Shown piece after piece: positions 1 to 64,000 of a stretch of 64,000 nt of DNA. The DNA is taken from IMG/VR virus record IMGVR_UViG_3300027704_000023. One strand, written 5' to 3'. The notes below the pieces were generated by a model, which saw only the letters and a program-made list of their open reading frames with translations, was not told the origin of the DNA and searched no databases. A program made the position numbers and the translations under genes. The stretch's first letter is position 1. Each line of letters opens with the position of its first letter. The DNA comes from an uncultured virus (IMG/VR IMGVR_UViG_3300027704_000023) (taxonomy: Duplodnaviria; Heunggongvirae; Uroviricota; Caudoviricetes; Crassvirales).

Positions 1-201
1 TAAGAACCTGGGGTCTTTGTTGTTGTGAAGAAAGGTAGACTCTCCATTCCTTACTCTAGAGACTGCACCCCATACAGATGCAGGGCTTCTCTTTAATTCT
101 CTCCCAATTACAGGGAATATTACAAGTTTATACTTGAACTCTCTTGCTGTATTGCAAGCTACTAACAGCTCTTCGGCTGTCCAATGCTTAACGTTTCTCA
201 T
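1..201 (-). CDS. 5' part of the HTH-like gene whose full copy is 62315-62659
   Basis: Same sequence as the start of 62315-62659, cut by the window edge. Confidence 0.85.
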   Translation of the reverse strand, partial: MRNVKHWTAEELLVACNTAREFKYKLVIFPVIGRELKRSPASVWGAVSRVRNGESTFLHNNKDPRFL

Positions 202-231
202 GTTAAATTGTTTTATATAAATTAAATTGTT

Positions 232-426
232 TTACTTTTCAGGGACATTATCGTCCATATTCATCATCAACTCATTGTACACGTACTTAAACTCTTCTGC
301 TTTTAATCTCCACTGCATGGCTATAATAAGTAGATCTTTTTTACTGTGTGCTTTTAACGCGGATTTGATTTGTTCTTTGGACCATGAAGCCAGAGGGTCA
401 GTTTCTATGTCTTTATTTAAACTCAT
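232..426 (-). CDS. Hypothetical phage protein (64 aa)
   Basis: ORF in a tightly packed minus-strand operon; start overlaps the upstream stop (ATGA). Confidence 0.75.
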   Translation of the reverse strand: MSLNKDIETDPLASWSKEQIKSALKAHSKKDLLIIAMQWRLKAEEFKYVYNELMMNMDDNVPEK

Positions 427-647
427 ATTTTTATAAATGTATTTGTTTTGTTTTTTAACTTCTTAGTTACCTTCACCCTTGCTCTTAGCTTTCTAGCGGT
501 TGTGTTCGCTTCCTTCTGTATTACAGCTAGGGTAGCCTCAAAGGCATAAGTAGTAGCTTTCTGATTAAGCTTATCTACAACCTCATACACATCATTACTG
601 TACGCAAGTATATCTCTTATTTCTCTAACACCCAAAAATCTTTTCAT
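423..647 (-). CDS. Hypothetical basic protein (74 aa)
   Basis: ORF with A-rich leader in operon context. Confidence 0.75.
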   Translation of the reverse strand: MKRFLGVREIRDILAYSNDVYEVVDKLNQKATTYAFEATLAVIQKEANTTARKLRARVKVTKKLKNKTNTFIKI

Positions 648-665
648 GTTATTTATATTATGTTA

Positions 666-752
666 ATAAAAAAGGGAGCTCATTGTGCAGCTATCCAAAG
701 CTAAGTAAGGTCTTCACCTTTTTCTTTTAGAATGAAACACACGAACTCCCAA
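666..752 (-). ncRNA. Candidate multi-branch structured RNA or terminator
   Basis: On minus strand GGGAGUUCGU...AUGAGCUCCC forms a 10-bp closing stem (with G-U pairs), encloses two small hairpins and is followed by a U-tract. Confidence 0.5.
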
Positions 753-757
753 TTATA

Positions 758-904
758 TTATGTTTCTTCAAACACGATCCATGCATCATCCTCATCAGGA
801 GATATGTTTACTATGTTCTCGGCTTCTTCTCTTGTTAGATCAGCGTATAACATATGCTTATGGTTAGTTGCTTTATACACTCGTTTTACTGTGTATGTTT
901 TCAT
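758..904 (-). CDS. Small hypothetical protein (48 aa, MKTYTVKRVYKATNHKHMLYADL...), below ORF-track cutoff
   Basis: Read by hand; ATG overlaps the stop of 901-1494. Confidence 0.65.
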   Translation of the reverse strand: MKTYTVKRVYKATNHKHMLYADLTREEAENIVNISPDEDDAWIVFEET

Positions 905-1494
905 GATGTCCATCTATTTCTTATCGTCACCCATACTGTAGCTTGAAGGGTAGACGGGTTAATATTATATTTCTTAGCTACTTTCTGACAATCTTTTTCT
1001 AGTAGTTTATACTGTAAAGGAGTGACTGAAGTTTTACATTCTTTAGGAGAGGAGCTTCGGGTTTGAATAGCTCTAAGGTGCCACTTATCTATAGTGACCT
1101 TGTTAATATCCTCCCCGCTTATATTTTTTGCAAAGGCATATGTTTTAGGTGATTGTTTTAATATCTTTATATCTCCACGAGCTATAGCAAAGGCTTTCAG
1201 CTTGTTGTTATTGTAAGTACAAACCTTAACCTGACTAGGTAAGATGCCTTTTTTCACAGCATCCAGCACTGTGTGTGCATCGATTTTATTCCTACCCCAT
1301 CTATTATTAGGAGATAAAGCGGACACGACACCCGCACAAATAAGTGGCGGGGTATCGAATCTTAGAGAAAGAATTTTAACATAATCCTTAGCCTCATTGT
1401 ACCATACTTTGCCCGACTCACGTTCCTGTAGTGTGGACTCGTTATACCAATATTTTAAAAGGCTTCTACCTTTTGTTCTGTCTTGTAGCGTCAT
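901..1494 (-). CDS. DUF7178-like phage protein, possible HhH-glycosylase-like DNA-acting fold
   Basis: WY..A...GVVSALSPNNRWGRN, SPKTYAF, VTIDKWH and LQATVW motifs recalled for this family. Confidence 0.6.
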   Translation of the reverse strand: MTLQDRTKGRSLLKYWYNESTLQERESGKVWYNEAKDYVKILSLRFDTPPLICAGVVSALSPNNRWGRNKIDAHTVLDAVKKGILPSQVKVCTYNNNKLKAFAIARGDIKILKQSPKTYAFAKNISGEDINKVTIDKWHLRAIQTRSSSPKECKTSVTPLQYKLLEKDCQKVAKKYNINPSTLQATVWVTIRNRWTS

Positions 1495-1532
1495 GATGTA
1501 TAGTTTTGTCCGCTTGAGCGGACGTTATTGTA

Positions 1533-1620
1533 TTGAGCCTAGCGAAGGATTCGAACCTTCTGATAACTACCCCCGAACCAACAGTAGTAGACACCCCCAT
1601 CTTCCAATCGTGGGCTAGGA
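1533..1620 (-). ncRNA. tRNA-like element (pseudo-tRNA)
   Basis: Perfect T-arm GAAGG-TTCGAAT-CCTTC and 6-bp acceptor-like stem CCTAGC/GCTAGG; D and anticodon arms non-canonical. Confidence 0.55.
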
Positions 1621-1626
1621 CATATT

Positions 1627-1803
1627 TCATTTTGTATTGTATTGCAAGCTATGAAATCGACTTGTAACTACACCTTTTCTTTTCGTTTGCATTATCTTAA
1701 GTTGAGCATTTTCGTTGGGATTAGAGGTTAAAAGACACTTTTCTATAGCTTTAAATAGCAGCTTCGTATCATAGCTGTTTAGTCTTATTGGTTCTTCCTT
1801 CAT
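1627..1803 (-). CDS. Small hypothetical protein (58 aa, MKEEPIRLNSYD...)
   Basis: Read by hand; fills the gap in the operon. Confidence 0.55.
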   Translation of the reverse strand: MKEEPIRLNSYDTKLLFKAIEKCLLTSNPNENAQLKIMQTKRKGVVTSRFHSLQYNTK

Positions 1804-1845
1804 TGTTATGTTCTTTAATAAATTCTGCTATTAGTTTATTGTTGT

Positions 1846-2040
1846 TCATTTTGATTTGTGCTTTATTATTGTTCCGCATATAACCTCCCCAATCATCTCC
1901 ATTATATACTCGTTGTCATCAAATGTAGCTATGAGTATAATCTCGGCTTCCGCTTCGGTTATCTCTACATCTAATTCTTTTGCTCGTATGAGTACGTCCT
2001 CAGCACTCCACTTAAGTTCGCTTCCGTTGTAGTATTTCAT
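1846..2040 (-). CDS. Hypothetical early protein (64 aa)
   Basis: ORF with AT-rich leader. Confidence 0.75.
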   Translation of the reverse strand: MKYYNGSELKWSAEDVLIRAKELDVEITEAEAEIILIATFDDNEYIMEMIGEVICGTIIKHKSK

Positions 2041-2057
2041 TTTAATTTAATATTTCG

Positions 2058-2255
2058 TTATTCATGTAATCCGTATTTGTCTATGTACTCTCCTATTGTT
2101 CGTCTTAGCTTACCTACTTTGAGTTCATACATGTTTACTCTTTCTGAATAAGCAAGTATGGTTTCTTGTAGCTGCTCGATTTTTTTATCTTTGTCCATTC
2201 GTTCTCTGTTTTTAGCTCGTTCTTGTACTCCCATAATTACATACAGTCCATACAT
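2058..2255 (-). CDS. Hypothetical coiled-coil protein; true start may be internal (MDKDKK)
   Basis: ORF in operon context. Confidence 0.6.
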   Translation of the reverse strand: MYGLYVIMGVQERAKNRERMDKDKKIEQLQETILAYSERVNMYELKVGKLRRTIGEYIDKYGLHE

Positions 2256-2563
2256 TCATTTATATCTTTGTCTTCATCGAAGCATACGCTCTCTGTGCGA
2301 TCACCACATGAATCACAGGTATACTTGCTTAAGATATCGTTATTGCTATGGATTTTGAATCTATTCAGAAGCCCCTCGAACTCATCGTACTTCTCGTTGT
2401 AGAAGTCCTGAGCCTCACTGCTGAGCAAGGTCTCGTATGAGCCTTCAAAAATCTTACGCTCTTCGTATGTGTCTGCACCATAGTTCATCTCTGTTATCTG
2501 TGTGGTTAGCTCGTCTAACAACTCCATGAATTCTGAGTTGTCTACGTATATTTTATCAGTCAT
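2237..2563 (-). CDS. Acidic hypothetical protein with C-terminal CxxC...CxxC zinc finger
   Basis: CDSC...CMDC motif. Confidence 0.7.
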   Translation of the reverse strand: MTDKIYVDNSEFMELLDELTTQITEMNYGADTYEERKIFEGSYETLLSSEAQDFYNEKYDEFEGLLNRFKIHSNNDILSKYTCDSCGDRTESVCFDEDKDINECMDCM

Positions 2564-2713
2564 GTTTTCTTATATGGTTTAGTTGTCTACCTAGATCGAG
2601 TATGTTCTCACCTTCTGCTATACATAGGTTGTAGTGTTGCCTCCATGCATCGCATGAAAGAAAGTTGTTGAACCAATCGAGATACATAGATTCTATTTGT
2701 GTGTTAGTGTAGT

Positions 2714-2980
2714 TCATATTCGTGGTAAAAAGTGTTCGTCTTTATTAAGCAGCCCTCTTATGTCGTGTGCTATATCAGACATAAGTCCCACTCCACCATT
2801 GATTTTATATTCGCGATCCAACTCTACCAATCGTTTACTCCAATCCTCGTTATCTATACATACTTGTACGATATACCATAAGTTTTCTTCAAACCATTCG
2901 GGTAGGTTATCCTTTACTATATCTATAGCTTGTTTTGATACCTTCGTGTTAGGTATTCCTTCTAATGTTTCTTGACTCAT
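2714..2980 (-). CDS. Hypothetical early protein (88 aa)
   Basis: ORF; start overlaps upstream stop. Confidence 0.75.
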   Translation of the reverse strand: MSQETLEGIPNTKVSKQAIDIVKDNLPEWFEENLWYIVQVCIDNEDWSKRLVELDREYKINGGVGLMSDIAHDIRGLLNKDEHFLPRI

Positions 2981-3363
2981 AATTTTATTGTTGCGTTTAC
3001 TGTTTCAGCACACTCCATAAGGAAGTCATCATCCCAATTTATAATCCCCATCTTGTGTCGCTTTATTTCTTTCTCAGTCAAGTCGGGGTAAAAGAACTTC
3101 TCGATAAACTCGGTACGTGTCATAGTCGGTGGCTTTTTGTACTCATCCACCATCTTGCATATGTCATCGTATATCTTATCCTTGTTGCCCTTGAGTCCGA
3201 AGTAACGCTTGACATCAGTAACTTTCCAATGTCTATTCGGTTTCATGCCTCGTCTCCATAGCCCTAAGTCTCGCTTGGATACGATCAGGTTGTACATACC
3301 TTTGGATGATGCACCTCCGTTGATGCTCATGTCTTTTTCTAAGTCCGTTTCAAATTGTGTCAT
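2977..3363 (-). CDS. Hypothetical early protein (128 aa)
   Basis: ORF starting 9 nt after the palindromic element at 3373. Confidence 0.8.
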   Translation of the reverse strand: MTQFETDLEKDMSINGGASSKGMYNLIVSKRDLGLWRRGMKPNRHWKVTDVKRYFGLKGNKDKIYDDICKMVDEYKKPPTMTRTEFIEKFFYPDLTEKEIKRHKMGIINWDDDFLMECAETVNATIKL

Positions 3364-3393
3364 GATGTATAGTTTTGTCCGCTTAGGCGGACG

Positions 3394-3657
3394 TTATTGT
3401 ATTTCAATTAGTTTTCCGTTAACCTCTTCGTACTGGTGTTCGCTCTCGTCTTCCCATACAGTCCAGTAAAGGACATCTTGTTCGACTGCCTCTTCAAGCA
3501 TTAAGTCATCGCTTTGACTATCGTATGTACCGAACTCAACATCTCGTAGCCAAGCAATTACATCCTTCTCGTACTTGAAGTATTGCTCGCCATCGCCTTG
3601 CAACCAACCTTCGTTCATTCCTTCGCTCGTTATAGAGCATTTACGTGCGTATTTCAT
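3394..3657 (-). CDS. Acidic hypothetical early protein (87 aa)
   Basis: ORF; stop overlaps the palindromic element. Confidence 0.8.
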   Translation of the reverse strand: MKYARKCSITSEGMNEGWLQGDGEQYFKYEKDVIAWLRDVEFGTYDSQSDDLMLEEAVEQDVLYWTVWEDESEHQYEEVNGKLIEIQ

Positions 3658-3660
3658 TTG

Positions 3661-3879
3661 TTATCCTTTTTCTGATGCCCATCCTAAGTCCTCAAATATT
3701 TTCTTGCCATTACGTGGCGGCTTACCTATCGGTATGCGGTAGTCGTGAGGGAAGGCTTCTTCTATCCTTCGTTGGTTATCACCATCTGCCTTGAACCACG
3801 CTTCTATAAGAGATGTTTCAAAACCCCCTGCATGTTTTAGCTGCTTTTGCAACTGCTGTATGTGTTCGTTGTGTGTCAT
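3661..3879 (-). CDS. Hypothetical early protein (72 aa)
   Basis: ORF in operon context. Confidence 0.75.
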   Translation of the reverse strand: MTHNEHIQQLQKQLKHAGGFETSLIEAWFKADGDNQRRIEEAFPHDYRIPIGKPPRNGKKIFEDLGWASEKG

Positions 3880-4070
3880 TTTAATTCGTCTTGTACGTTT
3901 TCTAGTGCCATTTTGTAGCCGAATTGTATAGCCATTTGCATTAGCAATAGGTCCATAGAACCATTATTTGCAGTTGCAAACGATTCTAAATAATCTCTGT
4001 CCTGAGGTGTAGCTACGATACCTTTACCTAGCTTGCGCATCTCTTCCTTGATGTAGTCTTCTATATTCAT
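3876..4070 (-). CDS. Hypothetical early protein (64 aa)
   Basis: ORF starting 12 nt after the element at 4083. Confidence 0.75.
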   Translation of the reverse strand: MNIEDYIKEEMRKLGKGIVATPQDRDYLESFATANNGSMDLLLMQMAIQFGYKMALENVQDELK

Positions 4071-4285
4071 TTGATGATAGCGTTTTGTCCGCTTGTGCGG
4101 ACGTTTTCAATAATACTCATGGCTTTGTCCATGGCGTAGGTGCGTTGTTGCTGCATTGTACCCGCAAGTTGCGGTGTAGGTAGATTTTCAATAAGGCACA
4201 CTGGTGTAATCTGATATGTCTTATCCTCTCGTTGGATAGCATTAGCCATCTCGTTTGTGTGGTGAATCTTGTCTTGTAAGGTCAT
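4067..4285 (-). CDS. Hypothetical early protein (72 aa; start revised to MTLQDK)
   Basis: ATG at 4285 lies 11 nt after the element at 4297, like the other copies; N-terminus MTLQD also starts 901-1494. Confidence 0.65.
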   Translation of the reverse strand: MTLQDKIHHTNEMANAIQREDKTYQITPVCLIENLPTPQLAGTMQQQRTYAMDKAMSIIENVRTSGQNAIIK

Positions 4286-4289
4286 TCTA

Positions 4290-4382
4290 TTATAGGTTTT
4301 GTCCGCTTGTGCGGACGTTATTAAATTCATTATCTATGTCTTGCATTGCTTGTTGCATTGCTTGTAGTTCTTCTTCGTTCAT
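4290..4382 (-). CDS. Micro-ORF (30 aa, MNEEELQAMQQAMQDIDNEFNNVRTSGQNL)
   Basis: Read by hand; ends across the palindromic element. Confidence 0.4.
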   Translation of the reverse strand: MNEEELQAMQQAMQDIDNEFNNVRTSGQNL

Positions 4383-4511
4383 TGCAGTATATCTTTTATG
4401 ATTTGCATTATAATAGCCGTTGATATTGCGACTACAAATATATTTACTATTGTCATTTTGCTTGTATTTATTATGTTAATAGATGTTATTTTGTCCGCTT
4501 GGGCGGACGTT

Positions 4512-5048
4512 TTACGCTTCGATTAATTCAGTCAGTTCGATGTCGACTAATTGCTTCAATAGTTCCGCTTTGACTGTTCTAGTCATGTCTTCCAGTACTG
4601 CGAGTACTTCGCTTAATTCAGATTTGGTTTTTAGTTTACCTTCACTGTCAAGGCTTGCGCTAATTCCTTTTTCATCTTCTGTTTTGGGTCTACTTAAGTT
4701 GCATTTATTGGGGGCTTTTAGTGGTGTATCCTTCAAGAATTTCAACAGGTCTGATATCGATGCGGTGGGCTGACCTTTTAGCGATTCGATGTATTTTTCA
4801 ACGTCTTCGATTTTTGTGGTGGATGCGTTTCTTATATCGCCGAAAAAAGTTTTCTTGTATCCATACAGTTCACAGAGTCCATCTCTGTCAATACCTAGTT
4901 TTTTCTTGTTTGCTTTCCAGTAATCGTAACCTTGCGAGCATAATTTGCCCATTTCGAGTTGAGTATAAAGGCTTTCTATTGTGCCCTTGTTAGCCTTCGC
5001 GCTGAGTACTTTTACGCTCTCTACATTTTTGTTTAAAATTGAATCCAT
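4512..5048 (-). CDS. Putative HTH DNA-binding protein (DUF3102-like N-terminus)
   Basis: EMGKL...GIDRDGLCELYGYKKTFFGDIRNA looks helix-turn-helix-like; flanked by two palindromic elements. Confidence 0.5.
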   Translation of the reverse strand: MDSILNKNVESVKVLSAKANKGTIESLYTQLEMGKLCSQGYDYWKANKKKLGIDRDGLCELYGYKKTFFGDIRNASTTKIEDVEKYIESLKGQPTASISDLLKFLKDTPLKAPNKCNLSRPKTEDEKGISASLDSEGKLKTKSELSEVLAVLEDMTRTVKAELLKQLVDIELTELIEA

Positions 5049-5180
5049 AATTTAACTATTTATTTATTTATATATACACCCTAACTTTTAGGGCATGGTT
5101 TTAATTGGTTGCCATTTTGGAATTAATCCCGCGCAGGTTCACGCATCCGTCCTATGTTTTGTCCGCTTGGGCGGACGTTT

Positions 5181-5417
5181 TTATCTCGTCAATTCGCGCT
5201 GCTTTGCTTTGCGCTTATGTTCACGTTCACGCGCTCGGTCAATTTTGTAGCCGTAGCCAAATTCGATGTTGTCCGCTTTGCGCTTACTGTCCGATGCCCT
5301 GCGTTTAGAGTTTCGCTTAACAGCCATGGGAGGGTGATTTCGCAGCGTGTCCGTGGGTCGCTTGCGGTTTCTGTGCTCGCTATCGCCCTTTATATATTTT
5401 ATCGTTTCATTAATCAT
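5181..5417 (-). CDS. Arg/Lys-rich first early protein (78 aa; start revised to 5417)
   Basis: ATG 4 nt after the -7 element; RAREREHKRKAKQRELTR at C-terminus. Confidence 0.6.
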   Translation of the reverse strand: MINETIKYIKGDSEHRNRKRPTDTLRNHPPMAVKRNSKRRASDSKRKADNIEFGYGYKIDRAREREHKRKAKQRELTR

Positions 5418-5421
5418 ATTG

Positions 5422-5454
5422 CAAATATTCATTCATTGTTTCTAAGCATCCAAA
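5422..5454 (-). promoter_or_regulatory. Bacteroidota sigmaA-type early promoter
   Basis: -33 TTTG (5454-5451), 21-nt spacer, -7 AATATTTG (5429-5422; one mismatch to TAnnTTTG). Confidence 0.65.
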
Positions 5455-5570
5455 CATTTAACAAAATTTGGGAGCATCCCATTTATCGGTGTATTTATTA
5501 ACTGTGTGTGCTATCTCGTTATTCATACCACAAAGATGGGGTGATGACTTTCGCCCATCCTAATAAATAC

Positions 5571-6376
5571 TGTTAACGAATGTTAAAACTGTAATTAACT
5601 GATTATCAAGTAGTTATAAGTGTTATTTGGTTAACTCCCTCATAATCAACGAGTTACACGAATTAGAGCTGAGCTTTGCCATTTTATACATAGAACCCCG
5701 CACATGTACGCGCGCACGTGAAACAAAAACTTTTATTCTAACCATTGATAATCAAGCAGTTACGAAATTAACTTTATTTAACATACTCTAACTAACTGAG
5801 TATCAGTCAATTATGCGAGGTTTAACGATCTCAACCATAGCTGTATACTAGTATCACTACATCAAAATAAACGGCTTAAAACGGCTTAAAATCGCCTTAA
5901 CATTAATTAACAAATAAAAGGTTTTGTAAGTAGTTGGTTTTGAATGGTTTAAAAACAATTAACATAGCGGTGTTAGTAAGTATTAACAATGAATGTCGAA
6001 GTTGAGCAAATATGTTGTAGGTACTCATAAATGAGTTATAATAATTATTATGTAAACCAAGAGGGGTATTGTACTAGTTCTTTAAGTCCCTATATACTAA
6101 CGACATACAACACAACACTTAAATAATTACTACGTTTAAAGCCTGTTAACTTACTGATTGACAACGAGATACATGTAGTGTATACATACAATCAAAACTA
6201 AATACTAGCAGTAGATACCTAACTCACTGGTAATCAATGACATACCATCAACTAGTTAATGTAGTCCTTCAATAGTATGGGGTTAACTGATTGCAAATCA
6301 ATAAGATACCAGTAAAAGCTGAATATGTACGGCAAAAAAGATGAATATACAAGGGTACGGGGTTAAAAAATGTTAA
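5571..6376. repeat. Non-coding control region with eight 25-bp imperfect palindromes (TAACTnnYTGATnATCARnnAGTTA) and about six TTAACA-N4-TTAACA direct repeats
   Basis: Palindromes at 5592, 5632, 5738, 5789, 5927, 6147, 6220, 6284; direct repeats at 5571, 5768, 5897, 5949, 5971, 6361. Confidence 0.8.
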
Positions 6377-6579
6377 TTCCGATTAGCAAATCTATCGCCC
6401 TAGGTTATATATAATCCCCATTCTAAACATTTCTACAATTTTTTTACGATTGCGGTCCTCGAACCATGTTTTTTTGTCCTTTGCGATCTCTATTTACTTA
6501 AAGCTTTACTTTAACTAACCCTTCTAAACGCTTGACTACGTTATACTTAACCCTTATTATTTAAATCTTCTCTAAGGAC

Positions 6580-6610
6580 TTGACTTTTCAAAAAAAAAGT
6601 GGTAACTTAG
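6580..6610 (+). promoter_or_regulatory. Candidate rightward promoter
   Basis: TTG, 20-nt spacer, TAACTTAG (variant -7 element). Confidence 0.4.
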
Positions 6611-6773
6611 CAGCGTATTTAGCGGGTACCGTGTACAACTACCGAAATATTTTGTTTTGTATACGAGAGCTAGTCTTACCGACACTGATCTAATATGTAC
6701 AGTGGTATACGCCCTCACTATATCCTGTTGTTAAAAGGCCTTCCTTTAGCAATACACGTAGAGTTCTTTTAGT

Positions 6774-6781
6774 TATCTTTG
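6774..6781 (+). promoter_or_regulatory. Bacteroidota -7 element TATCTTTG, 4 nt before ATG
   Basis: Exact TAnnTTTG match. Confidence 0.7.
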
Positions 6782-6785
6782 CTTT

Positions 6786-9700
6786 ATGCCTAGAGTACGT
6801 AAATATCATAATGGGGGGAAAGGACCTGGACACCCACATTCTAAAGCTCAAACACCATCAGATTCGAAGGAGTTTATAGAAGAGTACTTTAAATCTTTAA
6901 AGATAGATCAAAACAGCGATTATCCAGGATCATATTCCGATACACAACGAGAATATCTCACAGGGTATAAGGGTTCTGACTGGAGTACTATGTATGGGGA
7001 AAAAAACCTTTCTGCTCAAGAGTCTAGGGAAATGATAGAGTCTTTGGTGGACTATATAAAAAATAGATCGGTAAGTCGTAATGTAAAATCTAGAAAAGTT
7101 GCGCTAGACCACTATAATTACTTATTGAGTTTAAGTGATGAGGACCTACCTAAGAGTTACCGAAGTGGCGCTGAACTAGCACCAGCTTTTTTTGATACAT
7201 CAATGATGGATAAAGTGCCTTTATTGGGGCCTCCTAAAAACAATCAACCTTTAAAGCAGTTGATGAAGAGTAATGCATCTGTACCTACGTCTAAACGCAA
7301 TACAGAGCTTATGTACAAGCTTAACGCTAATATGCGTACTGGGCAAGAACCTGACAAGTATAAAGTTTGGGATGAGAAAGGTAAGAAGTGGAGTATGAGG
7401 GATGTGGAGCCTGAGGAGTTAGAGTACTATAGAAATAAAAATAAGATTCAAGAGAGGCAAAACATAAAGGCTTCTTTTAACCATGGGGGTAGAGTAAGAA
7501 AATATCAAGACGGTGGTGATGTAAATGACTTGCTTAAGATGCTAAATGCATTTGGAAGTGCAGATCCTAAGGATAAAGAGGTGTTATCTAGCTTAGTATC
7601 TGAGAGTACTCAACCATCAGGATACACTGCACCAGTCCTACCTGAAGAGAAGAAAATAGACTTAATACCTAAGCCTAATTACGGGTTTGACAGAGAATTA
7701 AGTGGATCAGAAAGGGCTTCTATGGAGATGTATGGCTTTCCAGGCGGCGGATCTAATGTTACAAGTGATTGGAGAACAACTCTAGCCTCTCTTGTACCTG
7801 CCGTTGCAGCTGCACCTGGTGGATTAGGGTTAATAGGGAGCGGATTTAATACTTTATATACCCCTATGACTTGGGCTATACCAGGTTTAAAAGGCTTAAC
7901 GGGGCATCATGTCTTGAGTGCTATGGGGCTTAATCATATGATTACAGAGACGCCAGAAGCTATAGGGGAGTTTATAGAGAACCCTTCTCCTGGTCAAGCC
8001 CTTCATGTAACATGGGATGCATTAATGGGTGTTCCAGCTATAAGTATGCTTAGAAAAGGTATCCCAGCTTCAATAAAAGCCTTTCAAGAAGCTAAAACAT
8101 TAGCTAGATTTAAAAGAGGGGCGGCTGGAGAGGGTACTTTCCTATGGGATGATACGGCAAAGGACTGGAGAAAGATGACTCAGGCAGAACAAGAGTGGTT
8201 TAATCTTGCTGAAGAGGCAAACCCTAAGCTTATATCGTCTATTACTGAACCAGCAGCTTCTCAGGACCCTTTACAACAACTAGCTGGCAAAAAACCTAAA
8301 GTAAAAAATAAGAAATACGAACCTGTGAATGCGTACGAGGAGAGTAATGTGGCTCAAACCACATCTACTTCATCAATCCCTTTTAGTAAAGAAGTATCTC
8401 AACTCTATGGTGGTTCTGATAAAACGGGCATGAAGACGCTAAATAAACAGATTGATTTTATTAAAAACAACATTGTAAGTTTAGAGAAAGGAATAAGCGA
8501 AGCTCATTATGACACCTGGGGTGATCGAGCAGCAGATATTAATAACTATACCTCCCAATTAAACAATTTTAAAAATGCTCTAAAAAGAGCTAAAGATATA
8601 CAAAGCGAACTCGGTTTTGGTGTCGATAATACTGGTGTATACCAATACCCATCGTTTATGACGGGTAGTAAGATAGAGAAGCAGGTTTCACCTAAAGACG
8701 GGACTATAGCTAGATCTGCATTAGAACAGTTAGTAAAGAATAAAAACACTAGAACTAGTGAAGCTACAGCTGTTAAAGATGTTTTAGGTGAATTTGAAGG
8801 CAAGAGGATCCCGTATGAAAATTTTAAACAGTCTTTAGCTTTAGATATACGTTCTGCTGATATTATACCTACAAATGTATATTCTAATGTAGGGATCCCA
8901 GAGTTGTCAGAGTATAGAAAGTGGAAGTATAATATAACCACAAAAACTAATCTTTATAAAGATGCTTCTTTAGGGTTAACAAAAGAAGGGGAGAGTCACT
9001 TCCCAGATACTCCTCATAGCTTCTGGATAAGAAGTTTCCCTTATGAAAACTCATTAAGAATCCTAGAGTGGCAAACGGATGTAGGGAAGTTAAAAATTCC
9101 TTCAAATGTCCTTCCAGGATCTAAAGAGGCTGCAGATTATTATCCTGAGCAAATAAGTGGGAGTGTCTTTGATGGGGATCCAGATGTAATGCTTAGTGTA
9201 GATAAGCAGATTAAAATATTTAAACATCAAATAAAAAACCTAAAGAGAGATTATAAAGGAAACGAATTAGGTTATGAAGATACTTTAGCAAAAATGGAGA
9301 AAGGTTTAAAAATAGCATTAGACCATCGAAAGCAAGCTATGAAAACACCTAGTTTTAAGGAGGTAGAAGCCGCTGCAGAAGGCCTCTCACTTAAGTTTTT
9401 AAACGAGTCTCTTTTAGATGCTGCGAGACAAGGTAAGAAGTATTTAGACGTACCTACAGCGGAAACGGTATTTACTATTGAGGGGTGGACAAAACCTAAT
9501 GATGTTAAGTTAGATCCTTTATATGAGGAACAATCTGACATAGTTAAGCTTTATGATACTAATTTCCCACGTATAAGTTCATATTCGCTTGATGGGACAA
9601 ACGAAAGAATTCAAGCTATTAATAACGTCGAGTCCAGAGTTGGTGTAGAGGCGTTAATAAAAAATACAATTAAAGAAAAAGAGGTAATTTACGATCTATT

Positions 9701-10850
9701 AATTAATAGTATTGAAAAGAACAACCCCGTTGCTATAGGTGTGTTTTATAAATTAAATAAAGGTGCGGATTTTGAGGATATGTACTTAGACCTTAAACAG
9801 GCAATGGCAGTAGAATACGATAGTGGTATAAAACCGTTGACTTTTTCAAAAAAAGTAAATGATCTAAAAAAGAACTACTTAATTGAGATTAAAAAGATTA
9901 AATCTTTAGATGCTAAAAAAGCACAAGAGAATATAATAAAGTATAAAGCAAGTCAAAAGAAAATAGATAATATAAAATCTCGCCCTTTTGATATTAAAGA
10001 TATAGGTGGGGAGAACCCTACAGACGAACAGAAAAAGAAGATGGCAGAGTTCTATTCTTTAACCGAAGACTACAGAAATACCCCTAAATTATTTAAAAGC
10101 ACATTTGGTACAGATGCTATTCCCTTTACGGATGAGTTTGGTAATACATACAACCGTGTCGTAGTCCCAGAAAAGTTCTTCCAAACAGACCCATCTAAAC
10201 CTTTAGAGATTAAGACATATAAAAAAGGGGGGTTATTAAATAAGCTTGTAAAAAAATATCAAGACGGTGGGGGTATTTTTAAAAAACTAAGACAAAGAAG
10301 GGCTGATCGTAGAATAGAGAAAACACCTGTTAGAGATGCTAGTAGCCAGGAGGTATTAGAAATGCTTGCTAGTTACGGGGCTGACAGCCCTATGATGCAA
10401 GGGGAGTACGATCCTAGAGAGAAAGAGATCGTTATGTATAAGGATGATCCAGATACACTTAAGCACGAACAGGTACATGCAACACAATATGGTCCTTTAC
10501 AACGCTTAGCTAAAAGAATGAATGATGAAAGGAGCGCTAGGATACAAGACCCATCAAAGAGAAAAGCATATAGAGAGCTTACTAGCGGGAGAAATATGGT
10601 TGACGATAGATCGTTCAATCCTGCTGGTCAGTATGTTTTAGGTAAAGGGGAAGAGTTTGAGGCGGTATTAGACACAGGTGTAAATGCAGCAAAAGAAAAA
10701 GGAGTTAACTTTAACGCTTCGTTTGAGGAAATACTTTCTCAATTGAAAAATATACCTTCCCCTACTAATAATATGAGAGGTTTAATGAAGTTTATGAGTA
10801 ATAAGTTTACTAAAGAACAAAGGGATTTAATCCTTAAGTCTATAAGATGA
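6786..10850 (+). CDS. Large polyvalent protein, probably virion cargo, with C-terminal HExxH metallopeptidase-like domain
   Basis: LKHEQVHATQY with downstream Glu; SHF...WIR...LEWQTD domain; hydrophobic Gly/Ala segment; repeated K-Y-x-x-G-G motifs. Confidence 0.7.
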   Translation: MPRVRKYHNGGKGPGHPHSKAQTPSDSKEFIEEYFKSLKIDQNSDYPGSYSDTQREYLTGYKGSDWSTMYGEKNLSAQESREMIESLVDYIKNRSVSRNVKSRKVALDHYNYLLSLSDEDLPKSYRSGAELAPAFFDTSMMDKVPLLGPPKNNQPLKQLMKSNASVPTSKRNTELMYKLNANMRTGQEPDKYKVWDEKGKKWSMRDVEPEELEYYRNKNKIQERQNIKASFNHGGRVRKYQDGGDVNDLLKMLNAFGSADPKDKEVLSSLVSESTQPSGYTAPVLPEEKKIDLIPKPNYGFDRELSGSERASMEMYGFPGGGSNVTSDWRTTLASLVPAVAAAPGGLGLIGSGFNTLYTPMTWAIPGLKGLTGHHVLSAMGLNHMITETPEAIGEFIENPSPGQALHVTWDALMGVPAISMLRKGIPASIKAFQEAKTLARFKRGAAGEGTFLWDDTAKDWRKMTQAEQEWFNLAEEANPKLISSITEPAASQDPLQQLAGKKPKVKNKKYEPVNAYEESNVAQTTSTSSIPFSKEVSQLYGGSDKTGMKTLNKQIDFIKNNIVSLEKGISEAHYDTWGDRAADINNYTSQLNNFKNALKRAKDIQSELGFGVDNTGVYQYPSFMTGSKIEKQVSPKDGTIARSALEQLVKNKNTRTSEATAVKDVLGEFEGKRIPYENFKQSLALDIRSADIIPTNVYSNVGIPELSEYRKWKYNITTKTNLYKDASLGLTKEGESHFPDTPHSFWIRSFPYENSLRILEWQTDVGKLKIPSNVLPGSKEAADYYPEQISGSVFDGDPDVMLSVDKQIKIFKHQIKNLKRDYKGNELGYEDTLAKMEKGLKIALDHRKQAMKTPSFKEVEAAAEGLSLKFLNESLLDAARQGKKYLDVPTAETVFTIEGWTKPNDVKLDPLYEEQSDIVKLYDTNFPRISSYSLDGTNERIQAINNVESRVGVEALIKNTIKEKEVIYDLLINSIEKNNPVAIGVFYKLNKGADFEDMYLDLKQAMAVEYDSGIKPLTFSKKVNDLKKNYLIEIKKIKSLDAKKAQENIIKYKASQKKIDNIKSRPFDIKDIGGENPTDEQKKKMAEFYSLTEDYRNTPKLFKSTFGTDAIPFTDEFGNTYNRVVVPEKFFQTDPSKPLEIKTYKKGGLLNKLVKKYQDGGGIFKKLRQRRADRRIEKTPVRDASSQEVLEMLASYGADSPMMQGEYDPREKEIVMYKDDPDTLKHEQVHATQYGPLQRLAKRMNDERSARIQDPSKRKAYRELTSGRNMVDDRSFNPAGQYVLGKGEEFEAVLDTGVNAAKEKGVNFNASFEEILSQLKNIPSPTNNMRGLMKFMSNKFTKEQRDLILKSIR

Positions 10851-10876
10851 ATATAAATAGAAGAACTATTCCAGGT

Positions 10877-11485
10877 ATGAGGGTGAGGAAGTTCCATAAC
10901 GGAGGGAAAGGTCCTGGACATCCTCATGGAGATCTTAACACAGCTAAATTAGACAGCATATTATCCTCTAGTGTAGATTCTCCTATTTTTGAATTCTCTG
11001 AATTTAGGGATTTAGTAGGTACTCATGAAGGTGGTATTGGGGCTTATTCCGCTAGTCAAATAGGAGGAGGTCCAGGAAAAGGGAGATATCAATTTGACGA
11101 AGAATCAGCTAAAACAGCTTATAATAGATTAAAAACTATAGCTACCGATAGAGGCTACAGTATTCCTGAACTAACTAACGAGGATTTTAAGAACATGGAT
11201 AAGGTTTCCCCAGAGATACAAGATCTTCTGTTTACGGCTAATATTGCAAAATCTCCAAGTACTTCCATAGCTACTATATTGACTGATAAGTCTCAGTGGG
11301 ATAATCAATGGCTTGACGGTCATTGGAGGGGGAAGGATGAGGATAAAGAGACGAGACGAGCGTCCTTTAAGCACACTCAAGAAAATATGCCAGACCCTGA
11401 ACCTAAAGATAAACCTTCGAATTCGTTTTTCCTACCTATGTTTCCAGATGAAAACACCATGCAATTTATCCATAAAGACTTTTAA
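10877..11485 (+). CDS. Putative virion-associated lysozyme-like hydrolase (start revised to MRVRKFHNGG)
   Basis: THEGG...YSA...GKGRYQF lysozyme-like pattern; N-terminus matches that of 6786. Confidence 0.55.
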   Translation: MRVRKFHNGGKGPGHPHGDLNTAKLDSILSSSVDSPIFEFSEFRDLVGTHEGGIGAYSASQIGGGPGKGRYQFDEESAKTAYNRLKTIATDRGYSIPELTNEDFKNMDKVSPEIQDLLFTANIAKSPSTSIATILTDKSQWDNQWLDGHWRGKDEDKETRRASFKHTQENMPDPEPKDKPSNSFFLPMFPDENTMQFIHKDF

Positions 11486-11489
11486 CTAA

Positions 11490-11642
11490 ATGAATAACAA
11501 AACTAACAACCCTAACGAAGAGTTCGATCAACCTTCTTTCCTTAACCCAGAAAAGTTAAAAAAACAAGAGGATAAAATAAAGTCTGGAGAGACAACTTGC
11601 AATATAGAGTCTCCGCATGAGTGCGAAGGGTGTGGTTCATAA
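11490..11642 (+). CDS. Small protein (50 aa) ending CNIESPHECEGCGS
   Basis: Read by hand; fills the intergenic gap. Confidence 0.65.
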   Translation: MNNKTNNPNEEFDQPSFLNPEKLKKQEDKIKSGETTCNIESPHECEGCGS

Positions 11643-11647
11643 TACCT

Positions 11648-11655
11648 TATATTTG
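11648..11655 (+). promoter_or_regulatory. -7 element TATATTTG
   Basis: Exact consensus, intergenic. Confidence 0.65.
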
Positions 11656-11671
11656 TAAAAAATAAAAAGTT

Positions 11672-11947
11672 ATGCAGATTAAAAAATACAACATGGGTGG
11701 TCAATCACCAAAATATTTAGTTGGAGGCCAAGTGCCACAATACAACATGGGTGGTCAAATGCAAGGTCAAATGCAAAGAGAATCTCAAGGAGGATCATCA
11801 CCAGAAGTGAGTATGTTGTTGGAGATGTTAGATTCGTTTGGTATTCCAGATGAAGTAACTGTTGGGGAGATTAAAGAGAAAATGCTAAACAATAGCGGGG
11901 AAAGTGTTGGTATGAATATACCTCCTTCTCCTATGCAGATGCAATAA
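11672..11947 (+). CDS. Hypothetical protein with three Y-x-x-G-G repeats
   Basis: KKYNMGG, KYLVGG, QYNMGG. Confidence 0.75.
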   Translation: MQIKKYNMGGQSPKYLVGGQVPQYNMGGQMQGQMQRESQGGSSPEVSMLLEMLDSFGIPDEVTVGEIKEKMLNNSGESVGMNIPPSPMQMQ

Positions 11948-11950
11948 TAC

Positions 11951-12412
11951 ATGGCTACTTTAAACGTCACTATAACTGAAGAGTTAACACTCAATGGTGC
12001 TGACAGGGGTTCTACAAACACTCTTGCTGTATCTTCTGTTACTCAAGTTTATCATAGGATAGTTACTTGTCCAGCGTCCTCAGATACTACTATAGCTACA
12101 TTCCAGACTTTAACAAGCACTACCGATAACGCTTTAGATTTAGAAGATGCAAAGTATTTAAGAGTAACAAATCTTGGTGCCCAACCAGTAAACCTTTCCT
12201 TACAAGTTTCAGGGGGTGAAAATGGAACGGAAAATATGTCTGCTACTATATTGTTAGCTGCGGGAACATCTTACATCATGGGCGCTGTTCATGACGGTAT
12301 ATCTGTATCTGATGCAAACGCTGATATTGTTACAGCTTTAACTGATTTAGAAAGTATACTTGTAGACCCAGGAACTAATGCCGTTACAATGGAGATTTTT
12401 ATAGCTTCATAA
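11951..12412 (+). CDS. Putative virion structural beta-sandwich protein
   Basis: Thr/Ala/Ser-rich; YLRVTN motif distantly like the 24141-26153 family. Confidence 0.65.
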   Translation: MATLNVTITEELTLNGADRGSTNTLAVSSVTQVYHRIVTCPASSDTTIATFQTLTSTTDNALDLEDAKYLRVTNLGAQPVNLSLQVSGGENGTENMSATILLAAGTSYIMGAVHDGISVSDANADIVTALTDLESILVDPGTNAVTMEIFIAS

Positions 12413-12687
12413 TGAAACCTATAAAAAGATATGAGCATGGTGGTATGCACTGGGATATTCCAGAAGAGCAAACTAGAAGGGAAAAAAGAAAACAAGAAAA
12501 AGAAGATGAAGAAGGTATGATCCCTGCTAGGTTCAGGAATCGCGGACAAGCTGGATTAGACGCATATATACTTATGATGAGGAGTAAAAAACAAAAAGGC
12601 AAAAGAAATAAAGTAAAAATAAAAAAAGGTTTTCAGCAGAAACAAGAAGGACATTGTGAAGGCGGGAGCTGTGGACAATTTGGTTGA
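12412..12687 (+). CDS. Basic hypothetical protein with KRYEHGG tag
   Basis: ORF with TAATG coupling. Confidence 0.7.
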   Translation: MKPIKRYEHGGMHWDIPEEQTRREKRKQEKEDEEGMIPARFRNRGQAGLDAYILMMRSKKQKGKRNKVKIKKGFQQKQEGHCEGGSCGQFG

Positions 12688-12772
12688 TTGAAAAAGTTCT
12701 ATTTCAACCCTGTACGTAAAAGAAGAGACGCTGCAAAAGAAGCCGAGAAAACTAGACTAAATAAAATTAAAA

Positions 12773-13264
12773 ATGAGACTAGAAGTAATAAGGTTCAACA
12801 AAGGAAAGGACTCGACTAACGGAATACTATTTGACGTAACAAATGAAAGAAAATTTTTATGTTATACTCTCGAAGATGAGAGCCGCACCAAAAAGGTTTA
12901 TAAAGAAACTTGTATACCTGAAGGAGAGTATTGTCTCGGTTTTCGAACTGTGGGTGGTTTTGACGCCAAATACGCTCACAGGTTTGCTGACATACATGTT
13001 GGAATGCTTGAAATCCTTAACGTCCCTAATTTTACTCATATTCTTATTCATTGCGGTAATACTGATGAGGACACTGCAGGTTGTTTACTACTGGGTGATT
13101 CGCAAGAAAACAACAACGTAAAAAAAGACGGTTTTATTGGAAGTTCGACACGCGCATATTATAGAGTGTACCAAGAAATAGCAGAAGCCCTTTCAGAAGG
13201 AGATGTAATTATAACATACAGAGACTTTTCCAAAGCTCTAGTCTTAGACCCTTTATCTATTTAA
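12773..13264 (+). CDS. DUF5675 family protein (candidate cell-wall enzyme or endolysin)
   Basis: STNG.L, CYTLED, CIPEGEY, IHCGNTDEDTAGCLLLG motifs. Confidence 0.8.
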   Translation: MRLEVIRFNKGKDSTNGILFDVTNERKFLCYTLEDESRTKKVYKETCIPEGEYCLGFRTVGGFDAKYAHRFADIHVGMLEILNVPNFTHILIHCGNTDEDTAGCLLLGDSQENNNVKKDGFIGSSTRAYYRVYQEIAEALSEGDVIITYRDFSKALVLDPLSI

Positions 13265-13683
13265 TCTTCAAGATCCCTATAAACTCTTTGAACAAGTAGC
13301 CTAGCTTTCTGAGTTAAAGCATACCTTACTCGGTAATTAAACTTAGTCTCCTCTCTGAATAAGTGGTCTTCAAAACTCTGAGAAGGAGTTAGTTTATCAA
13401 AATGTTTATATAGATATCCTTTATTTACCAACGGATATATAAACCTGTTTTGAGTATTATTCTTGTTCATAAGAAGGCTTTTCGAAGCATATTTTATTGT
13501 AAAGAACTGAAGGTCATACCCCCACAGCAAAAACTCTACAGAAGCGAATTTTATGTCATATTCTTTATTAACAAAATGTTTTACAGTCTTTAGTTTCTTT
13601 AGATAATTTCTGCGAATATATTTCTTATCTTGCGGAGAGAACTCTCTAAACAGCCTTTTTTTAGGCACTTTACTTTTAGGCAT
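13261..13683 (-). CDS. Winged-helix (MarR-like) DNA-binding protein
   Basis: PLVNKGYL...RVRYALTQKARLL pattern. Confidence 0.6.
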   Translation of the reverse strand: MPKSKVPKKRLFREFSPQDKKYIRRNYLKKLKTVKHFVNKEYDIKFASVEFLLWGYDLQFFTIKYASKSLLMNKNNTQNRFIYPLVNKGYLYKHFDKLTPSQSFEDHLFREETKFNYRVRYALTQKARLLVQRVYRDLED

Positions 13684-13700
13684 TTAATCTATAGTATATT

Positions 13701-14033
13701 ATGAAAGATATAGCTTTTTTATTAGAGATACAAAAATTAGCCATAGAAATGGATAAAGTTGTAGACAAGTACAATATGAGAGATAGATTTATGTCTATAT
13801 TGGTTTCAGGCTTTATGGAGGAGGATGAATACGGGGATTTAAAAATGAATGCTATATACAGTTATCATTTAGATAGTTTTTTTGAGTTGACCGAAATGTT
13901 AGACTTTGTAAGTACTACATTTGTAGAAGAATTAGAAGACAAAGAAGATCAAGAAGATCAAGAAGATAATTTTGAAGGGTTTGAAGAAGATTTAGATAAT
14001 TTTTTAGACGACTTAGGAATAGAAACTGAATAA
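13701..14033 (+). CDS. Acidic hypothetical protein
   Basis: ORF with D/E-rich tail. Confidence 0.75.
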   Translation: MKDIAFLLEIQKLAIEMDKVVDKYNMRDRFMSILVSGFMEEDEYGDLKMNAIYSYHLDSFFELTEMLDFVSTTFVEELEDKEDQEDQEDNFEGFEEDLDNFLDDLGIETE

Positions 14034-14034
14034 A

Positions 14035-14274
14035 ATGGAAGGAATTATTAGAAAAATTGTAATAGGTAAAGACCCTAAAGACGGTATGGCTTATTATATT
14101 GGAATGAGAGCTGGTGCGGGTAAGGTTAGCACTATAGTTCAAGATGAAAGATACTTAGCTAAATACAGCAAAAATAGATATCTTGTATACATGAAAGACG
14201 AAGAAGGCCTTCAGACCTTATGGAAAGCTATAGACGGAATGCCGTGTATGTTAGAGTTTGACTGTAACTTTTAA
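14035..14274 (+). CDS. Hypothetical protein (79 aa)
   Basis: ORF in operon context. Confidence 0.8.
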   Translation: MEGIIRKIVIGKDPKDGMAYYIGMRAGAGKVSTIVQDERYLAKYSKNRYLVYMKDEEGLQTLWKAIDGMPCMLEFDCNF

Positions 14275-14277
14275 CAC

Positions 14278-14874
14278 ATGAAAACCTTTAATTTATTTGT
14301 TGTTAAGCTAGAGGATAGGCTTAAAGACACTATAACTTCTGATACAGGATTTGAGTTATATATAGACGCTAGGTTCGACGACTTTAAAAACAGGACAACA
14401 GAAGGCCCAGTAGTTTGTGTACCTTTTAAATACGAAACAGGTGTAGAAATAGGAGATACATTATACTTTCATCATCTAGTAGTTCTTGGTGGAGATAACA
14501 ACGGTCAGATATTCACAGAAGAGGACAACACGTATATAGTAAACTATGACCCAGTTCACGCAATTAGCAATCAAGCTATAGCATACAAGAGCAAAAAAGA
14601 CGGAAAGATACGTTGTCTTACGGGGTGGTGTTTACTGAAATCAGTTGAGCAAGAGGAGCTGACTCTTCAATCGGATATTATAGAAATAGTAGACCTGCAA
14701 GAAAAACTACCTACAAAAGCAGAGGTCGTATACACATGTTCAGAAGCTGACGAGATGGGTGTTCTCCCAGGAGATATTGTAGGGTTTAAGCAAAACAGAG
14801 ATTATCGTATAACTATAGACGGAACGGAATATTACCGAACCCGCGCAGAAGATTTAATGTATGTCGAAATATAA
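14278..14874 (+). CDS. groES: GroES-like co-chaperonin, apparently two GroES-like domains
   Basis: SDTGFELY...GPVV...VEIGDTLYF and GVLPGDIVGF...IDGTEYYRTRAEDL. Confidence 0.7.
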   Translation: MKTFNLFVVKLEDRLKDTITSDTGFELYIDARFDDFKNRTTEGPVVCVPFKYETGVEIGDTLYFHHLVVLGGDNNGQIFTEEDNTYIVNYDPVHAISNQAIAYKSKKDGKIRCLTGWCLLKSVEQEELTLQSDIIEIVDLQEKLPTKAEVVYTCSEADEMGVLPGDIVGFKQNRDYRITIDGTEYYRTRAEDLMYVEI

Positions 14875-15151
14875 ATTCACAACAGTCAGTGCTTCTAAAA
14901 GGCTTATGAAGAGCATGGAGACAGCTATAGATAATATGATCGAAGAGATTAAAAAACCTGTAGATCCTGAAATCAACGGTAGTGCTCGTAAAGCAGAGCT
15001 TCAGTCTATAAAACAAACTGCTACAGACTGCAAAGAGCTTATTGTTGAAAGACAAAGGTTAGCTCAAATGGTTAAAGACCTTGAAGTAAGCGGAGACATA
15101 AAAGACATAAAGGACTATTCAGGTGGGTTTGCTGAAAGATTCTCGAAATAA
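14861..15151 (+). CDS. Hypothetical helical protein, possible terminase small subunit
   Basis: Size and position upstream of TerL only. Confidence 0.4.
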   Translation: MSKYKFTTVSASKRLMKSMETAIDNMIEEIKKPVDPEINGSARKAELQSIKQTATDCKELIVERQRLAQMVKDLEVSGDIKDIKDYSGGFAERFSK

Positions 15152-15510
15152 TGGCTTATACAAACAAAGAAGATCAAGCGGCAGCTTCTAAACGTCACTA
15201 CGAAGAAAATAAAGAAAAGATAAAATCTAGGACCTTAAAAAGAAATAGAAGTCAAAATTATAAAAACAGGGGGTATGTCTCTTTTATAAAAGAACTTTAC
15301 GGATGTATAGATTGCGGAGAAGATAACCCCGTGGTATTAGATTTTGATCACGTAAGAGGAGAAAAGAAGAACAACATCTCAGACATGGTTAATCAATCAT
15401 ATTGTTTTGAAACTATACAAAAAGAAATTGATAAATGCGAAGTAAGGTGTTCCAATTGTCACAGAAAAGTAACTCATGAGAGGCGAGAAAATATTCGTAA
15501 CTTGCAATAG
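15151..15510 (+). CDS. HNH endonuclease
   Basis: CIDC...DFDH...CEVRCSNCHRKVTH. Confidence 0.85.
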   Translation: MAYTNKEDQAAASKRHYEENKEKIKSRTLKRNRSQNYKNRGYVSFIKELYGCIDCGEDNPVVLDFDHVRGEKKNNISDMVNQSYCFETIQKEIDKCEVRCSNCHRKVTHERRENIRNLQ

Positions 15511-15512
15511 TT

Positions 15513-15740
15513 ATGAAAGCTATAAAAAGAGATTATAAAAAAGAGTACGCTAAATACGGGTCTAAGCTTAAAGCTAAGAAATATCGTGCGAATTTAAATC
15601 AGATTAATAGAAAAAAAGGGACCTACGGAAACGGAGACGGATTAGACGAGGCTCATTTTGATAAAGGGGGCAAGACTAGACCTCAAGCTCAATCTATAAA
15701 CAGAGCTAACAATAGACCTAAAAAAAAGAATAGCGTATAA
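15513..15740 (+). CDS. Small basic HNH-like protein
   Basis: RDYKKEY...GDGLDEAH...SINRANN. Confidence 0.55.
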   Translation: MKAIKRDYKKEYAKYGSKLKAKKYRANLNQINRKKGTYGNGDGLDEAHFDKGGKTRPQAQSINRANNRPKKKNSV

Positions 15741-15764
15741 GCTATTAAATTAAATTTATATATA

Positions 15765-15974
15765 ATGAAATATTTACTTATCTTCATGGCGGCTATATTA
15801 TTAGCGTCATGTTCTGTGCAAAATAAACATAGACGATCTCAAGCACGTAAGTACAACCAATGTTGGTGTATAGATCCGTGGGGAGGTGCAGGGGAGTGGT
15901 GTTGTGATGGCCCAGCTCCAAAATACATGTCTCCGTATAAACATAGTAAAGGTTACGTTAAAGCAAAATTTTAA
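15765..15974 (+). CDS. Putative lipoprotein with Cys-rich C-terminus
   Basis: Signal peptide with lipobox LLAS-C. Confidence 0.65.
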   Translation: MKYLLIFMAAILLASCSVQNKHRRSQARKYNQCWCIDPWGGAGEWCCDGPAPKYMSPYKHSKGYVKAKF

Positions 15975-15978
15975 TAAA

Positions 15979-16167
15979 ATGGCAGATTACAAATGTGAAT
16001 GCAACGAAAACGTTGTAAGCAAATCAGGCGTTACAATAAGATACGTTGAGGGCAAGGGAGCTATAAACGATATCGAATGTGAAAAATGTGGAGAGTATCT
16101 AGAGCTGGCAAACCCTAAGTCAGGTGCACCTAGCTTTAGATCTAATAGATTTGGACAGACATTTTAA
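15979..16167 (+). CDS. FmdB-like zinc-ribbon protein (start revised to MADYKC)
   Basis: YKCEC...CEKCG. Confidence 0.6.
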   Translation: MADYKCECNENVVSKSGVTIRYVEGKGAINDIECEKCGEYLELANPKSGAPSFRSNRFGQTF

Positions 16168-18284
16168 TGAGTGTCTTATTAGACGTAAAGGAATATGAAG
16201 ATCCAGCAATTAAAATTTGCCCAAATAGTACGGAAGGTGAGATTGTCGAACTCAGTGGGCTACTCATTTGTCTTCCGAAAAGGCCGCCGAAGAAAGAAAT
16301 TTTTGGATATAAAGACGCAAACTCTGTGCAAATGTGGAGAAGGATATCTATGCCGAAGGAACTGTCTCGTATTCGTTCTATGGATGAGTGGGAAGAAATG
16401 CCAAGAGAGTTCCGAGCGAGGTTTCGTCCATATATCGAGGAAGAATTTCGGCGTAGGCGTGAGGGTTTTTGGTTTTATAACAACGGTACACCTACATATA
16501 TTACGGGGAGGCACTACATGATGCTTCAGTGGACCAAGCTAGATATTGGTTACCCTTATTTTTTAAACTTTCAAAAAGATATTTTTACACACTTAGCTGC
16601 TTGTGAAGTTGACCCTAGATGTATCGGTCAGCTATACACTAAGTGTCGTAGATCTGGTTATACCAATATGTGCTCTGCTGTCCTTGTAGACGAAGGAACG
16701 CAAGTAAAAGAAAAGCTTTTAGGTATACAGTCTAAAACTGGTAAAGACGCTCAAGAGAATATATTTATGAAAAAGGTGGTGTTTATGTTTAGAAACTATC
16801 CTTTTTTCTTTAAGCCCATACAGGACGGTACAACGAACCCACGTATGGAGCTAGCTTTTAGAGAGCCTTCAAAACGTATAACAAAAAAGAACAAAACCTC
16901 ACATATAGGAGAGGCTCTTAATACAGTTATAAACTGGAAAAACACAACTAATAACGCATATGACGGTGAAAAACTTCACTTGTTATATCTAGATGAAGCA
17001 GGAAAATGGGAAAGACCTACAGACATAAGGGACGCTTGGAGGATTCAGAGGACGTGTTTGATCGTCGGAAGAAAAATCGTAGGGAAAGCAATGGTAGGAA
17101 GCACGGTAAACCCAATGAACAAAGGGGGAAGTCAGTACAAAGATCTATGGGAGGATTCAAATCCTTTGGAGAGGAACAAGAATGGCAGGACTAGAACGGG
17201 ATTGTATAGACTTTTTATACCTGCTTACGAGTCTTTAGAAGGCTTCTTTGATAAATATGGTTGTCCAATTATTGAAGACCCGTCAGAAACCATAGAGGGA
17301 ATAGACGATGAGTATATTTACACAGGTGCAAAAACTTTTCTAAAGAACGAAAGAGACTCATTGAAAAATGACGCTTCAGAGTTGAACGAGGTAGTAAGAC
17401 AGTTTCCTTTTACGGAGGATGAAGCCTTTAGAGATAGTATAGATGGAAGTGTATTTAACATAGGTCAAATATATGAGCAAGTTGAACATAATGATGAGCT
17501 TTTTCCAAACCCTGTAGTTAAAGGTAACTTTACTTGGAAGGGAGGTTTAAAAGACACTGAGGTAGTGTTTAACCCAAACCCTCAGGGTAGGTTTAAAATT
17601 GCTTGGATGCCTCCTGTTGATTTTCGCAATCAGAAAAGAACAGAAAGAGGAAAACGTGTTCCACCACATCCAGACTTCGGTGTAGGTGGAGTAGACTCAT
17701 ATGACTTGGATGCTACGGTAGATGGCAGAGGATCTAAAGGCGCTTTACATCTATATAACAAATTCCATATAGAGAACCCTTCTAATATGTTTGTGTTAGA
17801 GTATGCTTCTAGGCCTCCTTTAGCAAAAATATTCTATGAAGATGTTTTAATGGCTGCGGTTTTTTATGGTTACCCTATCTTAATTGAGAACAATAAGTAC
17901 GGTATCGCAAGGTACTTTGAGTCAAGGGGTTATGATGGATACCTAATGGATAGACCTAAACATTTACTTAGCGCAAGCGGTAGTAAGTCTAAAACAAAAG
18001 GCATTCCTTCAAACTCTCAAGATGTAATTCAGGCTCATGCTCATGCTATTGAAGCCTTTATACATGATCACGTAGGTATAAATAGAGAGACAGGAGAGGT
18101 TGGAAAAATGTATTTTAACAAAACATTAGAAGACTGGATAGGATACAAAATAGACGATAGAACTAAGTATGACCTTACTATTAGTTCTGGATTAGCTCTA
18201 TTAGGAGCGCAAAAATCTAAAACTAAAAAGGCTTCGGACTTAACTGAAAAACAATTCTTTAGGAGATATCAAGTAATCGGATGA
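16167..18284 (+). CDS. terL: Terminase large subunit
   Basis: Walker A KCRRSGYT, Walker B LYLDEAGKW, GST motif, nuclease GVDSYD, IENNK, YDLTIS. Confidence 0.93.
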   Translation: MSVLLDVKEYEDPAIKICPNSTEGEIVELSGLLICLPKRPPKKEIFGYKDANSVQMWRRISMPKELSRIRSMDEWEEMPREFRARFRPYIEEEFRRRREGFWFYNNGTPTYITGRHYMMLQWTKLDIGYPYFLNFQKDIFTHLAACEVDPRCIGQLYTKCRRSGYTNMCSAVLVDEGTQVKEKLLGIQSKTGKDAQENIFMKKVVFMFRNYPFFFKPIQDGTTNPRMELAFREPSKRITKKNKTSHIGEALNTVINWKNTTNNAYDGEKLHLLYLDEAGKWERPTDIRDAWRIQRTCLIVGRKIVGKAMVGSTVNPMNKGGSQYKDLWEDSNPLERNKNGRTRTGLYRLFIPAYESLEGFFDKYGCPIIEDPSETIEGIDDEYIYTGAKTFLKNERDSLKNDASELNEVVRQFPFTEDEAFRDSIDGSVFNIGQIYEQVEHNDELFPNPVVKGNFTWKGGLKDTEVVFNPNPQGRFKIAWMPPVDFRNQKRTERGKRVPPHPDFGVGGVDSYDLDATVDGRGSKGALHLYNKFHIENPSNMFVLEYASRPPLAKIFYEDVLMAAVFYGYPILIENNKYGIARYFESRGYDGYLMDRPKHLLSASGSKSKTKGIPSNSQDVIQAHAHAIEAFIHDHVGINRETGEVGKMYFNKTLEDWIGYKIDDRTKYDLTISSGLALLGAQKSKTKKASDLTEKQFFRRYQVIG

Positions 18285-18289
18285 TTTAC

Positions 18290-18297
18290 TATATTTG
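18290..18297 (+). promoter_or_regulatory. -7 element TATATTTG before portal
   Basis: Exact consensus, intergenic. Confidence 0.65.
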
Positions 18298-18323
18298 CTA
18301 AATAGAAATACCATATCTTAAGG

Positions 18324-20762
18324 ATGTACAATAACAACAATAAAAGTAAGCAAGGGTTTCCTAGTCCACTAGAGTCTACGGAGAAAAAGCAATCTAAAGA
18401 ATATGGTATTCAATACGCAAGAGCTATTGAGTCTCAATGGGGAAAGACTACTGACGAATCTTCTTTAGTAGGTAAGCGAAACAGAATATTTGAGAAAGAT
18501 AGAGATTATGCTATTGGAGTACAAGATACAAGTATATACAAGCAGTTATTAAACTCTCTTCAACCTAACAAAGCAGATGGAGCTTTATTGAACATGGATT
18601 ACACTCCAGTTCCTATTCTGCCTAAGTTTGTTAGAATTGTAGTCAATAAGATCTTATCTGTAAACCCTTATCCTAATTTAGAGGCTGTAGACCCTTTGTC
18701 TTCTTCTGAAAAGAATGAAAAAAAGAAAAAGGTTTTAATGCAGGTTCAGTCTAAAAGTAAGTTAAAAGAACTTAAAGATAAGACAGGGGTTGTTTTAGAT
18801 ATGGATCCAGACTCTATTCCAGACACACCAGAAGAAGCGGAGATTTTATTTGACACCAACATTAAAAGCGACGGAGAGATTTCTGCTCAATTAGGTACAG
18901 AGCTTACTCTTACTTGGAATAATTTTGTTGACAATACATTCCGTAGATGCGTTAATGATCTAGCCACATTAGGTATGTCTGTAGTAAAAAGATCTAACGA
19001 CCCTAATGAGGGTATTAAAACATCTTATGTAGATCCTTGCATGTTTATACATAGTCATACAGAAGATCCAAATTTCGACGACCTTGTATATGCTGGGCAT
19101 ATTAAAAAAATCTCCATACAGGAGTTAAAACGCATTTCAGGGGGTGAGCTTTCTGAAGAGGATTTTCAGAAGATAGCAGAGAAATCTAAAGGTCGTAACG
19201 GTAACGACTCCAGTAAGTATAATAAAAAAAGCTACAATGACGCCTTAGGTGTTACTGGTTTTGGTTATGATGAGTATATGGTTGAGGTTTTAGACTTTGA
19301 GTTTATTGCTGTTGATTGTATACATTTTGAGGAGAAAGAAAACCGACATGGGAACACTGGTTTTTACTTTAAAGGCTTTGAAGCGAGAGCCAATAAAAAC
19401 AGCGTATTTGAACGTACCCCTCATAAATTAGAGATATCTACAGTTTATGGTGGTAGCTACGTTTTAGGTTGCAACTATTTATTTGGTTACGGTAAGACTA
19501 AAAATGTACCTAAAAATATTCACGATATATCTAAGGCTAGACTATCCTACTCTGTAACGGCTACAAACCTTCGGAACATGATGCCTAAGTCTATGGTAGA
19601 TAGCTGTGTAGGGTTTGCTGACATGCTTCAACTGACTCATTTAAAAATACAGCAAGCTATAGCAAAAGCTAAACCAGACGGTTTAATTATAGACATAGAA
19701 GGTTTAGAAAATGTTCAATTAGGTAAAGGGGGAGATCTACAACCTCTAGACCTTCACGATATATACGAGCAAACTGGTGTTTTTTATTACAGAAGTAAAA
19801 ACCCAGAAGGTGGATTTCAAAACCCTCCAGTACGAGAGATAGGCAATAGCATAAGGAATATTAACGAGCTTATAGGTTTGTATAATCATTACTTAGGTTT
19901 AATAAGAGACACTACGGGTATTAATGAGGCTATGGATGCTTCTTCTCCCAAAGGGGATGCTTTGGTTGGTGTTCAACAACAAGCCATAGCTGCAGGTAAT
20001 AACGCCATCTACGATATAACTAATGCTTCAATGATCTTATTTAAAAAGGTTTGTGAGGATATAGTTAAGTGCATTCAAATTATCCCCGTTGAGTCTGTTC
20101 TTTATAAAGTTTATCAAAACGCTATAGGGGATACTAACATGAAAGCTTTGGCTTCTTTTAAAGATCTCCCAATGTATAACTTTGGGGTGGTTGTTGTTAA
20201 AGACATGGAGGAAAAGGATAAAGCCTATTTAGAACAAAACATTCAGATGGCTTTACAACAGCAGGAGTTAGACTTAGAAGATGCTATAGCTGTTCGTGGG
20301 CTCAAGGATATTAATCAAGCGGAAAGACTTTTAGTTGTTAGGCGTAAAAAACGTATGGCTTTACGACAAGAGATGGCTATGCAAAACTCAAAACAACAAG
20401 CGGAAATTCAGTCTCAAATAGCTCAACAATCTCAACAGGCTAAAATGAGTGAGATGCAAGCAGCAGCTCAATTTGAAGGACAGAAGATACAGATGGAGGC
20501 TGAGGTTAACATGAAGATGGAGCAAATGCGTCATGAGTTTAAAAAGGAGATTGAGATGATTAAAGCTCAAGCTACACTTGGGTTTAAAGAAGACGACAAA
20601 GAGTTTAAAGAAAAGTTAGAGGTTTTAAAAGAGACTCGAAAAGACGATAGATTAGACCAACAGACTTCCGATCAAAGCAAGCTGATTTCTCAAAGACAAG
20701 GAAAAAGAAGTGAGTTGCCTGAAAGCTCAAACAAACTAATTAATGCATTATTAAACGAATAA
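18324..20762 (+). CDS. Portal protein
   Basis: 812 aa directly after TerL; PILPKFVRIVV motif; Q-rich C-terminal coiled coil typical of podovirus portals. Confidence 0.88.
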   Translation: MYNNNNKSKQGFPSPLESTEKKQSKEYGIQYARAIESQWGKTTDESSLVGKRNRIFEKDRDYAIGVQDTSIYKQLLNSLQPNKADGALLNMDYTPVPILPKFVRIVVNKILSVNPYPNLEAVDPLSSSEKNEKKKKVLMQVQSKSKLKELKDKTGVVLDMDPDSIPDTPEEAEILFDTNIKSDGEISAQLGTELTLTWNNFVDNTFRRCVNDLATLGMSVVKRSNDPNEGIKTSYVDPCMFIHSHTEDPNFDDLVYAGHIKKISIQELKRISGGELSEEDFQKIAEKSKGRNGNDSSKYNKKSYNDALGVTGFGYDEYMVEVLDFEFIAVDCIHFEEKENRHGNTGFYFKGFEARANKNSVFERTPHKLEISTVYGGSYVLGCNYLFGYGKTKNVPKNIHDISKARLSYSVTATNLRNMMPKSMVDSCVGFADMLQLTHLKIQQAIAKAKPDGLIIDIEGLENVQLGKGGDLQPLDLHDIYEQTGVFYYRSKNPEGGFQNPPVREIGNSIRNINELIGLYNHYLGLIRDTTGINEAMDASSPKGDALVGVQQQAIAAGNNAIYDITNASMILFKKVCEDIVKCIQIIPVESVLYKVYQNAIGDTNMKALASFKDLPMYNFGVVVVKDMEEKDKAYLEQNIQMALQQQELDLEDAIAVRGLKDINQAERLLVVRRKKRMALRQEMAMQNSKQQAEIQSQIAQQSQQAKMSEMQAAAQFEGQKIQMEAEVNMKMEQMRHEFKKEIEMIKAQATLGFKEDDKEFKEKLEVLKETRKDDRLDQQTSDQSKLISQRQGKRSELPESSNKLINALLNE

Positions 20763-20763
20763 A

Positions 20764-21264
20764 ATGGCTAGTTCAGTAAATTTAGATACTTCAGATGTAT
20801 TAAATATAACCTGTAGAAAAGGTGATACTTTTTCTATTACAATTACTCTAAAAGATTCAGCGGGTACTCTACTCACGTTATCTACAAGTGAGTATGTTTT
20901 TTTAATGCAAGTAAAATCTAAAGAGATAAGCAAAAGAGGAAGATCTAGTGTTTCATCTTTAATACTAGGCACTCCTAATGCAGCCGCTAAAGATCAAGTT
21001 CGAGTCAAATCAAAGACTAGGACTCCAGCAATACAAATACCTTCTGTTTCTGGACGCAATACATTTGAAGCACCTACACTAGACGATGTGGGAAATGTAA
21101 CCATAAAAGCATCTGCGGAAACTATGAGTAAAGTTCCTTCTGGTTCTTATTCATATGACTTGCAATACATCTTACCTAACAGTTCTGGATTGGACACTCA
21201 TAGAACTGTTTTAAGAGGTAAATTTATAGTTAACCCAGATATTACTGAAGCGTTTGAGAACTAA
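20764..21264 (+). CDS. BppU-like Ig-fold structural protein
   Basis: KGDTFSITI...YSYDLQ...VLRGKFIVNPDIT. Confidence 0.65.
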   Translation: MASSVNLDTSDVLNITCRKGDTFSITITLKDSAGTLLTLSTSEYVFLMQVKSKEISKRGRSSVSSLILGTPNAAAKDQVRVKSKTRTPAIQIPSVSGRNTFEAPTLDDVGNVTIKASAETMSKVPSGSYSYDLQYILPNSSGLDTHRTVLRGKFIVNPDITEAFEN

Positions 21265-21434
21265 TGAGTATATCTATAAGCACATCCCTTGAAAGTACTA
21301 TTAGTGTATCCGTTAGCGGAAGCCTTGCTGTAAATTTTAAAAAAAGCACTCCCTCTATATCTGTAAAACCTTTAGCGGCAAGCTCTACGGTATTAACTGA
21401 GAAATTAATTAGATCAATACAAGTGATTACTTAA
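21264..21434 (+). CDS. Small Ser/Ile-rich protein (56 aa)
   Basis: Read by hand; TAATG coupling. Confidence 0.55.
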   Translation: MSISISTSLESTISVSVSGSLAVNFKKSTPSISVKPLAASSTVLTEKLIRSIQVIT

Positions 21435-21448
21435 TAATATAGGCAAAA

Positions 21449-22540
21449 ATGAAAAAACTATTCTTTTTAAATGTTCTTTGGTTATTTATCCTTCCTGTAA
21501 GCGCTCAAGGGGTTATAAAAGATTTTTTTAAGTACAGTACATTATACGCTTCTTTTAATCAATCGAACTCTATGGTTCAGGATGATGTCTATGCTGTTCG
21601 AGATGGCGTATTAACAGTTCTGCCTATGGAGTATGAGCCAAACTACACTTTTTCCGTAGGGTTAAGAAAGTTAGCTAGGTTTAAATACGAAATCAAAGCA
21701 AAGAACTTCTATGACGGTTCTGAAGTTTCCATGTCGGAAGAAGCTAACGTAGGTAGCGTAAGCGGTTTTGAGTACGTGTTTGAGCGCTCGGAGGTAAGGC
21801 TTACGGGTAGAGAGTCTATAGACCAGAGATACTTCCTTAGACACCTCTCTAAATGGTTCGTAGCAGAGCTTGACTTCCTAGAGAACGCAAGAGCGGATAT
21901 AAAGTATTTAGAAGCTGGTTTAAAGTTACGCGTTAAGGTAGGTAAAAAACTAAATTTTACTGCAGGTGTAGCGGGTCGTAGGCATCCATCCTACACCGTA
22001 GCACCTATTGAAGACTGGATAGAAGAAAATTCAGGGGCGTGGTGGTTGTTGGCTTATGATTACAACTATACAGACAGCTGGGTTTACGTTGACTCTAACG
22101 ATGACGGGGAGTATACTAATGGGGAGTGGAGCGATTGGGAATGGTACGGGCCTGAAGGTAACTTAGTAGCAGAAACCGACTCCGAGTTTAGAAGATACAA
22201 ATACGGGAAGATCGTTAACGATTACAACAGGGATGTAAGAAGCTTACTACCAAACCAATACCAGATATCAGCTGCAGTAGGGGTTGACTTTTACCACTAC
22301 TCTAAAGACTTTTGGTTGCACACTTGGGCTAATGTTATGCCTTATCACAAAGAGTTTGGGGAGTGGGAATACTCTTACGGTAGAGTTGTAGGTAACTCCT
22401 GGATAGACTACAACGCAGGTATTGTATTTGGAGCAAACATAGGTAAACATTTAGGGGTTTTTACGGAGGGTAATTTTAGTGAGTATTGGGGAAGACCATA
22501 CGGGAGTTTAACAATGGGTGTTAATTACGTAATAAAATAA
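21449..22540 (+). CDS. Exported protein, probable outer-membrane beta-barrel
   Basis: Sec signal peptide (VSA-Q), aromatic-rich amphipathic strands, C-terminal LTMGVNY. Confidence 0.6.
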   Translation: MKKLFFLNVLWLFILPVSAQGVIKDFFKYSTLYASFNQSNSMVQDDVYAVRDGVLTVLPMEYEPNYTFSVGLRKLARFKYEIKAKNFYDGSEVSMSEEANVGSVSGFEYVFERSEVRLTGRESIDQRYFLRHLSKWFVAELDFLENARADIKYLEAGLKLRVKVGKKLNFTAGVAGRRHPSYTVAPIEDWIEENSGAWWLLAYDYNYTDSWVYVDSNDDGEYTNGEWSDWEWYGPEGNLVAETDSEFRRYKYGKIVNDYNRDVRSLLPNQYQISAAVGVDFYHYSKDFWLHTWANVMPYHKEFGEWEYSYGRVVGNSWIDYNAGIVFGANIGKHLGVFTEGNFSEYWGRPYGSLTMGVNYVIK

Positions 22541-22545
22541 TAGGT

Positions 22546-22824
22546 ATGAAGTTAGATGAGAATACAGGTTTTACAATAAATGTAAAAACATTGATAGGGA
22601 TAGGGACGGCGATGGTGACTGTAATCTCTATGTGGTTTATACTTCAAGCAGACATAGCGAGAGCAATGGAACTGCCTATTCCTCCTGATCCTGAGATCAC
22701 ACGTATGGAGTTTGACATGAAGGACAAGCTGGTTCGTCAGACGATTATGACTACACAAGAAGATGTTCTTGAAATAAAAGCTGATCTTAAAAACATTGAA
22801 AGAAAAATTGATGAACTAAAGTAA
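22546..22824 (+). CDS. Single-TM coiled-coil membrane protein
   Basis: Hydrophobic LIGIG...WFIL followed by heptad pattern. Confidence 0.65.
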   Translation: MKLDENTGFTINVKTLIGIGTAMVTVISMWFILQADIARAMELPIPPDPEITRMEFDMKDKLVRQTIMTTQEDVLEIKADLKNIERKIDELK

Positions 22825-22830
22825 CAACTT

Positions 22831-23193
22831 ATGAAAACCTTAATCCTTACCTTTTGGCTAATCCTATTGGCCCCCGCAGTTCACTCCCCTCTTCTTGAAC
22901 GTCCTTATCTACCTGATGAAGGCCTATGTGTAGTAGAGTTTAATGCTGGATTTAATTCTTCTAACAGTGTTGTCTGGATAGACGAACTAAGCGATTGCAA
23001 AGGGAGAAGGGTAGACATAGGATCTTCTCCCGACATGCAGAAGAAGCATAAGATTGTTGTAGTCCCAACTGTGATAGTGTTTAACGATGGAGAAGAAGTT
23101 AAAAGATTTCAAGCAAACATAATGATGCAGCTAGAAGCTACTAAAGATGAAGTTCAGGAATCAATAGATGAAATCTTAATGAGCTCGTTCTGA
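22831..23193 (+). CDS. Exported thioredoxin-fold protein lacking CxxC
   Basis: VVEFNAGFN replaces the WCxxC site; VVPTVIVFNDGEEVKR cis-Pro motif; N-terminal signal peptide. Confidence 0.75.
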   Translation: MKTLILTFWLILLAPAVHSPLLERPYLPDEGLCVVEFNAGFNSSNSVVWIDELSDCKGRRVDIGSSPDMQKKHKIVVVPTVIVFNDGEEVKRFQANIMMQLEATKDEVQESIDEILMSSF

Positions 23194-23510
23194 TGAAAGT
23201 TTGTAAATGCGAAAATAAAGATGAGTATAAAAAAGGAGGTAAGACTCCTGCTTGGACTCGTAAAGAAGGTAAAAACCCTAAAGGAGGTTTAAACGCTAAA
23301 GGTGTGGCTTCTTATAGAGCTGCAAATCCTGGGAGCAAACTTAAGATGGCTGTAACTGGAAAGGTTAAAGCTGGATCTAAAGCAGCTAAAAGGAGAAAAT
23401 CTTTTTGCGCTAGAATGAGCGGAATGAAGGGTCCTATGAAGAAACCAAATGGCAAGCCTACCAGAAAGGCTTTAGCTTTACGTAAATGGCGTTGTAGAAA
23501 AAAGAAATAA
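23193..23510 (+). CDS. Highly basic phage protein (DUF6321-like)
   Basis: AWTRKEGKNPKGGLNAKG...RRKSFCARM...ALRKWRC. Confidence 0.7.
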   Translation: MKVCKCENKDEYKKGGKTPAWTRKEGKNPKGGLNAKGVASYRAANPGSKLKMAVTGKVKAGSKAAKRRKSFCARMSGMKGPMKKPNGKPTRKALALRKWRCRKKK

Positions 23511-23698
23511 TGAAAACAGTAAAGAAAAACACTAAACTAACAATCCTTAACAAGAAGGTAGAAGTATCTCCCCCTAAAGGTCACCACTGGATGGAAGATC
23601 AAGGTAGGTATTACCTTATGGAAGGTGCTTATGCTGCTCATCCTAAATCTGTAGAAAAAGCTATGTTTAAGCTCTCTAACCATGCCAAAGGTAGTTAA
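23510..23698 (+). CDS. Small basic hypothetical protein
   Basis: PPKGHHWM motif; TAATG coupling. Confidence 0.7.
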   Translation: MKTVKKNTKLTILNKKVEVSPPKGHHWMEDQGRYYLMEGAYAAHPKSVEKAMFKLSNHAKGS

Positions 23699-23855
23699 GA
23701 AATATAAAAAAGGTGGGAAGTCAAGCAGTAAAGATGCTTGTTATCATAAGGTAAAGTCTAGATATAGTGTCTGGCCTTCTGCTTACGCGTCTGGGGCTTT
23801 AGCTAAGTGTCGTAAAGTCGGAGTAGGCAACTGGGGTAATAAAAGTAAAAAGTAA
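23682..23855 (+). CDS. Small basic protein (57 aa, MPKVVKKYKKGG...DACYHKVKSRYSVWPSAYASGAL)
   Basis: Read by hand; coupled to next gene; motif familiar from marine phage proteins. Confidence 0.75.
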   Translation: MPKVVKKYKKGGKSSSKDACYHKVKSRYSVWPSAYASGALAKCRKVGVGNWGNKSKK

Positions 23856-24109
23856 TGCCTAAAGTCCGAAAGACAAAAAAAGGCTTAGCTCTTAAACGCT
23901 GGTTTAAAGAAAAATGGAGAACACCTAAGGGTAAGAAAGGATACAGTAAGAAGGACAAAACATTTAGACCTACAGTAAAAGTTTCATCAAAAACTCCTTC
24001 TACTTGGTCTGAACTAACCCCTTCTGAAAAAGCAAGAGCTGCAAAAGAAAAGAGAGTTAAAGGTAGAGTTTCTAGATATAAGGTTAGGAAAAAAAAGACA
24101 AAGAAATAG
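23855..24109 (+). CDS. Highly basic protein (DUF5872-like)
   Basis: LKRWFKEKW...RPTVKVSSKTPSTWSEL. Confidence 0.7.
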   Translation: MPKVRKTKKGLALKRWFKEKWRTPKGKKGYSKKDKTFRPTVKVSSKTPSTWSELTPSEKARAAKEKRVKGRVSRYKVRKKKTKK

Positions 24110-24113
24110 TACT

Positions 24114-24121
24114 TATATTTG
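24114..24121 (+). promoter_or_regulatory. -7 element TATATTTG
   Basis: Exact consensus, intergenic. Confidence 0.65.
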
Positions 24122-24140
24122 CATATAAATAATTCTTAAA

Positions 24141-24572
24141 ATGGCTACGATCACCGCAACAATAAATCTTACTAGTCCAGATATCACTGGAGACCCTTTA
24201 AACCTTAGTAAGGCTTCTGTATTAAACAAAGCTGGAACAGCGACTGGTTTAGATCAGTTTACTGGGATTACTACTGTAGTATATGCAGCAGCTCAAACAG
24301 CAAGGTGTATAGTCTTAGCTGATGCTGCTAGCGGTCTTTCTGGATATGCTGATACAGCGGTTTCTCATAAAGTGTATATTAAAAATTCTGCTGCAGGATC
24401 TAGCGATTTCGTAACAGTGGAGCTTGGAGGTAGTAATATTATAATGGGTAGGCTTTACCCAGGAGATTGGTGCTTTTTCCCATACGACGGAACTTTAGAC
24501 ATAGATATTGACACCAGTGCAGCTAACATGAAGGTTGAATACGGTGTTTTTTCTCAATCAACTGCATCGTAA
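24141..24572 (+). CDS. Structural paralog family A, member 1
   Basis: HKVYIKN...GRLYPGDWCFFP...EYGVF. Confidence 0.75.
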   Translation: MATITATINLTSPDITGDPLNLSKASVLNKAGTATGLDQFTGITTVVYAAAQTARCIVLADAASGLSGYADTAVSHKVYIKNSAAGSSDFVTVELGGSNIIMGRLYPGDWCFFPYDGTLDIDIDTSAANMKVEYGVFSQSTAS

Positions 24573-24583
24573 TAATATAAAAC

Positions 24584-24994
24584 ATGGCAACAACAACAGC
24601 AACATTAATCCTAAGTAGCCCAGATGTTACAGGTCATAGTTTTAATATGACTCAAACGGCAACTCTAACTAGAGCGGCATCTTCAACAGGATTAGACGAA
24701 TTTACAGGTATAACAAGTAGAACCTATGCTGGAGCACAGACTAATACAATTATTATAGCAAAGGGGGATTATGTTGACACAACTGTATCTCACAAAGTTT
24801 ACATAAGAAACACAAGTACAGGGAATAGTGATTATATACTTGTTGAATTAGAGGACGATGTTATAGTAGGACGGCTTTATCCAGGAGACTGGATGTTTAT
24901 ACCATATTTAGGAGTGCTGAATGTGGAGGTTACAACTTTAGCTGTAGGGGTTGGTATTGAATACGGGGTCTTCTCTCAATCAACTGTATCGTAA
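24584..24994 (+). CDS. Structural paralog family A, member 2
   Basis: HKVYIRN...GRLYPGDWMFIP...EYGVF. Confidence 0.75.
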   Translation: MATTTATLILSSPDVTGHSFNMTQTATLTRAASSTGLDEFTGITSRTYAGAQTNTIIIAKGDYVDTTVSHKVYIRNTSTGNSDYILVELEDDVIVGRLYPGDWMFIPYLGVLNVEVTTLAVGVGIEYGVFSQSTVS

Positions 24995-25746
24995 TGGCAA
25001 GAACGGTAACTACAACAGCAAGTTTTTCTTTATCTAGTTCAGATTTAACTAGTAGCGCTCTTAATATAAACGCTACTCAAAAGCTTAAAAAAGCTGGGAG
25101 TAGACTTGGTTTATCTCAAACTACAGGTTTGGCGATAAAAACAACAACTTATGCAAGCGCGGGAGTTATTGACAGCACGGTTTTATTCCGTGGAGATGAC
25201 TATACTGCAGACGGAGCGAATAAAGTATACTTAAAAAATCTATCTACAATAGCTTCTGAGTATTTTACAATTTATCTGACTGGAAACGGCGGAACAGATG
25301 GTGGAGGTGTAACAGAACTCGGTAGGATATACGCGGGAGATTTTGCGTTTTTTCCTTGGAATGCAACTGGAGGAACAAAAGAGACCTTTATAGCTACTAT
25401 AGGTGGCACTTGGGTGGCTGGAGAAACCTGGGAGTTTGATGGAGTGTTAATTTCAGCTGCTAATACTACTGTAGCTGATATTGCGGCTCAAGTAGATGCA
25501 GCTCAGTTCCCTAATTGGGTGACTTCAAGATCTGGTGCAGCGGTAACGTTTGTAGCCAGAGAGTCTATAGATACAGGCACGGTTGTAACAGCTACAGCGG
25601 ATATTGTAATTGTACAAACAGGAGGTAGTGACGCAACGTCAGTAGTTTCATCTGCAGCTTTAGGTACAAAGTCTTTATCAGATGTATGGATTAAACCAAG
25701 CGTTCACACTGAGATGTCATTAGAACACATATTAATACACGAATAA
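24994..25746 (+). CDS. Structural paralog family A, member 3 (with inserted domain)
   Basis: KVYLKN...GRIYAGDFAFFP, then an insertion of roughly 100 aa. Confidence 0.75.
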   Translation: MARTVTTTASFSLSSSDLTSSALNINATQKLKKAGSRLGLSQTTGLAIKTTTYASAGVIDSTVLFRGDDYTADGANKVYLKNLSTIASEYFTIYLTGNGGTDGGGVTELGRIYAGDFAFFPWNATGGTKETFIATIGGTWVAGETWEFDGVLISAANTTVADIAAQVDAAQFPNWVTSRSGAAVTFVARESIDTGTVVTATADIVIVQTGGSDATSVVSSAALGTKSLSDVWIKPSVHTEMSLEHILIHE

Positions 25747-26153
25747 TGGGGAATCTTAGAGTAGGTTTATCTTTAAATAGCACGGACTTGTTATCAAGTG
25801 CTTTAAACATTTCTGTATCGACATCTTTATTGTTGGATTCAGGAAGCCTTATTAGAGCAAAAGTTTTAGGAACAGCAGAGGACACTAATGACTTATGTCT
25901 ATATATAGTTAATCAGTGTAGCGATAGGGCTTACTTATACATAAAGAATTTAGATTCTCAATTAGAGAACTACATATATGTACATAACGATACAGATACT
26001 GGTTTAGTGGCTAAAATAGGTGGTGGAGAGTTTGCTTTTATTCCTGTTGCAGTAGATAAGAAATACGAAGTATACGGAACTAAAGTAGATACATTAATCG
26101 AGTACGGGGTATTCGGAAACGATAACTCAGCTGCACCATACGGTGGAACATAA
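25746..26153 (+). CDS. Structural paralog family A, member 4
   Basis: YLYIKN...KIGGGEFAFIP...EYGVF. Confidence 0.75.
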   Translation: MGNLRVGLSLNSTDLLSSALNISVSTSLLLDSGSLIRAKVLGTAEDTNDLCLYIVNQCSDRAYLYIKNLDSQLENYIYVHNDTDTGLVAKIGGGEFAFIPVAVDKKYEVYGTKVDTLIEYGVFGNDNSAAPYGGT

Positions 26154-26165
26154 TAAAATAAAGAC

Positions 26166-26663
26166 ATGGCATATAGAACAGTTACTTTTACACCAACGCT
26201 TGATACATCTGGATACGCAGATGGAGATGTATTGTTTCTAATGACACCAATACAGCTTCCTGCTAGAGGAGCTAAGTTAATAGGTGGATTTATGGTAGAT
26301 CATACTTTGGATGCGACCAATGATGGGATTCAGTTACATTTTTTCCAAAACAATGCTGTAGAGCTAGGAACCAGAAATGCAACCGCAAACATATCAGGAG
26401 ACAATTTTCTTTTGAACAGGTATCAAGGCAGCGTCTCTGTATCTAATACCACTTCTGTTACGGAGCTTGATAATATTGAGATACATCCTATCTTAACAGC
26501 TGGGGATACAACGCTTGCCTTTACAGATAATTCACTCGGCGCTGTGCTAACAAGTTCTGAAACAAATTATACGGTCTATGTTTCTGGTGTAGTTAGCACT
26601 TTAAGTGGTCAAGAAGCTTTTGAAGTAGATTCACTTGACTTTGTACTTTATTTCGAGTACTAA
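26166..26663 (+). CDS. Putative structural beta-rich protein
   Basis: TPTLDTSGYADGDVLF; composition and position. Confidence 0.65.
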   Translation: MAYRTVTFTPTLDTSGYADGDVLFLMTPIQLPARGAKLIGGFMVDHTLDATNDGIQLHFFQNNAVELGTRNATANISGDNFLLNRYQGSVSVSNTTSVTELDNIEIHPILTAGDTTLAFTDNSLGAVLTSSETNYTVYVSGVVSTLSGQEAFEVDSLDFVLYFEY

Positions 26664-26690
26664 ATAGAACAACAATTTAATTAAAATATA

Positions 26691-27848
26691 ATGGAAGAAG
26701 AACAATTCGAAAAAGCGGAGATCTTTGATACTCCCCAAGAACTTGCAGCCTCTATGCAAGCAGACGCACAACAAACAGAAACGCCAACTCAAGAGGCTCC
26801 CCAACAGGAGTCTCAATCTGTATCTGAACCAGTTCAGGAACAAACAGAGCAAGTGGAAACAGTACAGGAACAGACTAACGAACCTGCACAACAAGAAGAA
26901 AACATATATCAAGCGACAACAGATGATCTTATTGAGCATCAAGCGTCAACGGATAACGACGATAATACAACTCAACAGTATTCTGATAACGACATTGAGT
27001 CAGCTGTATTTAACTACGTAAGCGAAAGGCTTGGACGCGAGGTTAAATCGTTTGATGAATTCAGTCAACCACAGAGCGCTATGGATGAGAGGATCGAAAA
27101 GATTGCGGAATTTGTACAAAACACAGGTCGCGGTCCTGAAGATTGGTTTAAGTATCAGTCATTAAATCCATCTGAAATGGATGATTTAACGGCAGTGAGG
27201 ATTAAGTACTCACAAGATTACCCACAACTAAACTTCAATGAGATCAATACTCTTGTCGGCGCAAAGTACAAAACAAATCCTGATGAGTTTAGTGAAGATG
27301 AACTTAAAGTTTCGGCTTTACAGTTAAAAATTGATGCAACAGATGCACGTAATAATATTGAAGAGATACGCAATACTTACGCCGCGCCTATGCAGAAAGA
27401 AAAATCTGAACAACCAGTAGAATCTTACTTTACTGAAGATTGGGCTCAAAATATGCAAAGAGAAACATCTAGTTTTGAAGGCTTAGAATTCGATTTAGGG
27501 AACGGTAAGAACTTTAATTTTGGTGTAGGGGAAAACTATAGAAAGACTCTAGTTGACAACCACCAGAATGTTGAGACTTATTTAGATAGGTATAAAGACC
27601 CTAATGGAAATTGGGATTACGATTCTTTTAATTCTCATCAAACGCTCATCGATAATATCGACAACATAGTCGCTTCGGCGTATCGTCAAGGTATGGGAGA
27701 TGGGCAGAGAGGGCTAGTAGATAAGGCGGCTAACGTCTCAACTAATACACCTTCTCAAAACGCTGCTCAAAACAACACTAATTCATTAGCGGAGCAAGTG
27801 AAAAACATCATGGGGGCTAACTCCAATAAGATGACATTTAACATTTAA
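26691..27848 (+). CDS. Capsid scaffolding protein
   Basis: Q/E-rich disordered N-terminus, helical, immediately upstream of the major capsid gene. Confidence 0.7.
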   Translation: MEEEQFEKAEIFDTPQELAASMQADAQQTETPTQEAPQQESQSVSEPVQEQTEQVETVQEQTNEPAQQEENIYQATTDDLIEHQASTDNDDNTTQQYSDNDIESAVFNYVSERLGREVKSFDEFSQPQSAMDERIEKIAEFVQNTGRGPEDWFKYQSLNPSEMDDLTAVRIKYSQDYPQLNFNEINTLVGAKYKTNPDEFSEDELKVSALQLKIDATDARNNIEEIRNTYAAPMQKEKSEQPVESYFTEDWAQNMQRETSSFEGLEFDLGNGKNFNFGVGENYRKTLVDNHQNVETYLDRYKDPNGNWDYDSFNSHQTLIDNIDNIVASAYRQGMGDGQRGLVDKAANVSTNTPSQNAAQNNTNSLAEQVKNIMGANSNKMTFNI

Positions 27849-27869
27849 AACAACAAAAACTAAGTAACA

Positions 27870-29288
27870 ATGGCAACATTAGGAACAGATAGAACAGCAA
27901 GTACAGGTAACTTACCTCCGATTGACGGAGCAGCAAGTAACTTTAGAATTACACCTGAAGCATACACAACTGTAGGCGATCTATTAAAAACAACAAAAGA
28001 TGAGCACATGCCTGAGCTCATTGAGACATACGGCGATCAAGGTATCACTGGATTTCTTAAACTAACAGGTGCAATCAACAGCGGTGGATCTTCTGACGAA
28101 GTAAACTGGTGGGAGGCAGGTCGTCGTCACAAATCATTCACATATGCGATTGGTAACGTTACGGACAATGCTACTTCTATTACTGTTGCAAAAGGCGTAG
28201 CGGATGATTTTGCAAAAAACGTACAGGCAAATGACGTAATCATGGACAGTTCTACTGGAACACGATTCATCGTTAAGTCTGGTGGGTTTGGAACAGGATC
28301 AGATGAAGCGGTTGTAATGGTAAAACTTGACGGAACGGTTGTAACTATAGCTGCAGACCTCGACCTAGTAGGTGGAGAGTTTATTAAGCTCGGTAACATG
28401 TACGCTCAGGGAACAAACCAACCTACAGCATTTGACGATTTCAACGTAGTGAAGCGTACTAACCCATATATGATCGTTAAAGATCGTTACGAGGTTAACG
28501 GATCACAGGCTACGAATATCGGTTGGGTAAACGTAGGTGGCGGAGAATACCGCTGGTTTATGAAGGGTGAGCAAGAGGCTCGCGCTCGTTTCGAGGACCG
28601 TCGTGAGATGATGATGCTTTTAGGGCAGCAGCACTCAGGTACTGCAGGTTTAGCTCTTGGTAGCGATCTTGCTGGTTCTGAAGGATACTTCTCAGCTATT
28701 GAGGACCGTGGAATTCAAGTTTCAAACGCAAACGCAAACCCACTAGATTCATTCTCTGAGTTCGATGATATCATCATGGAGCTTGATAAGCAAGGTGCAC
28801 CTTCTGAGTACGCTATGTACGTAAACAGAAAGCAAGACCTCGCTATCGACGATATGTTAGCATCAGGTATCTCTACAGGAGTTACTGCTGGTTTACCAGG
28901 ACAGTTCGGAGCATTCAACAACTCAGCTGATATGGCTGTACAGCTTGGATTTAAATCTTTCACTCGTGGAGGATATACTTTCCATAAGCACGATTGGAAG
29001 CTATTGAACGACCCAACTCTTCTAGGCGCATCTAACTACGTACAGGGAGCTATGATTCCTTTATCGCAGGTTACAGACGCACGTAGCGGAATGAAGGCAC
29101 CAGCTTTATCTATGTCTTACAAGGAGTCTAACGGGTACAACCGTGAGATGGAGCACTGGGTAACTGGTAGCATCTTAGGTCATACTAACAACGGAGATGT
29201 AGGAACAGACAACGCTGTCTTCCACTACCGCTCTGAGATCGCTCTTTGCACTCGCGCTGCTAACCAGCACGTAATGATCAAAGGATAA
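27870..29288 (+). CDS. Major capsid protein
   Basis: 472 aa after scaffold; W.E motif, IVKDRYEVNGS, GFKSFTRGGYTFHKHDW; codon usage looks biased for high expression; downstream hairpin. Confidence 0.85.
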   Translation: MATLGTDRTASTGNLPPIDGAASNFRITPEAYTTVGDLLKTTKDEHMPELIETYGDQGITGFLKLTGAINSGGSSDEVNWWEAGRRHKSFTYAIGNVTDNATSITVAKGVADDFAKNVQANDVIMDSSTGTRFIVKSGGFGTGSDEAVVMVKLDGTVVTIAADLDLVGGEFIKLGNMYAQGTNQPTAFDDFNVVKRTNPYMIVKDRYEVNGSQATNIGWVNVGGGEYRWFMKGEQEARARFEDRREMMMLLGQQHSGTAGLALGSDLAGSEGYFSAIEDRGIQVSNANANPLDSFSEFDDIIMELDKQGAPSEYAMYVNRKQDLAIDDMLASGISTGVTAGLPGQFGAFNNSADMAVQLGFKSFTRGGYTFHKHDWKLLNDPTLLGASNYVQGAMIPLSQVTDARSGMKAPALSMSYKESNGYNREMEHWVTGSILGHTNNGDVGTDNAVFHYRSEIALCTRAANQHVMIKG

Positions 29289-29308
29289 TATTAATAGTTA
29301 GGTGGAGA

Positions 29309-29334
29309 GGGGAGGCAATCGGCTTCCCCCCTTT
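29309..29334 (+). terminator. Probable intrinsic terminator after the capsid gene
   Basis: GGGGAGGC-AATCG-GCTTCCCC hairpin with a short T tract. Confidence 0.55.
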
Positions 29335-29358
29335 AGCTACAAAAAATAACTAATAATT

Positions 29359-29667
29359 ATGAAAAAATTTTTATATTTTCGCAATTCTACTACTGACAGT
29401 TTGATGCTCGCAGCCGATAACTTAATAGGGTTGGAGGTTGATGACAATTCCAATAACGTTACTTTTACGTTTCAGGACGAGTTTGATGGCCCTGGAGGTT
29501 CAACTATACCTCATGTTACGATAACGGCAAAAAAGGGTCGTGAAGTTATGGAAGCTATATCTCAAGAGATTAGACACGGGAAACAAGCTTTTATAACAGT
29601 AGCCGACGACGTAGATAAAATCTATCTTAACTCGGATATCACATCAGCAAATGCAGTTCAACTTTAA
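29359..29667 (+). CDS. Family B adaptor-domain protein (stand-alone)
   Basis: KKFLYF...EVMEAISQEI...ITVADD...LNSDIT. Confidence 0.75.
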   Translation: MKKFLYFRNSTTDSLMLAADNLIGLEVDDNSNNVTFTFQDEFDGPGGSTIPHVTITAKKGREVMEAISQEIRHGKQAFITVADDVDKIYLNSDITSANAVQL

Positions 29668-29679
29668 TAACTATCAATA

Positions 29680-30411
29680 ATGGATCAATCTAAAAAATTC
29701 TTATATATAAACTCTGAACCTGGAGATTCTGATAAGTCGATATCATACCCCGTTAAGTCTTTAGTGGCTGTTGACAGCACCGCAGTAGATTCTGTGATAC
29801 TTCACTTTAGAGACGGAAGCCGTTCGGACACTACAAATGTGACTATAACCGTTACGTCTGGGAAGACGAAACAGGTTATGCAAGCTATTGCCGAGGCTAT
29901 TAGTTTTGACAAATCTCATACGATAACTATCGGTGATGATCAGTTGAAATCTTACTTGACTTCTGATATACTTTCTGTAGCTGCTGTAGCTTTCGGGGAT
30001 GAGACCTTTGAAGTTCAGAACAATATGGAGATCAAAGGTAACCTTACAGTAAGTCATGGAGTCCAAGCTCTTTCCAGAACTAGAACTGCGAACTCAACTG
30101 CAAATGGGACGGCTGTTATTTCTGCAGGAACATCTTTTGTTTCTGTAACTTCAGAAAATGCTGCTCACATAATCGTACTCCCTCCTGCAGTTATTGGAAA
30201 CAGTGTTGTTATACATGTAGGAGGAAATGGTTATGAACTCAGAACAAGCAATCCAAGCTCAATTAAATTAAATAACGTAGATGGATCAGGAACAGAGCTT
30301 GCTGTTGCTGCTAACGTTGTAATTCGTTGCACTTGTGTATCTACAACGGCTTGGATTGCAGAGAAAATTTCTAATGTTGGCGCGCCAGCAGGAGGAGGTA
30401 CACCAGACTAA
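29680..30411 (+). CDS. Family B domain plus C-terminal fibre-like beta domain
   Basis: KKFLYI...QVMQAIAEAI...LTSDIL; IKGNLTV linker. Confidence 0.7.
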   Translation: MDQSKKFLYINSEPGDSDKSISYPVKSLVAVDSTAVDSVILHFRDGSRSDTTNVTITVTSGKTKQVMQAIAEAISFDKSHTITIGDDQLKSYLTSDILSVAAVAFGDETFEVQNNMEIKGNLTVSHGVQALSRTRTANSTANGTAVISAGTSFVSVTSENAAHIIVLPPAVIGNSVVIHVGGNGYELRTSNPSSIKLNNVDGSGTELAVAANVVIRCTCVSTTAWIAEKISNVGAPAGGGTPD

Positions 30412-30493
30412 TAACGACTAAAACGTGAAAGGAGGATAATCCTTACTTTTGCACTTAACTTTTTAACAAACAAACAAACAAAAATTAGAAAAT

Positions 30494-30976
30494 ATGAATG
30501 AATTAATTCTTTCGAAACTAGACGCCAATGAGGTAAGAGCTTCTAAAGGAGTGGTAAGCGTCGCTGAAACAAGCGCGTCTTTTGTTGCGTCTTCCGATGC
30601 AATCACTTCAGGCGAAATGTTAATCCCAGCTAACGCTGTTGTCTTAGATTGCTATGCTGTTGTAAAAACTGCACTTGCTTATGCTTCTGCTACTCTTGGA
30701 ACTCGTTTTGGAACCGCTGCTAGTGGTGCTCAAATCGTCGCTCTTGATGCTAATGGACTTGCTGGTTCGACTACATCATTAGCTGTTGGTAAGGGTAACT
30801 CTACTGATGCAGAAAGAAACACCTCGTTAGGTGGTGCTGCTGCTGTAGTTGTAGTTGCTAACGCCGCTTACTCAGCTCCTGCAAGAAGCATCTTTGGCGA
30901 AGTAAAAGCTTCTACTGGAGCTTTTACCGCTGGTGAGGTTTATTTTGCTGTTGAGTACATAGTACTTGGTGACTGA
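30494..30976 (+). CDS. Putative capsid decoration protein
   Basis: Ala-rich; IPANAVV...AGEVYFAVEY; own terminator. Confidence 0.6.
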   Translation: MNELILSKLDANEVRASKGVVSVAETSASFVASSDAITSGEMLIPANAVVLDCYAVVKTALAYASATLGTRFGTAASGAQIVALDANGLAGSTTSLAVGKGNSTDAERNTSLGGAAAVVVVANAAYSAPARSIFGEVKASTGAFTAGEVYFAVEYIVLGD

Positions 30977-30997
30977 TAAGTTATAATACTACTACGA

Positions 30998-31037
30998 GAA
31001 AGGCCCTTCGGGGCCTTTTTTATTTGTCGTATATTTG
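30998..31037 (+). terminator. Intrinsic terminator plus adjacent -7 promoter element
   Basis: GAAAGGCCC-TTCG-GGGCCTTTTTT, then TATATTTG at 31030-31037. Confidence 0.85.
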
Positions 31038-31058
31038 CGTATAATATAAAAGAACATT

Positions 31059-31388
31059 ATGGAGAAATTTTTATTTTACGGTGCGTCTACATCCAGCATG
31101 ACATGTATCCCAGCTCATAGGTTATCGGAAATCCAAAGATATGACGATACAAATATTTTTATAAATCACGAATTACCTTCTAGTAGCACCGTAGGGTCTA
31201 ACTCTGAATATAGCGTTAATCTTATTGTTAATGGCGGGAAGGCAAACAAGGTTATAAATACAATATCTAAAGCTATTAATAATAGTAAAGATCCATTTAT
31301 TGTTGTATTAGATAAAATTGCTGGGACACCTGATTTATTTATTGATGCTGATATAACGGATATGGGCGTTTTAGGAGCAATAAGTTAA
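31059..31388 (+). CDS. Family B adaptor-domain protein (stand-alone)
   Basis: EKFLFY...KVINTISKAI...FIVVLD...IDADIT. Confidence 0.7.
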   Translation: MEKFLFYGASTSSMTCIPAHRLSEIQRYDDTNIFINHELPSSSTVGSNSEYSVNLIVNGGKANKVINTISKAINNSKDPFIVVLDKIAGTPDLFIDADITDMGVLGAIS

Positions 31389-31398
31389 TATAAAAACT

Positions 31399-32337
31399 AT
31401 GAAAACAAATAATTTATCAGATAGGTTTTTTTCCTTCAACGTAGGGGGAAGCGCTAATTTTAACATTTCGATGTTCCCTATGTCCAGTCTAACCTGTCTT
31501 CATATGGATTCAGCTACATCACTCCTTTTATCCTTTGAGAACTCATTTGTGATGGATCATGATATTATTTCTATTACTATAGAGTCAGGAAAAGGGAAAG
31601 AGGCTATAAAAGACATTGTTGATGTTATAAACTCTACACAGCAAATTGCAGTTCTTGCGGATAATTCCACAAAAAAGTCAATCATAAATAATATCGACTG
31701 GGACACCGCCCCTACTCAAAATAAAGGAGCTGCAGGCACATTTGCTTTAGGCGGAAATCTTACTGTGGGTATTAATGCTACAGTTACTAATAACTTACAT
31801 GTATTTGGGTCCGCTACGCTTAGCGGGCTTTTTCAAGGACATAGACGCCCTGTAATTAGGCAGGCAGATTTTGTGAGCAACGCTCGTACACTTACTGTAG
31901 CGGAGTCGGGAGCTCTTGTTCTTTTGGATACTCAAGCCGCTACTGTGGTTACTTTACCTGCTATTACAGCATCTGATATAGGTGTTACATACACTATTAC
32001 TCAAACTATAGCTTCTAATGATGACAGAGTTGTTAATACAGCTTACGATAATGATTATTATACGGGTGCAGTAGTTCTTCTTCCTGCAGCCGTTTGGCAG
32101 CCTGATGCGGTTCAAGACGGTTTAGATATGTTCAGCAGAACAGCAAGTGATAGTAAACAAATCACATTTGATGATGACCTACAAAATGGGGGGGGAAACG
32201 TTGGGTCTAGCATAACGGTTACTGCTATTCTAGCGGGTAACGTCGCAGATGCTGGTTCATCAAAGCATGTTTGGTCTATTACAGGTGCAATGGGATCAGG
32301 TGATCCTAATAGCTCAGGTGGCAGCGTATTTAGCTAA
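31399..32337 (+). CDS. Family B domain plus C-terminal fibre-like domain
   Basis: ITIESGKGKEAIKDIVDVI; GGNLTV; TLTVAESGALV...VTLPA. Confidence 0.7.
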   Translation: MKTNNLSDRFFSFNVGGSANFNISMFPMSSLTCLHMDSATSLLLSFENSFVMDHDIISITIESGKGKEAIKDIVDVINSTQQIAVLADNSTKKSIINNIDWDTAPTQNKGAAGTFALGGNLTVGINATVTNNLHVFGSATLSGLFQGHRRPVIRQADFVSNARTLTVAESGALVLLDTQAATVVTLPAITASDIGVTYTITQTIASNDDRVVNTAYDNDYYTGAVVLLPAAVWQPDAVQDGLDMFSRTASDSKQITFDDDLQNGGGNVGSSITVTAILAGNVADAGSSKHVWSITGAMGSGDPNSSGGSVFS

Positions 32338-32355
32338 CAACTAACAAGCATAAAA

Positions 32356-32394
32356 GAAAGGCCCTTCGGGGCCTTTTTCTTTTGCGTATATTTG
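32356..32394 (+). terminator. Intrinsic terminator (same hairpin as 30998) plus -7 promoter element
   Basis: GAAAGGCCCTTCGGGGCCTTTTT, then TATATTTG at 32387-32394. Confidence 0.85.
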
Positions 32395-32398
32395 CGAT

Positions 32399-32707
32399 AT
32401 GAAGAAATTCTTATTCTTTGCTAACAGCACAGCTGATGCGGTACTGTTTCTTTCTGACGATCTTATTCTTATGGAGATAGATGCTGATGGAGATAGTCTT
32501 GAGATGCATTTTAAAAGCTTAAGCGGAACTCTAGGTGGGTCAACAACGATACCTTTAACTATAACGACAGATTCAGGACCAGATGTAATGAGCGCTATTA
32601 CCGAGGAGATAGCATTTGGAGAAGATCCGATGATAGTGATTGCAGACGAAATTAACTCAATTTTCTTGCATAGTGATATAACCGCAGTAACAAACGCATT
32701 AACGTAA
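32399..32707 (+). CDS. Family B adaptor-domain protein (stand-alone)
   Basis: Clear paralog of 29359 (MKKFL.F.NST.D, GGST, ADE...LHSDIT). Confidence 0.78.
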   Translation: MKKFLFFANSTADAVLFLSDDLILMEIDADGDSLEMHFKSLSGTLGGSTTIPLTITTDSGPDVMSAITEEIAFGEDPMIVIADEINSIFLHSDITAVTNALT

Positions 32708-32708
32708 T

Positions 32709-34409
32709 ATGGCTTTATCTCCAGACGATAAATATTTATATTTAAACACAGACCCTACAGCTGGTGAGGCTGATTTATCCAAGTATTACCCTATTAAATA
32801 CTTACGTGGAGTAGAGTGTTTAAATGCTGCAGCTGTTACGTTTTCTTTTAGAGGTCCAAACAATACTACTAGCACACGAGTAACTATTGTTATTACATCT
32901 GGATTTGTTAAAGAGTTTTTTACGCAGCTTATAAATGAAATTAACTTTGGGGATAAGGCATCTATAACTTTAGCGGTAAAAAATCTATCGGTATCGACAT
33001 CGGAAGGAGGGTCTGACTTCGTTTATGTAAATGCTACCATTGGAGCTATTGTAATAGACGATGACTCTGTAGGTTTTGAAGATTTGCAAGTTGCTGAAGA
33101 TTTAGATGTAGGGGGAAGAGTAACTACCGCTGACCTTACAGTAACAAACGATTTATCTGTAACGCATGGTGGAACAGGTGTAAGCACTTTAACGGCTAAC
33201 GGAGTTCTGTTCGGTAACGGGACATTAGATATATCTGCAGTAGATTTATCTAGTAACGGAAACGTAATTGTAGGGGGGGCTACACCAGCTGTTGTTACAG
33301 GTGCTAATTTAGCTGGATCAGGACTTGCAGCAACGACAGGTAACGGAACTTTAGTTTTAGCTGTAGAAACTTTAAATCAAGACACAACAGGAAATGCTGC
33401 CACAGCGACAAAATTAGCAGCCACAAAAACAATTGGTGGTGTAGCTTTTGACGGTAGCACAAATATAAATCTTCCAGGAGTTAATACTGCGGGTAACCAA
33501 GCAACTTCGGGGTTAGCAGCTACAGCTACCTTAGCCGCTGATGCTACAACTCTGGCAACTCCAAGAGCTATCAATGGGGTTGACTTTGACGGCTCAGCAG
33601 CAATAACAGTTACCGCAGCGGGATCTACTTTGTCAAATACAGTAACGGTAGCAAAAGGAGGTACAGGTTTAACAACCGTAGCCGCCAACAAAATTTTAAC
33701 GGGTAACGGAACAAGTGCCCTAACAGCTGAAGCTAATCTTGAATTTGGCGTAAACCGCCTTACTATAGGTAATAATTCAGAAGATATTCAGCCGTACATA
33801 CGAATATTTAATGATGAAAACACATTAGAGTTAGGTGTATCTAATGCAGCTGGTGATTTTGTTTCTGGATCCGCTGATGGGGATGCAGTTATAAACTGTT
33901 TTGGAGATCACAACCTTATTTTAGGTCAAAACGATCAACCAGCTTTAACAATAGACACTGACGGTGATGTAGTAATAGCTAACTCTTTAAAGGCTTCGGA
34001 TAGAACATTTGCCATTACAGGGAATACAGACGGGACACACGAGGGTGATGTAGTGTACTTTGGCGGCACGACGTCTATGACGGTTGGCACTATTTACCAT
34101 TATAAATCTGACGGTACGTGGGAGGCTGCTGATGCTGATGCGGTTGCCACTTCTGACGGTCTCCTTGGAGTAGCTTTAGGAGCCGCCTCAGACGCTAATG
34201 GAATGCTTCTAAGGGGTATGGTTACTTTAGACCATGATCCTGGCGCTGTGGGTGATGTTTTGTTTCTATCTACAACGGCTGGCGATGCAACTTCAACCGC
34301 TCCTTCAGGTAACAACGATATAGTAAGAGTAATAGGATACTGCTTACACGCGTCTAACGGTCAGATTTGGTTTAACCCAGATAGTACGTTTGTAGAAGTA
34401 ACAGCATAA
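32709..34409 (+). CDS. Fibre protein: family B N-domain, fibre repeats, C-terminal tip domain
   Basis: Two AT.LA..R/K.I.GV.FDGS..I repeats and V.xGGTG repeats typical of phage fibres. Confidence 0.8.
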   Translation: MALSPDDKYLYLNTDPTAGEADLSKYYPIKYLRGVECLNAAAVTFSFRGPNNTTSTRVTIVITSGFVKEFFTQLINEINFGDKASITLAVKNLSVSTSEGGSDFVYVNATIGAIVIDDDSVGFEDLQVAEDLDVGGRVTTADLTVTNDLSVTHGGTGVSTLTANGVLFGNGTLDISAVDLSSNGNVIVGGATPAVVTGANLAGSGLAATTGNGTLVLAVETLNQDTTGNAATATKLAATKTIGGVAFDGSTNINLPGVNTAGNQATSGLAATATLAADATTLATPRAINGVDFDGSAAITVTAAGSTLSNTVTVAKGGTGLTTVAANKILTGNGTSALTAEANLEFGVNRLTIGNNSEDIQPYIRIFNDENTLELGVSNAAGDFVSGSADGDAVINCFGDHNLILGQNDQPALTIDTDGDVVIANSLKASDRTFAITGNTDGTHEGDVVYFGGTTSMTVGTIYHYKSDGTWEAADADAVATSDGLLGVALGAASDANGMLLRGMVTLDHDPGAVGDVLFLSTTAGDATSTAPSGNNDIVRVIGYCLHASNGQIWFNPDSTFVEVTA

Positions 34410-35068
34410 TGGCTACGATAGATGTAAATAGACAAGGTGTTGGACTTGGGATTAATAACGGTAATTTTAACACAGCTAGAACTAACGCCGCATCATCTGT
34501 TACAGATGGTATAACGGGTGAATCCGACGTTCAGTACTTTAACACATCTAGAACCAAAAGGTTTAGAAGAGTTTTCTTACATTTTGACACAAGCGGAATA
34601 ACAGGGACTGTAACTGCAGCTCATATTGACGTTAACGGAGGCGCTGCGGCTGATGGAGATCCGAATGATACTATTATGGTTAAGAGTACTGCTTTTGGAG
34701 GGGATGGCGGAACAGCTTTAGCAACTTCAGATCATTTTGGCTCTTTAGATTACAGCACAGCATATTCTAATGAGCTTACTACATGGTCAACAGGTAACAA
34801 CGAGTACGTTCTAACAGCTGCGGCTTTCGCTGATATTAAAGCTAACGATCACTTTACTTTAGCTTTAATAGATCACGACAATGATTATGCTAACTCAGAC
34901 GCTACAGCAACATCAGACATTACTATAGATTTTGACGTAACTATAACCTTAGACTTTACTCTTTCATCAGGCTATAGCCACGATGTAATCGGTGTTGCGG
35001 CTGCTAGTGTAGGTAAGGTAACCTCGATTGCTACAGCTAGTATAGGAAAGATGAACAGCGTTGATTAA
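34409..35068 (+). CDS. Putative fibre-associated structural protein
   Basis: RRVFLHFDTSGITGTV motif; coupled to fibre gene. Confidence 0.6.
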   Translation: MATIDVNRQGVGLGINNGNFNTARTNAASSVTDGITGESDVQYFNTSRTKRFRRVFLHFDTSGITGTVTAAHIDVNGGAAADGDPNDTIMVKSTAFGGDGGTALATSDHFGSLDYSTAYSNELTTWSTGNNEYVLTAAAFADIKANDHFTLALIDHDNDYANSDATATSDITIDFDVTITLDFTLSSGYSHDVIGVAAASVGKVTSIATASIGKMNSVD

Positions 35069-35072
35069 TTAG

Positions 35073-35080
35073 TATATTTG
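35073..35080 (+). promoter_or_regulatory. -7 element TATATTTG, 4 nt before ATG
   Basis: Exact consensus. Confidence 0.7.
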
Positions 35081-35084
35081 TGCT

Positions 35085-36440
35085 ATGACTAAAAAGTTTT
35101 TCTTATTCCGTAGATCCGAACCTATTGGTAACGACAAAAGGTTTTCTGAAGATGGAGGTGACATACCTATTTTAGGCATTCCTGCAGATCAAATGTCATT
35201 TATGACTGCGGGAAGAGGGTCTGTAACAATAACTTTTAACAACGCTGGCATATATGAAGATAATGAGCTTTTTGTCGGAGATTCTATAGAAAAAACTAAC
35301 ATAACTATATCTTGCGAAATAGGCAAGGAGATGACGTTAATTGAAAGGATTATGTTATTCTCTTCTAGAGAAGATGGTAAAAGTATAATGAAGTTTGATG
35401 CTGTAGAGGGGAAAACAGCATTTGACGATGTTATTATATCTAACGTTACAGACATTAAGGCAAAAATTAAATCTCAACCTACTGAAAGGGTTACTCAAAA
35501 AATAAGTGCAGGAGATCGTGCTAGCAGATTTAGAAATATTGTTGGAGGCATTAACTTTGGGAGCACAACAAACAAGCCTTTCCTGGACTACAACCATGAG
35601 CTTCTTACGGGGTCTGATGAAAGCAATATAACTGTATGGAGAAACTCAGGGCTTGGCGGATCTGCTTTCAATATATCGAATCACGATGACGGAGGCAATG
35701 TAACAATAGAAACAGACGCTACATCTGCAACGACAGGTTTAAGTAAAACATCCGCTCAATTTGCTGTAAGTACATTTCTTGAAATACCAGACACAACAAT
35801 AGAAGATGATTACACTATATATTTTACTATAGGTGATCCAGGAGTAGGAACATCTTCTTTTGGTCGGTTGTTTGGGGATAGCAACGGAGAAACTTTAGGC
35901 TTTTCTGATGAGGGGTATGGTAGCATTTTTACGATGCGTCACGACGGGTTAGACGGAAGGCCTTTTAAGGTTAATTCAGACACGGATGAAAGTGGCAGCA
36001 TTAAATATTCTTTTCCAGATAAATCTAGGTCTACGGACATTGGTTCAAGACAATTCTGTTATGTTTTTGTTATTAGAAGGGACGAGGATTTTAATGTATA
36101 TTTACATAATCATGAAGGTGAGATTGTAGCTTTTGTCCCCGCTTTTACGGAGAAGAGCACAAGTAAAATTGTAAGTAAAATAAAATCTAAACCAACAAGT
36201 AAAAGTAAAGGCATATACGAAAAAATTACCACTCCTGTTACATCTAAGATTACTGCTGGATCTACAGGTAGGACTGACGGAAATCTTCTGTTACAACAAC
36301 TCGGATCAGCTGGAGGCAACACTACATCTAGCTTCTCTGGAACTCTAGCGAGATTTGGAGTAATTAAAAGAGATATAGGAGATGGAAACGCAACACAACT
36401 AGCAAAGGATTTGTACGCTTTGTACAAGCCTAATTTATAA
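35085..36440 (+). CDS. Divergent family B N-domain plus LamG/ConA-like domain
   Basis: KKFFLF N-terminus; WRNSG...YTIYF...FVIRRD...FSGTLARFGV pattern. Confidence 0.55.
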   Translation: MTKKFFLFRRSEPIGNDKRFSEDGGDIPILGIPADQMSFMTAGRGSVTITFNNAGIYEDNELFVGDSIEKTNITISCEIGKEMTLIERIMLFSSREDGKSIMKFDAVEGKTAFDDVIISNVTDIKAKIKSQPTERVTQKISAGDRASRFRNIVGGINFGSTTNKPFLDYNHELLTGSDESNITVWRNSGLGGSAFNISNHDDGGNVTIETDATSATTGLSKTSAQFAVSTFLEIPDTTIEDDYTIYFTIGDPGVGTSSFGRLFGDSNGETLGFSDEGYGSIFTMRHDGLDGRPFKVNSDTDESGSIKYSFPDKSRSTDIGSRQFCYVFVIRRDEDFNVYLHNHEGEIVAFVPAFTEKSTSKIVSKIKSKPTSKSKGIYEKITTPVTSKITAGSTGRTDGNLLLQQLGSAGGNTTSSFSGTLARFGVIKRDIGDGNATQLAKDLYALYKPNL

Positions 36441-36456
36441 TTTAATTTAATATATC

Positions 36457-37299
36457 ATGACCCAGAAAGTCAAAACGGCCCCTGAGCGCCCAAAAGCTCA
36501 AACAAAAAAAAGCTCAACAGAGCCAATTTTTACTCCTGTTGCTCCAGTAAAGAAGCAACGATCTATTAAGCGTAAAGAGGAAGTCCTTTTTCATGCAGAA
36601 TATGAAATTCCAAAAAACGCAGGTATTGTATATATGTTACCGCAAAAAGGTATTACTGTGTACGACAGTGATTTAGATACTGTACGTGAAATGCGCTATT
36701 GTCCAAATGAGCCAAGTATTTGGGCGGATGAGCAAGGAGATAATGCACGTAAAGAAACTGTAGCTTTTAGAGAGGGTAAACTATTTGCTCCTAAGGATAA
36801 GCCTAACTTACGTAAGTTTTTAGATTTACACCCTATGAATATGCGTAACGGAGGTAAGATCTTTAAGCAGATAGATAAACGAAAAGACGCAGAGATAGAA
36901 TTAAAGAAAGAATTCCTTCTTACTGACGCTATTGGTATGGTTAGAGACAAAGATATTTCTGAGCTTTTACCTATTGCTTTATACTTTGGTGTAAATATTA
37001 ACTCACCTGTAACGGAAATTAGATATAATTTGCTTAATATCGCGAAAAAGAAGACAGAAGAATTTATTCAATCTTTTGATTCTCCGCAAGTTCAAGTTAG
37101 ATCTACTGTACAACAAGCTAAGGATTATCAGATTATAAACATAAACGAGAACGGTTGTTACTGGTTTGATTCAAACAGACTTATTGTCTCAGTCCCAGTA
37201 GGACAGGACTCTATGGATGTTATGGTAAGGTTTTGCCTTACTGAAAAAGGAGCAGCAGTATTATCAACTCTAGAGGATAGGTTAGATAGATTAGGGTAA
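36457..37299 (+). CDS. Hypothetical phage protein (280 aa)
   Basis: ORF; REMRYCPNEPSIW, FLDLHP. Confidence 0.75.
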   Translation: MTQKVKTAPERPKAQTKKSSTEPIFTPVAPVKKQRSIKRKEEVLFHAEYEIPKNAGIVYMLPQKGITVYDSDLDTVREMRYCPNEPSIWADEQGDNARKETVAFREGKLFAPKDKPNLRKFLDLHPMNMRNGGKIFKQIDKRKDAEIELKKEFLLTDAIGMVRDKDISELLPIALYFGVNINSPVTEIRYNLLNIAKKKTEEFIQSFDSPQVQVRSTVQQAKDYQIININENGCYWFDSNRLIVSVPVGQDSMDVMVRFCLTEKGAAVLSTLEDRLDRLG

Positions 37300-37320
37300 A
37301 TATATTCTAACTTGACAGGA

Positions 37321-37361
37321 GAGCCGCCTTAATCGGGCGGCTTTTCTTTTGCGTATATTTG
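37321..37361 (+). terminator. Intrinsic terminator plus -7 promoter element
   Basis: GAGCCGCC-TTAATCG-GGCGGCTTTTCTTTT, then TATATTTG at 37354-37361. Confidence 0.85.
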
Positions 37362-37365
37362 TGGT

Positions 37366-38115
37366 ATGGTTAGCGTACAACAAGTGTATAAAACATTAAA
37401 GGATCTTGCTAATAAAGACCAAAAAGGCTTTATTACTCCTGCTGTGTTTAATAATTTCGCTGGTGTTGCTCAAATCAACATCTATAACGAGCTGTTTCAA
37501 GAACTTGTTAAAGCTAAGCAGATACAACGACAAAACTTTGACCCAGGTAGAGATAAGTCTGTACGTAAGAATATTACAGAAGATTTATCTGTGTTTATTG
37601 TAAGCGATTTTGATATAGAGGGTACAGATGGTTTATTTATTAAACCTGCTAACTTATCTAAGATTATATCTATATCCACGTCGGAAACAGACAGGCCTGG
37701 CATAGAGTTTACTTCAGGTAGATATAATAGAAAACAAGTTGAGCTTGTCTATGATGCTGAAAAAATAGATAGAATTCTTACAAGTAACTTATCTACTCCT
37801 ACAGAGGATTTTCCTGTTGCTTTAATAGCAGCGGATATTGAAGTCTTCCCGACTGAAGTGGATGAGATTAAAGTGACATATTACAGGCGTCCAGCTTCGA
37901 TTGCTTTTAATGGGGATGCAAGTGATTTACAACCAACATATAGCACTCAGCTTATGAATGGAAATCAAGTTTTTAACAGCACTGGAAGTTATAATTTTAT
38001 GCTTCCTTCTCACTACGTTACAGAATTAGTTATGGAAATGGCTAAGCTGGTAGGCGTTAGATTAAGAGACCCTAATTTAACTGGGTTTGCAGCAAACGAA
38101 GAAGCTTCTGAATAA
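37366..38115 (+). CDS. Head-tail adaptor or tail ring protein
   Basis: LANKDQKGFITPAVFN, VFPT...VTYYRRP, LP..Y..ELV; first gene of the tail module. Confidence 0.65.
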   Translation: MVSVQQVYKTLKDLANKDQKGFITPAVFNNFAGVAQINIYNELFQELVKAKQIQRQNFDPGRDKSVRKNITEDLSVFIVSDFDIEGTDGLFIKPANLSKIISISTSETDRPGIEFTSGRYNRKQVELVYDAEKIDRILTSNLSTPTEDFPVALIAADIEVFPTEVDEIKVTYYRRPASIAFNGDASDLQPTYSTQLMNGNQVFNSTGSYNFMLPSHYVTELVMEMAKLVGVRLRDPNLTGFAANEEASE

Positions 38116-38975
38116 TGAGTATGAACAAAGTAAAACTTAGTCAAATTATAAAGGATTTTATAATAACCTCCGATGGGGATGACTACGCTAATAACGTTTC
38201 AGATTTTGCTATAAGAAACTTTGCTCTTAGAGGTATACGGGAGATTGGATTTGATCTAGGTAAAAAGATTAAATCTATTAAAAGGACTATTAATACTACA
38301 AATGATACGGTAAGCCTTCCAGATGATTTCGTCGATTTACTTAAAGTAGGTATTGTTGGGGCTGATGGAGTTATTCATGTACTTAACCAGAACAAGCACA
38401 TTAACTATTCTAGGGAAATCCAACAAGACACTGCTGCTGACGGAACCATCTCTGATACAACTGATGTTATAGATAGCGCAGCAGGGCCTTTAAATATTAC
38501 TGCAAACCAAATACTAGATAGAGACCCATCCAAAAGCTCTACTACAGGAGCCACTACAAGCTCAGAGGATCAAGGTTTATATTTATTCGAGAACTATTTG
38601 TATCAGGGTGGATCGGGTCGTTTATACGGCGTTGGAGGAGGTCATGCAGCAGGTCAGTATAGATTAAATTTAGATGAAGATAGAATAGAGATTAAAATGA
38701 GTAGCTCAGGATCTGAGGTGGTTTTGGAATATATAGCTGACGAAGCCAGGTCGACTGACCCAGAGGTTCATGTATATGCAGAGGAAGCCTTACGTAGTTA
38801 CATGTATTACAAGATCGTAGAAAGAAAGTCTAGCGTTCCTGCAAATGAAAAGGCTAGAGCTAGAAGTGAGTATTATAACGAAAGAAGAAAAGCAAATGCT
38901 AGGCTAAGCAACTTCACAAAAGAAGAAGCGTTGAGCACTATACGCCGAAACTTCAAGCAAGCGCCTAAGTATTAA
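38115..38975 (+). CDS. Tail ring protein
   Basis: TVSLPDDFV, VLEYIAD, AEEALRSYMYY; position. Confidence 0.6.
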   Translation: MSMNKVKLSQIIKDFIITSDGDDYANNVSDFAIRNFALRGIREIGFDLGKKIKSIKRTINTTNDTVSLPDDFVDLLKVGIVGADGVIHVLNQNKHINYSREIQQDTAADGTISDTTDVIDSAAGPLNITANQILDRDPSKSSTTGATTSSEDQGLYLFENYLYQGGSGRLYGVGGGHAAGQYRLNLDEDRIEIKMSSSGSEVVLEYIADEARSTDPEVHVYAEEALRSYMYYKIVERKSSVPANEKARARSEYYNERRKANARLSNFTKEEALSTIRRNFKQAPKY

Positions 38976-41900
38976 TGGCTATAGATAAGATCATACCAAT
39001 CAGACTTGATAAATCGTCTGACTACAAACTAGTACCTAAAACTAGTATGGTGGACGCCCTTAACATGCTTATCACTGAGGATGAATCTGACGGTGGGGAT
39101 AATTCTACTGGAAACCTAGGTGTTCTTAAGAATTTAAAAGGTAATCAGGTTATAGAGTATGTTACTAGCTCAGGGGTTGGAGAGGGAAATGCTAAGATTA
39201 TTGGTAGCGTTACAGACACTAAGCTTAAAATAGTATACTTTTTTGTATGGCATGAAAATGCTTCGGAGCACGGTGTGTATGCTTACGATCAGTTTGGTAA
39301 GCTTCCTGGAGGGGGTAATACGTCGGGGAGAATTAGGAGAATACATAAATCTAATCTATATAAGTTTCCAGAGCACGGATTTGTAAAAGGAGACATAATA
39401 TACACCTCTAAAAGCAGGTTAGATCAAAGTTCAGGGGGCCCTATTAAGCCAAACACACAGAAAGATTTTGAGAAAGATACTATTCTGTACTTTACAGACA
39501 ATACTAACGAGCCTCGTAAACTAAATGTTTATATGGCAATGTTAAGTTTAGATGGCACTTATTCTCCAGAGGATAAGTTGGACTTTATTACAGCTTGCCC
39601 AAAGACTCCTTTAACACCTATTACATTTGAGTTTGACTCCGATCCAGACAGGACTATTAGTAATTTTAAGTCTGGTCCAGGATTTCAATTTGCGTATCAA
39701 TACATTTCTAAAGACGGGGTTGAATCTGCTATATCTCCATACTCAGACATAGCTTTTTCTCCTGGGATTATAAATCAAGGAACTCTTACTAGTATAGATC
39801 ATTCTCTTCATAACAGATGTCAACTTAACATTCCGTTGGGAGGGGCTGAAATTAAAAGCATTAGAATACTTGCTAGACAATTTAACAATCCAGAACTCGT
39901 TGAGATAGACGAGACCCCTAATTCAACCAGAGGATTGGGGTCTACTAAGATTTATTCTTTTTATAACGATAGAATTGTAAAAGGAGTAAGTACAAATGAA
40001 GTAAATAAACAATTTGACAACCTCCCAAGAAAAGCTGAAGCTCAGTCCGTGGTCGACAATAGGTTAATGTACGGGAATTATTTAGAAGGCTTCGATAACG
40101 TTAGCACTTCTTGCAGCGGAACGGTAACTTTTGAGCCAAGGGGGGTAGAGTTGATTGATTTCGATTTAAAAGTAGTTCCTGCTATATCAGAGAGCGATGA
40201 AACGGAGGGACCTGGAGCTAAAAACAAAAGCGCTGGATATATATTAGACGCTTCACAACTGCCTCAGGAGCTTGTTGCGGGCACGGTTATATCTGTTTCT
40301 TTAAACATATCTCCTGGATCTAATTTTCATGTTTATCAAGCTAACAATTCTTATCATCAGTCTAGGCATAAAGGAGCTTTTCAGCAGGGTACTGAGTATC
40401 AAATAAATTATAACGCATCAGCCGCAGATGGAAATTACGACGGTGGAGATTATGGTAACGGAGAAAACACAACTTACGGACATCAGACAATAGATACCTC
40501 AGGAGCTCAATGGATTCAAGACAGGATTTTAAATTCTGGAAAAACGGTAAACTGGAAAGGCGATCCATTGCCGTGGGGTATTCCTTATTCAGGTAATAAT
40601 CATGGGGTAGGGGTTAAAAATCTTACTTTGGGGCTTTCAGTAGGTCCAAAATGGAATACAACGTTAGGGTCTAACTCATCCGCTCAACCAAAAAATGCGT
40701 CTTACGGAACTAGCGCAGGTAATCCTTTGATTTTTAAAGGAGGGTTGTTAACTTTTTCATGTAAGATTAAAGTTTTATCAGATATCGAAAACGATGGAAG
40801 AGCAGCTTTAACGTCAGCTATCTCTCAAGCTTTATCTGGAGACCCAATTACCTGGAATGGTGGCGAAGCTTTTGAATTGATAAACTCTGAAAGTGAAATT
40901 CTTCACCTTATAGACGAAGATTTAGAGAATGGTCAAAAAATTTCTGAAGGATCCCCTTTAAGTAAGCTTATTTCTGGTGTAATAGAAACACACGATATAG
41001 AAGACGACACTGAGGAGACTATGACATCTATTTACAAGTCTCCATTAGGGCACTTTATTGTAAAAAAAGCAGATGTAACTTTTTACCTTGAAAAAGACAG
41101 CGCATTTAGTAGTATAAACTCAAATTACGAAATGTTAAGGTTGTGCATAGGGGAAGTTAAAAACGTTGAAACGGTAACTGTTGCAAAAAAGAAATTTCCT
41201 AATTCTCCGTGGTTTGTTTTTACAAAAGCTTTTTTAAATGGGACCAATCCAGATATTTCTTCATTTAGCTATGGATTTGGAGGTTTAACTACTAATGATC
41301 CTAGTCCTTCTGACCCTAACATCTCAGGAACGAATTTAATAAACGAGGAGCTAAACACTCTAGATGATTGGAATTACAGTTACGAACAAGAAGCCACCAC
41401 GGAGCCTTACTCTGTAAATTTAGATTTCTCTGAGTTTGGCGGAGATAATGTAAGTGTAGAAAACGACGCTACAGTTTTGCCAGTCCAAGTAGCTGGTCTT
41501 GAGACTGTATTTCTTTCAGCGGAAGCAGGAACCTTAAATATTTCAGGAGAAATTGATGACGAGGGTGTTTATCCAGTACTAAAAAACAATCTAGAACAAC
41601 TACAGGAACAGTTTTTTTTAGGGTATTTAGATTTTACTGAGTTTGAACTTGAGGGTCAGTCATCTAGCAATTTTTTTGGGTATAATAAATTTAATGAGCC
41701 TGAAGATACATTCCCATTTTCTCTTCTCGATGGAGAGGGTGGTCCAGGTGGTAATTTAAGTCATAACCTGGTAAACGGATCTAATGACGTCCCAAGCTTA
41801 TCTTCTGCACCAAGAAGGGTTCATGTTTATAATAGAAGATATTTTACAGGTGGGGGGCTTAATAGCATTACTGAACACTATGACTCTGCTGAGGTAGTTA

Positions 41901-44900
41901 GAGTAATTGGTTTAACTGGGGCGGAATTTACAGGCACTGTAAACTCAAGAATTATTCCCACTCGTGATAGTTTTTTACAACATACTAATTACTCAGCGGA
42001 TACCGCTGGAGGGCAGCAAGGACAAGGTGTAGGTTGGGAGGAAAGTGATCCCATTACAGGTGAAAGTGGAATCCGAGTCCCTAACAGATCTTTTATACCT
42101 TTACTTCAAGGCACACCAAAAAAAGGTTTAGATTATCCAGTTGATGATGGTGATGTGTATCCTTACTCACATTATTTCCAGCAATCTTCAGACTGGCCTT
42201 TTGTTATAGATTTCCCCCAAAAACATACATATATAGAGATATTAAATAAATCAATTATCTTACAACCTCCTGGAAGTTCTGGAGGTGAAGGAGGGGATAG
42301 GACTTTTAAAAGCAACGCAAATCATGATTTCGGTATCGTGTATTACGATCAAAGGGGAAGGCATGGCTTTGTAAGTCATTTACAAACAGTATATGTTCCA
42401 GGATATTCTCAATTAGAAAGAGGTGTCCCTTATTACGGAAGAAGCGTAATTACTTTAAACATACATCACGATCCGCCAAATTGGGCTCATTCTTATAAGT
42501 TAGCTTATACTAAAAACACCAGCGTTGAAAATTTTATTCAGTACTCTGCGGGTGGAGCTTTTCCTGCTGAGGATATTGGAAGCCTTATTCAAAGTTCTCT
42601 TATATATGTGTCTTTAAATTACCTGCAAGAGAGTTCTTTATCATATGTATCTGACTGGGGCGCTAGAACTCCAGAAGGAGGTTTAAGTATGTTTAAGCAT
42701 ATAGATGGGGGTAATCAAAAAGTTAGAGTTGTATCTGCGTATAGCGAAAACAATAACAGAGAGTTTTTTCACAACTATGAGTTTGACATAGTAGATGTTG
42801 TACTTTTAGGTTTAACCAACAACCCTTTATCTAGTTTCCCAGAACAAGATCCTGAAAAAACGGGTGAGTTTGTTGTTTTAAAAAACAATCCAAATGCTGA
42901 AGGTTTTAGTTTTTCCGCTGTTGCCGATAACAGTCATTTATGGAATAACAACTGCATTATAGAGTTATACACCCCTAAAAAAGATATAGAATCGGAGAGT
43001 AGATTTTATTATGAAATAGGAGATACTTATAAAGTCAACAATCCAGGAGGGATCACCGCTAGCCACAGTATGACAAACATTACGTTAGATAAAGGTGATG
43101 TATGGTGGAGGAGGGTACCTGTTAACCTTAGAGAATACGCAGACAGTGATTTTACTGAATTAATAAATTCTAACGAAAGCGGTACAGAAGGGGTTTATTC
43201 ATCAAATTTTAAGTCGTATTACTTAGAGACTGAAACGGCTTCTGATTTATTTAAAGCTAATGCTTCCTTAATAGGTAGACCTAATATTATTTTAAATGAC
43301 GCTGTAGAGACTATAAGAGAGTCTAGTATAACATATTCAGATCAAAGCAATCCAAACTCTAGCAAGATAAATTACTCTTCTTTTAATTTAACCTTATCTA
43401 ACTTTAAGGATTTACAAGAGGAATTTGGAGATATTAATTATATGTGCAATATGGAGGGGGATGTATTTGTTATACAGTCCGATAGATGTACTCTCGTGCC
43501 AGCTAGCAAGACTTTATTTTCAGATGTTTCTGGCACCAATACGGTAGCAGCATCAAAGAGTCCTTTGGGTCAAGAGAAAATATTTGCAGGTAGGGCAGGA
43601 TGTGATAATAACCCAGAGTCTGTCGTCCAGGTAGGGGCGTTTGTATATTTCGCTCATAAGAACTTAGGTAAGGTCTATAGATTTAACCCTTCTAACGGGG
43701 TGAGTGAAATCTCTGATAAGGGTATGGCTTCGTATTTTAGAGGGTTATTTAAAGCGGCTATAAATAAATCCATATCAATTGGAGACTTTATAAACTATGA
43801 TGATGTAAGGGTAGTTGGCGGATTTGACCCAGTAAACGAAGAGTATTTACTTACTGTTGTAGACCCGTTAACTTACGGGGCTGTACAGAGCGGAGGCGGC
43901 TCAGGAGGTAATGATGATAGTGCAAGTTCTGTAACAGTAAACTCTTTAGAGCAACAGATATGGAACATTATGGACGCTATTGTTAGCACACAAGACGAAA
44001 ATGATGAAAAGGTATTTGACATTGAAGATCTACCTATTGTTTTACAAGATTTTTACAACTCTGGGGGTACAGAGTCATTAGACCCTAACAATGACGGTAT
44101 ATTTGATGCAACGGAAATAGTCAATTCAGATTCTATCAGGGGAGGTTTAGAATCAGGTATAGACGATTTAACGCTTGAGCTTACTCAGTCTTTAACAGAG
44201 TCTTTAGCTAATAACGATTTAAGTATTATACATGACGCTATAGCGGATTCAAATGTTGAAGAAAGCGTTAATGGAGTTATCGGTTATATAAATAATTTAG
44301 AATTACCTGATGCGGACGCAGAACTTTTTGAGCAGCATATACAAAATGTTGTTTTACCGCTTAGAAATTATGTTAATCACCTAAACGTCAGAAGACAATC
44401 TTATTTCTCTGGCACAACGGATGAGATATTGGGTGCCTTTGCTTCTGGATCGGCAAGTCCTGAGGACTTCATGGGTGTTGTAGGTGAAGGTGGCTCTTTT
44501 CCTTTAACGAGAATTTTAGAAAACGCAACAGCTGTTTCTAATGCTCTACAAACAATTCAACTAGCATTTGCTGGTGGTAATGGTAGGGGACTTCAAGGCA
44601 CTGATGAGAATCCAGTTTATGCAAACGGGGATGTATTTAATGGGCCAGTACTTGAAAATCAAGAAAGTGTTTTGCTAAATGGAGATTTTTTCCCTGAATT
44701 TAAAACTGCTTTAACTTCCATTATGAATGAGAGTGTTTCTGGAGAGATAAGTTCTTTAGATGTGGCTCAGGAGTTTATCGCTTCAAGCTATTTGGGCATA
44801 GTAGGAAGTGATGCTATATCAAACATTCAAGCAAATCAAATACCTACAGCTATAGTAGATGCATTAAACGAACAATTTAATAGTAATCTGTTAGTCACAG

Positions 44901-45610
44901 ACATACCTGTTGCATTAGTTAAAGTTATAGAAGATAGCTATTTATTTGGAGGCTTTGATTTTGCACCAGACAATCCGAATCTGTCTGCTCAGGTTATAGA
45001 AACTTCTCGACCTATACTTGCTCAGGAGATAGTAGATAATTTTATTGGGAGTAATCAGTTTCTTGAGAATTCATTACAGCAAATTATAGAACATAACGGT
45101 CTAGTAGATCAACAGGATTTAATACAATATATACTAGGTCTTCAAAGCAACGCTACAGCTTTAAATACTTTTGTAAATGCTTATGTAGAACCAAATCTAC
45201 CTCCAGGAGCAACTCAAGCCGAAAGGTTATCAGCTTTAGCGAGCCATATTGTTGGTATAAACAACTTTAACTCTGACATTGCGACCTTTATCGATACTCT
45301 TGCAGGAGTTAACAATGTGGGTGATTTAATAGGATTTGTAAATACTTTAAAAGATGCTGTAGCAACTTTAGAAGGTAACCAAGGTTACTTCACTATAAAT
45401 GACATAATAGCTGCAGAGGGTATTAGTTTAAACGATCTTATAAACATAAAACAACAAATGGCCCTTGCAGGTGCAGACATTGATTTTGTGTCAGCTGATC
45501 TTGATAATAGCAAAGAAATAGGATCTGGGGATCTGTTGAGGTTCTTAGCTAAGTTTACGCAGAATCAGTTTGATGTTAATTACGATGCTCCGTTTTCTCC
45601 AACACTTTAA
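38975..45610 (+). CDS. Tail stabilisation/muzzle-like protein with a long acidic C-terminal extension
   Basis: DALNM, LYFTDNTNEPRKLN, FQFAYQY, NRLMYGNYLEG, GIVYYDQRGR, NPESV, GGFDP..EYLLT motifs. Confidence 0.75.
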   Translation: MAIDKIIPIRLDKSSDYKLVPKTSMVDALNMLITEDESDGGDNSTGNLGVLKNLKGNQVIEYVTSSGVGEGNAKIIGSVTDTKLKIVYFFVWHENASEHGVYAYDQFGKLPGGGNTSGRIRRIHKSNLYKFPEHGFVKGDIIYTSKSRLDQSSGGPIKPNTQKDFEKDTILYFTDNTNEPRKLNVYMAMLSLDGTYSPEDKLDFITACPKTPLTPITFEFDSDPDRTISNFKSGPGFQFAYQYISKDGVESAISPYSDIAFSPGIINQGTLTSIDHSLHNRCQLNIPLGGAEIKSIRILARQFNNPELVEIDETPNSTRGLGSTKIYSFYNDRIVKGVSTNEVNKQFDNLPRKAEAQSVVDNRLMYGNYLEGFDNVSTSCSGTVTFEPRGVELIDFDLKVVPAISESDETEGPGAKNKSAGYILDASQLPQELVAGTVISVSLNISPGSNFHVYQANNSYHQSRHKGAFQQGTEYQINYNASAADGNYDGGDYGNGENTTYGHQTIDTSGAQWIQDRILNSGKTVNWKGDPLPWGIPYSGNNHGVGVKNLTLGLSVGPKWNTTLGSNSSAQPKNASYGTSAGNPLIFKGGLLTFSCKIKVLSDIENDGRAALTSAISQALSGDPITWNGGEAFELINSESEILHLIDEDLENGQKISEGSPLSKLISGVIETHDIEDDTEETMTSIYKSPLGHFIVKKADVTFYLEKDSAFSSINSNYEMLRLCIGEVKNVETVTVAKKKFPNSPWFVFTKAFLNGTNPDISSFSYGFGGLTTNDPSPSDPNISGTNLINEELNTLDDWNYSYEQEATTEPYSVNLDFSEFGGDNVSVENDATVLPVQVAGLETVFLSAEAGTLNISGEIDDEGVYPVLKNNLEQLQEQFFLGYLDFTEFELEGQSSSNFFGYNKFNEPEDTFPFSLLDGEGGPGGNLSHNLVNGSNDVPSLSSAPRRVHVYNRRYFTGGGLNSITEHYDSAEVVRVIGLTGAEFTGTVNSRIIPTRDSFLQHTNYSADTAGGQQGQGVGWEESDPITGESGIRVPNRSFIPLLQGTPKKGLDYPVDDGDVYPYSHYFQQSSDWPFVIDFPQKHTYIEILNKSIILQPPGSSGGEGGDRTFKSNANHDFGIVYYDQRGRHGFVSHLQTVYVPGYSQLERGVPYYGRSVITLNIHHDPPNWAHSYKLAYTKNTSVENFIQYSAGGAFPAEDIGSLIQSSLIYVSLNYLQESSLSYVSDWGARTPEGGLSMFKHIDGGNQKVRVVSAYSENNNREFFHNYEFDIVDVVLLGLTNNPLSSFPEQDPEKTGEFVVLKNNPNAEGFSFSAVADNSHLWNNNCIIELYTPKKDIESESRFYYEIGDTYKVNNPGGITASHSMTNITLDKGDVWWRRVPVNLREYADSDFTELINSNESGTEGVYSSNFKSYYLETETASDLFKANASLIGRPNIILNDAVETIRESSITYSDQSNPNSSKINYSSFNLTLSNFKDLQEEFGDINYMCNMEGDVFVIQSDRCTLVPASKTLFSDVSGTNTVAASKSPLGQEKIFAGRAGCDNNPESVVQVGAFVYFAHKNLGKVYRFNPSNGVSEISDKGMASYFRGLFKAAINKSISIGDFINYDDVRVVGGFDPVNEEYLLTVVDPLTYGAVQSGGGSGGNDDSASSVTVNSLEQQIWNIMDAIVSTQDENDEKVFDIEDLPIVLQDFYNSGGTESLDPNNDGIFDATEIVNSDSIRGGLESGIDDLTLELTQSLTESLANNDLSIIHDAIADSNVEESVNGVIGYINNLELPDADAELFEQHIQNVVLPLRNYVNHLNVRRQSYFSGTTDEILGAFASGSASPEDFMGVVGEGGSFPLTRILENATAVSNALQTIQLAFAGGNGRGLQGTDENPVYANGDVFNGPVLENQESVLLNGDFFPEFKTALTSIMNESVSGEISSLDVAQEFIASSYLGIVGSDAISNIQANQIPTAIVDALNEQFNSNLLVTDIPVALVKVIEDSYLFGGFDFAPDNPNLSAQVIETSRPILAQEIVDNFIGSNQFLENSLQQIIEHNGLVDQQDLIQYILGLQSNATALNTFVNAYVEPNLPPGATQAERLSALASHIVGINNFNSDIATFIDTLAGVNNVGDLIGFVNTLKDAVATLEGNQGYFTINDIIAAEGISLNDLINIKQQMALAGADIDFVSADLDNSKEIGSGDLLRFLAKFTQNQFDVNYDAPFSPTL

Positions 45611-45621
45611 TAATATAATAT

Positions 45622-46581
45622 ATGGGGCAATACCAAGGTAAAACAATAGCTTTTTCGCATAAAGGTGGGTTCTGGAAAACCAGATATAGCTACACCCCTA
45701 CTTGCTATGCAACTATGGATAATGTTATGATAAGTAACAACACAGGGGCTACGTATTCTAATAATTTATTCTGGGAGCATGAGGTAAATTCTACGCATAA
45801 TAATTTTTATGGGGTAGACAATGACTCCTCACTAACCTTAGTATCTAATCAAGACCCTAGCGCTGTAAAGATATATAAGGCCTTATCCCTAGAGAGCAAT
45901 TCCGTTGAGTGGAGAGGGCAAGTAAGCACTCATGTACATCAAAACCCAGACAATACTAATGAGCTGCAGCACGGGGTTATAAAAGGATTCATTACTAAAG
46001 AAGGTAATCAATACAGCGAGATACCTAGATCTACTTTAAACTCTAGTAGTCATATAGACTACGTATGTTCTATTGAAGACCTGTTTGTAGGTGAAGCAGA
46101 TGTTGAAGGAGTGTTGACCGCATGGGATATTTCAGTAAATGTTCCAGACGTTGCTATTTTAACTGGAAACGGATCAATTGCTTTGTTTGTGGATAACACT
46201 GGCGTAGCTTATTATTTAAGTTTTGCGAATGAAGCATGGGTGCTAGTTTTGTTTACAGAATATTCTTATCAGACATCAAATGTATTTATATATAGTTATA
46301 ATAGCGACAATACTATAACGTTAGCCGTGGGACCTGATTACGCTTTAGGCACTTTAGATAATGCTTTTACAGGGGCTAACTGGTCGAGCGGAGTAAAACT
46401 TTTTAATGCTTCTGACCCGTCAGTCAATGGTGACCCTATGAGAGGTCAGTATTTAAGATTAGATTTAGTAAACTCACAAAAAACTCCTGTAGAGACATAT
46501 GCTATAAACGTGGACTTTGAGAACACAAAACTAGACGGTAGTAAACCTGCAGTAAAAAAGGCCTCACCTGCTAAAAAGTAA
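45622..46581 (+). CDS. Separately encoded C-terminal part of the stabilisation/muzzle-like protein
   Basis: TIAFS...W.TRYSY.P, NNFYG, K.YKALSLES, KEG, GDPMRGQY motifs usually follow GGFDP in one chain. Confidence 0.6.
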   Translation: MGQYQGKTIAFSHKGGFWKTRYSYTPTCYATMDNVMISNNTGATYSNNLFWEHEVNSTHNNFYGVDNDSSLTLVSNQDPSAVKIYKALSLESNSVEWRGQVSTHVHQNPDNTNELQHGVIKGFITKEGNQYSEIPRSTLNSSSHIDYVCSIEDLFVGEADVEGVLTAWDISVNVPDVAILTGNGSIALFVDNTGVAYYLSFANEAWVLVLFTEYSYQTSNVFIYSYNSDNTITLAVGPDYALGTLDNAFTGANWSSGVKLFNASDPSVNGDPMRGQYLRLDLVNSQKTPVETYAINVDFENTKLDGSKPAVKKASPAKK

Positions 46582-46594
46582 CCCTTTTTTGTAG

Positions 46595-46602
46595 TATTTT
46601 TG
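46595..46602 (+). promoter_or_regulatory. -7 element TATTTTTG
   Basis: Consensus match, intergenic. Confidence 0.55.
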
Positions 46603-46629
46603 TACAAACTGTAATAACATGAAGAATTA

Positions 46630-47799
46630 ATGTACGATCAAAATGGAAATTACATTGGGCCGAGCAATATAGATTTTGGAAATAGTAATACTTACTCCAG
46701 TTCAAGCGGAAATACTTATAATGAGGGAGTGCTCACAGGCTACACTGGTCCTAACAACAGCGGTGGTAACAATAGATCTTTTAATGCAAGTGCTGAGGAT
46801 TGGAGTTCTATAGGCTCGGGATTATCTACTTTCAGTAGCGGATTGGCTGATTTCTTTACAGCTGGAGATCGAATAACAACGCAAGAAGGTTTTAGAGGGG
46901 AAGCTGAAAGAGATATAGATAAGTTCTATTCAGACGTTGAGGCGGGTAATTACGATGCTCGGATGAATCAGAAGATGTTTGATGCCTTCAGTGTAGGTAG
47001 ACGAGGCTTAGATATTAATCCTTCTTTATCAACACTAGCAACTTCATTAGACTCAGCTCAAAACGATCCTAGAACGATGGCGGCGGCTTTACCTGGGTTA
47101 AATACTTCAGCTACAAAAGGGTTGCAGGGATTACAACAACAAGAATTTCAAAACGAGCTTGGTTCAAGGATGACTGAAGGGCAAGCCTATCAAGGATTAG
47201 ATGCTGATAACTTAGCTTTCTCAAGAGGGATTTACGGGCAGAAACTACAAGGAGATCAAGCAGCATTCGGTCAAGCTCAACAAAATATAGCCTCTCTTGA
47301 AGCGGCTAAGGCTGCAGCACCCTACGAGATGATTAGTGGAGGTTTACAAACCGTAGCGGGAATTTACGGGGGGTTTGCAGAGGACGGGATGAAGATACCA
47401 GAATATCAAGAAGGAGGCGATGTAATGCAGCAAATACTAGCCTCTCAAGGACAAGAGTCTGGAGTACCACCAAGACAAAACCTTCCAGGAGAGGAAGACC
47501 ACGAGTCCAATCCTATAAGTATGGTGACTGAAAACGGAGAGGTAGTGGGAGAAGCTACTGGAGGGGAGATAATTCTTAACGGAGAACAAACAGAAAATAT
47601 AGAGACCGCAGTAGCAGAAGTAGACAAGAAGGTGCAATCTGGAGAAGAGCCCTCTATGGAGGCTCTTATGGCCCTCTACGAAGCTGTTAGTGGTGTTTTA
47701 TCTAAACCGCAATTCCAAGACGAACAGCAAGCTCCTGAGGTTGATTCAGCTAAAGAGAGAATGATGATGATGTTGGAGGGTGGCGAACAAATGGCATAA
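46630..47799 (+). CDS. Putative ejection or internal virion protein 1
   Basis: Gly/Ala/Gln-rich helical; EYQEGG tag; G..DHESNPI...EATGGEII domain. Confidence 0.6.
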   Translation: MYDQNGNYIGPSNIDFGNSNTYSSSSGNTYNEGVLTGYTGPNNSGGNNRSFNASAEDWSSIGSGLSTFSSGLADFFTAGDRITTQEGFRGEAERDIDKFYSDVEAGNYDARMNQKMFDAFSVGRRGLDINPSLSTLATSLDSAQNDPRTMAAALPGLNTSATKGLQGLQQQEFQNELGSRMTEGQAYQGLDADNLAFSRGIYGQKLQGDQAAFGQAQQNIASLEAAKAAAPYEMISGGLQTVAGIYGGFAEDGMKIPEYQEGGDVMQQILASQGQESGVPPRQNLPGEEDHESNPISMVTENGEVVGEATGGEIILNGEQTENIETAVAEVDKKVQSGEEPSMEALMALYEAVSGVLSKPQFQDEQQAPEVDSAKERMMMMLEGGEQMA

Positions 47800-49451
47800 T
47801 GGCTAATTACAATTACGTAGCACCTATACAGTACAAGAGTTATTCAGATATGAATAAAGAGCGCCTTGCTGCGAAAGCGGCTCAAGAGGCGGCTGGTCTT
47901 AAGCAAAAATCTGCAATCGATACACGTAAGCAGAAGTTTTACGATAAGATGACAGGGTATAAAACGGCTGGTTGGGCGGATTATCATAGAAATGAATATG
48001 ACACGCTGATTAAAAGCGCTCTTTCTGAGGTGTCTTTAAGCCCAAATCCTGATTACGGTGGTATGTCTGATGCTATTATGCGCATGCAAGAGATGGGAGA
48101 TAACCACGCAAGGTTAAGAGACGGGCAGACTGAATACAACTCCTATATGGGGGAGAACGCACCTAACTACGATGCTGATTTAGATTGGGGTATGAGTGCT
48201 ACTCACGATACATTAGGGTACGATAAAAGGCTTACGACGTTTAACACTTTAGGGTTGTTAAACTATAGTAACGGAAGGGGAGATTTCCCTAACCCAAGCT
48301 ACGACCCTTCAGCTGAAGAGGGCACATCGGGGAGTTTTAAATCTATGCGGGATTTACTTAATAGTAAAGGTGTAGATATACAGATGTCTAATGGACGGGA
48401 GGTTTACGCTGATGAAGACGGTCAATTAAAACCAATTAGCGGGAGCGCTTTTGATGTAGCTACGGAACAGTTCTCTGGGTTATGGAACCCTACCTTGAGC
48501 GCTATTGATAATATAACCGCTGAGGATGCCTTTTTTGGTTACTCCAACATACCAGGGGGAAAAGCTAAATTTGAAAATCACGCCAATACTTTAAATAATC
48601 AAGTGGGTGATAAGGAGGTTACTTATGAAGCTGCTAAAGAAAACTTAAAGGCGGATATATTAAACTACGTCGATCCTAATGGAGTGAGTCCAGATAAGTC
48701 TCTTATATCCTCTGCTATAACAGCTTACGAAAAGAAACACAACCAAACTTGGAATGATATTAAAGATAATGATGCCTTATTATTAACTTACGGGACTCCA
48801 TGGGAGTTTTTTGCTGATCAAATGGTAGCTGTAGCTAACCTTGATGACCCAGACAGCCCGTCAGGTGGAAGTATGAGCGAGTCTATGAGACAAAAATGGG
48901 CGGCTTTTTATAGTAAACCTTTAGACATCCCTAACACAAAGTTCACAAGAACGCCAGTAGGTACAGAAGGGTACAATTGGGAGAAAGCTTTAGAGTACTT
49001 TGAAGAAAAAGATGTAGATGTATCTGAAATAGTAGGGCGTATAGATGAAGTTGACGAGTTCGGAAATATTACAGGAACTAAAATAGGACTTAAAGAAGAT
49101 TTAGGGGAGGGTGTTAGAATAGGTATGGGGCAAGCAGATTTAAAGTATGATAATGTGCCTGTTCAATCAATAGAAATATTTGATGAAAAGAATATAGTTG
49201 TAGTATATGCTAGTGAATACATTCTAGGTAATATTGGTGTACCTGCAGGAGAAGAAGGTGACCCATGGAGATATAATCCATTATTCGGGGGAAGAGTAGG
49301 TGTTGCTCCTTACAGGATAATAAACCTAACAAATCCAGATGGTAGCGAGCATGACGATATGGAAACTCTAAGGAACCAATTTCGAAGAACTTACGGAGGA
49401 ATCGACCCTCTTCAACAAAAAATTATAGAAGCAGAACAAGCTAGAGAGTAA
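47799..49451 (+). CDS. Putative ejection or internal virion protein 2
   Basis: Position in a triad after the tail genes; TAATG coupling. Confidence 0.55.
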   Translation: MANYNYVAPIQYKSYSDMNKERLAAKAAQEAAGLKQKSAIDTRKQKFYDKMTGYKTAGWADYHRNEYDTLIKSALSEVSLSPNPDYGGMSDAIMRMQEMGDNHARLRDGQTEYNSYMGENAPNYDADLDWGMSATHDTLGYDKRLTTFNTLGLLNYSNGRGDFPNPSYDPSAEEGTSGSFKSMRDLLNSKGVDIQMSNGREVYADEDGQLKPISGSAFDVATEQFSGLWNPTLSAIDNITAEDAFFGYSNIPGGKAKFENHANTLNNQVGDKEVTYEAAKENLKADILNYVDPNGVSPDKSLISSAITAYEKKHNQTWNDIKDNDALLLTYGTPWEFFADQMVAVANLDDPDSPSGGSMSESMRQKWAAFYSKPLDIPNTKFTRTPVGTEGYNWEKALEYFEEKDVDVSEIVGRIDEVDEFGNITGTKIGLKEDLGEGVRIGMGQADLKYDNVPVQSIEIFDEKNIVVVYASEYILGNIGVPAGEEGDPWRYNPLFGGRVGVAPYRIINLTNPDGSEHDDMETLRNQFRRTYGGIDPLQQKIIEAEQARE

Positions 49452-52400
49452 TGCCACATATAGAAGAACACATAGAAGAACCACAGGTTCAAGGAGATCC
49501 ACAAGGATTAGACTATCAAGCTATATATCAGAAGTACTACGATAAAGGCTTTGATATAGAGAAAGCTACTAGGAAGATGCGTGTATTGTACGGTGCTAAG
49601 CAGCCTGAACTTGATGCGTTAAATACTTTCTATGAGAGTAAAAAAAAAAGTCAAGACGGTACTACAGCATCGGACTCCAGTTCGGAAGCGGTTTCTACGG
49701 TATCTACCTCAGGTACAGCTACTTCGACAGGGCAAGAGAATGGAGATACGGATTCTACTTTAGCCGCTCCTGAACCTTTATCCCCTGAATTATACGATAG
49801 TATAAACCCTACTCCTTTACCAAGGACACTAGTGCATTTAGAGCAGGCTGAAATAATAGGTAGAGGGAGACCAGAGAACTGGAAAGATATATATAGAAGT
49901 CAGTTTGGGGAGGGGGAAATTTATCAGCTAAAAACAGATAAGATATTCTCTGAGCAGAGAGATCAAAGTCTTATGGCTTCTTTGAATGCTATCGAGGCGG
50001 ATTCTTTCAATAGGTGGTACAATAAAAAATTAGAGAACGGTAGGACTAAAACATTAGTTGATCAGTATTTAAACTTAGATACAGAAAAAGCTAAAGATCT
50101 TAAGAGAAGGCTTTCAAACGATCTCGTTAATAAATATAGCATAAAAGGCGACATCATGGATATGCTTGCTTCTCTAGAGGATGCTCCTGAGGGTCAGCTA
50201 ACTCACCCAGGGTTTGTAAGGAAGTACCAGCTTGGAGTAGACGAAACATCAAAAAAGTCCTTAAAAAAAATAGAGAACGACTTCGGGAATTTCTATAGAG
50301 ATATGGTAAAGGCTTCTTTACCTTATAGTGTTCAGAAGAGCGAGAGTCAACTCAAAGACTTAGAGTATTACTTTAAGTACGGTAATGGAGATCTGTTTGA
50401 TTTTACTGAAGATGGAGAGATAGGTAATCAAACGTGGTGGAGCCAGAATCAACTTAGTGCTGAGGTAGCTGGGATGACCTTAGTTAATAAAGTAGTCTTC
50501 TTGGGGAGTAGAGTCGGTGGGTGGATGGCAGATTTAGTGGATTCAGATAAGAATGTTAACCGTATGTCTGGTGTTATGGGGGATGCTGTAAGAAGCGCTG
50601 CAGACACTAACATAGAAAAAAGAGAAAAGTCTTTAGAGGAGATTAGAGGGAGGATGAATACTTTTGAAGAGGGAATATCTAAAAGTTACGGGGAGTTTTT
50701 TACAACAGGAAATCTTACGTCTTTAAACAACGCTCTAGAACAGTCTTGGTATATGACTGTAGAGGCCGCGCCTCAAATAGGTTTGGCTGTAGCGGCTGGG
50801 GCTATGGGGATGGGACCAACAGGTATTGCTTTACTCTTAACTGCTGACGGGACAGCGCAGGAAGCTATGATGATAAGGAATGACATATCCTTTGATGACT
50901 TCGTAAAACCAGAAAGCGTACCCAAGATTGAAAAGATTAAAGAGAAGATTGATAGGATCTTAAAAATAAGAGAAGGAGAGATTGATCTTCCTTTTGCTTC
51001 AGGGGATATAGAGGGTGACATGAAGACTAGAGAGAACTATCAAGCGAAGGAATTACAAACGTTAAGGGAATTTCTTAGAAAAGAAATCAGAGAATCTAAG
51101 CTGAGTTACGATGAAGCTATATCTACTATAGAGATTTCCGAAGGTGACACTCAAGAAGATGTAGAGAATAAGCTTAAAGCAAAGTACAATATAGAACTCA
51201 ACAATTCTAATAGAACGATGTACTTAAGTAGTACGGCTGCTGTAGATTTTGCTGCGGATAGAATTATGTTCGGGATATTTAGACGAGCGTTTAGAGGTGC
51301 TGACTTTGGACAGGATGCCACTATAAAAACCTACGCTAAAAACATCCTTAGAGGATCAGGCATAGCATTACCAGAATCTGCTATACCTACATTTCTTAGT
51401 GTGTTAAACAGAGAGTACCAAAAGTCTGAATATACTGACTCGGATTTCGATTCACAACAAGCTTTTGAAGCATCGTTAGATGCAACGTTAGGAACTATTC
51501 TTTTAGGGCCAGGTATGCACACTGCAGGTAGTTCATTAGCTTATACAAAACATCTAGGGAGGTCTAGAATTGGACCAGATGGTACGAATGTTTATCACCG
51601 TAGAATAATTGATGAGTTAAATAAAAAGGCTTCAGATCCTGATATTAATTCTAAAGACCGAGAGCAGGCTATAAAACTTGCAGCGAAGTTTAAGAAGGAC
51701 GGGGTGTTAATCTTTGAGAAGAACACAGCTCTATATGATTATATAGGTAAGAAAGATCCAGCTTCGTTAGACGAGATAGCTAATCTTCACCTTCAAGCTG
51801 AAAGCCTTCTTAGAAGCTTAAAGGGGGTAGAGGACCCTAACATTAAAATCCTAATGAGAGATGAACTTGCTAGTATAATAAGCAGAAAATCCAAAATAGA
51901 AGCAGAGTTTAAAGAAGGCTTTGAGGCTCAGTACGACCATAGCTATGTACGTCAGAAGTTTGAGGATGGAAAAAAAGGGATAGTGGAAGTTAAACCTGAC
52001 GAACCTACAGTTAAAGCTGACGAACCAGATGCCGATCCATTAGTTAAACCTGATGATAGTGAGCCGTTATCTAAGTCTAAAGAGCCTCAAGAAGGCGATG
52101 CACGAATGGGTGACGATACAGAGGGTGTTGTAGCAGAAGAAAGAAAGTTATCAGATATTAAAGGTGGTAGAGTAAGACAGTTTCTTAGAGACACCTTCAG
52201 AAGCGATTCTGGGATAGGAGGAAATAGAGGTTTAAAGTTCTGGAGAAGAAGATCAGGGGCAAGAGAAAAAGTTGCTGAGACTATTCGTGGTAGAGAAAGA
52301 GAGATGAGGGTCATGACTAATCAATTAGGTTTAGACCTTGGGGTTTTAGACGCTTTGTATAAAAACTCTGAGTTTGATGTGAATACAGATAGCAAGGGGA

Positions 52401-55036
52401 ATAGGAGAAAAGTAGGTAAGAATGAGTACGATAGGCGTAAAGCAGAGTTAAACAAATACATGAATGGGGAGGAGGCTCGTATAGCGTTTTTAAGCGATGA
52501 AGGGAAGGCTAAGTTGGATTTCCTAAGGGCTAAGGTAGATGGCCTGTCTGGAGAGATGATAAGGCTCTTAGAAGAGAACCCTACAGATAAAAACAAAGCC
52601 TTAGTAGAGACTATTAGAAATAATCAAGGGCAGTACCTTAAAAGAAGTTATGAAGCCTTTACTGATAACGGAACTTGGATAAAGGATTTTAATAAAAAGA
52701 AGCTTTCTAAAACAAAGCAAAAATTGTACGATGATGCGGTGCAGTTTGTTATGGACAGCAAAGGTGTAGACCGCCAAAAAGCTAAAGTAGAGGTAAAATC
52801 GTATCTTCAAGATCTATACAGTAAGCTAAACGATAAAAGTTTTATCGCGGGTTCTGGTTTGATTGGGGCTTTAGATTCTAAAGTCTTAAGCGGTAGAAAA
52901 GATATACCTGAGCCTTTTAGAAAACTATTAGGGGAGGTCGATAATGTTAGTTTTAACTACGTAAATACAGTGCACAGATTAGCGGGGTATGTAGCAGACC
53001 TTTCTTTTCAGAAAATTTTAAGGTCAGACCTTATTGAAGCAGGGTTAGCTATAGAAGGTAAAGGGAAAGAGGGTGTACCTTTTCTTACTGGATCGAAATT
53101 TAGCGGTTTAGATGGGTTATTTGTAGACCCAGCTTTTCAAGCTATGTATGAAGGTATGATGCCTTTAACGTCAAACCCTAGTAAATTCTGGAGGATTATG
53201 ACAGGAATTCAAGGTGTAGTAAAAATTGGTAAGACGGTATACTCTCCTACTACGACTTCTAGAAACCTTTTAAGTGGGGTGTTTTTGGGTTTCAACTCAG
53301 GTCATTTCTTTGGGACTAATCCCGACATGATAAATCAAGCATCAAAAATAGCTTGGGGTGTGGAAGAAGGAATAGATATTAATCCCATGACTAGAGAAAG
53401 AGATAAACTTATGAGATATGGCATCATAGGTGATGGAGCTAGATCAGGGGAAATTATGAGCTTGATGCGCGACTTTACTGACGCTACAGAAGCGCAAAGA
53501 ATAGCAAAAAAATCTGGGGGAAGTAAATTTAGAAAAGCCGTTAGAAATACCAATGAGGCTTCTCAAAAATTATATGCTTACGGTGATGACTTTTACAAAA
53601 CAGCTGGATTTTACATAGAGACTCAGAGATTTATAGATAGCGGGATGGATAGAGCTGTAGCAGAGAAAAGAGCTGCAGAAAGGATTCGTGGAGGTTACCC
53701 AACATATTCCTATATACCTAAAAATATAAAATGGTTAAGACGATTTCCTCTTACGGGTATGTTTGTCTCTTTCCCTTACGAAGTATACAGAACTACCGCA
53801 AACAACATGAGGTATGCAGCGCAAGATTTAGCTGAAGGGCGTACTACAATGGGGATGAAAAGGATGCTAGGGATGACAACGGCGTCAGCTTTTGGATTCG
53901 GTATGTTTAGTGCTACAAAAGATTTATTTGACTATACTGAAGAGGAACTTGATGCAATAAGGATTTTAGGGCCAGATTACCAAGCTAATTCACAACCTAT
54001 TTTTTTACCTAGGGGAGAGGCAAACGAGATAAAATTTATAGACGCTCAAGCGATACTACCAAATGAGGCTATATGGAAACCTATAAGATCTTTAATATTA
54101 CAAGGAGACCCTAAGGATGAAGGGTACCTGGACGGTATAGAATCAGCTATATTCGAGGTCCTTTCTCCAGCTATATCTAAAGACGCTACAGCTAAATTAA
54201 TTCATGAGTTAATGACTAATAGAAGAGAAGGTAGCGATCAGCCTATATATTATTGGGATCAAGATTTAAACCCTTTAGAGAACGCTTTAAATAACATACC
54301 TGATTTAGGTAGACAGATATTAAAAGGTGTAGGTCCAGGAGCTTATAATAACTTAGAGGAGTTTTTTAGAGCTAACGATATTGCGCCTGAGGTGTTCGGG
54401 GAGAAGTCTACAGTATATAAAGAGACTAAAATGAATGAGTGGATACTTGGATTATTCGGTTTCCGTGTAAACACGTTTGATATGAGAGCGGGGATATTAC
54501 CTAAGATATACGAGGATAGCGAGGATCTTAAGGATTTCACTAACTTCAACTTAAGTAACAAAGACATAAGGTTACTATCTGATAAACCTATAGAGTATTT
54601 AAAAAAGAAAGCTGATCGATACGTAAATAAACAAATACAAGTAGCGAAAAGGGTTCAACTTTACCCTAGCGTAGCTATAGAGGCTGGGCTTGATCAAGGT
54701 GAATTAATAAAAACGTTAGTAAATAGCGGTCTCTCAAAAAAGAACGCAGGTATACTCATAGCTAACGCTATAGAAGGTACAAACTTACCTCAGAACCCGA
54801 AGTACATAACTCTTAGTCGTATAAAAAGTGTATTAACATCTGTGGAAAACGCTCACAGGGGGACCAAAGCAGAGTTAAAAGAAAAAACAGACGCAGTTAT
54901 GGAGGCTATGTTCTTATCTAACGTAATGATTATAGAGAAATGGTCTGAGCAATTCGAGGACTACGACATAAAAAATGACGAAGAGGAAGACAATCAAGAT
55001 TTCCGTGGACAGTATTTAAACGAAAACAAACCATGA
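49451..55036 (+). CDS. Large ejection or internal virion protein 3 (1861 aa)
   Basis: Size, position, hydrophobic segments, YLKRSY and P.T..RN..S motifs; no RNA polymerase catalytic motif seen. Confidence 0.65.
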   Translation: MPHIEEHIEEPQVQGDPQGLDYQAIYQKYYDKGFDIEKATRKMRVLYGAKQPELDALNTFYESKKKSQDGTTASDSSSEAVSTVSTSGTATSTGQENGDTDSTLAAPEPLSPELYDSINPTPLPRTLVHLEQAEIIGRGRPENWKDIYRSQFGEGEIYQLKTDKIFSEQRDQSLMASLNAIEADSFNRWYNKKLENGRTKTLVDQYLNLDTEKAKDLKRRLSNDLVNKYSIKGDIMDMLASLEDAPEGQLTHPGFVRKYQLGVDETSKKSLKKIENDFGNFYRDMVKASLPYSVQKSESQLKDLEYYFKYGNGDLFDFTEDGEIGNQTWWSQNQLSAEVAGMTLVNKVVFLGSRVGGWMADLVDSDKNVNRMSGVMGDAVRSAADTNIEKREKSLEEIRGRMNTFEEGISKSYGEFFTTGNLTSLNNALEQSWYMTVEAAPQIGLAVAAGAMGMGPTGIALLLTADGTAQEAMMIRNDISFDDFVKPESVPKIEKIKEKIDRILKIREGEIDLPFASGDIEGDMKTRENYQAKELQTLREFLRKEIRESKLSYDEAISTIEISEGDTQEDVENKLKAKYNIELNNSNRTMYLSSTAAVDFAADRIMFGIFRRAFRGADFGQDATIKTYAKNILRGSGIALPESAIPTFLSVLNREYQKSEYTDSDFDSQQAFEASLDATLGTILLGPGMHTAGSSLAYTKHLGRSRIGPDGTNVYHRRIIDELNKKASDPDINSKDREQAIKLAAKFKKDGVLIFEKNTALYDYIGKKDPASLDEIANLHLQAESLLRSLKGVEDPNIKILMRDELASIISRKSKIEAEFKEGFEAQYDHSYVRQKFEDGKKGIVEVKPDEPTVKADEPDADPLVKPDDSEPLSKSKEPQEGDARMGDDTEGVVAEERKLSDIKGGRVRQFLRDTFRSDSGIGGNRGLKFWRRRSGAREKVAETIRGREREMRVMTNQLGLDLGVLDALYKNSEFDVNTDSKGNRRKVGKNEYDRRKAELNKYMNGEEARIAFLSDEGKAKLDFLRAKVDGLSGEMIRLLEENPTDKNKALVETIRNNQGQYLKRSYEAFTDNGTWIKDFNKKKLSKTKQKLYDDAVQFVMDSKGVDRQKAKVEVKSYLQDLYSKLNDKSFIAGSGLIGALDSKVLSGRKDIPEPFRKLLGEVDNVSFNYVNTVHRLAGYVADLSFQKILRSDLIEAGLAIEGKGKEGVPFLTGSKFSGLDGLFVDPAFQAMYEGMMPLTSNPSKFWRIMTGIQGVVKIGKTVYSPTTTSRNLLSGVFLGFNSGHFFGTNPDMINQASKIAWGVEEGIDINPMTRERDKLMRYGIIGDGARSGEIMSLMRDFTDATEAQRIAKKSGGSKFRKAVRNTNEASQKLYAYGDDFYKTAGFYIETQRFIDSGMDRAVAEKRAAERIRGGYPTYSYIPKNIKWLRRFPLTGMFVSFPYEVYRTTANNMRYAAQDLAEGRTTMGMKRMLGMTTASAFGFGMFSATKDLFDYTEEELDAIRILGPDYQANSQPIFLPRGEANEIKFIDAQAILPNEAIWKPIRSLILQGDPKDEGYLDGIESAIFEVLSPAISKDATAKLIHELMTNRREGSDQPIYYWDQDLNPLENALNNIPDLGRQILKGVGPGAYNNLEEFFRANDIAPEVFGEKSTVYKETKMNEWILGLFGFRVNTFDMRAGILPKIYEDSEDLKDFTNFNLSNKDIRLLSDKPIEYLKKKADRYVNKQIQVAKRVQLYPSVAIEAGLDQGELIKTLVNSGLSKKNAGILIANAIEGTNLPQNPKYITLSRIKSVLTSVENAHRGTKAELKEKTDAVMEAMFLSNVMIIEKWSEQFEDYDIKNDEEEDNQDFRGQYLNENKP

Positions 55037-55473
55037 GCGAAAAGAAGAAAATTAAAGACACTAAGCTAGGCGCTTGGTTGTCAGAGAAAGCCCCAAGTAT
55101 ACTCGGTGTAGTAGGAGACCTTTTACCAGATAGCGGGGCGTTAGGTGTGGTTAAAAACCTTATAGATAAGGATGATAGCGTTGACTCTGAAGAGGCTCAG
55201 CGTATGATAGATGCCGAAGTGCGCTTTCAAGAGAACGTTACAGAACGTTGGAAAGCAGATATGGGCAGTGATGTAAAGCTTGCTAAGCTTATACGACCAC
55301 TAACCCTTATTGTTCTGATGTCTATGTTTATGGTAACTATGGTGGCTGACTCTATAGATAGCCTTCCGTTTACCGTAAAGGACTCCTATGTAGACCTGTT
55401 ACAGATACTTATGATGACTGCCTTTGGAGCTTACTTCGCAGGTAGAACTATAGAGAAGGCTAAAAACAAATAA
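55033..55473 (+). CDS. Putative holin (3TM-holin-like)
   Basis: RWKADM...LIRPL, two TM segments, GAYFAGRTIEK. Confidence 0.75.
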   Translation: MSEKKKIKDTKLGAWLSEKAPSILGVVGDLLPDSGALGVVKNLIDKDDSVDSEEAQRMIDAEVRFQENVTERWKADMGSDVKLAKLIRPLTLIVLMSMFMVTMVADSIDSLPFTVKDSYVDLLQILMMTAFGAYFAGRTIEKAKNK

Positions 55474-56032
55474 TCTCTTCAGAGTATACTCCGTTAAAAA
55501 GAATGTTAATCTTCTTCTCTATTAAATCTTCAGTACCTCTTTTTGTACGTAAATCTATAATATCGTAGATATCTTTCCGACGGTAATCCCATTTATTAAT
55601 ATCTTTTTTAATATTTTTTATATCTAATTGTAGATCTTTGTTTTTTACATTAAGGTTGAATATATCCTCTTTCAACATCCTTATAGTTTCTTTTAAAAAA
55701 GTTGTTTCAGCTGTATCAATCTCAATACCTTGAATCCTATTTTTTTCTAAGTCGTAAAGCTTTAAACAATCATCGTATCTTTCAGAAAAGGAAGAGTCTG
55801 AAGCCAATAGACCTTTAATAGATCTTACAGCGTAAAGTACAGTAGCGTGATCTTTATTTAAAAAAGCACCTATACTAGTACTTGAGTTGGACTCATTACT
55901 TAATATAGAGCAGAATACTCTTCTGGCATCAACGTTTACTCTTGATCGTCCTTCGAAATGTATTTCAGCCTTGAAGGCCTTGTTTACAATTTCCTTTAAC
56001 GCTTCAGCATGTTCTAATTTTAATTCACTCAT
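55460..56032 (-). CDS. DnaA domain IV-like HTH protein with coiled coil
   Basis: R....VDARR...IGAFLNKDHATVLYA. Confidence 0.75.
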   Translation of the reverse strand: MSELKLEHAEALKEIVNKAFKAEIHFEGRSRVNVDARRVFCSILSNESNSSTSIGAFLNKDHATVLYAVRSIKGLLASDSSFSERYDDCLKLYDLEKNRIQGIEIDTAETTFLKETIRMLKEDIFNLNVKNKDLQLDIKNIKKDINKWDYRRKDIYDIIDLRTKRGTEDLIEKKINILFNGVYSEEIICF

Positions 56033-56556
56033 TATATTAAATTTATGTTACCCTCTGGAGATATATATTCCTTTGAGTAAGGTATTACATTATAACTATT
56101 TAACTCTCTAAGGTCCTTCAAAACTAACCTCGTAATCTTATCTAAACGACCTTTACGTTGGTATATCTTACGATAAGCCTTTGATTTTTGAATCACTTGA
56201 TCTGGAGACACGTTTTTAAAACACCACGAAAGCAATTCTTCTCTTTCAACTCTTATAAAACCTCCCACTTCACACATTTCAAAAGCAATCCATTTAGCAG
56301 ATCCTTTAGTCCAACCAGGCTTGCCTTGCACGTTAGCAAACTCTACCCATATCTCATCAGGTAAGTTGTTTCCTTTTACATCTACACCGTCTTTTCCATG
56401 CCAGAAGTCTACATGAAGGTTTATATCTTCATACTTAGTAGAAACATGAGCGTCAGGACAAGCTCTCTTGTACCTAGTGGCGCTTATATTTCCGTCTCTC
56501 CAAGACTGCTTGTATCTTGCCTTACTTACAACATTAGAATGGGTTGTCGTTTTCAT
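56032..56556 (-). CDS. PD-(D/E)xK-like nuclease
   Basis: HVDFW...VDVKG...IWVEF...GKPGW. Confidence 0.6.
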   Translation of the reverse strand: MKTTTHSNVVSKARYKQSWRDGNISATRYKRACPDAHVSTKYEDINLHVDFWHGKDGVDVKGNNLPDEIWVEFANVQGKPGWTKGSAKWIAFEMCEVGGFIRVEREELLSWCFKNVSPDQVIQKSKAYRKIYQRKGRLDKITRLVLKDLRELNSYNVIPYSKEYISPEGNINLI

Positions 56557-56755
56557 GTTCTTTGCATATTTCTCTTACTAGGTCTATCTCTATATTTACC
56601 CAGTCTCGAAAGGATTTAATTTGAATTAACACATCTTCAAGTTCAGTCAAAGCATCCCCATCATCTTCATGTAGAGACTCATATAACATATCTGCTGCGT
56701 TATGAATCCTTTCACAAGCTTTAAAATATGTTTCGCTAACGGTACTATTGTTCAT
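56534..56755 (-). CDS. Hypothetical protein (73 aa)
   Basis: ORF in operon context. Confidence 0.7.
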   Translation of the reverse strand: MNNSTVSETYFKACERIHNAADMLYESLHEDDGDALTELEDVLIQIKSFRDWVNIEIDLVREICKEHENDNPF

Positions 56756-57191
56756 TTTCCATGGATTTTTTTATCTCTAAGATGCATTGATCTACTTGAG
56801 CTTTATTTTTAGCCAAATATACATCATAACCTAGATTATTATCCATAATATGCTTTAAAAATATCTTCCACCTCATAGGAAAATCATGATGAGAAGGTAA
56901 ATAACCTTTTGTTTCAATAATCCATTTGGAATCCTTTCCTACAAAGTCAGGTGTATACCTAATAGGCTGTTGAACACTATTAGTCCTATCAGTCATAACC
57001 TTTTTTTTTGCGGTCATCTTAAAGTACTTATGTTCAAATCTAAAGGACTCCATTAAAACGAACTGCTGATCTTCATAAGAGAAAGCTATCCCAGCTTCAT
57101 GTAACTTATCAGAACAATACTTCTCTATCGCACTAGCAAACTTCCCTAGCGATTTTTTTTTAGGTTTAGTTTTTCTTTTGTTTCTTTTCAT
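56745..57191 (-). CDS. T7 endonuclease I-like resolvase
   Basis: FASAIE...YTPDF...IIETKG. Confidence 0.8.
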   Translation of the reverse strand: MKRNKRKTKPKKKSLGKFASAIEKYCSDKLHEAGIAFSYEDQQFVLMESFRFEHKYFKMTAKKKVMTDRTNSVQQPIRYTPDFVGKDSKWIIETKGYLPSHHDFPMRWKIFLKHIMDNNLGYDVYLAKNKAQVDQCILEIKKSMENEQ

Positions 57192-57232
57192 GAGAGTTCG
57201 AAGTTACACTCCAGGTATCTACGCTTCCTAAT

Positions 57233-59035
57233 TTATTTAGATAAAAAATCAACGAAAGGAAGAGGTTTTTGTTTATCTCCTTGAAAATCAATAGATTTAA
57301 ATAAAGGCTTTTTATCCAGCCAAGATATAAAACCTGTATGAGAGAGGTTCATGATCATTTTATAAGGCTCGTCTACAGGTGTAGGCTCTCCTCCAGTTTC
57401 AACTTCTCGTACTTTTCTAACGTGTAACTCACTGAGCTTGCGTATGTTATGGTCTCCTGATTGAACCTTTCGATGAAGTGTTAGGAAGCAGTCAGCCCTG
57501 TTAACAAACTTACCTCCACCCTCTGTATCCTCAGCGTATGGGGCTATAGGTAAACCGTCTGGTCCTTTACGTCTTTGAGCTTCTGTAAAGGCATGCATGT
57601 TTAACCATACAGCCACCTCATTCGCTTTTGAGAACGTAAGGAACTGACTAGCAGCTTCGTAATGGTAGTCATGTACACCAATACCTGAGTTAGTCATATC
57701 TAATCTCAATGAGTTATAAGGGTCTACAAATATTCCGTCAACATGTTGTTGAGCCATAACCTTCTCCATGAAGAGAATTATATCTGAATAGCTATACACT
57801 TGATTGTTATTGATGATAGTAAAGTGTTCCTGCACCCACTTGTAAGCTGACTTACGTTGAGAGTAGTTCATGTCTTGAACCTTCCTGTCAGCAGCAAACT
57901 GCATAAGCTGCATCTTAACAGAAGCTGTGCGATTCTCTGAAGAGTATATAACCCACTTCCACTTGTGACGCATGACTGAATTAGCTATAAGATATAAGGC
58001 TGTTGTGGTCTTACCCACATTGCTGTGTCCGTTAATAATAACAAACTCCTTCTTATACCTAAAGAACTTATCTAGCTTATCGTCTCCAGTATCTAAACCT
58101 ATAGCTATCTTACCTTGTGAGTAGTCATCTATCCATCTGAAGTCTTCATCGTCTGAAGATATGAATGACATATCCCCATCGTTGATAAGCATATTCCTCT
58201 GTACATTCTTCTCGCTTTCTATTATCTCTTTAATAGGTAAGGCCTTCCCTTTCTCTATCCCTGCGATAATGGTCTGCTTGGCGTGATCATCAGAATCTAT
58301 ATCCCTCTTACCTATCTCCCGAAAAAGGATTCTAAGTACCTCCTCTTCCTCCATACGTCCAGCAGATATATATCCACCGCAAAGTATAGAAGCTCTATTT
58401 AACGTCACCCACTTCTCACCGTCCTTAGCGTTACGTATCATACGAGCAGCTAAGTTTAGCTTCATGTAATCCGTATAAGAATAAGCTTCATTGATTGGTA
58501 CCTGAGCTTCAGCATGCTCCGTAGTAAACGCTCCAAACCTTTTATAATCGTCCTTGATTATTATGTCAGGATCGTAAGACTCAAAGCAAGCCCTAGACTC
58601 GTTTATACCAGACTCGTCTAAATCTAATCCGTGCTGTCTGTTGAAGTAAGCTACAAGAGCCCTGAAATGATCTCTATGCCTCTCTGGGTTTGTTATCCTA
58701 ACAAGCGCTTTAACTCCGTCACCACTTGGAGAAACCCAGCATGAATGAATAAAGTCATCCGTAGCAAAGGCTGTCTTCGTCTCCTTAACATTAACGTGAT
58801 CAAAGTCCAGAACAATAAATCCTGAATGCTCGAATAGACCCTCATCAGTTCTAGACGAAAACTCCCCGCTAAAACAAATAACAGGGAGCTTAATCTTCTT
58901 CTCTTTATGTCCTTCTCGAACCTCACGTATTAAATCCTTGCTCTTCCCTTCCTGTATACGCAACAGCGCGGTCTCCAGCTGTATGTGATGCGGCTCCTTT
59001 ATTAGCTTTATGTCTTGGAATATTGTTACTTTCAT
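57233..59035 (-). CDS. Primase-helicase: BT4734/VirE-N-like primase domain plus DnaB-like helicase (start revised to MKVTIF)
   Basis: LDFDH, SPSGDGVK, RACFESYDP; Walker A GHSNVGKT; FVDPYN. Confidence 0.85.
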   Translation of the reverse strand: MKVTIFQDIKLIKEPHHIQLETALLRIQEGKSKDLIREVREGHKEKKIKLPVICFSGEFSSRTDEGLFEHSGFIVLDFDHVNVKETKTAFATDDFIHSCWVSPSGDGVKALVRITNPERHRDHFRALVAYFNRQHGLDLDESGINESRACFESYDPDIIIKDDYKRFGAFTTEHAEAQVPINEAYSYTDYMKLNLAARMIRNAKDGEKWVTLNRASILCGGYISAGRMEEEEVLRILFREIGKRDIDSDDHAKQTIIAGIEKGKALPIKEIIESEKNVQRNMLINDGDMSFISSDDEDFRWIDDYSQGKIAIGLDTGDDKLDKFFRYKKEFVIINGHSNVGKTTTALYLIANSVMRHKWKWVIYSSENRTASVKMQLMQFAADRKVQDMNYSQRKSAYKWVQEHFTIINNNQVYSYSDIILFMEKVMAQQHVDGIFVDPYNSLRLDMTNSGIGVHDYHYEAASQFLTFSKANEVAVWLNMHAFTEAQRRKGPDGLPIAPYAEDTEGGGKFVNRADCFLTLHRKVQSGDHNIRKLSELHVRKVREVETGGEPTPVDEPYKMIMNLSHTGFISWLDKKPLFKSIDFQGDKQKPLPFVDFLSK

Positions 59036-59288
59036 TGTCTTTTGCAATCATTAGAAGGATTATGTATCCAGCTATATCTATTAATGTATCCTCTGTGTCC
59101 TCAACAAGACCAGCATTAGCTATACGTTTAAGCTTGTCGTCCAAACGTACCTTTATAGAAGTTGATGCGTCACAACACGAAAATATTTTCAGGGGATCTA
59201 ATGCTGAATCTCCATACTTATTATTCTTATCAATCAACAACTCCTCAATCTCTCTACATTTTATCTTTATTTTATCCTTGGTGCTCAT
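58923..59288 (-). CDS. DUF1599 / nucleotide-modification-associated domain 1 protein
   Basis: KNNKYGDS...VRLDDKLKRI...EDTLIDIAGY. Confidence 0.75.
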   Translation of the reverse strand: MSTKDKIKIKCREIEELLIDKNNKYGDSALDPLKIFSCCDASTSIKVRLDDKLKRIANAGLVEDTEDTLIDIAGYIILLMIAKDNESNNIPRHKANKGAASHTAGDRAVAYTGREEQGFNT

Positions 59289-59550
59289 CTAATGTTAGAT
59301 TTGAATAGTTTAAAAAAAGTTTACTTGTTATACCCCTTATTATTATCTCTTTATTTTTATTCTTACTCTTCTTACCGTAAGCTTCGTTAATCAACCTGTT
59401 CATAGTTCTTTTATCGTGCTTCATAATATCGTAAGGCTTATCATATATAGAGACTATCCACGATGAACGCTCAGATACAATCTTATTTTTCTTATAAGCA
59501 ATCTGAGCGTTCATGTAGTAGATAGGGGCCTTACTAGAACGGCATGTCAT
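59272..59550 (-). CDS. Hypothetical protein
   Basis: ORF in operon context. Confidence 0.65.
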   Translation of the reverse strand: MTCRSSKAPIYYMNAQIAYKKNKIVSERSSWIVSIYDKPYDIMKHDKRTMNRLINEAYGKKSKNKNKEIIIRGITSKLFLNYSNLTLDEHQG

Positions 59551-59839
59551 CCGTTACAGCAGCTTCAGCTTTAGCTTGCTTTGCAGCTCGCTTCTCCTTA
59601 GCACCCTCACTATTCGGATCAAACACCGAACAACAAGCTTTCCCGCTCTTAGCCATAAATAGCTTGAGATAGATGTTACCACCTTCTCCTGCGTCGTTAC
59701 GCCTAGTAGCGTACTTGTCAATCATTTCTTTCAACTCGGTATCCTTAATACGGACACTCCAACTAGAAAGCTCTCCCTCGAACATACGAGGCTCATCTGC
59801 GTACCCTACGAGTACTGAATCATATTTTACATCACTCAT
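59534..59839 (-). CDS. Putative single-stranded DNA-binding protein
   Basis: Acidic DDMPF C-terminal tip; inside replication module. Confidence 0.6.
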   Translation of the reverse strand: MSDVKYDSVLVGYADEPRMFEGELSSWSVRIKDTELKEMIDKYATRRNDAGEGGNIYLKLFMAKSGKACCSVFDPNSEGAKEKRAAKQAKAEAAVTDDMPF

Positions 59840-59962
59840 GATAATAAAAAATTAAAAGGTTAGAAAAAAAAAGTATAATATAAACCTGTAACCAAACTGA
59901 ATATACCCATCACATAAAAAAAGATGTGACTTAGTATCTCTATTATTTTACAGAACATCTAC

Positions 59963-60745
59963 CTAAACAGTAAATGACGCATAGCAATTAAGCTCTGGCG
60001 TCTCCTTGTCTAGGTAAGACTTTATATTCTCCAGGGCTTGATGAAACTTCATCTCACCCCTGAACAGGGTTTCCTCCGAGCATTTAATCTCTGCTGGGTA
60101 GTATGGGTACGTCTTCTCTTGAACTACCCAATAGTAGTCCTTGATATCAAATACCTTTGTATATATATATGCTTGTATATCGTAGCTGAAACTATTCACA
60201 TCGTAACGAAACTTATCTACGCTTCGTGAGCTCTTACTGTCTGTGATGAATCCGTCACCTAAGCAATCTAAGAACCCTCTTAAAGGAACGCCTTCAAGGT
60301 CTTCATTGAACTCAACTTGATATTTACCTTTGAGTCTTTTCTCAAGTAAACCAGATATAGCTAGTCTCTCAACCATATCGTTAGCAGTCTTCCAGTCCGC
60401 AGCGGAAGCAAGGGTTTTTCCTTCTTCTTTGTAAGACTCTTCTATTTTCGCCTTGATCTCTTTATAGTCCTTTGTTAAATGCGGGGACTTAGACTCCAAG
60501 GTTTTGCTTTGGCACTTAGATAAGACTTCATCTTCATCAAGCACTACGTATTCTTTCAAGGCCTTCTCACGCTCAAACAACAGCATGTCGTACATGGTCC
60601 CGAATACTAAGGCATCAGAAGTATATTTAGCTTGACCTTTCATCTTCATCTCCCACATCTGCATGTCTCCTAGAGCATACTTTATAGAGGAGTAAGAGAG
60701 GTGTCCCTTACCAGTCGCGGCTGTTAGTTGTTCTCTTAAAGTCAT
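59963..60745 (-). CDS. RecE/ExoVIII-like PD-(D/E)xK exonuclease (DUF3799-like)
   Basis: LSYSSIK, FGT, RGFLD...DSKSS, YDIQAYIY. Confidence 0.8.
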   Translation of the reverse strand: MTLREQLTAATGKGHLSYSSIKYALGDMQMWEMKMKGQAKYTSDALVFGTMYDMLLFEREKALKEYVVLDEDEVLSKCQSKTLESKSPHLTKDYKEIKAKIEESYKEEGKTLASAADWKTANDMVERLAISGLLEKRLKGKYQVEFNEDLEGVPLRGFLDCLGDGFITDSKSSRSVDKFRYDVNSFSYDIQAYIYTKVFDIKDYYWVVQEKTYPYYPAEIKCSEETLFRGEMKFHQALENIKSYLDKETPELNCYASFTV

Positions 60746-60978
60746 TTCTTCTTTTTCTTAGGGAGGTAGATTGCATCTTTCTGATTAACACATATTTCTT
60801 CAATCTCATATAAAGCTTTGCTTTGATCTTTATCGACACCATCAAATGTGCGAAAGAAATGAGTGAGTTGTATTAATTCAGTCCAAACCTGTATAGGAGT
60901 ATAGTTTTTATACTTTTCTCTCTCTTTATTAGCTAAATCGACTAGCTCGTCTATACTGTGTGTTGTAAAATATTCCAT
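60742..60978 (-). CDS. Hypothetical protein (78 aa)
   Basis: ORF in operon context. Confidence 0.7.
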   Translation of the reverse strand: MEYFTTHSIDELVDLANKEREKYKNYTPIQVWTELIQLTHFFRTFDGVDKDQSKALYEIEEICVNQKDAIYLPKKKKK

Positions 60979-60979
60979 C

Positions 60980-61588
60980 TTATCGTACGAATTTCATTAT
61001 ACCTTCAACTTGCTTCTCGGTAAGTTGATCACCTTTCTTACTCATAAAGAAGTCAAATGCTTTTTTCTTATCAGACTGAGATTTTATATAGTCTATAGCC
61101 TTACTCATTAGTTCTGGATCCCTTTCGTTACTAGAAGGCTTTTTAGTGGCTGGCTTCTTAGCGGTAGGCTTAGGGTCTGGACTTGATGATAGCACATCTT
61201 TAAGATTCTTAAGGTTTTTATCGTTAACGCTTTGCTTAGCTATAGCATCTGTTACTTCGTTAGCTGAAGCAATAGAAGCCTCTATACCGATACCCATCAT
61301 AGCCAAAGCTCTACCTATAGCTGAAGTTTCGCAGTTCTCAACATAGCTCGTCTTGTTGATATGACTGGAAGATCTTTCTTCATGGGCATGGCCGCTAGCG
61401 ATTATCCTCTGAGTAGGATCTGCAATGATTGCTTTACACACACACATTTCAGAATCCAAAGATGTGAATTCCGTGGATATAGTCCAGTGTTTATACTCGT
61501 CTTCCTGACGGAAGAACTTTACACGTTCGTTGACCTCAACGTACTGCTTGCCACGGATGTTCGTGGTCTTAAATTTATAATTAGACAT
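60980..61588 (-). CDS. Single-strand annealing protein (Rad52/Sak-like)
   Basis: GKQYVEVNERV...GHAHE...VENCETSAIGRAL; near the exonuclease gene. Confidence 0.75.
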   Translation of the reverse strand: MSNYKFKTTNIRGKQYVEVNERVKFFRQEDEYKHWTISTEFTSLDSEMCVCKAIIADPTQRIIASGHAHEERSSSHINKTSYVENCETSAIGRALAMMGIGIEASIASANEVTDAIAKQSVNDKNLKNLKDVLSSSPDPKPTAKKPATKKPSSNERDPELMSKAIDYIKSQSDKKKAFDFFMSKKGDQLTEKQVEGIMKFVR

Positions 61589-61611
61589 GTATTAAATTAA
61601 ATTAGGGGTTA

Positions 61612-61640
61612 CAAATATACGAATGTTTTTTCAAAAACAA
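61612..61640 (-). promoter_or_regulatory. Promoter for recombination/replication operon
   Basis: TTG, 18-nt spacer, TATATTTG (61619-61612). Confidence 0.6.
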
Positions 61641-61642
61641 CA

Positions 61643-61846
61643 CTAAAAACCTAAGTTTCTAGAATTGTCATATAAGGTGTGCATTGATTTATTAAACTTA
61701 GCGGGAGTCTGATGGGTGTCTCTGCAGATCCTCATAAACTCATTAACTATACCTATAGCATCTACCGATCTTATGCTGGTGTATGCTTGGGTAACTGGGT
61801 CGGTACTAATAGGATTGTACTTCATTTTGCGTTGTATGTTACTCAT
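61643..61846 (-). CDS. Hypothetical protein (67 aa)
   Basis: ORF with A-rich leader. Confidence 0.65.
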   Translation of the reverse strand: MSNIQRKMKYNPISTDPVTQAYTSIRSVDAIGIVNEFMRICRDTHQTPAKFNKSMHTLYDNSRNLGF

Positions 61847-61859
61847 TTGTTTATTATTT

Positions 61860-61884
61860 TATTTAGTTGATTATCAATTAGTTA
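61860..61884. promoter_or_regulatory. Isolated copy of the 25-bp palindrome (TATTTAGTTGATTATCAATTAGTTA)
   Basis: Matches the control-region motif. Confidence 0.6.
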
Positions 61885-62108
61885 TTAAAGTTTATATCAA
61901 GTTTAAGTTTAAGGCAGAAAGCGTCGGCCACCCACTGAACAGCTTCTATATCTTCACTGTATGTAAAGTTTACATAAGCTTCACATAGCTCATCTAGAGA
62001 TAAATCTTTAAAAGGATTCTTCCTGTACATTATTTTTGTTTTAAGTTTTGATGTTCAAGATATAAAGCTATTATAGTAGCTAATACTCCTAGTGCTATTA
62101 CAGTCATA

Positions 62109-62318
62109 TTATCTTTCAGTTAGCCAGTCAGACACATACTCACTTCGGCACTCTTGAGAACATGGCTGCCCAAAAGATTCTACCTCTACTTCACCGCAGT
62201 TAGCACACATGGGTTGATCATCTAAGTTTTCAAATTCGCAGTGCTCTAAACAATCTGGACATATACCCATCTCTGGATCGCTGGTGGATGCACCGCAACA
62301 GTCGCTTTCAAAACTCAT
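62109..62318 (-). CDS. Cys-rich zinc-finger protein
   Basis: SDCCGA, CPDC, CANC, CSQEC. Confidence 0.7.
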   Translation of the reverse strand: MSFESDCCGASTSDPEMGICPDCLEHCEFENLDDQPMCANCGEVEVESFGQPCSQECRSEYVSDWLTER

Positions 62319-62659
62319 CTTGTTATTTCTATTAGTCCCCAGAACAACTTTATAGATGTCTTGCGGTTTGGTTTGCGGTTTTTTATAGACTTGGCTTTTA
62401 CTTTAGTTTTTACTTTAGATTTGACTTTATCTATAGTTCTTTTATCTTCAACGAACTTTAAGAACCTGGGGTCTTTGTTGTTGTGAAGAAAGGTAGACTC
62501 TCCATTCCTTACTCTAGAGACTGCACCCCATACAGATGCAGGGCTTCTCTTTAATTCTCTCCCAATTACAGGGAATATTACAAGCTTATACTTGAACTCT
62601 CTTGCTGTATTGCAAGCTACTAACAGCTCTTCGGCTGTCCAATGCTTAACGTTTCTCAT
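62315..62659 (-). CDS. HTH (Myb/GcrA-like) DNA-binding protein
   Basis: WTAEE...IGRELKRSPASV. Confidence 0.65.
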   Translation of the reverse strand: MRNVKHWTAEELLVACNTAREFKYKLVIFPVIGRELKRSPASVWGAVSRVRNGESTFLHNNKDPRFLKFVEDKRTIDKVKSKVKTKVKAKSIKNRKPNRKTSIKLFWGLIEITR

Positions 62660-64000
62660 GTTAAATTGTTTTATATAAATTAAATTGTTTTACTTTTCAG
62701 GGACATTATCGTCCATATTCATCATCAACTCATTGTACACGTACTTAAACTCTTCTGCTTTTAATCTCCACTGCATGGCTATAATAAGTAGATCTTTTTT
62801 ACTGTGTGCTTTTAACGCGGATTTGATTTGTTCTTTGGACCATGAAGCCAGAGGGTCAGTTTCTATGTCTTTATTTAAACTCATATTTTTATAAATGTAT
62901 TTGTTTTGTTTTTTAACTTCTTAGTTACCTTCACCCTTGCTCTTAGCTTTCTAGCGGTTGTGTTCGCTTCCTTCTGTATTACAGCTAGGGTAGCCTCAAA
63001 GGCATAAGTAGTAGCTTTCTGATTAAGCTTATCTACAACCTCATACACATCATTACTGTACGCAAGTATATCTCTTATTTCTCTAACACCCAAAAATCTT
63101 TTCATGTTATTTATATTATGTTAATAAAAAAGGGAGCTCATTGTGCAGCTATCCAAAGCTAAGTAAGGTCTTCACCTTTTTCTTTTAGAATGAAACACAC
63201 GAACTCCCAATTATATTATGTTTCTTCAAACACGATCCATGCATCATCCTCATCAGGAGATATGTTTACTATGTTCTCGGCTTCTTCTCTTGTTAGATCA
63301 GCGTATAACATATGCTTATGGTTAGTTGCTTTATACACTCGTTTTACTGTGTATGTTTTCATGATGTCCATCTATTTCTTATCGTCACCCATACTGTAGC
63401 TTGAAGGGTAGACGGGTTAATATTATATTTCTTAGCTACTTTCTGACAATCTTTTTCTAGTAGTTTATACTGTAAAGGAGTGACTGAAGTTTTACATTCT
63501 TTAGGAGAGGAGCTTCGGGTTTGAATAGCTCTAAGGTGCCACTTATCTATAGTGACCTTGTTAATATCCTCCCCGCTTATATTTTTTGCAAAGGCATATG
63601 TTTTAGGTGATTGTTTTAATATCTTTATATCTCCACGAGCTATAGCAAAGGCTTTCAGCTTGTTGTTATTGTAAGTACAAACCTTAACCTGACTAGGTAA
63701 GATGCCTTTTTTCACAGCATCCAGCACTGTGTGTGCATCGATTTTATTCCTACCCCATCTATTATTAGGAGATAAAGCGGACACGACACCCGCACAAATA
63801 AGTGGCGGGGTATCGAATCTTAGAGAAAGAATTTTAACATAATCCTTAGCCTCATTGTACCATACTTTGCCCGACTCACGTTCCTGTAGTGTGGACTCGT
63901 TATACCAATATTTTAAAAGGCTTCTACCTTTTGTTCTGTCTTGTAGCGTCATGATGTATAGTTTTGTCCGCTTGAGCGGACGTTATTGTATTGAGCCTAG
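62459..64000. repeat. Second copy of 1-1542, including duplicate ORFs 62690-62884, 62881-63105 and 63359-63952
   Basis: Direct sequence identity. Confidence 0.97.

Follow-up and report, generated by a model that had tools for sequence, protein, structure and literature searches.

Which factor reads the near-identical palindromes at the early gene junctions of this phage, and to what end, is the question raised by this locus. The last 1542 nt of the window, that is, of the whole 64,000-nt stretch analyzed here, repeat its first 1542 nt with 1 mismatch, which indicates that the genome is a circle of 62,458 bp; the phage is marine and of the Bacteroidota type. A scan of the window for GTCCGC-N4-GCGGAC with up to 2 mismatches yielded 7 matches, all of them perfect, versus a mean of 0.21 and a maximum of 2 in shuffled controls (0 of 100 shuffles reached 7). 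Due to the terminal repeat, the match at 63966 is the wrap-around copy of that at 1508 and not a seventh site. The remaining six distinct palindromes, at 1508, 3377, 4087, 4301, 4493, and 5161, are all located within the first 3.7 kb of the early unit, so that a preceding sequence-only reading was right in describing six real elements confined to early genes. The features are as follows.

5422..5429, minus strand: promoter-like −7 element, 4 nt before the ATG of gene 1, assigned by consensus match
5181..5417, minus strand: gene 1, for a protein of 78 aa rich in Arg and Lys, found in every close relative
5161..5176, symmetric: site 1, palindrome separating gene 1 from the HTH gene (motif scan)
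4512..5048, minus strand: second gene of the early unit, candidate reader of 178 aa (HTH fold model and covariation with the sites)
4493..4508, symmetric: site 2, 3 nt past the stop codon of the HTH gene (motif scan)
4301..4316, symmetric: site 3, translated as the last codons of a 30-aa ORF; the ATG at 4285 follows 15 nt later
4087..4102, symmetric: site 4, translated as the last codons of the MTLQDK ORF; the ATG at 4070 follows 16 nt later
3377..3392, symmetric: site 5, at the stop of an 87-aa ORF; the ATG at 3363 follows 13 nt later
1508..1523, symmetric: site 6, followed after 13 nt by the DUF7178 gene, with 45 nt of context in common with site 5
63966..63981, symmetric: duplicate of site 6 by wrap-around (terminal repeat)

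Most details given by the sequence-only reading were found as described. This concerns the loops and the AAC and AAAA flanks, the three copies at stop codons, the NVRTSGQN read-through at two ORF ends, the two downstream genes both starting with MTLQD, and the shared context of the copies at 1508 and 3377, in which 43 of 45 nt are identical. The reported 9 to 12 nt to four ATGs is correct when counted from the end of the AAAA flank, but the end of the palindrome itself is 13 to 16 nt away. A common orientation of all copies had been claimed, but the core possesses none, and the spacers are flipped in relatives. The statement that these are not ordinary terminators agrees with the missing U-tract on the sense strand (0 of 54 close 16-bp sites), although 4 of the 6 resemble terminators by score when the opposite strand is read. 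In the best explanation, the AAC and AAAA flanks come from stop codons and from the A-rich starts of translation. An Rfam search of positions 1 to 7000 returned 2 weak rows, both below the gathering score, and no tRNA was found by ARAGORN. One population contig is devoid of site 5 due to a 26-nt deletion, and a diverged copy of site 6 precedes the same DUF7178 gene in the related locus L006.

The 178-aa product of the second early gene was modeled with a pLDDT of 92.5. In this model, residues 1 to 51 form three helices directly before an HTH motif composed of helices 55-62 and 66-76, followed by a C-terminal part of three strands and a helix. The top row of the fold comparison was Spo0J (Z 7.0, rmsd 4.2, 87 aligned residues), together with KorB (Z 5.8) and ParB-parS (Z 5.5), scores that fall inside the range given by common helical arrangements. 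Atlas rows were DUF3102 (0.91) and HTH_ParB (TM 0.41), and Foldseek, Pfam, and PDB profile searches with this protein returned nothing significant. A match of the C-terminal domain to COMMD was not accepted (best Z 4.0, high rmsd). The homodimer model scored 0.58 versus 0.00 for the best control, with at least 98% of the contacts agreeing between runs and a pLDDT of at least 83; 20 of 30 solved pairs scored this high, as did 1 of 23 single chains. The protein is thus predicted to be a homodimeric HTH protein with a weakly ParB/KorB-like fold. A ParB_N or N-terminal CTPase domain was not found in it, so that it should not form a sliding clamp, and a comparison with PHROGs of 58 window proteins from outside the tail-fibre block revealed no ParA. 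Among 102 candidate stretches from GTDB genomes, 0 homologues were confirmed, and the only homologue match in the phage collection, MW202828, is itself uncultured. No RNA data set was listed among the sequencing runs containing the sequence. A description of the family was not found in the literature searched, which included few subscription papers.

Linkage between this gene and the palindromes was evident in both directions. All 36 rows of close relatives with the HTH gene (L084, L088, and L099 being left out as truncated or duplicate) also possessed the palindrome, as did 81 of 81 distant loci, 78 of them with two or more sites. Conversely, of the 25 loci among 79 that were dense in sites, 23 had the HTH gene, and the remaining 2 were on contigs where the gene was found. 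Neither HTH gene nor array was present in the stretches of three cultured relatives, G003, and L008 to L015, and nothing in G001 matched the early region. Close relatives usually place a site about −108 to −150 from the start of the HTH gene. Their sites fall into at least five types, whereas the distant subfamily keeps a single one, GTGTC-N6-GACAC, across 75 distinct proteins. The 28.6 kb examined of MW202828 contain 14 perfect copies with zero spacer.

Sites and predicted recognition helix change together across many related phages. In the half-sites of close relatives, K66 was associated with C at base 3 (162/164) and N66 with A (116/126), while D71 was associated with G at base 5 (44/44) and Y71 with A (72/72); E71 and Q71 each occurred with both bases. 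Column 71 was the sole error-free predictor of base 5 among the 178 columns, and column 66 the simplest of 4 columns predicting base 3, with both residues picked after the data had been seen. Independent contrasts amount to no more than 2 + 2 pairs on the starred branches, each of them concordant (sign test, p 0.5), and spacer length changed a single time. Loci L117 and L112 differ by 9 residues, 3 of them in the helix, and the L117 sites are shifted toward GTCCGC. Loci L114 and L117 may share a single helix swap, and the HTH proteins look mosaic.

As judged from these comparisons, the 178-aa protein very probably binds the palindromes. The reading in which all six copies serve this HTH protein of the phage as binding sites on double-stranded DNA is likely. 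This agrees with the proposal, made beforehand, of DNA sites for a dimeric HTH protein and identifies the product of 4512-5048 as the candidate reader. A host protein as reader, or an origin of the motif from a REP-type repeat of the host, would be most improbable, since the site changes with the helix of the phage protein and is tied to the phage gene both ways.

An RNA-based function had also been proposed, with the palindromes as hairpins of the early transcript read by the basic product of gene 1, or serving as translational operators or processing sites. In lambda N/boxB antitermination, a phage-specific RNA loop is paired with an Arg-rich protein. Every copy folds as a 6-bp stem, the arms co-vary in relatives, many sites are 10 to 19 nt upstream of an ATG, and the gene 1 product contains an Arg-rich C-terminal stretch. 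The suggested check of stem covariation versus base conservation gave joint changes of both arms, but cannot separate the RNA from the DNA reading because both predict this outcome. Stem mismatches on the sense strand of 95 distinct close sites were 18 G-U, 12 A-C, and 4 other, which does not favor RNA pairing. Positions 7 and 10, whose pairing would leave a loop of 2 nt, were complementary in 274 of 300 contexts, which speaks for the DNA reading. Gene 1 does not follow the site type: it is near-identical in the window and in locus L083 despite different sites, and it was present in 28 of 28 close loci but only 3 of 75 distant loci. The matched pairing of loop and protein known from lambda is therefore not seen here, with a constant gene 1 and varying loops. 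In addition, the spacer varies in length and direction, distant sites leave no room for a loop, and an Rfam match is lacking. A site within a late ORF, on its antisense side, persists in 27 of 28 sequences, where even the synonymous bases are frozen. This frozen site, the flipped spacers, and the palindromes with zero loop argue against RNA hairpins, which are an improbable explanation for the six copies. The later sites of distant homologues often have paired flanks (at the first flank base, G-U in 45 and A-C in 15 of 238), and an added RNA role is possible for them. Hairpin promoters for an N4-like virion RNA polymerase were rejected: the catalytic D-x-D-G-D motif was not found in a large ORF, the three six-frame matches were due to chance, and the loops are not conserved. 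Integron attC sites or solitary CRISPR repeats are unlikely as well, since no GTT in the dyad faces the AAC and neither the length nor the ends agree with such elements.

The repeats may alternatively exist for the recombination of early gene cassettes, comparable to the PeSL cassettes of T4-type phages, where small repeated elements and gene shuffling likewise occur together in a hyperplastic early region (PMC2839356). Indeed, gene order between the sites varies among relatives, extra segments bring extra sites, L092 and L095 contain foreign 15-bp sites, population contigs have joints near sites 3 to 5, and the density of homology ends at site junctions is about 1.5-fold that at plain ones (376 in 5807 nt versus 445 in 10669 nt). 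Plain junctions, however, are breakpoints nearly as often (122/154 versus 48/53) and have joints, too; shuffling is probably not specific to the element. Moreover, 27 of 124 sites are inside called ORFs, the element has neither promoter nor sense terminator, in contrast to a PeSL unit with its early promoter and terminator stem-loop, and recombination needs neither dyad symmetry nor covariation with a helix. Shuffling is thus better seen as a side effect, and very unlikely to be the reason for the sites. A function as intrinsic terminators of antisense transcripts from the plus strand is even less credible. The terminator-like scores of four copies on that strand would fit, as would an antisense tail rich in U that is seen at 27 of the 54 close 16-bp sites versus 2569 of 12337 random positions. 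Only 14 of the 50 15-bp sites and 44 of the 324 distant ones possess this tail, however, and the A-rich context of stop codons explains it.

Given binding by the HTH protein, two options for its purpose stand out. In the damping model, the 178-aa protein would be made from the early unit at once after infection, dimerize, and place one recognition helix on each half-site, with residue 66 reading base 3 and residue 71 base 5. Bound dimers would then block or loop the elongating host RNA polymerase without covering the promoter, thereby damping the earliest variable genes and the reader's own gene, and the repeated junctions may let the sites spread via recombination. The element at 5422..5429 is presumably of the TAnnTTTG type, and a second promoter-like candidate is at 5531-5538. 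A promoter-like element was found at the matching position in close relatives. It is about 250 nt upstream of site 1 here and 140-200 nt downstream in distant homologues, with 140-260 nt to the first site across both subfamilies. No site overlaps the conserved promoter-like element, and close sites keep no fixed distance to one. Once binding is granted, damping by roadblock or loop is the most likely purpose, though with not quite an even prospect.

The other option is a structural task, with a parS/Noc-like lattice compacting, positioning, or shielding the incoming DNA, or gating a superinfecting sibling. This rival competes with the purpose and leaves binding intact, with effects on transcription being secondary. 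The five complete distant genomes all have sites genome-wide, 9-18 each, dense in early and sparse in late regions; sites of some relatives are retained in late genes of the opposite unit; promoters have no fixed link to the sites; the fold rows are ParB-like; and at least five site types in close relatives are what immunity groups would give. Against this, the sites are early-only in this genome, G005, and G007, the CTPase domain and a ParA among the scanned proteins are missing, and the single site of the distant subfamily is unlike diversifying immunity. A structural task is possible but not probable overall; given binding, its prospects are better, yet still below even.

The closest published case found is that of the Cluster O mycobacteriophages, with unexplained 17-bp dyad repeats to which no reader is assigned (PMC4351075). 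Their repeats also have invariant arms, short variable A/T-rich spacers, and many copies, intergenic and in genes, denser at one end and mostly off promoters, in genomes without integrase and with occasional indels between repeats; a protein with a parB-like domain, Corndog gp90, is mentioned (PMC4351075). They differ in sequence and host phylum, and here a candidate reader family is tied to the sites by covariation. ParB-parS and Noc-NBS resemble the arrangement predicted here, with dimeric HTH proteins on a two-fold palindrome, where a few interface residues switch specificity (PMC7383237). By the register of the turn glycine, K66 may be inferred to match ParB R173 and D71 N178. KorB of RK2 represses from dispersed OB sites (PMC11790492), but the protein here lacks the N-terminal CTPase domain, no ParA was found among the scanned proteins, and its fold match is weak (Z 5.5-7.0). 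Cluster A stoperators are many sites in short intergenic regions bound by a phage HTH protein and proposed to stop elongation; they are asymmetric, oriented, monomer-bound, and for lysogeny (PMC9283540), in contrast to the symmetric sites of this phage, with spacers flipped between clades, a predicted dimer, and no integrase found. Aca regulators are early phage HTH proteins that restrain early genes by binding inverted repeats, and some of them control more than one operon and bind RNA motifs as well (PMC13551039), but they are a separate family, with sites in promoters, unlike those here.

Arrays of dyads in lytic phages had thus been reported without reader or function in Cluster O (PMC4351075). 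New here are a candidate reader family and a putative residue-to-base code from the natural variation of about 100 distinct proteins. Binding, specificity swaps, and function become testable with synthetic genes and short oligonucleotides. The data point to an additional layer of control in uncultured Bacteroidota phages that abound in aquatic habitats, and they offer a small set of candidate orthogonal protein-operator pairs. A broader speculation, rather doubtful at present, would be a widespread and so far unrecognized lytic-phage module common to these Bacteroidota phages, K1-5/SP6-like phages, and Cluster O, composed of a first-made CTPase-less ParB-like dimer and a lattice of 15-17-bp dyads, which would mark the phage's own incoming DNA and thereby organize it or gate siblings, in specificity groups diverging in the manner of immunity groups. 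The profile of the 178-aa family was not significantly related to K1-5 gp6 (hhalign probability 0.4); K1-5/SP6-like phages possess gp6 together with GTCTC-N6-GAGAC sites, with the helix in the same register.

The phage genome in the window is a single circle of 62,458 nt, followed by a wrap of 1,542 nt; its early and replication genes occupy the minus strand from about position 5430 and its late genes the plus strand, starting at 6786. Because its terminase resembles those of MW202828 (an uncultured spring phage, 48% identity) and of Flavobacterium elemo and Cellulophaga phages (34 to 40%), the host is likely a member of the Bacteroidota. The early/replication unit ends with a second HTH-type protein (55460-56032, minus strand) with a DnaA C-terminal-like domain (Pfam E value of 2.5e-07, just under the cut-off), and several late ORFs without a PHROGs family between 6786 and 12687 (plus strand) share short KYxxGG-type repeats.

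A pattern scan allowing up to two mismatches revealed six perfect copies of GTCCGC-N4-GCGGAC at 5161, 4493, 4301, 4087, 3377, and 1508 (sites 1 to 6) and no further copy elsewhere on the circle, at an expectation of 0.21 in shuffled sequence. This array, the details of which in the sequence-only reading held on checking, is real and far exceeds chance. The palindromes are most likely operators of the adjoining predicted HTH dimer.

4512-5048, minus strand: gene of the 178-aa HTH protein, flanked by sites 1 and 2
Residues ~55-76 of this protein: helix-turn-helix, among further helices of the AlphaFold model
C-terminal domain of this protein: three strands and a helix in the AlphaFold model

The 178-aa protein matched no family in PHROGs or Pfam. 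The top structural match of its model (pLDDT 92.5) was Spo0J (Z 7.0, rmsd 4.2, 87 aligned), followed by KorB (Z 5.8) and ParB on parS (Z 5.5), all with Z values in a range that common helical arrangements reach; Foldseek gave no match under an E value of 0.001, and the Atlas leads were DUF3102 and HTH_ParB clusters. Folding of two copies predicted a homodimer with a score of 0.58 compared to 0.00 for the best of three controls, a contact agreement of at least 98%, and a pLDDT of at least 83. Of solved pairs, 20 of 30 attained the mark for this score, as did 1 of 23 single chains. In ParB, R173 and N178 contact parS (PMC7383237), and the turn-glycine register would make K66 and D71 of the recognition helix their counterparts.

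Scans with this protein yielded 8 viral and 30 metagenome loci. Leaving out L084 (incomplete), L088 (identical to the window), and L099 (contig shared with L083), the close set comprised 36 rows including the window, 35 of them long enough for a tree, with 29 distinct proteins among these. Sites were present in all 36 rows (152 in total), the first usually 108 to 150 nt upstream of the HTH gene and the second directly after its stop codon, with half-sites GT[C/A]C[G/A]C and a spacer of 3 or 4 nt. Base 3 of the half-site was C in 162 of 164 cases with K66 and A in 116 of 126 with N66, and T66 occurred with both bases (12 and 2). Base 5 was G in 44 of 44 cases with D71 but A with Y71 (72 of 72), R71 (10 of 10), and M71 (11 of 12), and mixed with E71 and Q71. 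On a tree built without the residue columns under test, sites and residues changed equally often (2 and 2, 4 and 4, 1 and 1). Every independent pair was concordant, albeit with just 2 + 2 pairs on starred branches (p 0.5 in each case). Since both residues were picked after the fact, all 178 columns were scored as a control: column 71 was the sole error-free predictor of base 5, and column 66 the simplest of four predictors of base 3. L117 differs from L112 in nine residues, three of them in the recognition helix. Both L114 and L117 possess GTCCGC where their sisters have GTCCAC in the same contexts, even within an ORF, and a single helix swap may underlie both.

A profile search led to a longer, distant subfamily, represented by the best 80 of 92 viral loci plus MW202828 (81 loci, 75 distinct proteins), with a median identity of 47% among themselves and 13 to 25% to the window protein. 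A blind search for repeated palindromes in this set returned GTGTC-N6-GACAC, with a perfect copy in 81 of 81 loci in the region starting 900 nt upstream of the gene and at least two copies in 78. The recognition helix (QKSFFYK type) is conserved, as is the site; in MW202828 the helix differs, and the zero-spacer palindrome GTGTCGTTAACGACAC occurs 14 times within 28.6 kb. Five complete genomes contain 9 to 18 sites each, dense in the early and sparse in the late region (none in the reversed control). One site within a late ORF, located by a peptide anchor, was kept in 27 of 28 distinct sequences, its synonymous bases fixed while adjoining codons vary. In the reverse direction, from motif to gene, 25 dense loci were found among at least 79; among the matches listed, the HTH gene lay inside 23, and the other two lay on contigs in which it had already been found (10 contigs in all). 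Neither gene nor array occurred in the stretches of elemo (32 kb), phi38:1 (50 kb), phi18:3 (42 kb), genome G003, and loci L008-L015 (these eight partial). The distant loci L119-L197 carry the site in late-gene coding sequence at two conserved positions (61 copies in total), and L007, without HTH gene and sites, has another palindrome.

~1.4-2.4 kb and 4.3-5.7 kb upstream of the HTH gene, L119-L197: conserved in-gene sites
5353-5404 and 6292-6343, early region of L007: A/T-rich imperfect palindrome, two copies

That the palindromes act instead as RNA hairpins in the early transcript is improbable. Each window copy folds into a 6-bp stem, flanks are paired at many later distant sites with G-U commoner than A-C, and four of the six window copies resemble antisense terminators, a trait of 27 of 54 close 16-bp, 14 of 50 15-bp, and 44 of 324 distant sites (21% at random). 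However, complementarity extends in 274 of 300 contexts to pair 7/10 of the distant sites, the would-be closer of a 2-nt loop; mismatches within the stems of 95 distinct close sites comprise 18 G-U, 12 A-C, and 4 others; and spacer length and direction vary. The Arg-rich gene 1 (5181-5417, minus strand) is near-identical between phages with different sites and precedes the HTH gene in 28 of 28 close versus 3 of 75 distant cases. These latter findings argue against the hairpins that the sequence-only reading had proposed; its alternative, DNA sites for a dimeric HTH protein, gains from the covariation of helix and sites and from the predicted homodimer. In the suggested stem-covariation check both arms change together, which RNA and DNA readings alike predict.

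Even less credible are the repeats as junctions for shuffling early gene cassettes. Gene content between sites indeed varies, with wide differences in gene order among 26 loci, extra segments of L017 come with extra sites, and L092 and L095 carry sites of another clade, but homology breakpoints were nearly as common at plain (122 of 154) as at site junctions (48 of 53). Contigs of four marine DNA runs, matched at 85% likeness so that some derive from other phages, showed joints at both types of junction and one variant without site 5. The sites ride on a hyperplastic region and are not its drivers. A short ORF start of the NNKLIAEF type (window 1818-1857, minus strand; L006:103-1373) is repeated among early genes, gathers many loose ends and joints in the population contigs, and likely marks a hot spot of recombination with no relation to the sites.

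As operators, the sites would be bound by the 178-aa protein, which is encoded second in the early unit, over its gene and the initial 3.7 kb, and the bound protein may damp early transcription through a roadblock or looping. This function is favored, with a structural lattice or a superinfection gate almost equally probable. In the window, site 1 is preceded at a distance of about 250 nt by a −7 element, presumably promoter-like by its consensus; in distant homologues this element follows the first site, 140 to 200 nt downstream. The shifting distance and side make simple promoter occlusion unlikely. Gene 1 encodes an Arg/Lys-rich, mosaic product of 70 to 95 aa without a family in PHROGs. Its start is only about 4 nt after the promoter-like element, so its mRNA is possibly leaderless. 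The A-rich flank preceding the ATGs agrees with translation starts in Bacteroidetes, which lack Shine-Dalgarno sequences and favor A and low structure (PMC6847099).

The six-site system would work like a KorB or stoperator network. It falls outside four known types: the protein lacks the CTPase domain of ParB/KorB, the sites are symmetric, unlike stoperators, and located outside the promoter-like element, unlike those of Aca, and the element has neither the promoter nor the terminator of PeSL. The nearest published case is the 17-bp array of Cluster O, to which no reader is assigned (PMC4351075); a literature search of main texts found no account of this HTH family and its sites. Phage K1-5 (L211) has three 16-bp GTCTC-N6-GAGAC dyads (6002, 6183, 8393), one base per arm away from the arm of the distant subfamily. 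The helix of its gp6 (L211:2353-3237) aligns in the same register as that of the HTH family, without significance, and no significant homology was found.

A T arm of the tRNA type and acceptor-like ends characterize a number of short non-coding stretches, often located next to a site.

1533-1620, minus strand: window copy
L081 (three), L091 (two), L082/L098/L100, L086, L096, and L007: copies in related loci

ARAGORN does not detect the window copy, and the Rfam match, below threshold, is confined to the T arm of tmRNA. These stretches are possibly a family of tRNA-like early RNAs.
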